A stretch of 52,945 bases of DNA from Clostridia bacterium (GTDB lineage: Bacteria; Bacillota; Sulfobacillia; RBS10-35; JADGHG01), in assembly GCA_019689585.1 (NCBI GenBank), contig JADGHG010000002.1:1-52945 (forward strand), in the 5' to 3' direction. The position numbers were made by a program, and so were the translations under genes. The notes under the pieces were generated by a model that worked only from the letters and a program-made list of their open reading frames with translations, searched no databases and had not been told where the DNA came from. The stretch's first letter is position 1, and each line of letters starts with the position of its first letter. Positions 1 through 52,945 of the stretch are shown piece after piece.

Positions 1-1
1 A

Positions 2-673
2 CAGGCCCTGCGCCGGTGCCTCGCGCCGGCCGGCGGCGAGCCGCGCCCGCCCGCGCCCTGGCCGCGCGACCCGGGCGTGCGCCTCGCGCCGGAGGACCTC
101 CGCGTCGTGCGGCGGGAGCGGCCGCGCCCGCTCGACCTCGTCCTCCTCATCGACGCCAGCGCCTCGATGGCCGGGGCGCGGATGCGGGCCGCGCAGGAGC
201 TGGCGCTCCGGCTCCTCGTGGGGAGCCGCGACCGGGTGGCGATCGTGAGCTTCCAGGACCGCGGCGCCGCCCTGCGCGTCGCCCTCACGCGCAACCGGGC
301 CGCCCTCGCGCGCGGGGTGGCCGGCGTCCGACCGTGCGGGCTCACGCCACTCGCGGCCGCGCTCGAGGCGGCCGTCGCCTACCTGCGGGTGGCGCACGCC
401 CGGCGCCCGCTCCTCGTCCTCATCACCGACGGCATCCCGACCGTCTCGCGCACGGCGGCCGGACCGCTCGAGGACGCGCTGCGGGCGGCCGAACAGGTGG
501 CGCGCGCGCGCGTCCCCTTCACGTGCGTCGGGCTCGAGCCGAACAAGGGCTACCTCGTCGAACTGGCCGAGCGGGCCGGCGGCACGCTCTACGTCGTCGA
601 GGAGCTCGAAGGGGCGACGCTGGCCGAGATCGTCGAAGGGGAGCGCCGCCGGCGCCGGGCCGCGAGGGCCTGA
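2..673 (+). CDS. von Willebrand factor A (vWA) domain protein, 5' end probably outside the window
   Basis: The frame is open from nt 2 with no stop before the listed start at 77. It has a MIDAS-like DxSxS motif ('LVLLIDASASM') and 'LLVLITDG', both typical of vWA/ChlD-like domains. Confidence 0.7.
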   Translation, partial: QALRRCLAPAGGEPRPPAPWPRDPGVRLAPEDLRVVRRERPRPLDLVLLIDASASMAGARMRAAQELALRLLVGSRDRVAIVSFQDRGAALRVALTRNRAALARGVAGVRPCGLTPLAAALEAAVAYLRVAHARRPLLVLITDGIPTVSRTAAGPLEDALRAAEQVARARVPFTCVGLEPNKGYLVELAERAGGTLYVVEELEGATLAEIVEGERRRRRAARA

Positions 674-731
674 GCAGCCCGGCAGGATGGCCCGGCCGGG
701 GCGCGAAGCTAGGGCGGCGAGGGGGTTTCCC

Positions 732-1076
732 GTGACCTGGCTCCTCGTCCTCGTGCTCCTCTTCGCCGTCGCCGTCGCGCTCTTCGCGGCCCAGAACGGC
801 CAGACCGTCGAAGTGATGTTCCTCTTCTGGACCCTTCACACCACCCTCGCCGTCGTGATCCTGGGCGCGGCGCTCACGGGGGCCGTGGCCGCCGCCCTGT
901 TCGGGCTTGTGACGCACGTCCGCCTGCGGCTGCGCCTGCGCCGCGCCGAGCAGCAACTCCACAAGCTGCAGGTGCGGCCGCCCGAGGCGGCGCCTCAGGC
1001 GGCCGAAGAGGCGCCCGGCGCGCCCGCCGCGCGCGACGGCGAGACGGCGAGCCCCACGGGAACGGTCTCGGGTTGA
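732..1076 (+). CDS. LapA-domain (DUF1049-like) small membrane protein
   Basis: GTG at 732 is preceded by GAGGGGG. Two TM helices flank 'FAAQNGQTVEVMFLFW', followed by a basic 'RLRLRLRR' stretch, matching the DUF1049 pattern. The track ORF starts at 687 in the same frame. Confidence 0.6.
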   Translation: MTWLLVLVLLFAVAVALFAAQNGQTVEVMFLFWTLHTTLAVVILGAALTGAVAAALFGLVTHVRLRLRLRRAEQQLHKLQVRPPEAAPQAAEEAPGAPAARDGETASPTGTVSG

Positions 1077-3352
1077 GCCTCCCGCATCCCGCGGAGCCGC
1101 GGCTCTCGGTCTCGGGCCGCCGCTGGCGGCTTGCGCCGCCCGACCCCGAGCGCGCGCTCGCCTTCGCGCGCGAGCTCTCGCTACCGCCCGCCGCCGCGCG
1201 CGTCCTCTCGGCGCGCGGCTTCGACCTCGCTTCGGGCGAGGCCTGGCTTGGCGCGCGGGAGGAGGACCTCGTCCACGACCCCTTCCGCCTCGCGGGACTC
1301 GCCGAGGCGGCCGGCCGCACGGCGCGCGCGATCTGGGAGGACGAGCGCATCCGCGTCTTCGGCGATTACGACGCCGACGGCGTCACCGCCACGGCCATCC
1401 TCGTCGAGAACCTCGCGCGCCTCGGCGCCGAGGTCGACGGGCGGCTGCCCGACCGCGCCCACGGCTACGGCATCCAGCCGGCCGACGTCGAGGCGGCCCA
1501 GCGCGACGGCATCGGGCTCGTCATCGCGGTCGACAACGGCATCACCTCGTTTTCGGCCGCGCGCCGCGCCCGCGAGCTCGGGGTCGACCTCGTCGTGCTC
1601 GACCACCACCAGCCCGGGCCCGAGCTTCCGCCCGCCCTGGCCGTCGTCGACCCGAAGCGGCCGGGCGAGCCCTACCCGTACCCGCACCTCTCGGGCGCGG
1701 GGCTCGCCTTGAAGCTCGTGCAGGCGCTCACCGGGTTCGAACCGGACGCGCCCTGGCGGGACTCGCTCGACCTCGCCGCGATCGGCACGGTCGCGGACGT
1801 CGTCCCGCTCACGGGCGAGAACCGCTGGATCGTGCGGGCCGGGCTCCGGCGGATGAACGAGGCCGGCGCAAGGCGGCCGGGCGTGGCGGCGCTCCTCGAG
1901 GTGGCGGGATCGGCGGGCCGTCCCGTGCGGGAGCACGAGCTCGGCTTCCTCCTCGCGCCGCGCCTCAACGCGGCCGGACGCATGCAGGACCCCTCGCCGG
2001 CCTTCGAGTGCCTCCTCGCCCGCGACCCCGCCCGCGCCCGCGAGCTCGCCCGCATCCTCGACCACGCGAACCGCGACCGCCGGCGGGTCGAGCGCGAGAT
2101 CTTCGAGGCGGCCAGCCGGCGGGCCGAGGAGGAGGCGCGCCGCGCGCGCGTGATCGTCCTCGGCGACCCCGGCTGGCATCCGGGCGTCGTCGGCATCGTC
2201 GCCGGCCGGCTGGCGCGCCGCTTCCACCGGCCGGTCCTGCTCGCGGCCGGCGACGGGGGGCGCTGGCGCGGCTCCGGCCGGAGCATCCCGGCCTTCGACC
2301 TGCACGAGGCCCTCTCGGCGCTCTCCCACCACTTCGCCACCTTCGGCGGCCACCGGCAGGCGGCCGGCTTCACGCTCGCGGGCGAGGCCGGAACCGAAGG
2401 CGAGGCGCTCCGCCGCCTGCAGGCCGACCTCGACGCCTACGCAGCCGCTCGCCTCACCGACGAGGACCTCGTCCCCGAGCTCGTCGTCGACGCGCGCGCC
2501 GAGCTCTCGGACTTCACGCCGGCCCTCGGCGAGTTCCTCGACGCCTTCGGGCCGTACGGCGCCGAGCACCCGAGGCCGCGCTTCCTCGTCGCCGGCCTTT
2601 CGGCCGAGGCGCGCAAGGTCGGCCGCGACGGCGCGCACGCGGCCGTCGTCTGCCTCGACCGCCGGGGCTTTCGGGCCGAGGGGATCGCGTTCGGCCTCGG
2701 GCCGGTGCTCGCGGGCCGCGGGCCAGGCGGCCGCTGGGACGTCGTGGCCTGGCCGGAGTGGGAGGACTGGCAGGGCGCTCGGCGGCTCAGGCTTCGGGTC
2801 GACGACCTGCGCGAGGCGTCGGGGGTCGACGTGGGCGCGAGCGGGGAGGCGCCCCGGCGTGGCCCGCTCGCGCAGGTGCGCGGAGCCGAGCTCGCCGCCC
2901 TCGCGGCCGAAGCCGAGCGCCTTGCGCCCGACCGCGAGGCGCTCGTCGGCGCCTTCCTCGCCCTACGCGATCTCGCCCGTCGGGAGGGCCCCCTGCTCGC
3001 GGCCGACGCTCCCCTGCGCGCGGCCGAGGCGGCTCGGCTTCCGCGTGAGACGGTCCATCAGGCGCTTCGCGTCTTCACCGAGCTCGGCCTAGCCCATCCC
3101 ATGCGAAGAGGCGGACAGGACGTGTGGGTGTGGACGCCGCCCGAAGGCGAGCGGCTCGATCTCGCGACGAGCCCGACCTTCGCGCTCGGCCAGGCCGTGC
3201 GCGACGCCGTGGCGACGCTCGGGGAGCTCGCCTCGGCCTCGGAGGACGAGTGGCGGCGGGGGCTCGCAGCCGTGCGGGGCGAGCTTCTGCGGCTCGCCGC
3301 GGGCGGGGGTGGGCCCGCGGCGCCGGCCCGGCCGGCCGGCGAGCCGGCGTGA
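1073..3352 (+). CDS. recJ: single-stranded-DNA-specific exonuclease RecJ
   Basis: DHH-family motifs are present ('FGDYDADGVTA', 'VDNGITS', 'LDHHQP'), plus the DHHA1 'GGHRQAAGF'. Length is 759 aa. The TTGA start overlaps the upstream stop. Confidence 0.9.
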   Translation: MSLPHPAEPRLSVSGRRWRLAPPDPERALAFARELSLPPAAARVLSARGFDLASGEAWLGAREEDLVHDPFRLAGLAEAAGRTARAIWEDERIRVFGDYDADGVTATAILVENLARLGAEVDGRLPDRAHGYGIQPADVEAAQRDGIGLVIAVDNGITSFSAARRARELGVDLVVLDHHQPGPELPPALAVVDPKRPGEPYPYPHLSGAGLALKLVQALTGFEPDAPWRDSLDLAAIGTVADVVPLTGENRWIVRAGLRRMNEAGARRPGVAALLEVAGSAGRPVREHELGFLLAPRLNAAGRMQDPSPAFECLLARDPARARELARILDHANRDRRRVEREIFEAASRRAEEEARRARVIVLGDPGWHPGVVGIVAGRLARRFHRPVLLAAGDGGRWRGSGRSIPAFDLHEALSALSHHFATFGGHRQAAGFTLAGEAGTEGEALRRLQADLDAYAAARLTDEDLVPELVVDARAELSDFTPALGEFLDAFGPYGAEHPRPRFLVAGLSAEARKVGRDGAHAAVVCLDRRGFRAEGIAFGLGPVLAGRGPGGRWDVVAWPEWEDWQGARRLRLRVDDLREASGVDVGASGEAPRRGPLAQVRGAELAALAAEAERLAPDREALVGAFLALRDLARREGPLLAADAPLRAAEAARLPRETVHQALRVFTELGLAHPMRRGGQDVWVWTPPEGERLDLATSPTFALGQAVRDAVATLGELASASEDEWRRGLAAVRGELLRLAAGGGGPAAPARPAGEPA

Positions 3353-3384
3353 CGGCGCGCCCGCCGCACGGGCGGCCGCCCGTC

Positions 3385-3969
3385 GTGACCGAGGTGAAGC
3401 GCTCGCTCCTCGGGCCCGTCTACGAATTCCGCGGGCCGCGGCTCTTCTTCGGCGGGCCTTCGGGGGCGAGGCGGCTCGCCTACGGCTACCGCCTCGAGGC
3501 GAGCCGCGAGATCGGGGGCGTCGCCCTCCAGGCGGGCGACCCGGCCGTCGGCCTCTTCTGGGAGGACCGCCCGTACAACGTCTACTTCTGGCTCACGCGG
3601 GAACTTGCGCCGCGCGGCCTCTACTTCAACGTCGGCGACCGGACCCGCCTCCTCCCGGACCGCGTCGAGTGGCGCGACCTGGTCGTCGACGTCGTCGTGC
3701 CCCTCGCGCGCCTGGGCGAAGGCCGGGGGCTTCGTGCGCCGGGCGAGGGGGCGGCCGGGTGGGACGGCTTCCTGCCCGGCGAGCCGGTCGTCCTCGACGA
3801 AGACGAGCTTCCCGACGACCTCCCCCCGGCTTTGCGCCGCGCCATCGACCGCGCCGAGCGCGAGATCCTGGCGCGCCACCGGGAGGTCTGGCGCGAGATC
3901 CGCGACTTACTCGCGCCGCTCCGCCCGCCCCTTCGCGGCCTCGCGCCTTCTGGCCGGCCCTCCCCCTAG
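3385..3969 (+). CDS. DUF402 domain protein (YgaC/Ntdp-like nucleoside di/triphosphatase family)
   Basis: In-frame GTG at 3385. 'YNVYFWL...GLYFNVGDR...VEWRDLVVDVVV' resembles the DUF402 core. The track ORF (3124-) is extended upstream by GC-rich non-coding sequence. Confidence 0.65.
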   Translation: MTEVKRSLLGPVYEFRGPRLFFGGPSGARRLAYGYRLEASREIGGVALQAGDPAVGLFWEDRPYNVYFWLTRELAPRGLYFNVGDRTRLLPDRVEWRDLVVDVVVPLARLGEGRGLRAPGEGAAGWDGFLPGEPVVLDEDELPDDLPPALRRAIDRAEREILARHREVWREIRDLLAPLRPPLRGLAPSGRPSP

Positions 3970-4736
3970 GCGGCCTCGCCCGGCCCCGGGCCCGGCGGCC
4001 GTGCGCCGCGGCCTCGGCCTTCCTTGGGAGCGCTCGGGCGGGCGCTTCCCCGGCGGGCGAGGCGGAGCGCGACGAGCGCAAGCAGGGCGAGGGCGAAGCC
4101 CGATGCGGCGTAGGCGAGCGCGGCACGAAGGCGCGAGCCTGGCTCCGCCCGGATCGTCAGAAGCGAACCCTCCGCGACGTCGATCGCGGCGAACGCCTGA
4201 AGGCGGCGTCCGCCGATCGTCTCGTCCGCCTGGCGGAAGAGGCCGACAGCCGAAAGCCGCCCGGCCTCGCGGGGGAGAAGCGCCGTGAAGGACGAGGTCG
4301 GGTAGAGGACGGGGCGCGTCCACTCGAACGGTCCGGGCTCTGCGAGCCGCCAGCTGAGCGTGACGGTGGCCCTCTCGCCGGGCGGGATCTCGACGGCAAG
4401 CCGGACGGCGAGGCTCGCGCCCGGGAGGACGCGCGTGAAGTCGACGGCCGGCGCCGGGCCGGCGGCGTCGAGGCGCGCGAGGTCGCGGGCGTCGCCGGGC
4501 ACGGGGACGGCCACCTCGCTCGCCGCGCTCGCGCCCTCGTTCTCGAAGGTCGCCGTGTCGAGCGCGCGCCAGCCGTCCGCGGACGGCGCGAGGACCAAGG
4601 TCTCCGAGACGACGACGAGCTCCCCGCCGGCACCCGCCTGAACCGGCGCGGCCCGGGCCGGCGCGCCCCCTGTCGAGAAGACGAAGGCGGCCAGCGCGAG
4701 GAGCGCGCCCAGCCGACCCGCCCGGCCGCGCCTCAC
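3966..4736 (-). CDS. hypothetical secreted protein with C-terminal membrane anchor
   Basis: GTG at 4736 overlaps the ccmF stop (GTGA). The N-terminal signal-like segment is 'LGALLALAAFVFSTGGAPARA', followed by a beta-rich body and a C-terminal TM 'GFALALLALVALRLARR'. No family recognised. Confidence 0.55.
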   Translation of the reverse strand: MRRGRAGRLGALLALAAFVFSTGGAPARAAPVQAGAGGELVVVSETLVLAPSADGWRALDTATFENEGASAASEVAVPVPGDARDLARLDAAGPAPAVDFTRVLPGASLAVRLAVEIPPGERATVTLSWRLAEPGPFEWTRPVLYPTSSFTALLPREAGRLSAVGLFRQADETIGGRRLQAFAAIDVAEGSLLTIRAEPGSRLRAALAYAASGFALALLALVALRLARRGSARPSAPKEGRGRGARPPGPGPGEAA

Positions 4737-6973
4737 CGACCCGGGCCCGGCGGCTCGAGCTCCTCCCCGCCTCCCGCCGGCTCCTCGGGGCGGCCGAGGC
4801 GCCAGCCGACGGCCCGCGCCGCCTCGGGCCGGCCCCCGGCCGCCCGGATGGCCGCCTCCGCGAGCTTCTCGTACTCGGCCCGGAGGGCGAGGTAGTCGGG
4901 ACGCGCGATCTTCCCCGCCCGGAAGTCGTACTCGAGCTCCGCCCAGGCGGCCAGCGCCCGCGCGGCCTGGTCGGCCTCCCGCTCGCGCGCCCGCGGCCAG
5001 AGCGAGTAGAGCGAGGCGAGGATGAGAAGCGCCCCGCCGGCCCAGATCCAGTCGACGAGCGGGTTCACGTAGATGCGGAACCCGGCCGTCGAGAGCCCGT
5101 CGTCGTATCCGGCGAGGACGACGTAGAGGTCGCGCGTGAACCCCCGCGCGATCGCGATCTCGGCCGTCGGGCCCATCTGGGCCTGGGCGTCGGCCGGCAG
5201 CATCTGCCCGGGCAGGAGCGTGCGCACGAGCCGCCCGTCGCGGAAGACGTCGACGCGCGCCACCGTGCGGAGCCCGTAGGGCGTCGGATCGCGCGACATG
5301 CCGTCGAACTGGAACGAGTAGCCCGCCACCTCGGCCGTCCCACCCAAAGGGAGCGCGACCGTGGCCGAGCGCGCGAAGTTGAGGGAGCCCACCACCCCGA
5401 TCGCGACGAGACCCACCGCCACGTGGACGAGGTAGCCGCCGTACCGGCGCGGATGGCGGGCGAAGAGCCCGATCGCGGCCGCAACGAGTCCCTCGCCTGT
5501 GAGCTCGGCCCGCGCGCGGACGGCGAGGGCCACGTCGAAGAGGACGGCCGCGATCGCGAAAAAGGCGAGCGTGAAGCCGAGGAACGCCCCCGGCTGGCGG
5601 ACGCCCGCCGCGGCGAGAAAGGCCGCGAGGGCGAAGGTCGCGAGCGCCGGGACGGCGAGGTGCGCGCGGATCTCGCGCCAGCTCGCGCGCCGCCAGGCGA
5701 GGAGCGGCCCGACCCCCATGAGCGCGAAGAGGACGGCGAAGAGCGGGCCCGTCGTGCGCGTGAAGTAGGGCTCGCCGACGGTCACGGTCGGGCCCCAGAT
5801 GGGCGAGACGAGCGGGAGCAGGGTGCCGAAGAGCACGGTGAAGGCAAGCGAGAGGAAGACGACGTTGTTGAGGAGGAACGAGCCCTCCTTCGACACGTAC
5901 GTCTCGAGCGGCCGCTCGTCGCGGAGCGCCTCCCGCCGCGCCGAGAGAAGGAGCACGAGACCGGCCGCGGCGAGGCCCAGGTAGGCGAGGAACCAGGCGC
6001 CGATCGGCGACTGGGCGAACGAGTGCACGCTCGTCACGATGCCGCTGCGCGTGAGGAAGGTGCCGAGGATCGTGAGGAGGTAGGTGGCCGCGACCAGCGC
6101 CGCGTTCCAGGCCTTGAGGAGCCCGCGTTTCTCCTGGACGACGCTCGTGTGGAGGTAGGCCGTGCCCGTGAGCCAGGGCAGAAGGGCGGCGTTCTCGACC
6201 GGGTCGAAGGCCCAGTACCCGCCCCAGCCCAGGACATGGTAGGACCAGTTCGCCCCCATGAGGATGCCGAGCGAGAGGGCGGCCCAGGCGAAAAGCCCCC
6301 AGCGGCGCGTGACGCGCACCCACGCCGGGCCCGTCTGCCCGGAGAGAAGCCCGGCCACGGCGAAGGCGAAGGGGACCGAGAACCCGACGAAGCCCGTGTA
6401 GAGGGCGAGCGGGTGGAGCAGCATCGAGGGGTCGCGGAGCAGGCTGTTGAGCCCGAGGCCGTCGGGCGGCGCCTCCGGCAGAAGCCGGAAGGGAGGGGCC
6501 GCGAACGCGAGGACGAGCGCGAAGAAGAGCGACGTGGCCGAAAGGGCCGAAAGCGCCCAGGGGAGGAGCGGCCGGGCGTCGCGGTCGCGGGGCGGCCGGA
6601 GGGCGAGCCAGGCCGTGAAGAAGGTGGCGAGGAGGAGCCAGAGGAGGAGCGAGCCCTCCTGGCCGCCCCAGAAGGCGCCGATCTTGTAGACGAACGGCGT
6701 CGTCCGGCTCGAGTGGCCGGCGACGTAGGCGAACTGGAACCGGTCCGAGACGAGCGCGAGGAGGAGGAGGCCGCTCGCGAGAACCGCCCCGAGGAACGCG
6801 GCCGTTGCCGCGCCGCGGCCCAGGGAAAGGAGCCGGTCCAGGGCGGCGCCCGACCGGTGCGCGCCGACGGCGTTCGCGAAGAGGCTCGCCGCCGTAGCGG
6901 CGGCGACGAGCCAGACGGAAAGCTCTCCGGCAAGTGCCCAGAGGGCCACGGCCAGGCCTCGATCCCGCCCCAC
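4733..6973 (-). CDS. ccmF: cytochrome c-type biogenesis protein CcmF (System I heme lyase), with C-terminal extension
   Basis: Polytopic membrane protein with the WWD-type motif 'GWGGYWAFDPVENAALLPWL'. Length is 746 aa. Confidence 0.85.
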   Translation of the reverse strand: MGRDRGLAVALWALAGELSVWLVAAATAASLFANAVGAHRSGAALDRLLSLGRGAATAAFLGAVLASGLLLLALVSDRFQFAYVAGHSSRTTPFVYKIGAFWGGQEGSLLLWLLLATFFTAWLALRPPRDRDARPLLPWALSALSATSLFFALVLAFAAPPFRLLPEAPPDGLGLNSLLRDPSMLLHPLALYTGFVGFSVPFAFAVAGLLSGQTGPAWVRVTRRWGLFAWAALSLGILMGANWSYHVLGWGGYWAFDPVENAALLPWLTGTAYLHTSVVQEKRGLLKAWNAALVAATYLLTILGTFLTRSGIVTSVHSFAQSPIGAWFLAYLGLAAAGLVLLLSARREALRDERPLETYVSKEGSFLLNNVVFLSLAFTVLFGTLLPLVSPIWGPTVTVGEPYFTRTTGPLFAVLFALMGVGPLLAWRRASWREIRAHLAVPALATFALAAFLAAAGVRQPGAFLGFTLAFFAIAAVLFDVALAVRARAELTGEGLVAAAIGLFARHPRRYGGYLVHVAVGLVAIGVVGSLNFARSATVALPLGGTAEVAGYSFQFDGMSRDPTPYGLRTVARVDVFRDGRLVRTLLPGQMLPADAQAQMGPTAEIAIARGFTRDLYVVLAGYDDGLSTAGFRIYVNPLVDWIWAGGALLILASLYSLWPRAREREADQAARALAAWAELEYDFRAGKIARPDYLALRAEYEKLAEAAIRAAGGRPEAARAVGWRLGRPEEPAGGGEELEPPGPGR

Positions 6974-7059
6974 ACCTTACTACACGCCCGCTTCGCGCGC
7001 GGCGGCGGCCGTGCGCGCCACAGCCCGCGCGCGGGCTGGGCGCGCGCCCTCGCGCCGTC

Positions 7060-7626
7060 TCAGATGAAGTCGCGCAGGCGCGCCGGGAGCGGCCGTGCGG
7101 GGACGTCGCCCTCCGCCGTCGGGGCCTCCTGCCCCTCGGCCGCCCCGCCGGATGCAGGCGGCGGGAGGAGCGCCGAGGCCGACCGGGCGCGCCGCCGGAG
7201 CCAGAGGGAGAGCGCGGCGAGGCCGGCGAGGAGAGCGAGGGCCGGGACGAGCCACGCGATCGCAGCCGGGCCGCGCCTTGGGGGCGTGAGCAGGATCCAG
7301 TCGCCGTACTCGGCGGCCAGGCGCCTCACGATCGCCTCGTCCGTCCAGCCGGCCGCCACCTCGCTCGCGATCTCGGCGCGGATGCGAAGCGCGGCCTGGG
7401 AGTCGGACTCGGCCACCGACTCCCCTTCGCAGACGGGGCAGCGTACCCCCCGGGCGATGCGCTCGACGCGGTCGGCGGCGGTCGGCGGCGTGAGCGTGGC
7501 CGCGAGCGGCAAGGCGAGCGCGAGGGCGAGGACCAGAAGGAGCGGCAGCGCGGCCGCGAGCCGGTGGGGCGCCGGAGGCCCATCCGAGGGGAAGTCGCGC
7601 CCGGGCGCGCGAGCTTGGCCGTTCAC
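7060..7626 (-). CDS. ccmH: cytochrome c-type biogenesis protein CcmH/NrfF family
   Basis: 'RCPVCEGESVAESDS' (CxxC) is followed by 'YGDWILLTPP' and a TM helix. An N-terminal signal/anchor is present. Confidence 0.75.
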   Translation of the reverse strand: MNGQARAPGRDFPSDGPPAPHRLAAALPLLLVLALALALPLAATLTPPTAADRVERIARGVRCPVCEGESVAESDSQAALRIRAEIASEVAAGWTDEAIVRRLAAEYGDWILLTPPRRGPAAIAWLVPALALLAGLAALSLWLRRRARSASALLPPPASGGAAEGQEAPTAEGDVPARPLPARLRDFI

Positions 7627-7650
7627 GGGGCCAGTATACGCCGGCCGCCC

Positions 7651-8355
7651 TCACGCCGGCGGGACGAGGTCCGCGTACTGGAAGCGGCCGTCCCGCAAGA
7701 CCGTCTCGCCCCGCCGGAACGCGACCCTTCTCGCGAAGCCCGGCCCGTCGTAGCAGAAGGTGTGGAACTCGCCGCGCTCGCCCAGAGGATCGCAGCCGGG
7801 CGGGAGGTCGCGGAGGAAGGCTTCGTCGTACTCCCGGCCGCAGAAGGAGCCCGCGAGCTGGTCGGTGTCGACGCAGACGACGACGGCGCGGAAGGTCCTC
7901 GCCGTCTCCCGCGCCAGCTCCGCCGGCGGACGCCCCCAGAGGGGGAAGAGCGACGCCAGGCCGGCCGACCGGTCGAGCTCCTCGCGGTAGGCGCGCACGT
8001 CCTCGAGGTGGACGTCCCCGAAGGCGACATGCCCGATGCCGGCCTCGCGGTAGGCCGCAAGCCGGGCGCGCACGGCCGCCTCGTACTCGGCCCCGCCGCC
8101 TTCCCGGGAGAGCCACACGATGTCGAGCGGAAGGCCGAGGGCTTCGGCCTGCGCCGTGAGAAGCTCCATGCGGATCCCGTGCATGGCGCTTCGCCCGTAC
8201 TCGCGCGTCGCCGTCACCATGAGGCGCGCGACCCGCCAGCGCGGGTCGGCCGCGAGGGCCGAAAGGGCGGCCGCGCTGTCCTTGCCGCCGCTCCAGGAGA
8301 GGACGACCGGCCGACGCCCCGCCGTCTCCCTCGCCCTCCCGCCCGACCGAGCCAC
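7651..8355 (-). CDS. Dph6-related PP-loop ATP pyrophosphatase (Diphthami_syn_2 / MJ0570 family)
   Basis: 'LSWSGGKDS' PP-loop, 'FPLWGR' and 'GERGEFHTFCYDGPGF' signatures. Confidence 0.75.
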   Translation of the reverse strand: MARSGGRARETAGRRPVVLSWSGGKDSAAALSALAADPRWRVARLMVTATREYGRSAMHGIRMELLTAQAEALGLPLDIVWLSREGGGAEYEAAVRARLAAYREAGIGHVAFGDVHLEDVRAYREELDRSAGLASLFPLWGRPPAELARETARTFRAVVVCVDTDQLAGSFCGREYDEAFLRDLPPGCDPLGERGEFHTFCYDGPGFARRVAFRRGETVLRDGRFQYADLVPPA

Positions 8356-9225
8356 TTACGCGCGCACGAAGCGGCCGAGGAGTGCCAGAAGCTCGCCGTG
8401 CACGCGCGGGTTGGCGGCCACGATCGTGCGCTGGCGGAGCGAGAAGGGTTCGCCCCGCACGTCCGTCACGACCCCGCCCGCCTCCTCCACCATGAGCCAG
8501 CCGGCCGCCATGTCCCAGGGCGAGAGCCGCACGTCCCAAGAGGCGCTCAGCCGGCCGAGGGCGACGTAGGCGAGCTGGGTGGCGGCCGAGCCGAGCACGC
8601 GGATGTTGCGGCAGGCGCGGACGACCTCGAGGATCGCCTGGGCGTTCCGCTCCCGTTCGGCCTCCGTGCTCGGGAGAGAGGCCCCGACGAGGGCCTCGGC
8701 GAGCGGCCGGTCGTCGACGTGGACGCGCTGTGCGGCGGATGCGGCCGGCCCGCCCGGGGCGTCCACGCTCGCACGGAGGTGGCATCCGCGTCCCCGCACG
8801 GCCCAGATCGTCTCGCCGGCGTTCGGGTCGTGGAGGACGCCGAGGAGCGGCCGGCCGCGCGCGAGGAGCGCGAGGGCGACGCCGAAGTGCGGGAGCCCGT
8901 GGACGAAGTTCGCCGTCCCGTCGATCGGGTCGACGATCCATAGCCGCTCCGCCTCGATCCACTCGCCGACCCGGCGGTCGGCGCCGCCCTCCTCGCCGAA
9001 GACGGGGATGCCGCTCGGCGCGAGGAGCCGCCGCAGGCGGGCTTCGCTTAGCTCGTCGACCTCGGTGACGAGGTCGCGGGGATTCGCCTTCGTCCGGACG
9101 CCGTCCGCGGGCGTGCCGCCCCAGGGCATGCCGCGGGCTTCCCACGCGAAGCGGCCGGCGTCCTCGGCCGCAGAGACGGCGAGCGCGAGGAGGTCGTCGA
9201 GTTCCGACGGCGTCGGATCGCGCAC
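8356..9225 (-). CDS. inositol monophosphatase family protein (SuhB-like)
   Basis: Motifs 'VTEVD', 'WIVDPIDGTANF' and 'GSAATQLAYVA'. This is only the 3' 870 nt of the 1180-aa track ORF. GTG at 9225 is chosen by typical family length; an alternative GTG lies at 9303. Confidence 0.8.
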   Translation of the reverse strand: MRDPTPSELDDLLALAVSAAEDAGRFAWEARGMPWGGTPADGVRTKANPRDLVTEVDELSEARLRRLLAPSGIPVFGEEGGADRRVGEWIEAERLWIVDPIDGTANFVHGLPHFGVALALLARGRPLLGVLHDPNAGETIWAVRGRGCHLRASVDAPGGPAASAAQRVHVDDRPLAEALVGASLPSTEAERERNAQAILEVVRACRNIRVLGSAATQLAYVALGRLSASWDVRLSPWDMAAGWLMVEEAGGVVTDVRGEPFSLRQRTIVAANPRVHGELLALLGRFVRA

Positions 9226-9291
9226 GCCGGCATTGTACCCGCGCGGCCGAGGGGCCTGGAAGGCGGAAAGGTTCTGGGAGGGGCCGACTGT

Positions 9292-9297
9292 TATACT
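9292..9297 (+). promoter_or_regulatory. candidate -10 element (TATACT) upstream of relA
   Basis: An AT-rich hexamer in GC-rich DNA, 21 nt upstream of the relA GTG, whose SD is GGTGGGAGG. The -35 is poor (GTTCTG). Confidence 0.35.
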
Positions 9298-9318
9298 GTT
9301 CACAAAGGTGGGAGGGCC

Positions 9319-11514
9319 GTGTCGCTCGCGGAACTCGCGGACCGCGTCGCATCCTACCAGAAGAACGCCGACCGCGACCTCATCGAGCGCGCCTACGACT
9401 TCAGCCGCCGCGCCCACGAAGGGCAGCGTCGCCTCTCGGGCGAGCCCTACATCGAGCATCCGCTCGCGGTGGCGGCGATCCTCGCCGAGCTCGAGCTCGA
9501 CGACGTCACGATCGCCGCGGCCCTTCTGCACGATGTGGTCGAGGACACGGGCACGCCGGTCGAGGAGGTCGCGGCCGCCTTCGGCGAGGAGGTGGCCGAG
9601 CTCGTCGACGGCGTCACCAAGCTCGAGCGGCTCAACTTCCGTTCGACGGCCGAGGCGCAGGCCGAGAACGTCCGCAAGATGTTCCTCGCCATGGCGAAGG
9701 ACATCCGCGTCATCCTCATCAAGCTCGCCGACCGACTCCACAACATGCGCACGCTCGGGGCGCTCGCGCCCGACAAGCAGCGGCGCATCGCCGAGGAGAC
9801 GCTCGACATCTACGCGCCCCTCGCCGCGCGCCTCGGCATCTTCCGCATCAAGTGGGAGCTCGAGGATCTGGCGCTCCGCTACCTCGAGCCCGAGGCCTAC
9901 CGCGACCTCGCCGAGCGCATCCCGCGCAAGCGGGCCGAACGGGAAGCCTTCGCGCAGGTCATCATCGAGGCGCTCAAGGCGCGCCTCGGCGAAGCCGGCA
10001 TCCGCGCCGACGTGAGCGGTCGCGCCAAGCATTTCTACAGCATCTACAACAAGATGCGCAAAGGGCGCGACTTGGCCGAGATCTACGACCTCGTGGCGAT
10101 CCGCGTCATCGTCGACGAGATCCGCGACTGCTACGGGGTGCTCGGCATCGTCCACGCCATGTGGAAGCCGCTTCCCGGCCGCTTCAAGGACTACATCGCC
10201 ACCCCGAAGCAGAACATGTACCAGAGCCTGCACACGACCGTGATCGGCCCGATGGGCGAGCCCTTCGAGATCCAGATCCGAACGTGGGACATGCATCGCA
10301 CGGCCGAGTACGGGATCGCCGCGCACTGGCGGTACAAGGAAGGGCGCACCGACCCCGACTTCGACAAGAAGCTCGCTTGGCTGCGCGAAGTCCTCGAATG
10401 GCAGCGCGAGACGAAGGACGCCCACGAGTTCATGGAGAGCCTCAAGATCGACCTCTTCTCGGACGAGGTGTTCGTCTTCACGCCGCGGGGCGACGTGATC
10501 GGGCTCCCCAACGGGGCCTGTCCCATCGACTTCGCCTACCGCATCCACACCGAGGTCGGGAACCGCTGCGTCGGGGCGCGGGTGAACGGCCGCATGGTCC
10601 CGCTCGGCTACGTCCTCAAGACCGGGGACATCGTCGAGATCCTCACGCGGCGCGAGGCGCAGCCCTCGCTCGACTGGCTCTCGCTCGTCAAGACTTCGAC
10701 GGCCAAGAACCGGATCCGCCAGTGGTTCAAGCGCGCGCGCCGCGAGGAGAACCTCGAGCGCGGCCGCGAGATGGTCGAGCGGGAGCTCGCGCGGCTCGGC
10801 CTCACCCCGGCCGACGCCATGAAGGAGGCGCACCTCGAGGAGGTGCGCCGCCGGCTGAACCTGGCCTCGGTCGAGGACCTGTTCGTCAACGTCGGCTACG
10901 GCGGGGTGAGCGCCCAGCACGTCGCGAACCGGTTGCGCGAGCTCGCGCGGCGCGCGGGCGAACGCGAAAGGCTCGGGGCGGAGCTCGAGGCGCTCATGGG
11001 CAAGTCCGGCCAGCCGGCGCGCGCGGGCGACCGGCGCGGCGAGTGGGGCAAGCCCTCGGGCGGCGTCCGCGTGCGCGGCATCGACAACGTGCTCGTCCGC
11101 TTCCCGCGCTGCTGCAGCCCCGTGCCGGGCGATTCGATCGTGGGCTACGTCACGCAGGGCCGGGGCGTCTCGATCCACCACGCCGACTGCCCCAACGTGA
11201 CGCAGCATCTGCGCGACCCCGCCCGGCTCATCGAGGTGAGCTGGGACGAAGTCCACGCCACGCAGTACCCGGTCGAGCTGACGGTCTACGGCGCCGACCG
11301 GCCGGGGCTCCTCTCGGACGTCGCCCAGGCCATCAGCGAGTCGCGCGTCAACATCGTCGCGGCCACGGCCAGGAGCCGGGACGACCGCACCGCCTTCATC
11401 GACCTCGTCGTGTCGGTGCGCGACCTCGAGCAGCTCGACGTCATCCAGCGCCGCATCCGGCGCATCCCGGACGTGATCAGCGTCGAGCGGCCCGTGAAGC
11501 GGATGGCCCGCTAG
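9319..11514 (+). CDS. relA: bifunctional (p)ppGpp synthetase/hydrolase RelA/SpoT (Rel)
   Basis: HD domain ('HPLAVAAILAEL', 'LHDVVEDT'), synthetase core ('YQSLHTTV'), TGS and C-terminal ACT regions. Length is 731 aa. Confidence 0.95.
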   Translation: MSLAELADRVASYQKNADRDLIERAYDFSRRAHEGQRRLSGEPYIEHPLAVAAILAELELDDVTIAAALLHDVVEDTGTPVEEVAAAFGEEVAELVDGVTKLERLNFRSTAEAQAENVRKMFLAMAKDIRVILIKLADRLHNMRTLGALAPDKQRRIAEETLDIYAPLAARLGIFRIKWELEDLALRYLEPEAYRDLAERIPRKRAEREAFAQVIIEALKARLGEAGIRADVSGRAKHFYSIYNKMRKGRDLAEIYDLVAIRVIVDEIRDCYGVLGIVHAMWKPLPGRFKDYIATPKQNMYQSLHTTVIGPMGEPFEIQIRTWDMHRTAEYGIAAHWRYKEGRTDPDFDKKLAWLREVLEWQRETKDAHEFMESLKIDLFSDEVFVFTPRGDVIGLPNGACPIDFAYRIHTEVGNRCVGARVNGRMVPLGYVLKTGDIVEILTRREAQPSLDWLSLVKTSTAKNRIRQWFKRARREENLERGREMVERELARLGLTPADAMKEAHLEEVRRRLNLASVEDLFVNVGYGGVSAQHVANRLRELARRAGERERLGAELEALMGKSGQPARAGDRRGEWGKPSGGVRVRGIDNVLVRFPRCCSPVPGDSIVGYVTQGRGVSIHHADCPNVTQHLRDPARLIEVSWDEVHATQYPVELTVYGADRPGLLSDVAQAISESRVNIVAATARSRDDRTAFIDLVVSVRDLEQLDVIQRRIRRIPDVISVERPVKRMAR

Positions 11515-11964
11515 GTGCGCGCCGTCGTGCAGGTCTGCCGGCGGGCGGAGGTGCGCGTGGCCGGGGAACGGGTGGCCCAGATCGGGCGGGGCCTCGTGGT
11601 CCTGATCGGCGTGGCGCGCGAGGACGACGCGGCCGACGCCGACCAGCTCGCCGACCGCATCGCGCACCTGCGCGTCTTCCCCGACGAGGCCGGGAAGATG
11701 AACCGGTCGCTCCTCGACGTCGGCGGCGAGGCGCTCCTCGTCTCGCAGTTCACGCTCCTCGGCGACGCGCGCGGCGGCCGACGGCCCTCGTTCACGGCGG
11801 CCGCGGCGGCTCCGCGTGCGCGCGCGCTCTTCGAGGCGGCGGCGTCCGCTCTCGGCGACCGCGGCGTGCCCGTGCAGAAAGGCCGCTTCGGCGAGCACAT
11901 GGAGGTCGAGCTCGTGAACGAGGGACCCTTGACCATCCTCCTCGACACGAGGAAGGCGTTCTGA
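11515..11964 (+). CDS. dtd: D-aminoacyl-tRNA deacylase
   Basis: 'VVLIGV', 'SQFTLLGD' and 'VNEGPLTILLD'. Length is 149 aa, immediately after relA as in Bacillota. Confidence 0.9.
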   Translation: MRAVVQVCRRAEVRVAGERVAQIGRGLVVLIGVAREDDAADADQLADRIAHLRVFPDEAGKMNRSLLDVGGEALLVSQFTLLGDARGGRRPSFTAAAAAPRARALFEAAASALGDRGVPVQKGRFGEHMEVELVNEGPLTILLDTRKAF

Positions 11965-12710
11965 TGCCGGCCGTCCTCCTCGCGGGGGCGGTGGCCGCGC
12001 TCGCGCTCGCCCGGCTCAGGCCGGTCCTCGGGCGGCCTGCGGCGGGGGGCGCGGGGCCGGTCTTCCTTCGCCTCGCGCTCGCCGCCGGGGGGCTCGGGGC
12101 GCTTACGCGGCTTCTCGCCTCCCTGTGGTCGCCGGGCGGGTGGGCCGAGGCGGCGCTTCTCGCGGCGGGCGCCGCGCTGATCGGCCTTTTCGCGCCGGCG
12201 GCGCTCGGCCTCGCCGGAGCCGCCGGGTCGTCCCGCCGGGCCCTCCTGGGCGCGGCCGCGCTCGCCGCTTCCGCGTCCGGCTGCGGTCTCCTCGCGCTCG
12301 CCTTCGTCCGCGTCGATCGGGATGCACTCTCGGCGGCCGGCGTGGAAAGCGGGATCGGGCTCCTTTCGGCGGGCGGCCCGCCGGCCTGGGCGCACCTTTT
12401 CGCCGGCGCCGTGGCCGCCATGGCGGCCCTATGCGTCCTCGCCTGCGCCGGGGCGGCCGCGCGGGCATGGTACGGGAGGTACGTGGGGCGGGGGGAGCCC
12501 GCTGCCCCGGCCGCCGGGTGGCTTGTGGCCGCAGCCCTCGTGCTGGCCGCGTCGGGGCCGGAGGGCTTCGCTCGCCTCGCGCCCGCCGGCGAGTGGGTCG
12601 GGCAGGCGATGGCCTGGCTCCTCGTGTGGCGCGGAGCCGCGCTAGCGCTCGCGGCCGAGGCCGCACCCCTCTTTCCGGGCCGCGCGCCCGGCGAGGCATG
12701 GGAGGGATGA
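11964..12710 (+). CDS. hypothetical polytopic membrane protein (Ala/Gly/Leu-rich)
   Basis: ATG overlaps the dtd stop by 1 nt (TGATG). About 7 hydrophobic segments. It is the C-terminal part of track ORF 9852-12710. Confidence 0.5.
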   Translation: MPAVLLAGAVAALALARLRPVLGRPAAGGAGPVFLRLALAAGGLGALTRLLASLWSPGGWAEAALLAAGAALIGLFAPAALGLAGAAGSSRRALLGAAALAASASGCGLLALAFVRVDRDALSAAGVESGIGLLSAGGPPAWAHLFAGAVAAMAALCVLACAGAAARAWYGRYVGRGEPAAPAAGWLVAAALVLAASGPEGFARLAPAGEWVGQAMAWLLVWRGAALALAAEAAPLFPGRAPGEAWEG

Positions 12711-12714
12711 GCCG

Positions 12715-13467
12715 GTGGCGTTCGCGTGGATCGTCGTCCTCGTAACCGCGATCTTCTTTGGGCGCGTCCTGCCGCGCGCCCGCAGGAGCGCCCCGCACAA
12801 CGCGTTCTGGGCGCTCTCCCTCGCCATGGCCTGCCTCGCGGCCCTCGCGTACGTCGTCGCCGTCTACGCCGGATCGGCTTTCGCCTTCCGCGTCTACTAC
12901 CTCCTCGGCGCGATGCTGATGGCGGCGTACATGGGGCTCGGGAGCGTCTGGCTCGCGTGGGGCCGACGCCGCCGGCCGGCGGTCCGTGCCGTGACGGGCC
13001 TCGTCGTCGCCGTAAGCCTCATCGGAGCGGTGGCGATCTTCCTCGCGCCGATCGACGCCTCTCGCCTGCGCGGGCTCGCGGGCGACCCGGGCACGGGCGT
13101 CATCCTCGCTTCGGGCGGGGCGGGCGCCCTTTGGCTCGCGGCGACGATCGCGCTCAACAGCTTCGGAGCGGCCGCGCTCGTCGGCGTGGCGATCCTCTCG
13201 GCCTTTCGGGCGCTTGCGGCGCGCAAGGCCGGGACGGCGGCCGACCCCTTCGCCCTGGGCTCGGCCGCCCTCGGCAACAGCTGCATCGCGGTGGGCGGCC
13301 TCCTCGAGGCGGCGGCGGGGTCGGCGGCGCGCCTCGGCCTGCCCGGTATCTTCTGGCTCGTCCTCGCCCTCGGCTGGGTCGCGATCTACTGGGGCTTCGA
13401 GCTGGTCACCCGGGCGTACGCCGTCTCCGCGCGAGAGACGGCCGAGGCGTCTGCCCCGCGCGGGTAG
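12715..13467 (+). CDS. hypothetical polytopic membrane protein
   Basis: GTG start with GGGAGGG 9 nt upstream. Multiple TM helices. No family recognised. Confidence 0.55.
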   Translation: MAFAWIVVLVTAIFFGRVLPRARRSAPHNAFWALSLAMACLAALAYVVAVYAGSAFAFRVYYLLGAMLMAAYMGLGSVWLAWGRRRRPAVRAVTGLVVAVSLIGAVAIFLAPIDASRLRGLAGDPGTGVILASGGAGALWLAATIALNSFGAAALVGVAILSAFRALAARKAGTAADPFALGSAALGNSCIAVGGLLEAAAGSAARLGLPGIFWLVLALGWVAIYWGFELVTRAYAVSARETAEASAPRG

Positions 13468-13827
13468 GCGGAGACCTCCAGCCTGCCGCCACGCCGCTAC
13501 CCAGGGTGCCGCCTCCTCCGGCGCGTCATCCGCCGCGGATCAGCGTGAATCCGATCGCGCTTTCGCAAGGCAGTCATGACGCCGCGAGGCGACTCGCGGA
13601 ATCATTCCGTCCGTGGAGGACGTCTATGAACAGGGTCCCCATGCAACGGTTCCTGAGCGCACTGGAGACATCCGGCCTCCGAAGGGATGCCTATCTATAG
13701 GTGTGCGCGAGTGTGACAGCCACCTGCATTCTGGCAGCAGCCCTGTTCCCTTGGTTGCGGGACGTAGCTGAAACCGTCATCGACATCGTCGTGCTCATCA
13801 TTCTTATTTGCTTCCCTGGGGTGTAAA

Positions 13828-14300
13828 TTGGGCGGACGGCGTAGACGGCAACAGCCATCCCGTGGTTCCTCGGTGTTGGCAACAATCCCCACGGGAGGGT
13901 GACGGGAAGGGCTGGTCGCGGCCACGGGGGTGCGGGACACGGGGGAGCGGGAGGTTTTGGGGTTGGAGGTCGGGCCCAGCGAGGACGGCGCCTTCAGCGC
14001 CGAGTCCATGGCCGAGATCGGCTGCGCCAGGGAGGTGACCGGCCTGCTTCACGAGGCGGCGCAGTAAGGTGGCCAGAACCACGTGGACCCGAATTTACAC
14101 CACCAGCAGGGACACGACCGTCGGGTACAGCACGGGTTTTGTCGGTAGCACCACGCCCGCAGTCGGTAGTACTCTGCGTGACACCGGTAGCGCTTTCGTC
14201 GCGGAGCCGGCGTTCCGCCTGCTGGGGCCGCATTTTGCGGAGCAGCGCGACGGCGCGCTGCCACGCCGCGAGGGCTCGCGTTCGACGCGGAAGCTGACAG
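13828..14300 (+). pseudogene. decayed IS256-family (mutator-type) transposase remnant
   Basis: Frame-shifted fragments 'GLVAATGVRDTGEREVLGLEVGPSEDGAF' and 'FVAEPAFRLLGPHFAEQRDGALPRR' resemble conserved IS256/IS1081 blocks ('ATGV..G.REILG..V..EDGA', 'FP....RLVGAVLAEQHDEW'). The DDE core between them is deleted and stop codons are present. Confidence 0.55.
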
Positions 14301-14589
14301 ATGGGTCCGGCATGGGGCATCCCCAAATGGTGATGAACGACGGGTACTGCCGGCGCTTCGTCGGGTGGGGTTCCATGCGCGTTCCATGGTGTGTGACCCT
14401 CCCTGCTGGCAGCCTGTTAGCAGCTGCGCGCAGGCGATGAGTTCCCCCGTCGCGCGACGCTTGTGGCAGTAAGGGTTCGTCCATGCCGCCTGTTTCGTCA
14501 GCTGCCCGCAAGCCTTCCGGCACCAGACACCGCCTGCCAGCAGTCTCGCGTCGCCACCAGCCACTAGCGTTTGCGGCCCTCCTGGCAGG

Positions 14590-14800
14590 TTGCCTACTGG
14601 CAGGCGGGGCGGGATGGCCCCCAACAAGCGTGAAAGCGAAAAGGTCTCAAGGCCCGGCAGGAATCGGCAGGGTCCAGCGTGTATTTAGAAAATGCTATCG
14701 ATAGGCGAAACGGGGGGCTGATCCTGAGGACCGCCCGGATGTGCCGGCCTTCTGTGCCGCCAAAAGGCGGATTCGCGAGCACTATGTCATAGCGCTGCGA
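14590..14800 (-). pseudogene. hsdM: type I R-M methyltransferase (HsdM) fragment
   Basis: The minus-strand translation contains 'YDIVLANPPFGGTEG', the N6-adenine MTase motif IV, with NPPF at 14762-14773. There is no intact ORF and the 5' part is missing at the DUF3800 junction. Confidence 0.55.
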
Positions 14801-14816
14801 GTAGGTGGCCTGAATT

Positions 14817-15584
14817 ATGTATCTGGTATTCATAGACGAATGCGGATATGCAAGAAACTGGCGCAATCGCCAGGCGATTCAGCAGCAGCCCTTCTATGTC
14901 CTGGCCGGAGTGGCTATGCATTTTGACCGTATAGCAGACATTTATGAGAGCATTCGCAAAAGTATTCGAGGCTTGAATCTTCCTAAGACAGAGGCTGATA
15001 TGCTGGGCAGGGGTGAAGAAATCAAAGCTAGCTTAGTCGATAAGGGGGATGGATTCTGGCGACACAACCCTAGGCTTCGCAACGGAATAAGGAAAGGGTA
15101 TCTCAATCATCAGGATGTCACGTATTTTGTGGTATGCATCAACAAACAACGCCACAAGGCACAATACTCTTCACCAGATGACCCGACAGACCTTGCAGTG
15201 AAATTTCTTTTCGAACGCCTTCAGGGTTTTCTAGATGAAAAGCAAACCTTCGCGCTCGTGCTAATCGATGCGAACAAACGTGAGGAACAAAAGCAACGCA
15301 CCTGGATTGAGGGATTGCTAGCGGCGGGATCGTCGGGTATCGCTTTGAGCAAATTCTACGGGATTTTCTACCATTGGTCGATTCAGTTCAAACGTATTGT
15401 AGAAGTTCATTTTGGGGATAGCAAGGATTCTCTTGGCCTTCAAATTGCCGATTTTGTCGCCCGCCACGCGTATTCGTGGCGGAACAGCGACAGAGATGCC
15501 AGTTACCCTGGGTGGGATCTGATTGAACCAAGGCTTTACAAATATCCGAATCACGGAGGTTGGGGCTACAAGGAGTTCCCCTAA
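14817..15584 (+). CDS. DUF3800 family protein (intact, low GC)
   Basis: ATG with AGGTGG SD 8 nt upstream. N-terminal 'MYLVFIDECGY' and C-terminal 'LGLQIADFVARHAY' match the two DUF3800 signature blocks. Sampled GC is about 45-50%. Confidence 0.8.
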   Translation: MYLVFIDECGYARNWRNRQAIQQQPFYVLAGVAMHFDRIADIYESIRKSIRGLNLPKTEADMLGRGEEIKASLVDKGDGFWRHNPRLRNGIRKGYLNHQDVTYFVVCINKQRHKAQYSSPDDPTDLAVKFLFERLQGFLDEKQTFALVLIDANKREEQKQRTWIEGLLAAGSSGIALSKFYGIFYHWSIQFKRIVEVHFGDSKDSLGLQIADFVARHAYSWRNSDRDASYPGWDLIEPRLYKYPNHGGWGYKEFP

Positions 15585-15599
15585 GGAGGCGTGTGGATC

Positions 15600-16500
15600 A
15601 TGACGGAGCCACCCTCAAGTCGCCCGAGGGCTGGCGCTGTGCTTTGCGCCTAGCGATCAGCCTGCGGCCGCGTTCTGGTATTTCGGCATGGAGCATGTCG
15701 CGTCTGGAGAGTGGGGACAGCCGTAGCCCGGTTGAGGTCGAGGGCCAGAACATCAAAAGCCAAGTTTACTGTTTTTCCGTCCAGGTCTTGTCCTTTGCGG
15801 ATACGGAAGGCCGCGGTCTTACGCGAATAAGCTACTCATGAGCGTGGCACTTCAACGGAATTTGTCCCAATTGCCATGAACGACGACATACTTAATCCGC
15901 GGTATTTCGGCGTGTTCTTGAGTTCTCCGGGCTCTGTTGCGCCACGCAACCGGCAACAAGGAACGCCCTTGTCCCCTCCCAGCCCTCGAGGAGCAGCACC
16001 GCATCGTGGAGCGGGTTGAGGCGTTGATGAGCCGCATCGGGGAGGCAAAGCGCGGGCGCGAGCAGGCCAAGGAGGACACCGAGCGCCTTTGGCAAGCCCT
16101 CCTGTCCGAAGTTTCCGCACGGCCCGGCGGCGAGCTACGTGCCGATTGGCGCTGGGTGTTGGTGGGAGGGGCGTGTCAATATGATCGGCGCATGGGACAG
16201 CCTGGACGACTGCGTGAAATAACCTTCTACGTCTACAGCATCCGCGCATACGGCACTGAAAAGCGACCTGAAAGAGTAGACGGTAGTCGAATTCGTAGTA
16301 GGGAGGTTGCCATAGAATCAGGAGTATGCCTTTTCTCAAAATTGAACCAATGTATGCCGCGAGCCAGGGGGGGCGCTGAGGTGCCTCAAGATGGCGAGCC
16401 TATGACATCAACAGAGGTGGTGCTCTGCTTGGATCCCGACCGGCCCTCGCGGAACCTGGCCGACCTCCTGGTCCTGCTCGACGATTCCGACCCGCCTTAG
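15600..16500 (+). pseudogene. hsdS: type I R-M specificity subunit (HsdS), frameshifted
   Basis: N-terminal 'SPEGWRCALRL' lies in frame of ORF 15560-15841. 'NPRYFGVFLSSPG' is in another frame. The central conserved region 'PLPALEEQHRIVERVEALMSRIGEAK' and TRD2 cues ('WRWVLVGG', 'GVCLFSKLNQ', 'TSTEVV') lie in ORF 15937-16500. Confidence 0.6.
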
Positions 16501-16727
16501 CACACACTGTCCGATGCGGCCGACCTCGTTACGCGCTTCACAACGGAGGAATCATGTCCTGGCACATCGTAGGAAATACGACCACAAATCCCGGCCTGCC
16601 ACCGATGTCCGGAACCCACTTTGGGCTCATGCCCTTTGTTGAACGCGAAAGGAAGTGACACCGTGGCGGTCCTCGCACTGCAGAAGTTGCCGGTATCGCT
16701 GCCGCAGGCGGCTGGCGCGACCGCCCC

Positions 16728-18032
16728 GTGAGTGGCGGGGGTGCCGGGCCGGACGCGGCACCGCCGCCCCTCTGGCGGCACCGCCCGTTTCTCCTACTCC
16801 TCGGCGGGTACGCGCTCTCCGGCGTCGGCGACCACTTCTTCGATCTGGCCGTCGAGTGGCACGTGTATGCGTCGAGCGGCTCGTCCCTCCAGGTGGCCGC
16901 CGTCGGGGTGGCCTTCCAGCTCGCGTACACGCTGATCGGCCCGGTGGCGGGCGTCCTCGCCGACCGGTGGGATCGCCGTCGCACGCTCATCGTGTGCGAC
17001 GCCCTGCGCGGCCTCATCGTCATGGGCGCAGCCGCTGTCGCGTGGCTTGCCGTTCTGCCCTTCTGGGCGGCCGCCAGCACGGTCTTCGTCCTGGAGGCCA
17101 TCGGGCAGTTCTTCTACGCCTCGCGCCAACCGTTCATCCCCCTCGTCGTGCCCCGCGCGGAGCTCGTCGCGGCCAACGGCGCGCTCTCCGGAGCGGGGCA
17201 CGCCGCGGGGATCGCCGGCCGCGCGTTCGGTGGCGTCGTCGTGTCGGCGGCGGGGACGGCCGTCGCGATTCTCTCGGACGCGGTGTCCTTCTGGATCTCG
17301 GCGGCCTGCGTGTGGCTCATCCGCACGCCTCGGCCCTCGCTGGCGGAGGAGCGCCCGGTCGCTGCACCCTCCGATGCTGCCGGCGAAGGGCAGCGCGGCG
17401 GATGGGCTCGCTTCTGGTCGGAGATGAAGGAGGGCTGGGGCGCGATCGCGGGGATTCCGCTGATCCGCACGCTGGTCGTGTACGCCGTGCTCATCAACTT
17501 CGCGTACGCCATGATCCAGCCTGTGTTCCCCGCCTATGTGGCGACGCAGCTCCGGCTGGGCGCCTGGGCGCTCGGGCTCATCCAGTCGGCGATCCTCGTC
17601 GGCGGCCTCTCCGGCGGCTTGCTGGCCGGAACCGTCAGCCGGCGCGTCCCCGCGGGGCGTGCGGTCATCCTGAGCTTCTCGTCCTTCGCGCTCGTCATGG
17701 TCGCGATCGGACTCTCCGGGTCCCTGGAGTTCGCGCTCGCGCTCTGGGCGCTGTTCGGCTTCACCCTGACGGTGCAGGGGGCGGCCACACAGGCGCTCGA
17801 GCAGGCGTTAATCCCCCAGGCCGTCATGGGGCGGGCCGTCGCGCTGAGCTCGGCGCTTAGCATGGCCCTCATGCCCTTAGGGACGCTCCTGGGAGGCTAT
17901 GCGGGGAACCTCGTCGGAGCGGGTGCGGTGCTGACGGCCGTCGGGGTGTTCGAGGCGCTGTTGGCCCTTCTCCTGGCCGGCAATCCGGGCCTCCGGCGCG
18001 CGGACGTGCGCGAGGTCGGCCCCGCCGCCTAA
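16728..18032 (+). CDS. MFS transporter (MFS_3 / EntS-like efflux type)
   Basis: About 12 TM segments. The N-terminal 'FLLLLGGYALSGVGDHFFDLAV' and 'LADRWDRRR' loop are typical of this MFS subgroup. Confidence 0.8.
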   Translation: MSGGGAGPDAAPPPLWRHRPFLLLLGGYALSGVGDHFFDLAVEWHVYASSGSSLQVAAVGVAFQLAYTLIGPVAGVLADRWDRRRTLIVCDALRGLIVMGAAAVAWLAVLPFWAAASTVFVLEAIGQFFYASRQPFIPLVVPRAELVAANGALSGAGHAAGIAGRAFGGVVVSAAGTAVAILSDAVSFWISAACVWLIRTPRPSLAEERPVAAPSDAAGEGQRGGWARFWSEMKEGWGAIAGIPLIRTLVVYAVLINFAYAMIQPVFPAYVATQLRLGAWALGLIQSAILVGGLSGGLLAGTVSRRVPAGRAVILSFSSFALVMVAIGLSGSLEFALALWALFGFTLTVQGAATQALEQALIPQAVMGRAVALSSALSMALMPLGTLLGGYAGNLVGAGAVLTAVGVFEALLALLLAGNPGLRRADVREVGPAA

Positions 18033-18255
18033 GCCTCGACCAGCACGAGGAGCTTCCCGCTATCGCCGCGCCGGCTCCGCGAAGGCCGGGCACAGGGCGA
18101 GCCGATTCACGCTACCGAAGCCGCGGCCGAGAAGAACCCCTGGGCCTCGCCCCGGGAGGAACAATCGCCCGGAAGGCGTAGTCTGTTTCCTCGTACTCCC
18201 GATGGACAAGGTGCACAGTCTTCAGTAGAGGTGAACAACAAAGGGAGGCGTACCG

Positions 18256-19932
18256 ATGCCACCGGGGCGGCGGGGCGCGCCGACCGACCGATCCGCCCGC
18301 ACGCGGGCTGACCTGGCGCAGGGCGGAGGCACCGCCCGCAGGCCGGCCAGCGCGGACCGGCCCGACGCACGCGCCCGCGCGGGGGCCGGTCCAGCCGGTC
18401 CGCCCTGGGCCGAGGCCCTCTCGGCCCACGTCGAGGCCGAGCGGCGCCGGCGCCATATCCCGGGGCTCGCGCTCGCGGCCACGCAGGATGGGCGGGAGTC
18501 GTTCGCCCAGGGCTTCGGGCTCCGCGACCGCGAGGCCGGCCTCCCCGTCACGCCCGACACCGTATTCGGCGTCGGCTCGATCGCGAAGGCGTTCACCTGC
18601 GTCGCCATCCTCCAGCTCGCCGAGCGCGGCAAGCTGGCGCTCCTCGACCCGGTCGCGCGCTACCTCCCCGAGTTCCGGACGGCCGACCCCGACTGGACGA
18701 AGCGCATGACGATCCACCACTTCATGACGCACACCTCCGGGCTCCCGCCCCTCCCGGCGGTCGATCGCCTGGCCGCGCCCGGCGTCGCGGGCGACCCGAA
18801 GGCCGCGTCAGAAGGCGCGGCGACGGCACCGCCGATCGCGACGCCCGAGGAGCTCCTCGCCTTCATCGCGTCGGAGGGCGTCGAGCCCCTCGGCGAGCCC
18901 GGGCGCTACTTCAGTTACTCGAACGCGGCGTACGCGCTCCTCGGCCTCGTCGTCGCGCGGGTCGCCGACCTCCCCTACGAGGACTACGTCTTCCTCCGCA
19001 TCCTGCGGCCGCTCGGCATGGAGCGGACGACGTTCTCGCCCGAGGCGGCCTCCGGCTGGGAGGACGTGGCGGTCCCGTACGCCGGGACGCGAGCCGAAAA
19101 GGGCCGGGCCGAGCGGTCTTCGGCCCGCGCGCAGCCGGTCGCGGCCCGCGCCTTTCGACCCGCGCCCGCCCTCTCCGCGGCCGGCTTCCTCCTCTCGACG
19201 GCGCGCGACCTCCTCCGCTTCGCCGACATCTTCCGCACGGGCGGCGTCGGCCGGGCGGAAGTCGGCCGCCGGCTCGGCCGCGCCCCGGCCGGCGCGGGAC
19301 GGCGCATCCTGACCGGCGAATCGGTGCGGCGCATGACTCACCCCCACGCGGCGCTCGCACCCGGACTGGCCTACGGCTACGGCCTCACCGTGCACCGCGG
19401 TTATCACGGCCTGACGCTCGTCGGCTATGCGGACGGCCACGCGGTGGGTCCCTCGGGCCAGGCGGCCGCCTTCGAGGTGGCGCCCGAGATCGGGGTGGCG
19501 GCCGTCGAGCTCGCCAACCTCCCGCACCCGAGCCCGGGCTTCGCGGCGCACGCCGTCGTGAACGGGGCGCTCGGCCTGCCCCTCGACGCCCGCCGCCTCG
19601 CGTTCCCGGAAGCGACCTGCCCGGCCGAGCGGCTTTCGGACTACGCGGGCCGCTTCGCCGCGGCAGACGGCGTCGTCGTCCGCGTCGACGCCACCCGGGC
19701 CGGCCTCCGCTTCGAGGTCGAGGGGGAGCGGCTTCGGGCGCGACCCGTCGCTCCCGACGCCTTCGCCGTGCGCCGGGGCGAGGAAGAGGTGTACGCGCGC
19801 TTTCTCCGCGACGAGGCGGGCCGCATCTTCGCGCTCCACTGGGGCTTTCGCATCGTCCCACGCGCGCCCGCGCCGCCACGCGCGCCCAGGCCGGCCGCGA
19901 AAGCGCGCCCTTCCTCCCGTCCCCAAGGCTAG
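18256..19932 (+). CDS. serine hydrolase, beta-lactamase (class C/PBP4-like) family with C-terminal extra domain
   Basis: SD AAGGGAGG 8 nt upstream. SxxK 'GSIAKAF' and YxN 'YFSYSNAAY'. Paralog of 25783-27249. Confidence 0.85.
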   Translation: MPPGRRGAPTDRSARTRADLAQGGGTARRPASADRPDARARAGAGPAGPPWAEALSAHVEAERRRRHIPGLALAATQDGRESFAQGFGLRDREAGLPVTPDTVFGVGSIAKAFTCVAILQLAERGKLALLDPVARYLPEFRTADPDWTKRMTIHHFMTHTSGLPPLPAVDRLAAPGVAGDPKAASEGAATAPPIATPEELLAFIASEGVEPLGEPGRYFSYSNAAYALLGLVVARVADLPYEDYVFLRILRPLGMERTTFSPEAASGWEDVAVPYAGTRAEKGRAERSSARAQPVAARAFRPAPALSAAGFLLSTARDLLRFADIFRTGGVGRAEVGRRLGRAPAGAGRRILTGESVRRMTHPHAALAPGLAYGYGLTVHRGYHGLTLVGYADGHAVGPSGQAAAFEVAPEIGVAAVELANLPHPSPGFAAHAVVNGALGLPLDARRLAFPEATCPAERLSDYAGRFAAADGVVVRVDATRAGLRFEVEGERLRARPVAPDAFAVRRGEEEVYARFLRDEAGRIFALHWGFRIVPRAPAPPRAPRPAAKARPSSRPQG

Positions 19933-20049
19933 GCTCCGCACCGGAAGCAGGAAACCGACGCCTCGCGACGAATGGCTCGGCCAACCCGGGCGTGAAGTGG
20001 AGCTTCATCCCGTTCATCGCAGGTGCCTAGAGGAAGGGGAGAGTCGGCC

Positions 20050-21756
20050 ATGGTGAAGAAGGACGCGTCGTCGTCGAGCCCTCGGCCGGAAGGCCGGCGC
20101 CGGGCGCGCGCCGCGTGGCGTCGGCGCGCCCGCCTCGGGGTGCTTGCCGCGGCCCTGCTCCTCGTCCTCGCGGCCTGCGGCGGCGGTCCGACGGCGCAGG
20201 CGCCGAGCGGCTCCGAGGCCGCGCCGTCGGAGGCGGCGCCCGTCGCCGGCGGCACGCTCACGCTCGCCATGACGGACGAGCCCGACACGCTCGACCCGGC
20301 CCACACGGTCGCCGGTCCCTCGGAAGGGATCTTCTACTTCATCTACGACACGCTCGTCGCGCGCACGGCCGACGGAGGGTTCGAGGGCGACCTCGCGAGC
20401 GACTGGTCCGTCTCGGACGACGCCAAGACCTGGACCTTCCACCTGCGGCCCGGCCTCGTCTTCTCGAACGGCGACCCGCTCGACGCCGACGCCGTCGTCT
20501 TCACCTTCCAACGCATCCTCGACCCGGCGACGCAGGCGCCCTCGAAGGGCTTCCTCGGCCCGGTCGAGTCGGTCGAGAAGGTCGACGACTCGACCGTCGT
20601 GTTCCACCTCGCGGCGCCCTCGGCGCTGCTTCTCGACAACCTCGCGATCAGCTACTTCGGCATCGTCGACCCCAAGGCCGTCCAGGCCGAAGGGGACGGC
20701 TACGGGCGGCAGCCCGTCGGCTCCGGGCCCTTCATGCTGAAGGAGTGGGCGACGGGCGACCACATCACGCTCGTCCCCAACCCGAACCACAAGGAGTTCC
20801 GCTCGACCGTCGCGAACAAGGGGCGGCCCTACCTCGACGCCGTCGTCTTCCGCATCATCCCGCAGGTCGAGACGCAGCTCGCGGCGCTCGAGAGCGGCGA
20901 GATCGACGCGGCGCTCAGCGTCCAGGGCGACAAGGCCGAGCTCTACCAGGGGAAGCCCGGGTTCCAGGTCGTCGTCAACCCGGCCTCGATCGGGATCGAG
21001 TACATCTTCTTCGCGATGGAGAAGCCCGCGAGCGGCGAGAGCGTCTACAAGCCGCCCTTCGACGACATCCGCGTCCGCCAGGCGGTCGGCTACGCGCTCG
21101 ACGTGCCCGGCATCATCCAGGCGGTCTTGCACGGCTACGCCGTCCGCAACTGCACGCCGATGCCGACGGGCGTCTTCGCCTACGACCCCGACCTGAACCA
21201 GACCTACTGCTACGCGCAGGACACGGCCAAGGCGGGCGAGCTCCTCGACGCGGCCGGCTGGACGCTGGGGGCGGACGGCGTGCGGCAGAAGGACGGGAAG
21301 CCGCTCCACGTCGAGTTCTGGGCGCTCGACGCCGACAAGGACGTGGCGCAGGTCATCCAGTCGCAGCTTCAGGCGGTCGGCTTCCAGGTCGACGTGAAGG
21401 CGCTCGACGTCGCGACGTACGTCTCGACGATCGGCACAAGCGGCATGAACCTGGGCCTTGTGAACGTGGGTTGGTCGGCTCCCAACATCCTCGACATCAT
21501 GGCGACCCTCGGCTTCGGCTTCGGGCTCTACAACCGCAACGGGCTTCCCGAGGCGCTCGCCAAGGCCGGCGTGACGGTCGACGAGGCCGCGAGGCGGGAC
21601 GCCTACGTGGCCGCGCAGAAGATCATCCTCGACGACGCCGCGATCATCCCCCTCTACTCGCCGGAGGGGATCTCGATCGCCTCGGACAAGGTGATGAACT
21701 TCAAGTTCGGCCCGGATAGCCACATCACGCTGCCCGACGTGTGGCTCAAGCGGTAG
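20050..21756 (+). CDS. ABC transporter substrate-binding lipoprotein, peptide/nickel family 5 (DppA/OppA-like)
   Basis: ATG at 20050 follows GAGGAAGGGGAG. Arg-rich signal with lipobox 'LVLAAC'. Typical SBP_bac_5 body. Confidence 0.9.
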   Translation: MVKKDASSSSPRPEGRRRARAAWRRRARLGVLAAALLLVLAACGGGPTAQAPSGSEAAPSEAAPVAGGTLTLAMTDEPDTLDPAHTVAGPSEGIFYFIYDTLVARTADGGFEGDLASDWSVSDDAKTWTFHLRPGLVFSNGDPLDADAVVFTFQRILDPATQAPSKGFLGPVESVEKVDDSTVVFHLAAPSALLLDNLAISYFGIVDPKAVQAEGDGYGRQPVGSGPFMLKEWATGDHITLVPNPNHKEFRSTVANKGRPYLDAVVFRIIPQVETQLAALESGEIDAALSVQGDKAELYQGKPGFQVVVNPASIGIEYIFFAMEKPASGESVYKPPFDDIRVRQAVGYALDVPGIIQAVLHGYAVRNCTPMPTGVFAYDPDLNQTYCYAQDTAKAGELLDAAGWTLGADGVRQKDGKPLHVEFWALDADKDVAQVIQSQLQAVGFQVDVKALDVATYVSTIGTSGMNLGLVNVGWSAPNILDIMATLGFGFGLYNRNGLPEALAKAGVTVDEAARRDAYVAAQKIILDDAAIIPLYSPEGISIASDKVMNFKFGPDSHITLPDVWLKR

Positions 21757-21792
21757 GCGGAGGGGGCCTCCGGGCGGGAAGGCGGCCGGCGC

Positions 21793-22719
21793 GTGGGGCG
21801 CTATGTGCTGGCGAGGATCGGGGTCGCCGTGCCGACCCTGGTCCTCGTGTCCTTCTGCGTGTTCCTCATGCTGCGGCTCGTGCCGGGCGACCCGGTGCGG
21901 CTCATGTTCGGGATGACGCCGCCGCCCGAGAGCGAGATGGCGCTTCTCCGCCACGAGCTCGGTCTCGATGAGCCGCTCCTCGCCCAGTACGCCGCCTTCC
22001 TCGACCGGAGCCTGCACGGCGACCTCGGGGTCAGCTACCGATCGAAGGAGCCGGTGGCGTCGATGATCGCCGACCGGCTGCCGCGCACGCTCCGCCTCAT
22101 CGGGCTCTCCCTCGTGCTCGCCGCGCTCCTCGGTCTCTCGTTCGGGATCCTGGCGGCGCTCCACTCCGGTCGCTGGCCCGACCTCGCGACGAGCGCGCTC
22201 GCCGTGGTCGGCGTCTCGATCCCGCAGTTCTGGCTCGGCCTCATGCTCATCCTCCTCTTCGCCGTCCGCCTCCATTGGCTCCCGGCGGCCGGCTCGGCCA
22301 CGCCCGCCCACGCCGTCCTGCCCGCCACCACGCTCGCCCTCGGCAACGCGGCCGTGCTCGCGCGGGTGACGCGCTCGGCGATGGTGGAGATCCTGGGCCA
22401 GGACTTCGTCCGCACCGCCTGGGCCAAGGGGCTTCCGCCCGCGCGCGTCGTCGGCGTGCACGTCTTGAAGAACGTCCTCATCCCGTTCCTCACGCTGGCC
22501 GGGCTACAGCTCGGCGACCTCCTGAGCGGCGCCTTCGTCGTCGAGAACGTCTTCGGCTACGCCGGCATCGGCCAGCTCGGCGTCTACGCGATGGCGCAGC
22601 GCGACTTCCCCGTCACCCAGGGCGTGGTGCTGCTCGCGGCCACGGGCTATGTGCTCGTGAACCTGGTCGTCGACGTGCTCTACGGCCTCGTCGACCCGAG
22701 GATCCGCTACGATGCGTAG
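21793..22719 (+). CDS. ABC transporter permease (DppB/OppB-like)
   Basis: BPD_transp_1 pattern with the EAA-like loop 'VRTAWAKGL'. Length is 308 aa. Confidence 0.9.
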   Translation: MGRYVLARIGVAVPTLVLVSFCVFLMLRLVPGDPVRLMFGMTPPPESEMALLRHELGLDEPLLAQYAAFLDRSLHGDLGVSYRSKEPVASMIADRLPRTLRLIGLSLVLAALLGLSFGILAALHSGRWPDLATSALAVVGVSIPQFWLGLMLILLFAVRLHWLPAAGSATPAHAVLPATTLALGNAAVLARVTRSAMVEILGQDFVRTAWAKGLPPARVVGVHVLKNVLIPFLTLAGLQLGDLLSGAFVVENVFGYAGIGQLGVYAMAQRDFPVTQGVVLLAATGYVLVNLVVDVLYGLVDPRIRYDA

Positions 22720-23593
22720 GCGCCTTCCGCCGCAGATCGCCCTCGGCGGCTCGATCGTGGCGCTGGTCCTCCTGACGGCCGCCTTCGCCCCCTGGATCGC
22801 CCCCGGCGACCCGACGGCGATGCACCTCGCCGAGGCGCTCAGGCCGCCCGGGCCGGGCCACCCGGCCGGTACCGACAACTTCGGCCGCGACGTGTTCACG
22901 CGCATCGTTCAAGGGACGCGCCTCTCGATCGGCGCAAGCCTCGCCGCCGTCGCGATCGCCGGCGTCTTCGGGACGGCGCTCGGGCTCGTCTCGGGGTACC
23001 TGGGCGGCTGGGTCGACCTCCTCGTGCAGCGCCTCGTCGACCTCATGCTCGCGTTCCCGGGGCTTCTCCTGGCGCTGGGGATTGTCGCCGTCCTCGGGCC
23101 CGGGCTTGCGAACGTGATGCTGGCCGTCGGCATCGCGGGGGTGCCGGGCTTCGCGCGGCTTGTGCGCGGCGAGACGCTCGCCGTCCGCTCGCGCGAATTC
23201 GTGCTCGCCGCGAAGAGTGCGGGGGCGCCGGCCTTTCGCATCGTCCTCCGGCACGTCCTGCCGAACGTGGCCTCGCGGGTCGCCGTCGTGGCGACCCTGG
23301 CTCTCGCGGGCGCGATCCTCGCGACGGCGTCCTTGAGCTACCTCGGGCTCGGCGCGCAGCCGCCGACGCCGGCCTGGGGCACGATGCTGGCCGACGGCCA
23401 GAAGTACATCTTCCAAGCCTGGTGGCTGCCCACGATGCCGGGCCTCGCGATCGCCGTCTCCGTCCTCGGGTTCAACATCCTGGGCGACGGTCTCCAGGAC
23501 GCGCTCGACCCGCGCATCCGGCGGCTACGGGCGACGGACGGCGGAGGGTCCGGGGAGAGGAGAGGGGACGGTCGTGGACGAGGTGCGGCTTGA
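22712..23593 (+). CDS. ABC transporter permease (DppC/OppC-like)
   Basis: Overlaps the previous gene by 8 nt. 'EFVLAAKSAGA' EAA loop. Length is 293 aa. Confidence 0.9.
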   Translation: MRRRLPPQIALGGSIVALVLLTAAFAPWIAPGDPTAMHLAEALRPPGPGHPAGTDNFGRDVFTRIVQGTRLSIGASLAAVAIAGVFGTALGLVSGYLGGWVDLLVQRLVDLMLAFPGLLLALGIVAVLGPGLANVMLAVGIAGVPGFARLVRGETLAVRSREFVLAAKSAGAPAFRIVLRHVLPNVASRVAVVATLALAGAILATASLSYLGLGAQPPTPAWGTMLADGQKYIFQAWWLPTMPGLAIAVSVLGFNILGDGLQDALDPRIRRLRATDGGGSGERRGDGRGRGAA

Positions 23594-25664
23594 GGCGGAT
23601 GCGATCCTGCGCTTTCGGGCGCCGTTCGACGTGGCGGCCTCGCCGTCCGGCGAGGCGGCCTGCTTCGTGGTGCGCAAGGCGCTCGAAAAGGGCGACGGCT
23701 ACGAGACGCGCATCTGGATCGTGCGGAGGGACGGCGGGGGCGCGCGGCCGCTCACCGCGGGTCCGCGGGACAGCTGCCCGCGCTGGTCGCCCGACGGCCG
23801 CTCGATCGCCTTCCTTTCGGCGCGGGACGGCGAGCCCCAGGTCTACCTCCTGCCGATGGCGGGCGGCGAGGCGTTGCCGCTCAGCCGGGGGCTCCGGGGC
23901 GCGACGTCGCTCGCCTGGTCCTCGGACGGCTCGCTCATCGCCGTCCTCGCCCGGGGCGAGCACCCGGCCGCCGGGGAGGCGCTCCTTGCGGCCCTGGCCT
24001 GGCGGCCCGAGGGGGCGGAGAAGGTGCCCCTCGTGCACGTGAGCGAGCGCCTCGAGTACCGCTTCGACGGCATGGGCTACCACGACGACGGGCGCAGGCA
24101 CCTCTTCGCGCTCCCCGTCCCGCGCGACCCGGCGGACGGGCCTCGCGAGGCGGAGCCGGTGACATCCGGCGCCTTCGACGTCGTCGCCTTCGACTGGCGG
24201 CCGGGGAGCCGGCGGATCGCCTTCGCGACGAACCGGGAGGACGACGCCGAGCTCGGGTGGCGGAAGGACCTCTGGGAGGTCGAGCTCGGGCCGGACGGGA
24301 AGCCTGTCGGCCAGCCGGTCCTCCTCTCGCGCCACACGGGCCCCATCTGGTCTTTGGCCTGGTCGCCTGCGGGCGACCGGCTCGCGTTCCTTGGCGCCGA
24401 CGGGCGGCACGGGCATGCGACCAAGTGGTCGCTCTTCCAGTACCGGGACGGCCAAGGCATCGCCGACGCGCTCCCCGACTACCCCTGGGGGGTAGGCGAC
24501 CTCGCGCACGGCGACGTGGGCCTTGGCGGCTTCGGCCCGCCGGCCTGGACCCGCGACGGGCGCTCGGTCGTCTTCACCTCGTTCCGGGACGGCCGCCTCC
24601 GGCTCGTCGCCGCGGAGTTCCCGGAGGGCGGCGAGGGCCTTCGCCCCGCCCGCCCGCGCGAGCTCGGGACGGACGACCTGCCCTCGCCGCTCTGGCCTTC
24701 GGCCGGCCCGGAGGGCGTCTACTTCGCCGGGGAGGACTGGGATCGGCCGCCCGAAGTCTGGCACCTCCCCTGGCACGGCGAGGCCGAGCCTCTTACGAGC
24801 TTGAACCGCGAGGCGGCCGCCGCCCTTCCGCCGCTTCACACGGAGCGGCTTCGCTGGACGAGCGAGGACGGGTGGCCCATCGAAGGCTGGCTCCGCGTCC
24901 CCGAGGGCGCCCTGCGGGAGGGCCGGCTCGCGCTCGTCGTCGAGATCCACGGCGGGCCGCACGGGAACTACGCCCCCGCCTTCCGCTTCGCCGACCACCT
25001 CCACGCCGCGCGGGGACGCGCCGTCTTCTTCTGCAATCCGCGCGGCAGCTCGGGCTACGGCCAGGCCTTTCAGGCCGCCTGCGTGCGCGACTGGGGCGGC
25101 GGCGACTACCGCGACATCCTGGCCGGCGTCGAGCGGGCCCTCGAGGAAGGCTTCGCCGACGCACGGCGCATGGCCGTCACCGGCATCAGCTACGGCGGCT
25201 ACATGACGGGCTGGGTCGTCACCCACACCGACCGCTTCGCCTGCGCCGTGGCCGAGATGGTGGTCGCGAACCTCGTCAGCATGTACGGGACGAGCGACGT
25301 CGGCCCCCACTTCATCCCCTTCGAGGGGGGCGGGACGCCGTGGGACGGCCTCGAGGAGCTCTGGGCGCACTCGCCGCTCCGCTACGCCGAAGCGGCCCGC
25401 ACGCCGACGCTCGTCGTCACGGGCACGGCCGACTACCGCTGCCCGAGCGCCGAAGGCGAGCAGCTCTACGCTGCCTTGAAGCGCCGGGGCGTACCCTCGG
25501 CCATCGCCGTGTTCGAGGAGGCGAGCCATGCCTTCTCGCTCCTCGGGTTGCCCTCGCAGCGCGTCCGCCGCCTCCTGCTCGTCGACGCCTGGATGGCGCG
25601 CTGGCTCGACGGGCGGGGCGAGGCGGCCGGCCCGCCCGCCGGGTCGTCCGCGGCCGACCTCTGA
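23574..25664 (+). CDS. S9 family serine peptidase (prolyl oligopeptidase / acylaminoacyl-peptidase type) with N-terminal beta-propeller
   Basis: Nucleophile elbow 'GISYGGYM', 'GTADYRCP' and 'ASHAF'. Repeated 'W.PDG' propeller blades. Confidence 0.9.
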   Translation: MDEVRLEADAILRFRAPFDVAASPSGEAACFVVRKALEKGDGYETRIWIVRRDGGGARPLTAGPRDSCPRWSPDGRSIAFLSARDGEPQVYLLPMAGGEALPLSRGLRGATSLAWSSDGSLIAVLARGEHPAAGEALLAALAWRPEGAEKVPLVHVSERLEYRFDGMGYHDDGRRHLFALPVPRDPADGPREAEPVTSGAFDVVAFDWRPGSRRIAFATNREDDAELGWRKDLWEVELGPDGKPVGQPVLLSRHTGPIWSLAWSPAGDRLAFLGADGRHGHATKWSLFQYRDGQGIADALPDYPWGVGDLAHGDVGLGGFGPPAWTRDGRSVVFTSFRDGRLRLVAAEFPEGGEGLRPARPRELGTDDLPSPLWPSAGPEGVYFAGEDWDRPPEVWHLPWHGEAEPLTSLNREAAAALPPLHTERLRWTSEDGWPIEGWLRVPEGALREGRLALVVEIHGGPHGNYAPAFRFADHLHAARGRAVFFCNPRGSSGYGQAFQAACVRDWGGGDYRDILAGVERALEEGFADARRMAVTGISYGGYMTGWVVTHTDRFACAVAEMVVANLVSMYGTSDVGPHFIPFEGGGTPWDGLEELWAHSPLRYAEAARTPTLVVTGTADYRCPSAEGEQLYAALKRRGVPSAIAVFEEASHAFSLLGLPSQRVRRLLLVDAWMARWLDGRGEAAGPPAGSSAADL

Positions 25665-25782
25665 CCGTGGAGGCGGCCTCCGGGAGGATCGCGGGAGGGC
25701 CCGGCGAATCGGGTCGGCGAGCCGCGTCGTTCACTTGGGGTGCACGGAGTGCATGGCGATTGCAACGGGAGGGGGACGCCGG

Positions 25783-27249
25783 ATGGCAGAGGGCAAGGCG
25801 GCCGGCTGGGAGCCGGAGTACGAGGCGTACGGGGAGAAGCTGCTTCGGGCGTACGGGACGCCGGCGGCCTCGGTCGCCGTCGCCGAGGAGGGGCGGCTCG
25901 TCTACCACCGCGGCTTCGGCCACCGCGACGCCGAGGGCCGGCTGCCCGTCACGCCCGATACCGTGTTCGGCATCGGCTCGATCACGAAGTCGTTCACGGC
26001 CGTCGCCATCCTGAAGCTCCAGGAGGCGGGCCTCCTCTCGGTCGAGGATCCGGTCGTGCGCTACCTGCCGGAGTTCCGGACGCCGGACGAGGCCCAGACG
26101 AAAGCCATCACGATCCACCACTTCCTCACCCACACCTCGGGGCTGCCGCCCTTGCCGTCTTTGCAGCTCGCGCTTCTGCGCAGCTTCCGCGAGGACCCCG
26201 ACGTGAAGGACCAGGAGGGCGAGGAGGTGGTCGAGAAGCTGCGCACGGCCAAGCCGATCGACACCTACGAGCAGCTCCTCGCCTTCATCGCCGAGACGCC
26301 CTTCGAGCTCCTCGGCCCGCCCGGCCGTTACTTCAGCTACTCGAACGACGCCTACGCGCTGCTCGGCGCGATCGTCGAGCGCGTCTCGGGCGAGCGCTAC
26401 GAGGACTACGTGACGCGCCACATCCTCGCCCCCTGCGGGATGGACTCGTCGACGTTCGACGTCCCGAGCCGGGAGCGCTTCCCCGACCTCGCCGACCTCT
26501 TCGCCGAGAAGCGGAAGGACGGCGAGCCCTACGTCGCCCACTCGCCGGTCTGGTGGCAGGCGCCCAGCATGACGGCGGCCGGGTTCCTGCGCTCGAGCGC
26601 GCGCGACATGCTGCGCTACCTCGACATCTTCCGCACCGGCGGCCTTGCGGGCGAAGGCCGCGTGCTGAGCGAGGGCAGCGTGCGCCTCATGACGGCACCC
26701 CACGCCCGCTGCGGTCAGAACATGTACTACGGCTACGGGCTCATGATCACCCCGGGCTACGACGGCGTGACGCTCGTCGAGCACGGCGGGAACATCAAGG
26801 GCGCCGCCGCCTGGGCCTCGGTCGTGCCCGAGCGCGGCTGGACCGGCATCGCGCTCACGAACCTCGTGAGCTCGCCGGCCGACCAGCTCATCCTCTCCGT
26901 CTGGAACGCCCGGCTCGGCCTCCCGCTCGATCGGCGCCACGAGGTCTTCGAGGACTACGCGCTCCCGGCCGACCGCCTCGCCGAGTACGAGGGCCGCTTC
27001 GTCTCGGGCGAGGGCGCCGCCGTGGACGTGCGCGCCCAGGGGGGCGGGCTCGAGTTCACGATCGGCAAGGACACGTACCGGGCGCGGCCGGTCGGCCCCG
27101 ACCGCTTCGCCGTGCGCGTGAAGGAGCTCGAGGCTCCGGTCGCGTTCCTGCGCCGGGAGGACGGGCGCATCTGGGCCATGGCCTTCAGCTTCCGCATCGT
27201 GCGGCGCGCCGGGGACGAGGCGGCGAGGGCGGAGAAGGCCGGCGCCTGA
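25783..27249 (+). CDS. serine hydrolase, beta-lactamase (class C-like) family, paralog of 18256-19932
   Basis: ATG at 25783 follows GGGAGGGGGA. SxxK 'GSITKSF', 'YFSYSNDAY' and 'EHGGN'. It shares long motif strings with the paralog ('VTPDTVFG.GSI.K.FT', 'TIHHF.THTSGLPPLP'). Confidence 0.85.
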   Translation: MAEGKAAGWEPEYEAYGEKLLRAYGTPAASVAVAEEGRLVYHRGFGHRDAEGRLPVTPDTVFGIGSITKSFTAVAILKLQEAGLLSVEDPVVRYLPEFRTPDEAQTKAITIHHFLTHTSGLPPLPSLQLALLRSFREDPDVKDQEGEEVVEKLRTAKPIDTYEQLLAFIAETPFELLGPPGRYFSYSNDAYALLGAIVERVSGERYEDYVTRHILAPCGMDSSTFDVPSRERFPDLADLFAEKRKDGEPYVAHSPVWWQAPSMTAAGFLRSSARDMLRYLDIFRTGGLAGEGRVLSEGSVRLMTAPHARCGQNMYYGYGLMITPGYDGVTLVEHGGNIKGAAAWASVVPERGWTGIALTNLVSSPADQLILSVWNARLGLPLDRRHEVFEDYALPADRLAEYEGRFVSGEGAAVDVRAQGGGLEFTIGKDTYRARPVGPDRFAVRVKELEAPVAFLRREDGRIWAMAFSFRIVRRAGDEAARAEKAGA

Positions 27250-27258
27250 CGGCCCGCG

Positions 27259-27287
27259 TTGCCCGCGCCAGGGCCCGTCCCTATACT
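27259..27287 (+). promoter_or_regulatory. candidate sigma-70-type promoter of hisS-aspS (TTGCCC-17-TATACT)
   Basis: -35 at 27259-27264 and -10 at 27282-27287 with a 17-nt spacer, 64 nt upstream of the hisS ATG. Confidence 0.45.
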
Positions 27288-27350
27288 GGATGGAAGTCCT
27301 GGGCGCCCCGAGCCGGGCGCCCGCGCGCTCCGCGGGGGTGGCCCGAAGCG

Positions 27351-28682
27351 ATGGCCGTCGGCATCCGGAGGCCGCGCGGCACGGCCGACATCCTGCCGCC
27401 CGAGACGGCGAGGTGGCAGCGGGCCGAGGCGGTGGCGCGCGAGGTCTGCCGGCTCTACGGCTACGAGGAGATCCGGCTCCCGACCTTCGAGCACACCGAG
27501 CTCTTCCACCGCGGCGTCGGCGACACGTCGGACATCGTCGAGAAGGAGACGTACACCTTCGTCGACCGCGGCGGGCGCAGCCTCACGCTGCGGCCGGAAG
27601 GCACGGCCGGCGTCGTCCGCGCCTACCTCGAGAACGGCCTGGGGAGCCGGCCCCAACCGGTGAAGCTCTACTACCTCTCGCTCTCGGCCTTCCGCTACGA
27701 GAACCCGCAGGCCGGACGCCTGCGCGAGCACCACCAGTTCGGGGTCGAGGCGCTCGGGAGCGACGACCCCCGCCTGGACGCCGAGGTGATCGCGTTGGGC
27801 GCCGACTTCCTCCGCCGCGCGGGCGTGCGGGAGACGGGCCTGGCCTTGAACAGCATCGGCTGCCCCGTCTGCCGGCCCGCGTACCGCGAGGCGCTCGTGG
27901 CGTACTTCGCGCCGCTTGCGGGGAAGCTCTGCGCCGACTGCCAAAGGCGGCTTCAGCGCAACCCCCTCCGCCTTCTCGACTGCAAGGAGGACCGCGAGCT
28001 GGCCCTCGCGGCGCCCCGCGCCCTCGACTACCTCTGCGCCGACTGCCGCGAGCACTTCGAGGGCGTGACGCGCGCCCTCGCCGCGCTCGGGCGCGAGTTC
28101 GCCATCGACCCCACGCTCGTCCGCGGCATCGACTACTACACGCGCACCGTGTTCGAGTTCACGCACGGGGCGCTCGGCGCGCAGGCGAGCCTCTTCGGCG
28201 GAGGGCGCTACGACGGGCTCGCCGAGGCGATCGGCGGGCCGCCCGTGCCGGGCGTCGGCTTCGGCCTCGGCATGGAGCGGCTCCTGCAGGCGGTCGCGGC
28301 CGAGACCGGGCCGGGCGGCGAGGAGCGCGCGCCCGAGGCCCGGCTCGACGTCTTCGTCGCGGCCCTCGGGGCCGGGCGCGAGCCGGCCTTCCGACTGCTC
28401 GCGCGGCTTCGCGAGCTCGGCCTGGTGGCCGACACGGACTACCTCGGCCGCTCGCTCAAGGCGCAGCTCCGCGCCGCCGGCCGCGAGGGCGCGCGCTTCG
28501 TCGCGATCGTGGGCGAGGCCGAGGCGGAGGTCGGCCAGGTGACGCTGAAGGCGATGGATGCGGGCGGCGCCCAGTGGCAGGTGGCCTTCGCGGACGCGCC
28601 CGCGGCCCTTCGCGCCGCCCTCGCCGGGGGCCGGGCGGAGGCGCAGGCGGGCGCGCCGCGCGACGGGGAGGTCGAGGCGTGA
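27351..28682 (+). CDS. hisS: histidine--tRNA ligase
   Basis: 'PRGTADILP', 'LTLRPEGTAGVVRAY', 'FRYENPQAGRLREHHQFG' and 'GGGRYDGL'. Length is 443 aa. Confidence 0.95.
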   Translation: MAVGIRRPRGTADILPPETARWQRAEAVAREVCRLYGYEEIRLPTFEHTELFHRGVGDTSDIVEKETYTFVDRGGRSLTLRPEGTAGVVRAYLENGLGSRPQPVKLYYLSLSAFRYENPQAGRLREHHQFGVEALGSDDPRLDAEVIALGADFLRRAGVRETGLALNSIGCPVCRPAYREALVAYFAPLAGKLCADCQRRLQRNPLRLLDCKEDRELALAAPRALDYLCADCREHFEGVTRALAALGREFAIDPTLVRGIDYYTRTVFEFTHGALGAQASLFGGGRYDGLAEAIGGPPVPGVGFGLGMERLLQAVAAETGPGGEERAPEARLDVFVAALGAGREPAFRLLARLRELGLVADTDYLGRSLKAQLRAAGREGARFVAIVGEAEAEVGQVTLKAMDAGGAQWQVAFADAPAALRAALAGGRAEAQAGAPRDGEVEA

Positions 28683-30616
28683 CGGAACGGGTTGTGGACG
28701 TGGCGGGGCTCCCCGGGGAGCCGCTTCCCCTCGCCAGGCCGCGGGAGGTCGAGGCCGAGACGAGCGCCGCGCGCGCGGGCGGGCCGGCCCCCGACTGGCA
28801 GCGGAGCGACTTCTGCGGCACGCTCCGGGCGGCCGACGAAGGGAAGGTCGTCGTGCTCGACGGGTGGGTGCAGCGCATCCGCGACCACGGCCAGCTCGTC
28901 TTCCTCGACCTGCGCGACCGGACGGGCGTCGTGCAGGTGACGTGCGACGCCTCCCGCACGCCCGAGGTGCACGCGGTCGTCCGGGACCTGAAGCCCGAGT
29001 CCGTGGTGGCCGTCCGCGGCCGCGTGCGCCGGCGCGCGCCCGGCGCCGAGAACCCGCGCATGGCAACGGGCGAGATCGAGGTCGAGCCGGAACGGCTCCT
29101 CGTCCTCGCGGCCGCGAAGACGCCGCCCTTTCCCATCGGCGCGCACGCGCCCGGCGAGGTCGACGAGCGGCTCCGACTGCGCCATCGCTACCTCGACCTG
29201 CGTCGGCCCGAGATGTTCGCCCACCTCGTGCTGCGGCACCGCTTCGTCAAGGCGGCCCGCGACTTCTTCGACGCCCGCGGCTTCCTCGAGATCGAGACGC
29301 CGATGCTCACGCGCTCGACGCCCGAAGGGGCGCGCGACTTCCTCGTCCCGAGCCGGCTCGAGCCGGGGAGCTTCTACGCGCTCCCGCAGTCGCCGCAGCT
29401 CTTCAAGCAGCTCCTCATGGTGGCGGGCGTCGAGCGCTACGTCCAGTTCGTCCGCTGCTTCCGCGACGAGGACCTGCGGGCCGACCGCCAACCCGAGCAC
29501 ACGCAGATCGACGTCGAGATGAGCTTCGTCACCCAGGAGGACGTCCTCGCCACGATGGAGGCGATGATGATCCACGCGCTCGGCGCCGTCGGGCGCCGGC
29601 CGCCCGGGCCGTTCCGGCGCATGAGCTACCGCGAGGCGATCGACCGCTACGGGAGCGACAAGCCCGACCTCCGCTTCGGGCTCGCGATCGCGGACCTCGG
29701 CCCCGCCGCGGCCGGCCTGCCGTTCCCTCCGTTCGCGAAGGCGCTCGGCGAGGGCGGCTCCGTGCGCGCGCTGGTCGTCCCGGGCGGCGCGCGGCTTTCG
29801 CGCCGGGAGATCGAGGGGCTGGCCGAGGAGGCGCGCGAGCGAGGCGCCTCGGGCCTCGTCTGGCTCGCGGGCGGGCCCGACGGATGGCGCGGTCCCCTGG
29901 CGCGGCCGCTCGCCGAGGCGGGCGACGACGCCGCGGCGCGGTTCCTCGCCGCCCTCCGGGAGGGGCTCGCCGGGCCCGACGGCGAGGCCGCGGGCGGGCT
30001 GGAAGGCTCGCTCGCCCTCCTCGTCGCGGGGCCGGCCGAGGCGGCGAGCGCCGCCCTCGGCCACATCCGGCTGCGGCTCGCCGAGCGGCTCTCGCTCGTC
30101 CCCGACGGCCGGGATGCCTTCGTCTGGGTGACCGACTTCCCGATGTTCGAGTGGAACGAGGAGGAGTCGCGCTGGGACGCCAAGCACCACCCGTTCACCG
30201 CGCCCCACGAGGAGGACCTGGACGCCCTTCTCACGGACCCGGGCCGCGTGCGGGCGCACGCCTACGACCTCGTGTGGAACGGCGTCGAGCTCGGCAGCGG
30301 CAGCCTGCGCATCCACCGGCGCGACGTCCAGGAGCGGGTCTTCCGCGCGATCGGGCTCGGCGACGAGGAGGCGCGCGAGAAGTTCGGCTTCCTCCTCGAG
30401 GCCTTCGAGTACGGCGTGCCGCCGCACGGCGGCATGGCGCTCGGCCTCGACCGCATCGCGATGCTGGTCGCGGGGGCGGCGACGATCCGCGAGGTGATCG
30501 CCTTCCCGAAGTCGGCGAGCGGCGCCGACCCGCTCACGGGTGCGCCGGCGGCGGTCGACCCGAGCCAGCTCCTTCCGCTGGGCATCGAGGTGCGCCGGGG
30601 CGCGCCGAAGGCGTAG
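28679..30616 (+). CDS. aspS: aspartate--tRNA ligase (with ~40-aa N-terminal extension)
   Basis: GTGA overlap with the hisS stop. 'FLDLRDRTGVVQV', 'FYALPQSPQLFKQLLM', 'FRDEDLRADRQPEHTQID' and 'GGMALGLDR'. Confidence 0.95.
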   Translation: MTERVVDVAGLPGEPLPLARPREVEAETSAARAGGPAPDWQRSDFCGTLRAADEGKVVVLDGWVQRIRDHGQLVFLDLRDRTGVVQVTCDASRTPEVHAVVRDLKPESVVAVRGRVRRRAPGAENPRMATGEIEVEPERLLVLAAAKTPPFPIGAHAPGEVDERLRLRHRYLDLRRPEMFAHLVLRHRFVKAARDFFDARGFLEIETPMLTRSTPEGARDFLVPSRLEPGSFYALPQSPQLFKQLLMVAGVERYVQFVRCFRDEDLRADRQPEHTQIDVEMSFVTQEDVLATMEAMMIHALGAVGRRPPGPFRRMSYREAIDRYGSDKPDLRFGLAIADLGPAAAGLPFPPFAKALGEGGSVRALVVPGGARLSRREIEGLAEEARERGASGLVWLAGGPDGWRGPLARPLAEAGDDAAARFLAALREGLAGPDGEAAGGLEGSLALLVAGPAEAASAALGHIRLRLAERLSLVPDGRDAFVWVTDFPMFEWNEEESRWDAKHHPFTAPHEEDLDALLTDPGRVRAHAYDLVWNGVELGSGSLRIHRRDVQERVFRAIGLGDEEAREKFGFLLEAFEYGVPPHGGMALGLDRIAMLVAGAATIREVIAFPKSASGADPLTGAPAAVDPSQLLPLGIEVRRGAPKA

Positions 30617-30623
30617 GCGGCGG

Positions 30624-30652
30624 TTGTGGCCTCGCTTCGGCGCGGGTAGACT
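30624..30652 (+). promoter_or_regulatory. candidate promoter (TTGTGG-17-TAGACT) for the downstream structured RNA
   Basis: Hexamers at 30624-30629 and 30647-30652 with a 17-nt spacer, directly after the aspS stop. Confidence 0.35.
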
Positions 30653-30659
30653 CGTTGCG

Positions 30660-30900
30660 ACGGGCGTCCCTGCCGTGTGCGTGACGATCCGATTTTTGTT
30701 TTGAACCAACACCGACATCCGGGGAGCCCGATCCTCGCCCGGCGTGTGCAGGCCAGGGCGGGCGCGAGAGGCGGTCCGGGGGCTCGCCCCGGCGGACGCC
30801 GCCGCGGGCCGGGCCTGGAAGCCTGAGACGGGCGATAGGGCGCCCACCTGCCAAGGGCAGGTTTGAAACAATCGGCGCACGGCATGGCGGGGTACCTACG
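30660..30900 (+). ncRNA. ssrS: candidate 6S RNA (SsrS-like)
   Basis: A non-coding gap of about 385 nt. The A/U-rich 5' arm (30668-30707, '...GAUUUUUGUUUUGAACC') pairs over about 30 bp (with G-U pairs and bulges) with the 3' arm (30860-30892, 'GGUUUGAAACAAUCGGCGCACGGCAUGGCGGGG'). The GC-rich interior contains small hairpins such as CUGCC-AAG-GGCAG. The position after aspS matches B. subtilis bsrA (from memory). Confidence 0.45.
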
Positions 30901-30901
30901 G

Positions 30902-30927
30902 ACGCGCCCGGAGACCGGGCGCGTTTC
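30902..30927 (+). terminator. stem-loop (10-bp stem, 3-nt loop) followed by a short T-containing tail
   Basis: ACGCGCCCGG-AGA-CCGGGCGCGT followed by TTCGTCGT. The U-tract is weak. Confidence 0.4.
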
Positions 30928-31001
30928 GTCGTCCGGGGGCCCGCGACGGGGCCGCAGCCGGCCGCGGGCGACCTCCGGGCCGGTCGGCCGGGGAAGGCGA
31001 G

Positions 31002-31490
31002 GTGGGCCCGCTGACGCCGGCCACGCGCGCCTTGGACGCCCTCGGCGTGCCGTATCGCGTCCGGACCTACGAGGCCCGCGAGCACACGGCCGCCGCCGTC
31101 GCCCATGCGCTCGGCATCGAGCCGGGCCGCATCTTCAAGACGCTCCTCGTCGCGCTTCTGGGCGACGGGCACGGCCTCTTTCTCGTCCCGGGCGACCGCG
31201 AGCTCGACCTCCGCCGCGCGGCGGAGGCGGCGGGGGCGAAGCGAGCCGAGCTCGCCCGGCGCGAGGACGTCCCGCGCCTCACGGGATACGTGCCCGGCGG
31301 CGTCTCGCCCCTCGGCACGCGCCGGCCGCTCCCCGTGTGGGTCGACCGCTCGGCCCTCGCCTGGGACGAGATCAGCGTGAGCGCCGGCCGCCGCGGCGCG
31401 CAGATCCAGATCGCGCCCGAGGCGCTCATCGGCGCGACGGGCGCGCGCCTCGCCGAGCTCGCCTCTAGCGCGGGGGACCGACCGCGATGA
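31002..31490 (+). CDS. ybaK: Cys-tRNA(Pro)/Cys-tRNA(Cys) deacylase YbaK/EbsC family
   Basis: 'IFKTLLV', 'TGYVPGGVSPLG' and 'ISVSAGRRG'. Length is 162 aa. Confidence 0.8.
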   Translation: MGPLTPATRALDALGVPYRVRTYEAREHTAAAVAHALGIEPGRIFKTLLVALLGDGHGLFLVPGDRELDLRRAAEAAGAKRAELARREDVPRLTGYVPGGVSPLGTRRPLPVWVDRSALAWDEISVSAGRRGAQIQIAPEALIGATGARLAELASSAGDRPR

Positions 31491-32520
31491 TCTCGGGGCT
31501 CGACCGGTAGGTGTCGACGCCGAGGTCCCGCGTGACGGCGCCCTCCGGGTAGTGGACGGTGATCCAGGTGTGCACGCGCGCCCCGTCCTGGCCGGGCGCC
31601 ACCGTCTTGCGGATCCCGGGCGGGAGGGACGGGTCGCGCGTGAAGACCGTCCGCTTAGGGTAGGTGGCGAGGAGTTCGTGCCGCCAGGTGACGGCGGGCG
31701 GCTTGCGCGCGCCGTAGATGCTGATCGTGAGCCAGCGGTTCTGCGCCGAGGCGCGCAGGAGAAGCGGCCGGCCGGTGTCGTTCCGGAAGCGGAAGTCGAG
31801 GCCGCCCGAATCGGTCACGGTCGCGTCCTGGCCCGGCGGCAGGTAGGGCACCGTGAGGCCGTGGGGGTGCCGCTCGACGACGGCCAGGTCGGCGAGGACG
31901 ACGGCGTTGTAGAGCGTCGAGGCCGGTTGGCAGACGCCGCCCCCGATCGAGGGCACGATGCGGTCGCCGACGAACATGCGGCCCCAGCCGAAACCGCCCG
32001 CCTCCGTGAAGGGGCCGACCGTGCGGTTGTACGAGAAGACCTCGCCCGGCTCGACGACCCGGCCGTTCAGCTTCTTCGCGGCGAGCGCGATGTTGTCGGC
32101 CTGCGAGTCGCTCGCGTGGTCGAAGTTGGTGCTGTAGCTGGCCATGAGGTAGGCGAGGCCGAGCTCCGCCGCCTGGCGCGCCAGCTTGGCGTCGTCGGGG
32201 AGGAAGACGCCGTGCGCCTCCCGGGGCATCTCCGACGGAAGGATGGGCGCGGCCGAGGTGCCGACGGCCGGGTCGTCGACGCCCGTCGCCGCCGGCCGGC
32301 CGGTCGCGAGGCGCACCCCGGGAAGGAGCGCGGCGTCGAAGGGCGCCCGCGCCGACCCCGAGGGCGGGAGCTCGGACGGCGCCTCCGACTCGGACTCCGA
32401 CTCGGAGGCGCCGAGCTCTTGCGCCCCCGGATGCCAGATCTCGCCAGAGATCGCGAACGCGGCCACGACCGCGAGGTAGATCGCGATCGAGACGGCGATG
32501 CGGGCGAAGGCCCAGCGCAT
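31465..32520 (-). CDS. VanW-like protein with C-terminal G5 domain (YoaR-like)
   Basis: 'PGEVFSYNRTVGPFTEAGGF' and 'GGGVCQPASTLYNA' (VanW). A C-terminal G5-like 'PPGIRKTVAPGQDGARV' follows. N-terminal TM anchor. Confidence 0.8.
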   Translation of the reverse strand: MRWAFARIAVSIAIYLAVVAAFAISGEIWHPGAQELGASESESESEAPSELPPSGSARAPFDAALLPGVRLATGRPAATGVDDPAVGTSAAPILPSEMPREAHGVFLPDDAKLARQAAELGLAYLMASYSTNFDHASDSQADNIALAAKKLNGRVVEPGEVFSYNRTVGPFTEAGGFGWGRMFVGDRIVPSIGGGVCQPASTLYNAVVLADLAVVERHPHGLTVPYLPPGQDATVTDSGGLDFRFRNDTGRPLLLRASAQNRWLTISIYGARKPPAVTWRHELLATYPKRTVFTRDPSLPPGIRKTVAPGQDGARVHTWITVHYPEGAVTRDLGVDTYRSSPEIIAVGPPR

Positions 32521-32577
32521 CGGTCGTCGCCTCCGGTCGCCATAGTCTTGGGGTGGCGACCGCGCTTCGATGCACCG

Positions 32578-33102
32578 TCATGCGCGCGAGAAGAAGGCGG
32601 TCGCCCACACGCTCGCGGCGAAGCCGACGGCGTCGCCGAAGAGGCAGAACGCGAGCGCGGGGCCGCTCCGGCGGATCCCCACCGACCCGAGGTAGACGCT
32701 CAGCACGTAGAGCGTCGTCTCGCTCGAGCCTTGCATCACCGAAGCCAGGCGGCCGGTGGGCGAGTCGGGCCCGTACTCGTTTAGGAGGTTGACGAGGAGG
32801 CCGAGGGCGGCCGAGCCCGAGAGCGGCCGCACGAGGAGCAGCGGCACGACGGCCGGCGGCACGCCGAGGGCCGAAAGCGGCTGCGCCGCGAGGCCCGAGG
32901 CGTAGGCGAGGGCGCCGCTTTCGCGGAAGGCGCCGATCGCGACGTAGACGGCCAGGATGTAGGGGAAGATCCGGAAGACGAGGAGGAGCCCCTCGCGCGC
33001 CCCCTCGAGGAAGGCCTCGAAGACGTCGACGCCGCGCGCAAGGCCGAGCCCGAGGGCCGCGGCCACGAAGGCGGGCAGGACCCAGGCCGCGAGGCTACCC
33101 AC
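32578..33102 (-). CDS. spmB: spore maturation protein B (nucleoside-recognition domain membrane protein)
   Basis: 'IFPYILAVYVAIGAFRESGA', 'LLLVRPLSGSAALG' and 'MQGSSETTLYVLSVY'. Confidence 0.8.
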   Translation of the reverse strand: MGSLAAWVLPAFVAAALGLGLARGVDVFEAFLEGAREGLLLVFRIFPYILAVYVAIGAFRESGALAYASGLAAQPLSALGVPPAVVPLLLVRPLSGSAALGLLVNLLNEYGPDSPTGRLASVMQGSSETTLYVLSVYLGSVGIRRSGPALAFCLFGDAVGFAASVWATAFFSRA

Positions 33103-33688
33103 GGCCCGCCCGCGCGAGGTAGCGCCGCCAGGCGGCCGTCGCGAGGAGCACCGCCGCCATCGCCAGGCCGGTCGCGCAGGCGGCGGGGGCCACGACCCAC
33201 GCCGGCTCGCGCGAGCCCGCGGCCGCCCGGATCGCGACCGTCGTCGCCGGCACGAGGGAGAGGGCTGCGCTGTTGAGCGCGAGGAACGTCACCATGGCGG
33301 GCGAGGCGCGGTCGGGGTCGGGGTTTGCGGCCTGGAGCTCCCGCATCGCCTGGAGGCCGAAGGGCGTGGCGGCGTTGCCGAGCCCGAGCATGTTCGCCGC
33401 CATGTTCATCACGATGGCGCCCGTCGCCGGATGGCCCGCCGGGAGCTCGGGGAAGAGCCGCCGGATGAAGGGCCGGAGCGCCCGGCCGAGGAGCTCGATG
33501 AGGCCCGCGCGCTCGGCGATGCGGCTCACCCCGAACCAGACGCTGACGACGCCCGCGAGTTGCAGCGCGGCGCGCACGGCGTTCGCGCCTTCGCCGGCCA
33601 AGGCGCCCGTCACGGCCTCGAGGCGCCCCGTGGCGGCCCCCGCGACGAGCCCGCCGAGGAGGAGGACGACCCAGATCGCATTGACCAC
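33095..33688 (-). CDS. spmA: spore maturation protein A
   Basis: 'MVNAIWVVLLL' and 'NMAANMLGLGNAATPFGLQAM'. Overlaps spmB by 8 nt. Confidence 0.8.
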   Translation of the reverse strand: MVNAIWVVLLLGGLVAGAATGRLEAVTGALAGEGANAVRAALQLAGVVSVWFGVSRIAERAGLIELLGRALRPFIRRLFPELPAGHPATGAIVMNMAANMLGLGNAATPFGLQAMRELQAANPDPDRASPAMVTFLALNSAALSLVPATTVAIRAAAGSREPAWVVAPAACATGLAMAAVLLATAAWRRYLARAGRG

Positions 33689-33749
33689 GCCGAGCCCCCC
33701 GTCGGCGGCTCCGCCCGGCCCCGCCCGGCCTCGTCGCCCGCGGCCCGCC

Positions 33750-34244
33750 CTAGCGCACGAGGCGGAGGACGATCGCCGTCACCCCGGCCGCGATGAGCGG
33801 GCCGGTGGGCACGCCGCGCAGGATGGCCGTCCCCACGACCGTGCCGACGACGAGCGGCACGAGCACCTGCGGGTGCGCGTCCATGAAGCGGACGCCGTGC
33901 AGCGCCACCCAGCTGCCGGCGGCGCTTACGGCGACCGCCGTGAGGCCGCCCCAGCCGAAGAGGTCGCGGGCGAACTGCCGCCAGCTCACCTGTTCGAGCG
34001 CCACGGGCACGAGGACGGCGAGGACGAGGAACACGTAGCCGATCGGCAGCCCGTAGCGGCCGAGCCAGAGAAGCGCGAAGTCGACGTGCAGAAGGCGGAG
34101 CGCGATGAGGATGGCGGCCGCGCCCGCGACGACGGCGTTCCGCGCGAGAAGGCCGAGGACGAGGACGGCGACGAGCACCGCCAGGCCCGCGCCCACCGGC
34201 TCGCCTCCCACCGCTGACGGGTATTCTGCGGCGGGAGGGTTCAT
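33750..34244 (-). CDS. DUF441 (UPF0756, YtwI-like) membrane protein
   Basis: 'LVPVALEQVS' and 'GVPTGPLIAAGVTAIV' resemble YtwI. ATG at 34244 lies within the longer track ORF. Confidence 0.65.
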   Translation of the reverse strand: MNPPAAEYPSAVGGEPVGAGLAVLVAVLVLGLLARNAVVAGAAAILIALRLLHVDFALLWLGRYGLPIGYVFLVLAVLVPVALEQVSWRQFARDLFGWGGLTAVAVSAAGSWVALHGVRFMDAHPQVLVPLVVGTVVGTAILRGVPTGPLIAAGVTAIVLRLVR

Positions 34245-34286
34245 CACCGGGCGTGCGGAAGCCCCCGGGCCGGGGAGGGTCGCGAG

Positions 34287-35129
34287 GTGGGGGAGATCCG
34301 GGTCGGCACCTGCGCCTGGAGCGACCACGAGAACTTCTACCCCGCGGGGCTCCCGCCGGCCGAGCGCATCCGCTACTACGCCCGCCACTTCCCCGTCGTC
34401 GAGGTCGACAGCACGTACTACCACATGCCGTCCGAGCGGAACTTCCGGCTCTGGGCCGAGAGGACGCCGCCGGGCTTCGTCTTCGACGTCAAGGCCTACC
34501 GCGCCATGACGCGCCACGACCGCGGCCGCGCGGGGCCCCCCGACCCCATGCCGCTCGAGGAGGTCTTCCTCCGCTTCGCCGAGGCGCTCTCGCCCCTTCA
34601 GGCGGCCGGCAAGCTCGGGGCGCTCCTTCTGCAGTTCCCGCCCTGGTTCCGGCAGAGCGAGGCGAACTTCGACTACCTCCTCTTCTGCCGGCGCATGCTC
34701 GCGGGGCTCTGCCTCGCCGTCGAGTTCCGCCACCGCAGCTGGTTCGAGGGCGAGGAGCGCGAACGGACGCTCGCCTTCCTCGCCGAGCACGGCTTCGTCC
34801 ACGTCGTCGCGGACGAGCCGCAGGTCGGGTCGGGGTCGGTGCCGCTCGTCGTCGCCGTCACGAACCCGGAGCTCGCCGTCGTCCGCCTGCACGGGCGCAA
34901 CGCCGACACCTGGTACCTGGGCGGGAGGACGAGCGGGGAGCGGTTCCGGTACAAATACGGGGGCGACGAGCTCGGCGAGTGGGCCCGCACGGCCCGCGGG
35001 CTGGCCGGGAAGGCGCGGGAGGTGCACGTGCTCTTCAACAACAACTTCGGCGACTACGCGGTCGTGAACGCGCGCGAGCTGCGCGACCTGCTCGGGCTGC
35101 CCGCGCCCGGCGGGCCGGTCGCGGGCTGA
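34287..35129 (+). CDS. DUF72 (YecE-like) domain protein
   Basis: 'GTCAWSDHENFYP', 'YYARHFPVVEVDSTYY' and 'LLQFPPWF'. Confidence 0.85.
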   Translation: MGEIRVGTCAWSDHENFYPAGLPPAERIRYYARHFPVVEVDSTYYHMPSERNFRLWAERTPPGFVFDVKAYRAMTRHDRGRAGPPDPMPLEEVFLRFAEALSPLQAAGKLGALLLQFPPWFRQSEANFDYLLFCRRMLAGLCLAVEFRHRSWFEGEERERTLAFLAEHGFVHVVADEPQVGSGSVPLVVAVTNPELAVVRLHGRNADTWYLGGRTSGERFRYKYGGDELGEWARTARGLAGKAREVHVLFNNNFGDYAVVNARELRDLLGLPAPGGPVAG

Positions 35130-35968
35130 TGTTCGCGCCCGGGCTCGGCGCGACGATCGACCGGCTCTCGCAGGGCTTCTCCGGGGTGCTCGCGCTCTAC
35201 GCCCGCGACCTCCGCGACGGCGACGAGCTCCAGGTCGACGCCGACCGCGTGTGCGAGACGGCGAGCGTCATCAAGGTGCCGATCCTCGTCGCCCTCTCGG
35301 AGCTCGTCGAGGCCGGCCGGCTGGGCTGGGAGACGACCGTGGCGGTCCGCCCCGAGAACCGCACGACCGGGTCGGGGGTGCTCGCGGACCTCGAGGACGG
35401 GCTGCGCCTTCGCATCTCTGACCTCGCGTCCCTCATGATCGTCGTGAGCGACAACGTGGCGACGAACGAGCTCATCGACCGGGTCGGCCTCGAGGCGGTG
35501 AACGCCGCCATGGAGCGGCGCGGGCTCAGGCAGACCCGCCTCCACAAGAAGCTCTTCTGGAACCTGCCGGGGCCGCTCGGGACGACGACGCCGCGCGAGA
35601 TGGCGGAGCTCATGGTCGCGATCCGCGACGGCCGCTGCGTCTCGCCCGCCGCCGACGCGCGCATGCTCGCCATCCTGCGCCGCCAGCACTTCAACGCCGC
35701 CACGCTGCGCCGCTTCCCGTACGCGCTCGTCGCCGAGGAGGACGCGGGCCTTCGCCCCGCGGTCGCCGTGGCCTCGAAGAGCGGCTCGCTCCCGGGCGTC
35801 CGCAACGACGTGGCCCTCGTCTCCACGCCCGCGGGCGACTACGTCGTCAGCATGTTCACGGCCGGCTGCCGCGACCCGCGCTACCACGTCGACAACGAGG
35901 CGCTTCTGCTCCTGCCCCGCGTCTCGCGCGCCATCCTCGACGCCTTCCTGGCCGGGGGCCGGGGCTAG
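35129..35968 (+). CDS. class A beta-lactamase-related serine hydrolase
   Basis: TGATG overlap with DUF72. The SxxK 'ASVIK', SDN 'VSDN' and KSG 'SKSG' triad is present. Confidence 0.8.
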   Translation: MFAPGLGATIDRLSQGFSGVLALYARDLRDGDELQVDADRVCETASVIKVPILVALSELVEAGRLGWETTVAVRPENRTTGSGVLADLEDGLRLRISDLASLMIVVSDNVATNELIDRVGLEAVNAAMERRGLRQTRLHKKLFWNLPGPLGTTTPREMAELMVAIRDGRCVSPAADARMLAILRRQHFNAATLRRFPYALVAEEDAGLRPAVAVASKSGSLPGVRNDVALVSTPAGDYVVSMFTAGCRDPRYHVDNEALLLLPRVSRAILDAFLAGGRG

Positions 35969-37041
35969 TGCGGATCGGTCTCGTCGGGCGTCCGCTGGCA
36001 GGCAAGTCGACGCTCTTCCACCTGCTCACGGGCCTCCCGCCCCGGCCGCCCGGATCGCGCGAGGCCGAGGTCGGCACGGCGGCCGTGCCCGACCCGCGGC
36101 TTCCGGCGCTCGCCGCCCTCTTCCGGCCGCGCAAGGTGACGCCGGGCACGCTCGAGGTCGTCGACGCGCCCGGCCTCCGCCCGGGCGGCGGCTCGGGCGA
36201 GGACGGCCCCCGCCGCGAGGACTTCTTCGAGACGGTGCGCCGCACCGACGCCCTCCTGGTCGTGCTCGCGCTCCATCCGGCCGCGGGGGGGCCCGAGGGC
36301 CCCGACCCTGTGGGGGAACTGCGCGGGATCGAGGAAGAGCTCCTCTTGGCCGACCTCGAGCGGGTCGAGCGCATCGCGGCCCGGCTCCGCAAGAACCATC
36401 GTCGTTCGGCCGAGGAGGAGCGCACCCTCGCGCTCCTTACCCGCTGCGAGGAGGCGCTCGGCGAGGAGCGGCCGATCCGGAGCCTCGGGCTCGCCCCCGA
36501 GGAGTCGCAGCTCCTGCGCGGGTTCGCGCTCCTCTCCGAGAAGCCTCTCGTCGTCGCGCCGAACGTGGCTGAAGCGGACGTGCGCGAGGGAGAGGTGCGG
36601 GTGCCCGAGGCGCTCGCCGCCGACTGCCGGGAGCGCGGGCTCCCCCTCGTCCCCTTCTGCGGGCCGCTCGAAGCCGAGATCGCGCGGCTCCCCGCGGACG
36701 AGCGGGAGGCCTTCCTCTCGGCCTACGGCCTCTCCGAGCCCGGCGTGGCGCGGGTCGCGCGGGCGGCGCAGGCTGCGCTCGGGCTCATCGCCTTCCTCAC
36801 GGTCGGGGAGGACGAGGTGCGCGCCTGGCCCGTCCCCCGCGGCACCCGGGCGCACGAGGCGGCGGGCCGCATCCACTCCGACATCCAGCGCGGCTTCATC
36901 CGGGCGGAGGTCGTGCCCTGGCAGGAGCTCGTGCGGCTCGGCTCGCTCAAGGCCTGCCGCGAGGCCGGCGTGCTGCGGCTCGAAGGCCGCGACTACGTCG
37001 TCGCGGACGGCGACGTGATCCACTTCCGCTTCCACGTGTGA
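35968..37041 (+). CDS. ychF: redox-regulated ATPase YchF (Obg-like)
   Basis: P-loop 'GRPLAGKST'. C-terminal 'GFIRAEVV...GRDYVVADGDVIHFRF' (DUF933/TGS). Confidence 0.9.
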   Translation: MRIGLVGRPLAGKSTLFHLLTGLPPRPPGSREAEVGTAAVPDPRLPALAALFRPRKVTPGTLEVVDAPGLRPGGGSGEDGPRREDFFETVRRTDALLVVLALHPAAGGPEGPDPVGELRGIEEELLLADLERVERIAARLRKNHRRSAEEERTLALLTRCEEALGEERPIRSLGLAPEESQLLRGFALLSEKPLVVAPNVAEADVREGEVRVPEALAADCRERGLPLVPFCGPLEAEIARLPADEREAFLSAYGLSEPGVARVARAAQAALGLIAFLTVGEDEVRAWPVPRGTRAHEAAGRIHSDIQRGFIRAEVVPWQELVRLGSLKACREAGVLRLEGRDYVVADGDVIHFRFHV

Positions 37042-38066
37042 GAGCCTTCAGGAAGGGGCGCCGGGCCGTGGCGGGGAGTCTGCGCGTAGCCGTCCTCCAG
37101 TTCCCGCTCCCCGACGCCGGGCCGGCGGGGGGCCGGGCCGCGTGGGCGGAGGCGCTCGAGGCGCGCGCGCAGGCCGTGGCCCAGGCCGGGGCGGGGCTCG
37201 CCGTCTTCCCGCCCGGCGCGGGCGCAGGGCCGGAGGGCGTGGCCGCCTTCGCAGTCTGGACGCGCGCCGGCCGAAGCCCGGGGCGGAGCCGCCGCGCCTT
37301 TCCGCCCGCCGACGCCTGGGTCGCCTACTGCGCCCTGGGGTCGGTCCTCGCGCGCCGAGCCCGCGCCTTCCTCGTCCCGGGGAGCGTCGTCGTCCCGCAC
37401 GAGGGCGGCTCGGCGCACGCAGCCGGCCTCTTCTCGCCCGAGGGCGACCTCGTCCTCGCCCAGTCGCAGGGCACATGGCCGGCCGAGGCGATCGCCGCCG
37501 GCTGGCGCCCGGCCGACGAGCTCCGGCTGGCCGAGGCCGCCGGCTTTCGCGTGGCCATCCTCCTCGGGTGGGATGCGGTGATGCCGGAGTCGCACCGGAT
37601 CGCCGAGCGGCTCGGCGCGACCCTCACGCTCGCGCTCACCGCCTGGCCGTGGCCGTACAACCCCTGGCGGCAGCTCGCGGGCGCCTGGGCCGGGGTCCAG
37701 GAGACGCAGGTGCCGTGCGCCGAGGCCTGCCTCGTCGGCCCGGTGCGCGGCCGCCTCTTCGCCGGCCGGAGCGCCGTCTACGCGCCCTGCGAGGCCACCC
37801 CCGGCGAGACGGGCTGGCTCGCGCGCCTCACCGATGCGAGGGGCGAAGGCCTGGCTCTCGCCGAGCTCGACCCGCAGGCGGTCGCCCGCGTGCGCGAGGC
37901 GTACCCGATCGCCGCGTTCCTGAACCAGCCCCTCTACGCGCGCCATTTCCCCCGCATCTACGGAGGCCTCGCCGCCGAAGCCGGCGGGGCCGGAGGCGGG
38001 ACGGCCGAGGCGGCGCCCGGCCCGACGGAGGGCCGGTCGCGCCGGGGCGGCCGACCGGGCGCATGA
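37038..38066 (+). CDS. carbon-nitrogen hydrolase-like protein with degenerate catalytic residues
   Basis: GTGA overlap with ychF. C-N hydrolase layout ('LRVAVLQ', 'AVFPP', 'ILLGWDAVMPE', 'GRSAVYAP'), but the FPE Glu reads Pro (37212-37214) and the nucleophile Cys reads Gly (37566-37568). Confidence 0.6.
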   Translation: MRAFRKGRRAVAGSLRVAVLQFPLPDAGPAGGRAAWAEALEARAQAVAQAGAGLAVFPPGAGAGPEGVAAFAVWTRAGRSPGRSRRAFPPADAWVAYCALGSVLARRARAFLVPGSVVVPHEGGSAHAAGLFSPEGDLVLAQSQGTWPAEAIAAGWRPADELRLAEAAGFRVAILLGWDAVMPESHRIAERLGATLTLALTAWPWPYNPWRQLAGAWAGVQETQVPCAEACLVGPVRGRLFAGRSAVYAPCEATPGETGWLARLTDARGEGLALAELDPQAVARVREAYPIAAFLNQPLYARHFPRIYGGLAAEAGGAGGGTAEAAPGPTEGRSRRGGRPGA

Positions 38067-39190
38067 CGGCCCGAGCGCTCAAGGGCGCGCTCGCCGTCCT
38101 GGCCCGGCTCGCCGCCTGGCGGGGTCGGGCCGAGGCTGCGCGCCGGGAGGCACGGCGGCTCCTTGCGACGCTCGGCGAGCCGCTTGCCCGCGAGGCGGAG
38201 GAGCGGCGCGGGCGCTACCTGGCCTGGCGTGCGGGAGGCGAAGGAGGAGGCCGGCGAGCGACGATCCGGGTGGCGGCCGTGCAGATGGAGCTCCGGCCCG
38301 AGCCGAGCCCGCGCGCCTTCGCCCGCCACGTCTTCTCGCTCCTTCGCAAGGCGGCCGAATGCGGAGCCGAGCTCGTCGCCTTCCCGGAGGACGCCGCGAC
38401 CGGGCTCGTCGCGCTCCTTCCCGGCTTCGCCCTCCTTTCGCGGCCCGGCACGGCCACGGGCGGCCCGGCGGCACGGGGCCTCCCCGTCGCCGAGGTCTTC
38501 CGCCTCCTGGGCGCGGCCGTCGGGGCCACCTACCGGGCCGTCTTCGCCACCTTCGCCGAGGGTTTCGGCCTCTTCCTCGTCGCCGGGACGGCCAACCTCC
38601 CCGAGCCCGACGGGCGCGTCCAGAACGTGGCGCACGTCTTCGCGCCCGACGGACGGCTCCTCGCCCGCCAGCCCAAGCTCCACCTCTTCCCCTACGAAGC
38701 GGCCTGGGGGATCGCCCCGGGCTCGGACCTCCTCGCCTTCCCGACCCCCTGGGGCCCCATGGCGAGCCCCGTCTGCATGGATGCCACCTACTTCGAGACG
38801 GCCCGCATCGCGCGCGCCCTGGGCGCGGAGGTCGTCATCCTCCCCATCGCCGACCCGGGCCCGGCCCACCTCTGGAAGGGCCGGCGCGGCCTCTGGGCCC
38901 GCTGCCAGGAAGGCGGCTTCTACGGCGTGCAGAGCGCGCTCGTCGGCCGCTTCCTCGGCCTCGCGCTCTCCGGTCGCAGCGCCGTCTTCGCCCCGCTCGA
39001 GCTCTCGCCCCGGGGCGACGGGGTCCTGGCCGAGGCGGACGACCCCGCGTCCGAGACGGTCGTCTGGGCCGATCTCGATCTGGAGGCGCTCCGCTCGTGG
39101 CGGGCCGAGCAGCCGGACGTGCGCGCGCCGGGGTTCTGGCGCCGCCTCGCCGACGGGTCGATCTGGCGGGGGAGGGGGAGGGCGACGTGA
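38063..39190 (+). CDS. carbon-nitrogen hydrolase family protein (E-K-C triad intact) with ~65-aa helical N-terminal extension
   Basis: ATGA overlap. 'IRVAAVQM', 'VAFPED', 'RQPKLHLFPYE', 'PVCMDATYFE' and 'GRSAVFAP'. Confidence 0.75.
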   Translation: MTARALKGALAVLARLAAWRGRAEAARREARRLLATLGEPLAREAEERRGRYLAWRAGGEGGGRRATIRVAAVQMELRPEPSPRAFARHVFSLLRKAAECGAELVAFPEDAATGLVALLPGFALLSRPGTATGGPAARGLPVAEVFRLLGAAVGATYRAVFATFAEGFGLFLVAGTANLPEPDGRVQNVAHVFAPDGRLLARQPKLHLFPYEAAWGIAPGSDLLAFPTPWGPMASPVCMDATYFETARIARALGAEVVILPIADPGPAHLWKGRRGLWARCQEGGFYGVQSALVGRFLGLALSGRSAVFAPLELSPRGDGVLAEADDPASETVVWADLDLEALRSWRAEQPDVRAPGFWRRLADGSIWRGRGRAT

Positions 39191-39990
39191 ACCGGCTCCT
39201 CGCCGTCTTCCTCCTCACGTTCCTCATCCACCTCGTCGACGCGCTCTCGTACGCCGTGCGGCCGGCCGGGGTGAGGACCGGCCGGCTCGCGACGGCGCTC
39301 TCCCTCTTCAACGTCATCGCGCTCGCCGCGCGCACGGCCAACCTCATCCAGGCGCCGCTCCTCGGCAGCCTCGTCGACCAGGCGGTCCTCCGCGGGACGA
39401 GCGCGCGCCTCGCCGACGACTTCCGCCTCGTGCTCGCCGCCGCCACGCTCGGCGCGGTCGTAGGCGCGGGGGCCGTGCCGACGTTCGTCCGCGTCTTCAG
39501 CCGCGCCATCCTCGCCTTCGAGCGGGCGGGGTCGGTCCTCGGCCTTCTCGCGCGCGCCCTCTCCCCGCGCGCGCTTCTCTCCGTCTCGCACGACGTGCGG
39601 CCGCCCGGCCTCGAGCTCGGCCGCCGCCTCGACTTCCGCGGCGTGCCGTACGGGTTCCTGGTGCTGAACGTCGCCATCACGGCCATCTACACGACGGGCG
39701 TGCTCTCGGCCCTCTACGCCGGCGCGCTCGTGCCCGACTACCGCACGACGGCGACCCAACTCTCGGGCGTCATCAACGGGTTCGCGACGGTGCTCTTCGT
39801 GCTCGCCGTCGACCCGGTCGCCGCGCTCGTCACCGACCAGGTCCTGGCCGGGCGCCGGCCGAGAGGCCAGGTGAACGCCGTCGCGGCGCTCCTCTCGGGG
39901 ACGAAGGTGCTCGGCACGCTCCTCGCCCAGCTCCTCTTCGCCCCGGCCGCCGACCTAGTGGTGGCGGTGACGGGCTGGATCGTGCGCTAG
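39187..39990 (+). CDS. amj: lipid II flippase Amj (DUF2837) family protein
   Basis: GTGA overlap. The N-terminal 'LLTFLIHLVDALSYAVRPAGVRTGRLATALSLFNVIALAARTANLIQAPLLG' resembles B. subtilis Amj/YdaH as remembered. Confidence 0.6.
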   Translation: MNRLLAVFLLTFLIHLVDALSYAVRPAGVRTGRLATALSLFNVIALAARTANLIQAPLLGSLVDQAVLRGTSARLADDFRLVLAAATLGAVVGAGAVPTFVRVFSRAILAFERAGSVLGLLARALSPRALLSVSHDVRPPGLELGRRLDFRGVPYGFLVLNVAITAIYTTGVLSALYAGALVPDYRTTATQLSGVINGFATVLFVLAVDPVAALVTDQVLAGRRPRGQVNAVAALLSGTKVLGTLLAQLLFAPAADLVVAVTGWIVR

Positions 39991-40048
39991 GGCCGCCCGG
40001 ACGGCGCTCGCAACGACATGTAGACTTCGGCATGGGGAGGGGCGGCCC

Positions 40049-41638
40049 GTGTACCGCGACCTGCGCGAGTTCCTCGCGGCGCTCGAGGCTCAGGGCGAGC
40101 TCGTGCGCGTGCGCGAGCCCGTCGACACCTACCTCGAGATGAGCGCCTTCGCCGACCGGGCCGTGAAGTCGGGCGGCCCGGCGCTCCTCTTCGAGCGGCC
40201 CGACCCGGGCCGGCTCCGGCGCCAGGGCATCGTCGACGAGGTGCGGGCGTCGGCCGAGGCGGGGCCCGTCGCCCCGCGGCCTTCGGCCGAAGCCCGGCCG
40301 GCCTGGCCGCCCTTGCGGCCGGACCCGGCGGCGGCGGCCATGCCGGTCGTCATGAACCTCTTCGGCAGTGAGCGGCGCACGGCGATGGCGCTCGGCGTCG
40401 AGGACCTCGCCGCCGCCCAGGCCAAGGTGGCGGAGCTCGTCGAGCTCGCGAAGGGCCCCGGCCCCGAGGGCGGGAGCCTCCTCTCGAAGCTCTCGCTCCT
40501 CCCGAAGCTGCGCGAGCTCGCCGCCATCGCCCCGCGGGTCGTCCGCACGGGGCCGGTGCACGAGCTCGTCGAGGAAGGCGAGGACGTCGACCTCGCGCGC
40601 CTGCCCGTCATCACCGCCTGGCCGGCCGACGCCGGCCCCTTCATCTCCCTCGCCTACGTGATCACGAAGGACCCCGAGACGGGGGAGCGCAACGCCGGCA
40701 TCTACCGCATGCAGGTCCTCGACGGCCGCACGACCGGCATGCACTGGCAGCTCCACCACGGCGGCGCCAGCCACTTCCGCAAGGCCCAGGCCCTCGGCCG
40801 GCGGCTCGAGGCGGTGGCCGTCCTGGGCGGCGACCCGGCGATCACGTACGCCGCGAGCGCGCCCCTGCCCGAGGGGATCGACGAGCTCCTCTTCGCCGGC
40901 CTCCTGCGCGGACAAGCCGTCGAGCTCGTCAAGGCGCGCACGGTCGACCTCGAGGTGCCCGCGCACGCGGAGATCGCGATCGAGGGGTACGTCGACCCGG
41001 CCGAGCCGCCCGTCCGCGAAGGCCCCTACGGCGACCACACCGGCTTCTACTCTCTCGCGGAGCCGTACCCGGCCTTCCACGTGACGGCCGTCACGAGAAG
41101 GCGCGACGCGATCTACCCGACGACGATCGTCGGGCGGCCGCCGATGGAGGACTACTTCCTCGGCCACGCCTCCGAGCGCCTCTTCCTCCCGCTCGTGCGG
41201 CTCATCCAGAACGAGGTCGTCGACTACCACATGCCGCCCGAAGGCGTCTTCAACAACCTCCTCTTCGTCGCCATCGACAAGCGCTACCCCGGCCAGGCCT
41301 TCAAGGTGGCGGCCGGGCTCTGGGGCATGGGGCAGATGAGCCTCCAGAAGGTGATCGTCGTCGTCGACGCGGACGTCGACGTCCACGACCCGAAGGAGGC
41401 CTGGTGGGCCGCGCTCAACCACATCGACCCCGAGCGCGACGTGCGCTTTTTCCCGGGGCCCGTCGACGTCCTCGACCACGCGTCCCGGCGGCTCGGCTTC
41501 GGCACGAAGATGGTCATCGACGGCACGCGCAAGCTGCCCGAGGAAGGCCACGACCGGCCGTGGCCGGCCCGGATCCGCATGGATCCGGCCGTCGAGCGCG
41601 AGGTGCGGGAGAGGTGGCGCGCCCTTGGGCTCCCTTGA
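40049..41638 (+). CDS. ubiD: UbiD family decarboxylase (menaquinone/ubiquinone-type prenyl-aromatic decarboxylase)
   Basis: '[14 protein letters not shown]', 'GGPALLFE', 'GIYRMQV', '[11 protein letters not shown]' and 'GRPPMED'. SD GGGGAGGGG is upstream of the GTG. Confidence 0.9.
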   Translation: [529 protein letters not shown]

Positions 41639-42587
41639 GGCGCGGGGGGGCGGATCCCCGAGTGCCTGGGGCGAGCGCCTTCTCGCGCGCGCGGCTCTCA
41701 AGGCCCGCGCGCTCTGGGACACGACGGTGCCGCTCCACGCCGTCTTCGGCCTCACGACCACCATTGCCGCGAGCGTCGTCGCCGTCTCGGGCTGGCCCTC
41801 GGGGGCGCAGCTCGCCTGGATCGTCGTGGCGCTCGTCTTCGGGCGCGCGGCCGGCTTCGGCCTGAACCGGGTGATCGACGCCCAGCTCGACGCGAAGAAC
41901 CCCCGCACGCGCAACCGGCCGATCCCGACGGGCCGGCTCACGCGGGCCGAGACGCTCGCCTTCAGCCTCGCCTGCCTCGCGGTCCTGGCCCTCGCCGCGT
42001 GGGAGCTGAACCCGCTCACGCTCTACTTCTTCCCGCTGGCCGTAGCCGGGCTCGTCGTCTACCCGTACGGCAAGTACCACACCTGGGCCTGCCACTACTG
42101 GCAGGTGTGGCCCCAGTTCTGCGGCCCCTTCGGCGCGTGGCTCGCCCTGCGCGGCGACTTCGCGCCGGCGGGGGTCGCCTTCGCGCTCGGCTACGCGCTC
42201 TGGGTGGCGGCCTCGGACATGCTCTTCCACGCCGGCGACCGGTCCTTCCAGAGGGCGGCCGGGGTCCACTCGGCGCCGGCCGACCTCGGGCTCGCGCGGG
42301 CCTTGCGGCTTGCCGGCGCGACGCACGCCGCGGCGCTCTCCCTGATCGCGCTGGCGGGCCTGCTCCTCGGCCTCGCCCCGGGCTACTTCCTCGTCCTCTC
42401 GCTCTGCCTGCCCCTCGTCGCGAACCAGTACCGGCTCGTCCTCCCGCCCCGGGGCGCCGGGGCGGGCGCGTCCGGCGGCCGGGCCGAGCCGGCTGTGCCC
42501 ATCGAGCGCGCCATGCTGGCCTTCAACACGAACGCGGTCGCGGGGCCGCTCCTTCTCCTCGCGGCCGTCCTGGGGGTGGCGGCGTGA
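41625..42587 (+). CDS. UbiA family aromatic prenyltransferase
   Basis: 'NRVIDAQLDAKNPRTRNRPIPTGRL' (NxxxDxxxD motif) and multiple TM helices. The exact start is uncertain. Confidence 0.85.
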   Translation: MGSLEARGGGSPSAWGERLLARAALKARALWDTTVPLHAVFGLTTTIAASVVAVSGWPSGAQLAWIVVALVFGRAAGFGLNRVIDAQLDAKNPRTRNRPIPTGRLTRAETLAFSLACLAVLALAAWELNPLTLYFFPLAVAGLVVYPYGKYHTWACHYWQVWPQFCGPFGAWLALRGDFAPAGVAFALGYALWVAASDMLFHAGDRSFQRAAGVHSAPADLGLARALRLAGATHAAALSLIALAGLLLGLAPGYFLVLSLCLPLVANQYRLVLPPRGAGAGASGGRAEPAVPIERAMLAFNTNAVAGPLLLLAAVLGVAA

Positions 42588-43276
42588 CGGCCGACGGCGC
42601 CGGCGGGGCCGCGAGGGACGCGTCCCGCCGCTTCGTGGTGGCCGTGACGGGCGCGAGCGGCGGGCCGTACGCCGTGCGCGTCGTGCGCGCGCTCCTCGCC
42701 CAGAGGGCGCGCGTCGACCTCGTCGTCTCCCCGGCCGGCCGCGTGGTGCTGGCCGACGAGACGGGCTGGCGGCCGGAGGGCGACGGCTTCGCGCCCGAGG
42801 TGACGGACCCGGTGAGCGGCTGGGTGCGGCCGCGGCGCCTCGTCGGCGGCTACCAGGCCGGATTCTGGGGCGAGGGCGAGCTCCACCTCTACGACGTCCG
42901 CGACGTCGCGAGCGACATCGCGAGCGGCAGCACGCCGGTCGACGGCATGGCCGTCGTGCCGTGCTCGATGTCGACGGTGGCCGCCCTCGCGACGGGCCAG
43001 TCGGCGAACCTCATCGAACGGGCCGCGGACGTCTGCCTGAAGGAAGGCCGGCGGCTCGTCGTCGTCCCGCGCGAGACGCCGCTCCACGCCCTGCACCTGA
43101 AGAACCTCCTCCGCCTCGCCGAGCTCGGCGTGCGCGTCGTCCCCGCCATGCCGGGCTTCTACCACCGGCCGACGACCGTCGCCGAGCTCGTCGACTTCGT
43201 CGCCGGCCGCTGCCTTCAGGCGCTCGGCGTCGCGGCCGGCCTCTCGCCCAGCTGGCAGGGGCGGCCCGAGCCGTGA
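42584..43276 (+). CDS. ubiX: flavin prenyltransferase UbiX
   Basis: GTGA overlap. 'VAVTGASGGPYAVR', 'VVPCSMSTVAALATG', 'RETPLHALHLKN' and 'PGFYHRP'. Confidence 0.9.
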   Translation: MTADGAGGAARDASRRFVVAVTGASGGPYAVRVVRALLAQRARVDLVVSPAGRVVLADETGWRPEGDGFAPEVTDPVSGWVRPRRLVGGYQAGFWGEGELHLYDVRDVASDIASGSTPVDGMAVVPCSMSTVAALATGQSANLIERAADVCLKEGRRLVVVPRETPLHALHLKNLLRLAELGVRVVPAMPGFYHRPTTVAELVDFVAGRCLQALGVAAGLSPSWQGRPEP

Positions 43277-43385
43277 CGCACGAGGCCCCGCCGGGCGCAT
43301 AGCCGGGCCGCCTCCCGGCATAGCCGTCTCCCGCGGGGCGAGCGCCCGCTCGGCCGAGGCGCGCCCCGCCCGGCGGGGTGAGGCC

Positions 43386-43955
43386 ATGCGGAAGCCGCGG
43401 CCGACGGAGCGCGAGGGCGGGCTGGCGCTTCTCGCCTTCGGGCTTGCCCTACTTGTCGTGGCGCTCCTTTCCTGGGCGCTCGTCCTTCGCTCCGCCCTCG
43501 GCCAGGCCCGGGCCGAAGCCCGCGACATGGCGCTCCAGCTGCGCGTCCTCTCGGCCGCGGCGCAGGACGCCCGCACGCCCGAACTGCTACTCCACCGCTT
43601 CCTCGTCGCGTGGGTCGTCGGCAGCGGCGCCGAGGTCGACCTCTACCTCGCGCCGGAGCTCCAGGCGGCCTGGCGCCGGAGCCTCGCCCTCGCCGGCTGG
43701 CGTCCGGGTCCGCGGGGCCTCGCGATCGACCACTACCGGCTCGACGAATCGCAGCCGCTCGCAGACGGCGCCCGCTACCGCGTCACCTTCTTCGCGGGAC
43801 CCGCGGAGTCGGAACCGGCCTACACGATGACGCTCACCGTGCGCGGCCGCCCGGGCGCATACGCCGTGACGTCGCTCGCGATCGCGGGCGCGTCGGAGGC
43901 GCCGCCCAGGGAACCTTCGGAGGCGGCGCCGGGGCTGCCGCCCGGCTCAGGCTGA
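43386..43955 (+). CDS. hypothetical N-terminally membrane-anchored protein
   Basis: One TM ('LALLAFGLALLVVALLSWALVL') followed by a ~130-aa soluble domain. High third-position GC read by eye. No family recognised. Confidence 0.5.
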   Translation: MRKPRPTEREGGLALLAFGLALLVVALLSWALVLRSALGQARAEARDMALQLRVLSAAAQDARTPELLLHRFLVAWVVGSGAEVDLYLAPELQAAWRRSLALAGWRPGPRGLAIDHYRLDESQPLADGARYRVTFFAGPAESEPAYTMTLTVRGRPGAYAVTSLAIAGASEAPPREPSEAAPGLPPGSG

Positions 43956-44046
43956 AGAGGGGAACCGACGGCAGCGCGTCGGCCGAAGACGCGTCCCGCG
44001 CCCGGCCGCTCGAGCCGCCCGCCGAAGGGGGGCCGTCACCCGGCGG

Positions 44047-44052
44047 TATAAT
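44047..44052 (+). promoter_or_regulatory. perfect -10 hexamer TATAAT upstream of the 44089 operon
   Basis: 'GGTATAATACGTAACGAA' is an AT-rich patch in GC-rich DNA, 36 nt before the ATG at 44089. No clear -35. Confidence 0.4.
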
Positions 44053-44088
44053 ACGTAACGAACGGCGGGTCGAGCGGGGGGTCGCCCC

Positions 44089-44895
44089 ATGGCTCTCCTC
44101 TTCGGGGCTGCGATGGCCACCGTGCTCTTGGGCCTGCTCGCGGCCGACGCGGTCTGGCACGAGGTGCGCCACACGCGCCGGAGCCTCGCCTACCTGGCCT
44201 GGGAGGCGGCCGGGTCTACCGCGGCCGCGCTCGCCGTCAACATCCTCCTCCTGCGCGCCTTCGAGCTCTGGGCCCGCGTCGTCCTCTTCTTCCTGATCGC
44301 GGCCTTCCTCTTCCTCGCCGCCGCCTACCTCACCGTCGAATCGTGGCGACGCGCGAAGATCCGCCGCTTCGACGCCCCCATGCAGGACCTGCGCCGGCGG
44401 CTCGGCGAGGCGCAGGAAGCCTTCGACCGCCTCACGTGGGAGATCCAGAGGCTCGAGCGCGAGAAGCGGGTCGAGCCGCGCGCCCAGGCGGACCCCGAGG
44501 AGAACTGGCGCCGCATCGTCCAGGGCTGGGAGAGCGCGCCCGGGCTCGCCCGCATCCGCTCGCTCAAGACGCACGAGTGGCGGGAGGAGGCGCGCGCCCT
44601 CGACGACCTCAAGCTCGAGGCGCGCCGGCGGGAGCTGGCGGGCGAACTCGCGGCCGCGCGCGACCCCGCCCGGCGCGACCAGGTCGAGGCCCAGCTCGCG
44701 ATCGTGGAGCTCGAGCGCGTGCGTCGGCGCAGCCCGCGCGAGAGCCAGGCGGCCGAGGCGGCCGAGAGCCCGCTCGAGGCGGCCAAGCGGCGCCGCGACG
44801 AGCTGGAGCAGGAAGTGCGGCGCATCCAGGTCGAACTGCGGGAGTTGATGCGCCAGCGCGAGGCCGTCCTGCGCGAACGCGTCCTCCTCGACTGA
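44089..44895 (+). CDS. hypothetical membrane protein: three TM helices plus long cytoplasmic coiled coil
   Basis: TM segments lie in residues ~1-90. The rest is E/R/L/A-rich heptad-like sequence ('LRRRLGEAQEAFDRLTWEIQRLEREKR', 'ELEQEVRRIQVELRELMRQREAVLRE'). Confidence 0.6.
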   Translation: MALLFGAAMATVLLGLLAADAVWHEVRHTRRSLAYLAWEAAGSTAAALAVNILLLRAFELWARVVLFFLIAAFLFLAAAYLTVESWRRAKIRRFDAPMQDLRRRLGEAQEAFDRLTWEIQRLEREKRVEPRAQADPEENWRRIVQGWESAPGLARIRSLKTHEWREEARALDDLKLEARRRELAGELAAARDPARRDQVEAQLAIVELERVRRRSPRESQAAEAAESPLEAAKRRRDELEQEVRRIQVELRELMRQREAVLRERVLLD

Positions 44896-44934
44896 GGCCG
44901 CGAGGCGCACGGGGCCGGGGAAGGGGGAGCGAGG

Positions 44935-45369
44935 GTGAGCCACGTCAGCCAGTACACGACGGACATCGTGTTTCGCACGGTGGCCGAGGGCGGGGCGCTC
45001 GAGGAGGACCCCGCCTGGGAGGTCCTGCAGGCGGCCGTGCAGGCGGCCGCCGAGACCCACGGCGGCCGCATCGACAAGACGGTGCGCGACGTGTTCGGCC
45101 GTCCCCAGCCGGTCGACCTGGCGCTGCACGTCGGCCACCTGCGGGGCGGCATCGGCATGGTCGTCGACCGGCGCACGGGGCAGCTCTCGTTCCTCTTCGA
45201 CGACTACGGGCACGTCGAGGAGTACCGCGAGCTCCGCGACGAGATCCTCCAGAACTACGCGGCCATCGCCGTCTCGCGCGCGCTCCGGGCGCTGAACTAC
45301 GAGGTCGACGTCGACCAGACGGGCCGGGGCGAAGACCGCCGCGTGCTCGTGCGGGGGGTGCTCGCCTGA
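44935..45369 (+). CDS. DUF1257 (Ycf35-like) family protein
   Basis: GTG follows AAGGGGGAG. It starts 'MSHVSQYTTDI' and has 'GGIGMVVDRRTGQLSFLFDDYG' and 'ILQNYAAIAVSRAL', consistent with the DUF1257 pattern as remembered. Confidence 0.65.
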   Translation: MSHVSQYTTDIVFRTVAEGGALEEDPAWEVLQAAVQAAAETHGGRIDKTVRDVFGRPQPVDLALHVGHLRGGIGMVVDRRTGQLSFLFDDYGHVEEYRELRDEILQNYAAIAVSRALRALNYEVDVDQTGRGEDRRVLVRGVLA

Positions 45370-45626
45370 TGCGCGAAGTGCGCGTGCGGATCGGCAAGGG
45401 CGGCCGCGTCGAGACCGACTTCCACGGCTTCCTCGACGACGACTGCCTCGAGGAGGCGGACCGGCTGGCCGCGCTGCTTTCGGGCCTCGGCCTCGAGATG
45501 AACTTGCGGGAGCGGGCGATGAAGACGATGGCGGCACGGCTGGGCGAAGCGGGCGTCGACGCGGGCGAGGTCGGCGCGAAGCCGCAAGAGGGGACGCGCG
45601 CGCGCGAGGGCCGGGTCGGCGGATGA
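45369..45626 (+). CDS. DUF2997-like small protein
   Basis: TGATG overlap. 'EVRVRIGKGGRVETDFHGFLDDDCLEEADRLAALLSGLG' fits the DUF2997 pattern (beta-hairpin, G..G..C, LG). The C-terminal tail is low complexity. Confidence 0.6.
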   Translation: MREVRVRIGKGGRVETDFHGFLDDDCLEEADRLAALLSGLGLEMNLRERAMKTMAARLGEAGVDAGEVGAKPQEGTRAREGRVGG

Positions 45627-45901
45627 CGCGCCGGCCGGCCGCCCCGATCGGCCGGAAGCCCAAGACGGTTCGCGCCCCCGGGCCTGGGGTGGCCGACGCG
45701 TCCCCGGCCAGGCGGCCGCTCGCCCGGCGGGCGGAGGCCGGGGCGGCGCGCTTGCCCCGCCGTCTCCTCGACGTCGACGTATTCGCGCAGCGGTTGGAGA
45801 TCGTCGAGCGGTACGGCGACGGCGCCGCAGACGAGCTCGCGCGGGAGCTCGCGCGGCTCGGGCTCGCCACGGCCCTCGCCTTCCGCTCGCCCTGCGGATG
45901 A
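45623..45901 (+). CDS. hypothetical 92-aa protein
   Basis: ATGA overlaps at both ends. Third-position GC in this frame is about 90% by hand count. The basic disordered N-terminus is followed by a helical 'LLDVDVFAQRLEIVERYGDGAADELARELARLGL'. Confidence 0.5.
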   Translation: MTRRPAAPIGRKPKTVRAPGPGVADASPARRPLARRAEAGAARLPRRLLDVDVFAQRLEIVERYGDGAADELARELARLGLATALAFRSPCG

Positions 45902-47700
45902 CGCCGGAGGCCGGCCCGGGCGGGCGCGACCCGGCCGAGCGGGCGCCCTTCGGCAGGACGCGGCCGGCCGGCCCCCAACGGGCCGCCCTCGACGCCGAGC
46001 GCGGGCCGTCGGCCGGGACGCCATCGGCCTCGGTCTCGGCGGGGCTCGACGAGCGCTGGCTCGAGCAGGCGATGCTCAAGCGGCGCGCGAACTACTCGCC
46101 CGTCATCTGCTTCGAGACGGCCGACCCCCGCCGCCTCCTCCAGCTCAAGGAGTACGTCCGCACGCACGAGGACCTGCGCCAGGCGGAGCATGTGTTCCTC
46201 TTCGACCTCTGGCAGGGGCTCTCGCGCATGGACGCCTCGGGCCGCTTCGCGCCCTACCGGAAGGCGGTGGCGGAGTCGCCGCTGCAGCGCTACGGGACGG
46301 CGGACGGGGCCGGCGTGCAGCTTGCGAGCTTGAAGCAGGCGCTCCGCGAGATCGACGGGTTCCTGCGCCGGCATCGCACGGTCGCCATCCTCCAGAACCT
46401 GGCCGAGAACCGCGAGTGGGAGACGGGTCTGCAGGGCGCGCTCCGCTCCTGGGCGATCGACGAGGACGTGCTCGCGCACGCCTCGACCGTCTTCGTCCAG
46501 ACGGCCGACGCCTCGGCGCTCCTCGACGCCTACACGCGCGAGCTCGTCGTCGTCGTCGAGGTCGACCCGAGCAGCGACGCCGAGCGCGCCTTCCTCATCG
46601 GCAAGGCGGCGGCCGAGCTCGAGGTGGCGCTCTCCGGCGACCGGCTGGGCGAGCTCGTCGCCGCCACGGCCGGCCTCAACCTGCACCAGGTCGAGAGCAT
46701 CCTGCTCGAGTCGTACCACGCCACGCGGGACTTCGACCTCACGCGCGTCAAGGACCTGAAGAGCGACCTCGTGCGACGCTCGCGCGTCCTCGACGTCGCC
46801 GAGCCCAACGCCTCCTTCCGCGACATCGGCGGGTACGAGGCCGTGAAGCGCTTCGTCGCGCGCGACATCGTGCGCGTCCTGAAGGAGGCCGGTCGCGCCC
46901 AGGCGTTCGGCGTGCCGCTGCCGCGCGGGATCCTCCTCTTCGGGCCGCCCGGCACGGGCAAGTCGCTCTTCGCCCGCGCCCTCGCGCACGAGGTGCACCT
47001 GCCGTTCATGCACCTGCACACGGAGAACATCTACTCCAAGTGGTTCGGCGAGTCGGGGCAGAACATGCGGCAGGCGCTCACCCTCATCGACAAGATGTCG
47101 CCCGCCGTCGTCTTCGTCGACGAGATCGACCGCTTCGGCCGGCGCTCGGGGGCCATGCGGGACTCGGCCGGCGAGGAGAGCCAGCGCGTGTTCTCGCAGT
47201 TCCTCGAGTGGCTCGGCCACCCCGAGCGCGAGGCCATCGTCGTCGGCACGACGAACGTGCCCGACCACCTCGACGAGGCCTTCATCCGGACGGGCCGCTT
47301 CGACTACAAGGTGCCGTTCCTCTACCCGGGCGCCGAGGCCCGGCTCGCGATCCTCAAGGTGCACCTCGGCCTCGTGCCGGGCACGCGCCGCCGCAGGCCG
47401 CCGCTCCTCGTCGACGAGGCCGAGCTCGTCGAGCATCTCGCGCGCGAGGTCGTGCCGAAGACGCGATTCTTCACGGGCGCCGAGCTCGAGGAGCTCGTGA
47501 CGCGCGCCAAGCGGCGGGCGTTCGCCTCGGACGCGCAGGGCGTGGCGCCCGACGACTTCATCTCGGCGGCCGAGAGTTTCCGCGTGCCGGTGGACGAGCG
47601 GCGGGCGAACCTCCGATACTACCTGGAGCAGGTGCGACGCTTCACCGACGACCGCGCCTTCGTCGAGGAGCTCGAGGAGGAGGCGCGAGAGGGAGACTGA
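45898..47700 (+). CDS. AAA+ ATPase, Ycf46-like (single classical AAA module after a ~340-aa N-terminal region)
   Basis: Walker A 'GPPGTGKS' (46942-46965), Walker B 'VVFVDEID' and SRH 'TTNVPDHLDEAFIRTGRFD'. An alternative internal ATG lies at 46072. Confidence 0.9.
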   Translation: MTPEAGPGGRDPAERAPFGRTRPAGPQRAALDAERGPSAGTPSASVSAGLDERWLEQAMLKRRANYSPVICFETADPRRLLQLKEYVRTHEDLRQAEHVFLFDLWQGLSRMDASGRFAPYRKAVAESPLQRYGTADGAGVQLASLKQALREIDGFLRRHRTVAILQNLAENREWETGLQGALRSWAIDEDVLAHASTVFVQTADASALLDAYTRELVVVVEVDPSSDAERAFLIGKAAAELEVALSGDRLGELVAATAGLNLHQVESILLESYHATRDFDLTRVKDLKSDLVRRSRVLDVAEPNASFRDIGGYEAVKRFVARDIVRVLKEAGRAQAFGVPLPRGILLFGPPGTGKSLFARALAHEVHLPFMHLHTENIYSKWFGESGQNMRQALTLIDKMSPAVVFVDEIDRFGRRSGAMRDSAGEESQRVFSQFLEWLGHPEREAIVVGTTNVPDHLDEAFIRTGRFDYKVPFLYPGAEARLAILKVHLGLVPGTRRRRPPLLVDEAELVEHLAREVVPKTRFFTGAELEELVTRAKRRAFASDAQGVAPDDFISAAESFRVPVDERRANLRYYLEQVRRFTDDRAFVEELEEEAREGD

Positions 47701-48848
47701 TGGCGACCTACCCCGAGCTTCTCTTCTCGCTCGTCCTCATCTTCGTCGCGGCCAAGCTCTTCACGAACGGCATCGAGTGGCTCGGTCGGCGCCTCGACCT
47801 CTCCCACGGCGCGACGGGGAGCCTCATGGCCGCCCTCGGCACGGCGCTTCCCGAGGCGATCATCCCGATCTGGGCCATCGCCTTCGGCTCGGGGGAAGTG
47901 AAAGAGGAGATCGGCGTGGGCGCGATCCTGGGGGCCCCGCTTTTGCTCGCCACGCTCGGTTTCCTCATCAGCGGGGCGGCGGCGTGGTTCTACTCGGCGC
48001 GCAAGCGGCGCGGCTTCTTCGTCGAGGTCGACCCGGGCACGCTCGGGCGCGACCTGCCGTTTTTCGTGATCGTGTACTCGCTCGCCGCCGTCGCCGGGCT
48101 CGTCCCGGGCTTGCGGCCGCTGCAGCTCTCGATCGCCGCGCTCCTCGTGCTTCTCTATGCGGGATTCGTCCTTGTGACGCTGCGGGCGCAAGGCGGCGCG
48201 GCGCTGGCAGAGGCCGCCACGGCCCCGGCCGGCGCGGGCGCGGGCGCGGCGCCGGCCGGCACAGCCGCGGCGCCGGCCGCGACGCCCGTCGCGGCGCCGA
48301 GCGGCGGGGAAGAGGGGCTGGGTCGGGCGGCGTCGCAGCATGCCGAGGCCGGACGAGGCGAGGTCGAGGTGGACAGGCTCTACTTCCAGCGGCGGCGCGA
48401 GGTGCCGGCGACGGCCATGGTGCTCCTGCAGGTGGCCGTCGGGCTCGGCGCCATGATCTTCGCCGCCAACGTCTTCGTCGACGCCGTCACGCAGGTCGCG
48501 AAGGCGCTCGGCGTCTCGGCCTTCATCCTGTCCGTGATCATCACGCCCATCGCCACGGAGCTCCCGGAGACCTTCAACAGCGTCATCTGGCTCGGCCAGC
48601 GCAAGGACACGCTCGCGATCGGGAACATCACAGGGGCGATGGTGCTGCAATCCTCGCTCATCCCCGCGATCGGGATCGCGTTCACGCCCTGGCGGCTCGC
48701 CGCCGACCAGCTCTGGGCCGTGGGCCTCGCCGTGGCGGCCGCCGCGATCGTGCTGCTCACGTACTATCTCGCGCGGCGCAAGGTGATGCCGCAGGTGCTG
48801 GTCTTGAACGGGCTCTTGTACGCGCTGTACATCGCCGTCGTGGCGTAG
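47700..48848 (+). CDS. CaCA family cation/Ca2+ exchanger (Na_Ca_ex, YrbG-like)
   Basis: TGATG overlap with the ATPase stop. There are two alpha-repeat halves ('GSLMAALGTALPE', 'ATELPETFNSV...GNITGAM') separated by an Ala/Pro-rich loop. Confidence 0.8.
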   Translation: MATYPELLFSLVLIFVAAKLFTNGIEWLGRRLDLSHGATGSLMAALGTALPEAIIPIWAIAFGSGEVKEEIGVGAILGAPLLLATLGFLISGAAAWFYSARKRRGFFVEVDPGTLGRDLPFFVIVYSLAAVAGLVPGLRPLQLSIAALLVLLYAGFVLVTLRAQGGAALAEAATAPAGAGAGAAPAGTAAAPAATPVAAPSGGEEGLGRAASQHAEAGRGEVEVDRLYFQRRREVPATAMVLLQVAVGLGAMIFAANVFVDAVTQVAKALGVSAFILSVIITPIATELPETFNSVIWLGQRKDTLAIGNITGAMVLQSSLIPAIGIAFTPWRLAADQLWAVGLAVAAAAIVLLTYYLARRKVMPQVLVLNGLLYALYIAVVA

Positions 48849-48924
48849 GCGGGCTCGCGAGGCAGGGGGATACCTGCGCGGGAATTCCAAGCGCGATCGA
48901 GGCCCTTGCCTGGTATCGGTCGCG

Positions 48925-49629
48925 TCAGCCCGCCTTGACGATCTGCGCGAGCTCGCGGTACCACCTGAGCTTCTCGGCGTACGGAAGCCCGCTCCGGCCG
49001 CTCGGCGAAGGGAGCACGAAATCGCGTACCCCCGCCACCACGGAGCCGGGCTGGAGGCCGTAGGCGATCGCCTTTGTGTCGCGGCCCCCCCGGAACGCAG
49101 CGTACACCGCCTTCGCGGTATAGGCGGCCACGGCGGGACGGTAGATGGCGAGGATCTGCCGTAGGCGCTCGCGGCCCTGGGCGAGGTCGCGGGCCGTGAG
49201 ATCCGACATGCCCGGCGTGGGGCGCTTCACGATGTCGGTGAGGCCGATGCCGAGCGAGAGAAGCTCGGCATCGCGCTCGGGGCCCCAGCGGCCCGGCGTG
49301 AGGCCGGCGTCCGCCAGAAGACGCCAGAAGGCGTTGGACGGGGCGGCGTAGTAGTGACCCGCCTGCGACGAGGCCATCCCGGGGTTCGAGCCGACGACGA
49401 GAAGCGAGAGGCCCGGCCGCACGAAGTCGGGCAAGGCCCCCGGCGGAAGAGTCTCGCCCGGCAGAGCGCTCCTTGGCCCCGCGCCGGCTCGGCCCGTCAC
49501 GGGGGCGCCTGTCGAGGCCCGAGCGCCTTCCATCCCGACATCCCCATCCTCGACGCCGCCTTGCCGCGACCATAGCACGTCGCAGCCCGCGCGCCCCGCG
49601 GTGCCGTAGAATGTGGGGGGCCTGCGCAT
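48925..49629 (-). CDS. mug: G:T/U mismatch-specific DNA glycosylase (Mug/TDG, UDG family 2)
   Basis: 'LLVVGSNPGMASSQAGHYYAAPSNAFW' and 'VLPSPSGRS'. The start is uncertain, with an internal ATG at 49533. Confidence 0.8.
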   Translation of the reverse strand: MRRPPTFYGTAGRAGCDVLWSRQGGVEDGDVGMEGARASTGAPVTGRAGAGPRSALPGETLPPGALPDFVRPGLSLLVVGSNPGMASSQAGHYYAAPSNAFWRLLADAGLTPGRWGPERDAELLSLGIGLTDIVKRPTPGMSDLTARDLAQGRERLRQILAIYRPAVAAYTAKAVYAAFRGGRDTKAIAYGLQPGSVVAGVRDFVLPSPSGRSGLPYAEKLRWYRELAQIVKAG

Positions 49630-49697
49630 CCGAGGCGACCCTCGCGCGCTCGTGCGGCGGGGGCTCGCGGCGGAGCGTCCCTTCTTGGCATCGAAGC

Positions 49698-49773
49698 GGG
49701 CGAATAGCTCAGCGGCCAGAGCGCCTGGTTTACACCCAGGAGGTCACAGGTTCGAATCCTGTTTCGCCCACCA
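49698..49773 (+). tRNA. tRNA-Val (anticodon TAC), CCA encoded
   Basis: Cloverleaf folded by hand: acceptor GGGCGAA/TTCGCCC, D arm GCTC/GAGC, anticodon stem CCTGG/CCAGG with loop TTTACAC, T arm ACAGG-TTCGAAT-CCTGT, discriminator A, CCA. Confidence 0.9.
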
Positions 49774-49836
49774 CGCCAAGCCCGCCATTACCGAGAGCCC
49801 TGAAACGCTTGCGATCGACGCCTCCGGCCCGCCGGG

Positions 49837-51189
49837 TCACCCGCCCGTCGACGCGGCCTCGGCCGGGCCGGCCGCCTCGCCGAAGGGAGCGCGCACGACC
49901 CAAGAGGCCGCCAGAAGGAGTGCTGCGCCGATCGCCCAGAAGACGGACGCCTCGCCGGCCGCATTCCCGACGAGGCCGACGGCCGCCGGGATGCCGAGCT
50001 GGCCGAGCCGGTTTCCGGAGAGCCTCAAGCCGAGGGCCGCGCCGCGCTCGTCCGCGGGTGCGCGGCTCGCGACCCAGCTCATCGTGAGCGGCTGGCCGAG
50101 GCCGAGCCCGAGCCCGGCCAGAGCCATGAGGGCGCCCAGGACGGGCGACGGCGCAAGCGGCAGGGCGGCGACGGCGAAAGCGGGGACGATGGTCGACCAG
50201 AAGAGCAGGCGGGCGCGCGTCATACGGCGCAAAAGCCAGGCCATGAAGAGGCGGGAGACGAGCGAGGCGCCTCCGCGGATCGAGAGGAGGAGCCCGACGG
50301 TCGCGACCGACAGCCCGCGCGCCTCCCCGAGGACCGGGAGGTACGCGCTCAGGACGTCGATGCTCGACAGCACGGTGAGGCTCGCGAACATCGCGGGCGG
50401 CATGCCCGGCCGCAGGAGGAGGCGCGCGGTGCGCCGGGCGCTCGCGCCGACGGCTGCGAAGGAGCGCGCGGCGATCGACGGGGCCGGCCGCCGCACGACT
50501 GGGCCGGTTCCGCGTCCATCCACAGGGGGCTCGGGGCCAGCGGCTCGAGGTCCGGTCGCGCGGGCAAAGCCGAGCGCCGCGCGCGCGCCGAGGCCCAGGG
50601 CGGAGAGGGAGGCCAAGAGCGCGAGCCCGCCGGCCAGGAAGAACCCGGGACCGAGATGCCGCGCCGCCGATGTCCCGACGACGGCGCCCGCCAGGGCCGG
50701 GCCGGCCAGCTGACCGAGCGACGCCATCACCGTGTAGGCGCCGACCCGCTCGTCGCGCTGGGCGTCGGCCGTGCGGTTGGCGATGAGCGTCTGGCTCGCC
50801 ACGACGGCGAGGAGGTGTCCGAGGCCGAGAAGCGCCTGCGTGGCGGCGAGAGCCGGCACGGAGGTCGCGACCGACGGCGCGAGCGCACCCACGACCGCGA
50901 GGGCGGTGCCGCAGACGATGAAGGGCGGCTCGCCCATCCGGTCGACCCAGCGGCCGGCGGGAAGCGCGAGGAAGAGCGACAAGAGCGCGAAGGATGAGGC
51001 CACGGCGCCGACCCCGGCCGGGCTGGCGCCGAGAGCGAGCGCCTGGTAGGCGGCGAGCGGCCGGACGGCGTACACGGCCGCGTGGAGGCAGGCGTTGGCG
51101 ACGAGGACCTTCGTGAACCACGAGGGGTAGGACCAAAGGGCGCGAACGCGCACGGCGCGCCGCGCGGCGGTCACGGGCGATGGCGGCAT
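49837..51189 (-). CDS. MFS transporter
   Basis: About 12 TM segments and an 'LPAGRWVDRMG' loop. ATG at 51189 is chosen. The track ORF continues in frame to 51591 through Arg/Ala/Pro-rich repeats. Confidence 0.75.
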   Translation of the reverse strand: MPPSPVTAARRAVRVRALWSYPSWFTKVLVANACLHAAVYAVRPLAAYQALALGASPAGVGAVASSFALLSLFLALPAGRWVDRMGEPPFIVCGTALAVVGALAPSVATSVPALAATQALLGLGHLLAVVASQTLIANRTADAQRDERVGAYTVMASLGQLAGPALAGAVVGTSAARHLGPGFFLAGGLALLASLSALGLGARAALGFARATGPRAAGPEPPVDGRGTGPVVRRPAPSIAARSFAAVGASARRTARLLLRPGMPPAMFASLTVLSSIDVLSAYLPVLGEARGLSVATVGLLLSIRGGASLVSRLFMAWLLRRMTRARLLFWSTIVPAFAVAALPLAPSPVLGALMALAGLGLGLGQPLTMSWVASRAPADERGAALGLRLSGNRLGQLGIPAAVGLVGNAAGEASVFWAIGAALLLAASWVVRAPFGEAAGPAEAASTGG

Positions 51190-51344
51190 CAGGCCCGATG
51201 CTCGCACACCGCTCGGGCGCCCGCAAGCGAAAGGCGCAGGAGGCGGCCGAGGGCGCGGGGCCGTACGTCGCTGCGGAACTCGCCGCGCCCGGGAGCCGCG
51301 CGCCGCGGGGCGGGGCGTGTCCGCGGCGTGGGGCCGACGCCGGC

Positions 51345-51446
51345 GCGCGGACCCGGCCGCGGGCCGCGCTGCCCGCTTGTGGGGACGCGGGGGTGCGGAC
51401 CCGGCCGCGGCACGGGGCCGGCGACGGCGCGCGGACCCGGCCGCGG
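51345..51446. repeat. three copies of GCGGACCCGGCCGCGG with 48- and 36-nt spacing
   Basis: The 16-mer occurs at 51347-51362, 51395-51410 and 51431-51446. Confidence 0.7.
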
Positions 51447-51527
51447 CATGGGGCGCGCCGCTCCGGTCGCGGCCATAGCGCTGTGATACCGCCTTATCGG
51501 CGGCAGCGCCCGCCCGGCCGGCCGCGG

Positions 51528-51665
51528 TAGTGAAGCGCCACATCACTATCGGTGCCCCGGCGGGGCTAACTCGGGACCGGAGGTTCCCCATAAGATCAAT
51601 CCGCTTCGCTATGGTTGCGGGCCGCGACCGCCGGTGGGGCGATAGTGAGGTTTCACCTCACTATC
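51528..51665. promoter_or_regulatory. pair of related inverted repeats (candidate operator sites) sharing TCACTATC
   Basis: TAGTGA-N9-TCACTA lies at 51528-51548. A perfect 11-bp inverted repeat GATAGTGAGGT-TTC-ACCTCACTATC lies at 51641-51665. Confidence 0.4.
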
Positions 51666-51788
51666 CGACCCCGGACGCTCGCTCGGACCCCCGTGCGGCC
51701 CCTTCGGCCGACCGGGGTGAGCGCACCGGAGGCGCCGGCTGGGCCGGCCGTACGGCCGCGCCCGCGATGGCCCGCTGACCGTGGCCGG

Positions 51789-51920
51789 CCGCCCGCTCCT
51801 CAGGCGCCAGCCGCCCGCTGCTCAGGCGCCGGCCGCCCGCTCCTCAGGCGCCAGCCGCCTGCTGCTCAGGCGCCGGCCGTCCGGTGATCAGGCGTCGGCC
51901 GTCCGGTGATCAGCTGCCGG
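51789..51920. repeat. six contiguous copies of a 22-bp tandem repeat
   Basis: Copies start at 51789, 51811, 51833, 51855, 51877 and 51899 (CCGCCCGCTSCTCAGGCGCCRG x4, then CCGTCCGGTGATCAG... x2). The last copy contains the iclR-family stop codon. Confidence 0.9.
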
Positions 51921-52677
51921 CCGCGTCCGGCGCGAGGCTCAGTTCGGCGGCTGCCTGACGCACGAGCTCCGCGAAGCGCGACACCGCCGCGTCGTCCAGG
52001 CGGTCGTCGGGGCCCCCGAGGCTGACGGATGCGACCACCTCGCCGCGCGTTCCGAAGACCGGCGCGGCGACGGCCGTCACGCCCGGCGTCAGGTGGCCGC
52101 GCGAGACGTCGTACCCGCGCTCGCGGATGCGCGCGAGCTCGGCCCGCAAGGCCTCGGGGTCGACGAGCGTGCGCGGGGTCATGGCCTCGAGCGGCCCGGC
52201 CAGGTATGCCTCGCGCTCGGGCTCGGGGAGATGGGCCAGGATGACGCGCTGAGAGGCGCCGGCGTGGAGCGGCGCGACAGCGCCGAGCTCCATCGTGAGG
52301 CGCAACGGATGGCGCTGGCTCTCGACCTTCTCGACGGCAACAGCCGAACGGCCCTGGCGCACGTTGAAGAACGCGCTCTCCCCGCTCTCCGCCGCGAGCC
52401 GCGTGAGCACTCCCCGGACGGCTGGGAAGCCGAGCTCCTCGCGAGCCGCCTGCCCGACCATCCAGGCGGCCAGGCCGAGCCGATACGCGCGCGCCGACCT
52501 GTCTCGCACGAGAAAGCCCCTCTCGGCCAAGGCGGCGAGCAGCCGGTGAGCGTTGCTCTTCGGAAGGCCGAAGGCCGCCGCCGCGCGGCTCGGGGTCCAG
52601 GCCCCCCCGTTCCGCGCGATCGCCAGAAGCAGCTCGAGGGCTTCGTCGACCGTCTTGAGCGGGGACGGTCGCGGCAT
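51910..52677 (-). CDS. IclR family transcriptional regulator
   Basis: N-terminal wHTH ('LKTVDEALELLLAIA', 'AAFGLPKSNAHRLLAALAERGFL') and a C-terminal IclR effector domain. ATG at 52677 is preferred over the track start at 52812. Confidence 0.85.
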   Translation of the reverse strand: MPRPSPLKTVDEALELLLAIARNGGAWTPSRAAAAFGLPKSNAHRLLAALAERGFLVRDRSARAYRLGLAAWMVGQAAREELGFPAVRGVLTRLAAESGESAFFNVRQGRSAVAVEKVESQRHPLRLTMELGAVAPLHAGASQRVILAHLPEPEREAYLAGPLEAMTPRTLVDPEALRAELARIRERGYDVSRGHLTPGVTAVAAPVFGTRGEVVASVSLGGPDDRLDDAAVSRFAELVRQAAAELSLAPDAAGS

Positions 52678-52895
52678 CTCCGCCGTCCGCCGTCCGCGTG
52701 GGACGCGAGCCACGCTCCGCGCCTCCCCCCGTCCTTCGCGCTCACCGCACCGGGGCGCGGCGTCCGCGAGCCTCTCGCCGCCACCGGCCGGCTCCCCGCA
52801 CCGCGTTTCCATATACCGCCGCGCCGCCTCCTTCGGCGCCCGGGGAGACCGCTCCTTTGCCCGCGCCCGGCTCGTCCTCGCTTCGTCGATCGCCC

Positions 52896-52945
52896 GGCGC
52901 GGGCCGCCAGGGCCGATCGCGCGGCGCGGGCCGCCAGGGCCGATC
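52896..52945. repeat. direct repeat GGCGCGGGCCGCCAGGGCCGATC, two copies with 27-nt period, cut by the window end
   Basis: Copies at 52896-52918 and 52923-52945. Confidence 0.6.

Follow-up and report, generated by a model that had tools for sequence, protein, structure and literature searches.

The five genes p1-p2-p3-p4-p5 form a widespread conserved unit of fixed order, and the exchanger gene that follows them here (p6) is a lineage-specific local addition which lies outside it. We propose that the five genes act as a self-contained operon in which a membrane-held p5 motor works with a p2-p3-p4 partner and the CaCA exchanger is a passenger, a reading to which we give an even chance of being right. 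As far as can be inferred, the module most likely works as an unfoldase tethered to the membrane, whose cofactor or substrate has three parts and bears thiols.

All six open reading frames of the original prediction were found in the window, i.e., the whole 52,945-nt stretch of DNA analysed (Table 1), and they make up a single, tightly packed operon on one strand. The predicted junctions are also present in the sequence, namely TGATG at 45367-45371, where the p3 start overlaps the p2 stop, ATGA at 45623-45626 and 45898-45901, and TGATG at 47698-47702. The perfect TATAAT, a candidate -10 element, does lie 36 nt 5' of the p1 ATG; a consensus scan of the operon returned no -35/-10 pair and no internal terminator. 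GC content by codon position marks the claimed frames as coding, with GC3 of 0.89-0.97 and GC2 of 0.41-0.63 in the six frames and GC3 of 0.55-0.76 in long alternative frames. The cassette and the window have uniform composition (GC 0.736 and 0.738, respectively), thus there is no sign of recent transfer. Upstream, p0 had no match in a Pfam search and has homologues in the closest relatives only (L001, L003 and L114), being absent from L116 and all other lineages, and it is probably not part of the module.

Table 1. Features of the operon and its surroundings (positions in the window).
Feature	Position	Strand	Description	Basis
p0	43386..43955	+	189 aa, single N-terminal hydrophobic helix	upstream of p1
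TATAAT	44047..44052	+	candidate -10 element of the operon	sequence reading
p1	44089..44895	+	268-aa membrane protein	hydropathy
p2	44935..45369	+	144-aa divergent DUF1257 (Ycf35-superfamily) protein	hhalign
p3	45369..45626	+	85-aa DUF2997-like protein, GF-G-x-x-C motif	PF11211
p4	45623..45901	+	92-aa protein, previously without a family	homologue family
p4 conserved core	45743-45898	+	about 50 aa	
p4 core end	45890-45898	+	Pro-Cys-Gly	
p5	45898..47700	+	600-aa AAA+ ATPase	Pfam, AF2, Foldseek
p5 extension	45898-46032	+	N-terminal 45 aa, non-conserved	homologue lengths
p5 D1-like domain	about 46033-46800	+	predicted degenerate AAA+ domain without Walker A	AF2, Foldseek
p5 AAA module	46930-47316	+	active classical AAA module, residues 345-473	Pfam AAA
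p5 lid	47431-47559	+		
p6	47700..48848	+	382-aa CaCA (Na_Ca_ex) exchanger	Pfam

The conserved unit was defined from about 100 related loci. The full order was kept in 44 of the 51 non-redundant loci with enough upstream DNA, and it was identical in 18 GTDB loci. This conservation extends over p5 identities down to about 32-43% and locus GC contents from 0.32 to 0.76, while the flanking genes vary from lineage to lineage. The genes p2, p3 and p4 are encoded together just 5' of p5, and the genes overlap or are only a few nucleotides apart (median gaps of -1 nt for p2-p3, 9 nt for p1-p2 and 17 nt for p4-p5), although some relatives of p5 (L091/L092) lack p1-p4. The grouping of an AAA+ ATPase with DUF1257 and DUF2997 proteins is a real and recurring neighbourhood, as first stated, and no mechanism for it was found in the literature searched. 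None of the papers, PADLOC models and solved structures that we found accounts for the system.

The p5 translation contains the Walker A (GPPGTGKS), Walker B (VVFVDEID) and TTNVPDHLDEAFIRTGRFD motifs read originally, together with a SKWFGES pore loop and the SRH arginines, and it matches Pfam AAA (1.7e-32). The region ahead of this module had been described as non-AAA, a description which does not survive structural comparison. Its AF2 model (pLDDT 85.6) gave 138 PDB matches at E ≤ 1e-3 in Foldseek, and all 50 of the 50 matches listed are AAA+ proteins; the matches include RFC, clamp loader, Rix7, Rubisco activase, RuvBL and Trip13. A degenerate AAA+ domain at this position implies a Cdc48-like build in which D1 is inactive and D2 active. 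The best sequence matches in the PDB are the D2 domains of VAT/p97/Cdc48 (E 5e-72), over residues 270-571 only. The predicted structure and the sequence matches together show p5 to be a Cdc48/Vps4-type ATPase, whose N-domain has the AAA+ fold but is inactive and whose single active domain, of the classical AAA type, has a canonical aromatic pore loop. The homologues are 557-565 aa long and lack the 45-aa extension of the window protein, in which the ATG at 45898 is the sole in-frame start 5' of the conserved N-terminus. At E ≤ 1e-20 there are 1385 p5 homologues; the JGI name found among them is a generic COG label.

In a direct Pfam search p2, which has a GTG start and the N-terminus MSHVS, did not match DUF1257; however, profile-profile alignment with hhalign against a canonical DUF1257 set (24 of 38 members match PF06868) placed it in this superfamily with 100% probability (E 2.7e-40), as first suggested. 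Its subfamily is divergent: it carries an insertion of 13 aa that canonical DUF1257 lacks, and it escapes the Pfam model. The AF2 model of p2 (pLDDT 87) is a beta-alpha-beta4-alpha-beta2 sandwich with no significant PDB neighbour. The assignment of p3 as DUF2997-like holds for its family, 12 of 14 members of which match PF11211 (best 1.8e-5), but the window protein itself, at 13.5 bits, falls short of the 24.1-bit cutoff. The motif cysteine of p3 is invariant in 79 sequences.

The 92-aa frame between p3 and p5, for which no family had been recognised, belongs to a conserved one. A variable, low-complexity N-terminal stretch of ~40 aa precedes the conserved core, which ends in Pro-Cys-Gly with the stop codon directly after, and 66 of 67 distinct homologues have a Cys-Gly C-terminus, mostly as [ST]PCG. 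No match to p4 was found in Pfam, PHROG, PADLOC or the PDB; alignment of the p3 domain with the p4 core by hhalign (91.5% probability, E 8.6e-7) nevertheless identifies p4, at the level of sequence, as a conserved DUF2997-like protein. Furthermore, p2 and p3 are fused in at least 14 proteins and all three are fused in one (P0232, ending ...RSMCG), which argues that p2, p3 and p4 function together as a unit. The invariant Cys-Gly terminus and the conserved cysteines of p2 and p3 point the same way.

The remaining member, p1, carries about three hydrophobic helices in its N-terminal part (at residues of about 2-21, 33-56 and 60-82) and a highly charged helical tail of 182 aa, poor in Pro and Gly (46% D/E/K/R, 6% P+G). 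The composition of this tail suggests a coiled coil, and its coiled-coil-type matches, to FtsL, SMC and JetC, are weak. A p1 homologue lies 5' of p2 in 44 of 51 loci, and in L111 a multi-TM plus coiled-coil protein, an analogue of p1, has moved downstream of the ATPase. The hydropathy and charge of p1 and the retention of this analogue favour a membrane tether.

We picture the system as follows. p5 would assemble into a hexamer that acts as an unfoldase or remodelling motor, with p1 keeping it at the membrane, and p2, p3 and p4 would form a 1:1:1 complex that serves this motor as dedicated cofactor, or as its substrate or regulator. The functional tip may be the free Pro-Cys-Gly tail of p4 together with the invariant p3 cysteine. 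The pore or ring of p5 could engage this tail as a terminus; alternatively, tail and p3 cysteine could form a thiol/metal site through which the complex is gated. Because the window p2 lacks Cys60, which is otherwise conserved, no site that needs all three cysteines can be essential.

The closest known arrangement is the DUF1257/DUF2997/AAA+ neighbourhood itself, e.g., on Planktothrix agardhii plasmid p2 (NZ_LR882936.1), which has homologous small proteins, a classical-clade AAA ATPase encoded nearby and a third small ORF beside or between the two DUF genes. The window module differs in its fixed gene order and its membrane coiled-coil partner. The Planktothrix ATPase has 492 aa and is 26% identical to p5 over p5 residues 94-507 only, and the third small protein of a canonical locus (L110) lacks the C-terminal Cys-Gly of window-type p4. 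Ycf46 of cyanobacteria and plastids (slr0374 / Synpcc7942_0417) resembles p5 in having a single active AAA module after a long N-terminal region, and presumably also in the sequence pattern of that region. In its pore loop (SKWFGES), both Walker motifs and the SRH arginines p5 resembles Cdc48/p97/VAT and Vps4-type proteins; type II AAA proteins likewise have two stacked AAA+-fold domains, and the small dedicated cofactors of the Cdc48 type would have a counterpart in p5 partners. In contrast, the first AAA+ domain of p5 lacks Walker A and cannot bind nucleotide in the usual way, and p5 has neither a double-psi barrel nor an MIT N-domain. As partners it has DUF1257/DUF2997 proteins plus a membrane anchor, unlike Cdc48/Vps4-type proteins, and neither a proteasome nor an ESCRT-III or PspA partner was found. 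In cyanobacteria, Ycf46 expression is linked to stress, and in S. elongatus ycf46 belongs to an operon of three genes, Synpcc7942_0416-0418 (10.1101/2025.07.21.665879).

A different role is suggested by distant relatives. Multiubiquitin, Prok-E2_E and JAB-ThiF(E1) genes, which resemble those of Type I Bub operons and of the Aravind-type Multi_ubiq / Prok-E2_E / JAB-ThiF systems, adjoin p5-family genes in three divergent lineages with differing arrangements: 5' of p1 in L028/L096; 3' of p5 in L091/L092; and in L102 as a Ubl-E2 fusion and a JAB-E1 fusion matching the BubAB/BubCD layout of Type I Bub, plus a p2+p3 fusion (10.1101/2024.11.21.623966). The replacement of p1-p4 by the Ubl/E2/E1 module in L091/L092 indicates that a p5-family ATPase can work with other partners. 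Other distant p5-family loci have GrpE-Hsp70-FGE-sulfatase, WD40 or TPR neighbours, and on a RefSeq cyanobacterial plasmid AAA, DUF2997 and DUF1257 genes lie amid KilA-N, HTH and DUF6876 genes. Given these neighbours, the original judgement that a conflict role is less likely was unjustified. The module could act as effector or reader in a bacterial pathway, ubiquitination-like or of conflict, in which p5 would act like Cdc48 on tagged proteins and p2-p3-p4 would be tag, adaptor or decoy. The terminal glycine, which is the last residue of p4, may then be activated by an E1 encoded elsewhere, and in Bacillota the module would stand alone or have become domesticated. The downstream consequence of bacterial Ubl conjugation is unknown according to the Bub/Bil work (bioRxiv 10.1101/2024.11.21.623966).

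We nonetheless consider this pathway unlikely for the module. Neither the window nor any Bacillota locus has E1, E2 or Ubl homologues, p3 and p4 do not resemble the neighbouring Multi_ubiq proteins in sequence, and p4 ends in Cys-Gly, not Gly-Gly. DUF6527/BubE was not seen, and the Bub literature searched makes no mention of an AAA+ partner. PADLOC returned nothing for p1-p4 and only generic AAA matches for p5, no homologue was found on viral contigs, and none spanned at least 80% of p5 in phage and plasmid collections. In the Bacillota clade the module has a stable placement among housekeeping genes (AIRS, NifU and DnaE-like) across 53-60% p5 identity, unlike mobile defence islands.

Somewhat less probable again is that the three small proteins carry a thiol, sulfur or metal (Fe-S) or sense redox state, with the ATPase loading, unloading or resetting them. 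Each has one conserved cysteine (90% in p2, 100% in p3 and 66/67 in p4), and the penultimate cysteine of p4 on a flexible C-terminal arm may be compared with DsrC/TusE and HypE, which have C-terminal cysteines. A NifU-domain gene lies directly 3' in 18 loci (20 with more distal positions), an AIRS-family (ThiL/SelD/HypE-like) gene directly 5' in 27 (31 in all), and a radical-SAM gene downstream in L090. However, the NifU and AIRS neighbours are the synteny of one lineage and are absent from the window, where Val also replaces the p2 cysteine. Known sulfur carriers and Fe-S proteins show no homology to the small proteins, and a carrier leaves the need for an unfoldase and a membrane anchor unexplained. 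A point for such a carrier is that in cyanobacteria DUF2997 and DUF1257 (ycf35) genes cluster with the ferredoxin gene fed7; in Synechocystis the partner in this duf2997-ycf35-fed7 cluster is a ferredoxin and not an ATPase (PMC4284462).

The identity of p6 as a CaCA exchanger was upheld (Na_Ca_ex 1.2e-24, two repeats), its membership of the module was not. A regulatory module driven by the ATPase, which would serve in ion or envelope stress and work with or on this exchanger, is quite improbable: the membrane location conferred by p1 and the translational coupling to p5 in the window would suit it, but its sole basis is a lineage-specific gene that is missing from all other cassette-bearing lineages (about 70 loci), so in most organisms the module works without it. 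The reported Ca2+-dependent behaviour of bacterial Ubl proteins in Bub/Bil operons (10.1101/2024.11.21.623966) is a loose lead only. On the reading we prefer, a self-contained p1-p5 operon, the exchanger would be a clade-specific passenger, translationally coupled in this genome only. It follows p5 solely in the window's subclade (the window, L001/L009, L114, L115 and L116), where it is kept in five loci, including L116 with its different upstream context; the TGATG overlap occurs only in the window, whereas the two genes are 87-330 nt apart in L001, L114 and L116.

The six tightly packed forward-strand ORFs predicted between 44047 and 48848 were all present when the window was translated. Their four overlapping junctions (TGATG at 45367-45371 and 47698-47702, ATGA at 45623-45626 and 45898-45901) were seen in the sequence, as was the upstream TATAAT at 44047-44052, for which a consensus scan found no -35 partner; nor did it find a terminator within the operon. 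Long ORFs are to be expected by chance in this window because its G+C content is 74%, and the opposite strand holds one of 1200 aa. The six predicted frames carry the signature of high-GC coding sequence (GC3 0.89-0.97, GC2 0.41-0.63), which the alternative ORFs lack. Tight co-translation signals are found across the first five genes, i.e., those for a membrane protein with a charged helical tail (p1), a divergent DUF1257 protein (p2), a DUF2997-like protein (p3), a 92-aa product (p4) and an AAA+ ATPase (p5).

It is these five genes, hereafter the cassette, that are conserved. GTDB species genomes scanned with p2 gave 18 loci, with the cassette in 18/18, and a metagenome scan with the p5 N-terminal domain gave 80 more; the total stands at 109 loci (75 non-redundant at 95% p5 identity) with GC contents between 0.32 and 0.76. 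Where enough upstream DNA was available (51 non-redundant loci), p1-p4 are found in order in 44, and in three further loci only p4 was undetectable. The genes lie close together throughout, with a median of -1 nt between p2 and p3. The unit originally proposed to comprise six genes is therefore upheld for p1-p5, whose order recurs in relatives, but not for the sixth gene, a CaCA exchanger (p6), which lies outside it. Synteny between the window and a close relative, a Bacillota MAG with a 68% identical p2, runs from UbiD to UDG. Ca. Fermentithermobacillus and its relatives (p5 53-56% identical) have the same five genes in the same order and no exchanger, between an upstream AIRS-family gene and a downstream NifU; their products are a membrane/helical protein of ~285 aa, proteins of 146, 75 and 60-70 aa, and a 562-aa AAA protein. 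When the flanking genes of 77 loci were clustered, only the synteny of one lineage emerged (AIRS, DnaE-like, methyltransferase, NifU, SipL), and a functional meaning of its AIRS, NifU, DnaE-like and SipL neighbours was rejected on that ground.

All cassette loci with an organism name are MAGs and the others are metagenome contigs; no cultured host was found among them. Viral contigs, phage records and plasmids yielded no copy of the cassette. Two labels stand apart from the rest, which are all Bacillota or Clostridia MAGs: a partial p5 homologue, at 85% identity the closest, is assigned to a 'Dactylosporangium sp.' MAG, and one cassette locus (L013) to 'Acetobacteraceae', so both are probably mis-binned contigs.

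The ATPase p5 is a predicted classical-clade AAA+ protein, matching PF00004 (1.7e-32) together with AAA_lid_3, and the Walker A, Walker B, second region of homology and pore loop can be read in its translation. Its closest solved relatives are VAT/p97 D2, with matches that span residues 270-571 only. The region before this had been taken as non-AAA, a reading that the structural comparison overturns: residues 46-341 were modelled with a pLDDT of 85.6, Foldseek returned 138 matches at E<=1e-3, and AAA+ proteins make up 50/50 among the matches listed. This N-terminal domain has no Walker A and reads SPVICFETADPRR at the corresponding position. As it has the AAA+ fold and lacks the motif, we infer that p5 combines a degenerate D1 with an active D2 bearing a SKWFGES pore loop. 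Type II AAA+ proteins such as Cdc48/p97 differ in carrying nucleotide-binding motifs in both domains, and Cdc48 has its own N-domain, which p5 lacks. The N-terminal extension of p5 (Table) exists because the only in-frame start before the conserved N-terminus, ATG 45898, overlaps the p4 stop.

The ATPase had been called putatively Ycf46-type; no Ycf46 model was among its Pfam and NCBIfam matches, and the JGI label of its homologues, 'SpoVK/Ycf46/Vps4 family', is the generic COG0464 name. Between residues 55 and 520, a stretch that takes in some of the degenerate N-domain, p5 (46033-47697) matches the phage family phrog_8638 at 2e-51, and the matches of p5 in PADLOC-DB 2.0 are generic AAA ones only (IetA 6e-29, TRIP13 9e-11), without the partner proteins. 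For p1-p4, PADLOC-DB 2.0 gave no match or coiled-coil noise only, and no anti-phage system was recognised; nothing significant was obtained for them from Pfam, NCBIfam, PADLOC and PHROG. Analogies with HORMA/TRIP13, an HslV-type Ntn hydrolase and ESCRT-III/PspA were dropped, having no fold or HMM support.

Among the Pfam families expected from the original prediction, AAA and Na_Ca_ex were matched directly, DUF2997 was matched below its cutoff and DUF1257 was not matched. The DUF1257-like character of p2 nevertheless stands at the level of profile-profile homology over the whole domain, MSH N-terminus included. The window protein has no match to PF06868 at E<=0.1, and a precomputed Pfam domain was present in 0/80 family members gathered as word-index homologues. 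An exhaustive p2 profile search yielded 407 proteins, many of them ~130 aa long with an MSH start; PF06868 was matched by 24 of 38 such ~130-aa relatives (best 9e-16), a set that includes a RefSeq entry named 'DUF1257 domain-containing protein'. The p2 profile and the DUF1257 set align in hhalign with a probability of 100% (E 2.7e-40, 126 columns), with a 13-residue insertion in p2, and for this reason we regard p2 as a divergent DUF1257 protein. In its AF2 model (pLDDT 87), p2 folds as a beta-alpha-beta4-alpha-beta2 sandwich, for which Foldseek found no significant neighbour in the PDB (nothing better than E 0.13), the weak likeness being to TBP-like domains, e.g., PGM domain 4, and in BFVD a single viral protein (A0A7S5REL3, 147 aa, E 3e-4, TM 0.63). 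Residue 60 is Val in the window p2 (44935-45369) but Cys in 90% of 72 family members, including its closest relatives P0001-P0003, so a strict three-cysteine site is unlikely.

For p3 the window protein scores 13.5 bits against PF11211 (cutoff 24.1), and 12/14 of its orthologues match the family at E<=1 (best 1.8e-5). A GF-G-x-x-C motif is common to p3 and annotated DUF2997 proteins, its cysteine being invariant in the p3 family, and p3 is at family level a predicted DUF2997-like protein. The product of the fourth gene, originally left as a 92-aa ORF without a family, is a conserved putative relative of the same domain. Its N-terminus is variable, a core of ~50 residues is conserved, and this core aligns with the p3 domain in hhalign (91.5%, E 8.6e-7). 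Cys-Gly stands directly before the stop in 66/67 distinct p4 sequences, usually as [ST]PCG, and this end is also kept in a 45%-GC lineage with p5 only ~43% identical. Searches of PDB sequences with the p2, p3 and p4 profiles returned only noise and designed helical proteins.

The small proteins are also found joined. At least 14 proteins are p2+p3 fusions and one locus (L111) encodes a p2+p3+p4 fusion with the Cys-Gly end still in place (Table). As fusions join them, p2, p3 and p4 form one functional unit, at times a single chain. A p4-p5 fusion, a single ORF in L020 (2043-3935) that has lost the PCG end, was discounted as probably a frameshift or an assembly error. The membrane protein p1 has roughly three hydrophobic helices followed by a 182-aa tail, 46% charged. 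In L111 a membrane partner sits after the ATPase and not before p2, and because it is kept there on the ATPase's other side, we consider the membrane protein, with its long helical tail, to be part of the system.

Table. Positions of features in the window and at loci (L numbers) related to the cassette
Feature	Location	Strand	Description
UbiD (529 aa), UbiA prenyltransferase (320 aa), UbiX-type flavoprotein (228 aa)	window 40049-43276		tight same-strand cluster just upstream of the operon
p5 N-terminal extension	window 45898-46032		45 aa, Pro/Gly/Ala/Arg-rich, GC2 0.80; absent from all homologues (557-565 aa)
UDG-superfamily gene	window 48925-49629	-	convergent, downstream of p6
tRNA-Val(TAC)	window 49698-49773	+	
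MFS transporter	window 49837-51591	-	MFS domain preceded by an Arg/Ala-rich N-terminal extension of ~160 aa
IclR-family regulator	window 51910-52812	-	
p2+p3+p4 fusion	L111 3407-7500		271 aa, ends RSMCG; then ATPase, then 532-aa multi-TM plus coiled-coil protein
Ubl/E2/E1 genes	L028 1430-5095; L096		upstream of p1
Ubl/E2/E1 genes	L091 3771-6322 (also L092)		directly downstream of p5; no p1-p4
Ubl-E2 fusion and JAB-E1 fusion	L102 1497-4451		p2+p3 fusion further on; HerA-like (DUF87) ATPase
Planktothrix agardhii plasmid p2 locus (L112)	NZ_LR882936.1 46586-50206		AAA family ATPase, ASCH, hypothetical, DUF6876, DUF2997, hypothetical (96 aa), DUF1257
Cassette flanks	L085 1122-17662		2148-aa protein without Pfam match; GrpE-like, Hsp70, coiled-coil membrane protein, S-layer/FGE-sulfatase protein
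FGE-sulfatase protein	L088 5130-7022		after p5
TM-WD40 protein	L087 4671-6269		after p5

In three divergent lineages, genes for Multi_ubiq proteins, a Prok-E2_E protein and a JAB-ThiF(E1) fusion adjoin p5-family genes. The layout of these Ubl/E2/E1 genes matches that of Type I Bub operons, which are bacterial ubiquitination-like operons (bioRxiv 10.1101/2024.11.21.623966), and two Bub preprints make no mention of an AAA+ partner. No E1, E2 or Ubl genes were found in the window or in any Bacillota locus. Ubl and sulfur carriers (ThiS/MoaD/SAMP, Bub/Bil) have a beta-grasp fold, a Gly-Gly end and a cognate E1, whereas p4 ends in Cys-Gly and has no E1 or E2 in the window; kinship of p4 with the neighbouring Multi_ubiq proteins was rejected (hhalign probability <1%).

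Canonical DUF1257 loci keep the theme of the module: in one (L027) a small ORF accompanies DUF1257 and DUF2997, and another (L110) combines DUF1257 and a DUF2997-like gene with two small ORFs, a gene for a 613-aa AAA protein and one for a coiled-coil protein. Through the plasmid locus L112, the module has a relative in a strain that is both named and cultured (NIVA-CYA126/8); the ATPase of this locus is 26% identical to p5 over residues 94-507, and the plasmid also carries KilA-N, HTH and HU genes. Among the distant loci, TPR or radical-SAM neighbours also occur. The duf2997 and ycf35 genes of Synechocystis lie in a cluster with the ferredoxin gene fed7 (PMC4284462), and the papers found on DUF1257 (Ycf35) and DUF2997 deal with cyanobacteria and algal plastids and give no biochemical function. 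We found no mechanism in the literature for DUF1257, DUF2997, Ycf35, Ycf46 or the AAA/DUF1257/DUF2997 neighbourhood, which is itself already in databases. What is new is that it comes as a fixed set of five genes, a membrane partner included; also new are the putative DUF2997 paralogue p4 with a Cys-Gly end in 66/67, the fusions of the small proteins, the degenerate D1 domain and the recurrent Bub-like adjacency.

The operon thus sets DUF1257 and DUF2997 beside a membrane anchor and a Cdc48/Vps4-like motor whose first ring domain is inactive; the fusions indicate that the small proteins act together, and the terminal Cys-Gly of their three-part unit is singled out as one sharply defined element. 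In the general picture that we propose, and whose chances we put at about even, p5 would be a membrane-tethered hexameric unfoldase, a DUF1257-DUF2997-DUF2997' complex would be its dedicated cofactor, substrate or switch, and the terminal Pro-Cys-Gly together with the p3 cysteine would be the working end. The p4 tail may be a pore-engaging terminus, or it may, by analogy, be a redox, metal or sulfur arm, comparable to the arms with a penultimate Cys in DsrC/TusE and to the Cys at the C-terminus of HypE; it may also be a modifier-like end, as the E1/E2 neighbours hint. That Pro-Cys-Gly, end-placed even in p2-p3-p4 fusions, represents a new chemistry of protein tails, tied to a Cdc48-like motor, is a bolder proposal that we think improbable. 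Under it, p4 may be a minimal ubiquitin-like or thiol-carrier modifier whose Cys-Gly is activated, conjugated or loaded and which the ATPase reads or recycles; alternatively, the tail may engage the pore, and the DUF1257-DUF2997 complex would then act on a membrane-tethered unfoldase as its redox-gated switch. The Ubl adjacency bears on what happens downstream of conjugation in bacteria, which lack a ubiquitin-proteasome link, and the consequence of Ubl conjugation in bacteria is stressed as unknown in the Bub preprints (bioRxiv 10.1101/2024.11.21.623966). If the tail-chemistry proposal were true, the p5 family would, given this recurrent adjacency, supply the downstream 'reader' that bacterial ubiquitination-like pathways are missing, and ycf35/DUF1257 and DUF2997 would gain a first functional handle.

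The ion-stress role first suggested for the operon rests on a clade-specific neighbour. With two Na_Ca_ex stretches (PF01699, E 1.2e-24) and ~10 hydrophobic segments, p6 has the two repeats and multi-pass membrane character of a predicted CaCA exchanger; its match to TIGR00367 (1.5e-20) falls below that model's cutoff. Downstream of p5, an exchanger is confined to the window's subclade (L001/L009, L114, L115 and L116, p5 67-85% identical) and none appeared among the flank clusters of the 77 loci, so that its place in a conserved unit is not borne out. In L001, L114 and L116 the p5-exchanger gap is 87-330 nt; the exchanger is a conserved local neighbour, and its overlap with p5 is peculiar to the window genome. 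The window p6 (47700-48848) is 382 aa long compared with 328 aa in L001, the excess lying in the central loop as low-complexity sequence rich in Ala, Gly and Pro. Upstream of the operon, UbiD and UbiA overlap at 41625-41638, and the Ubi cluster is kept in L001 and L114.
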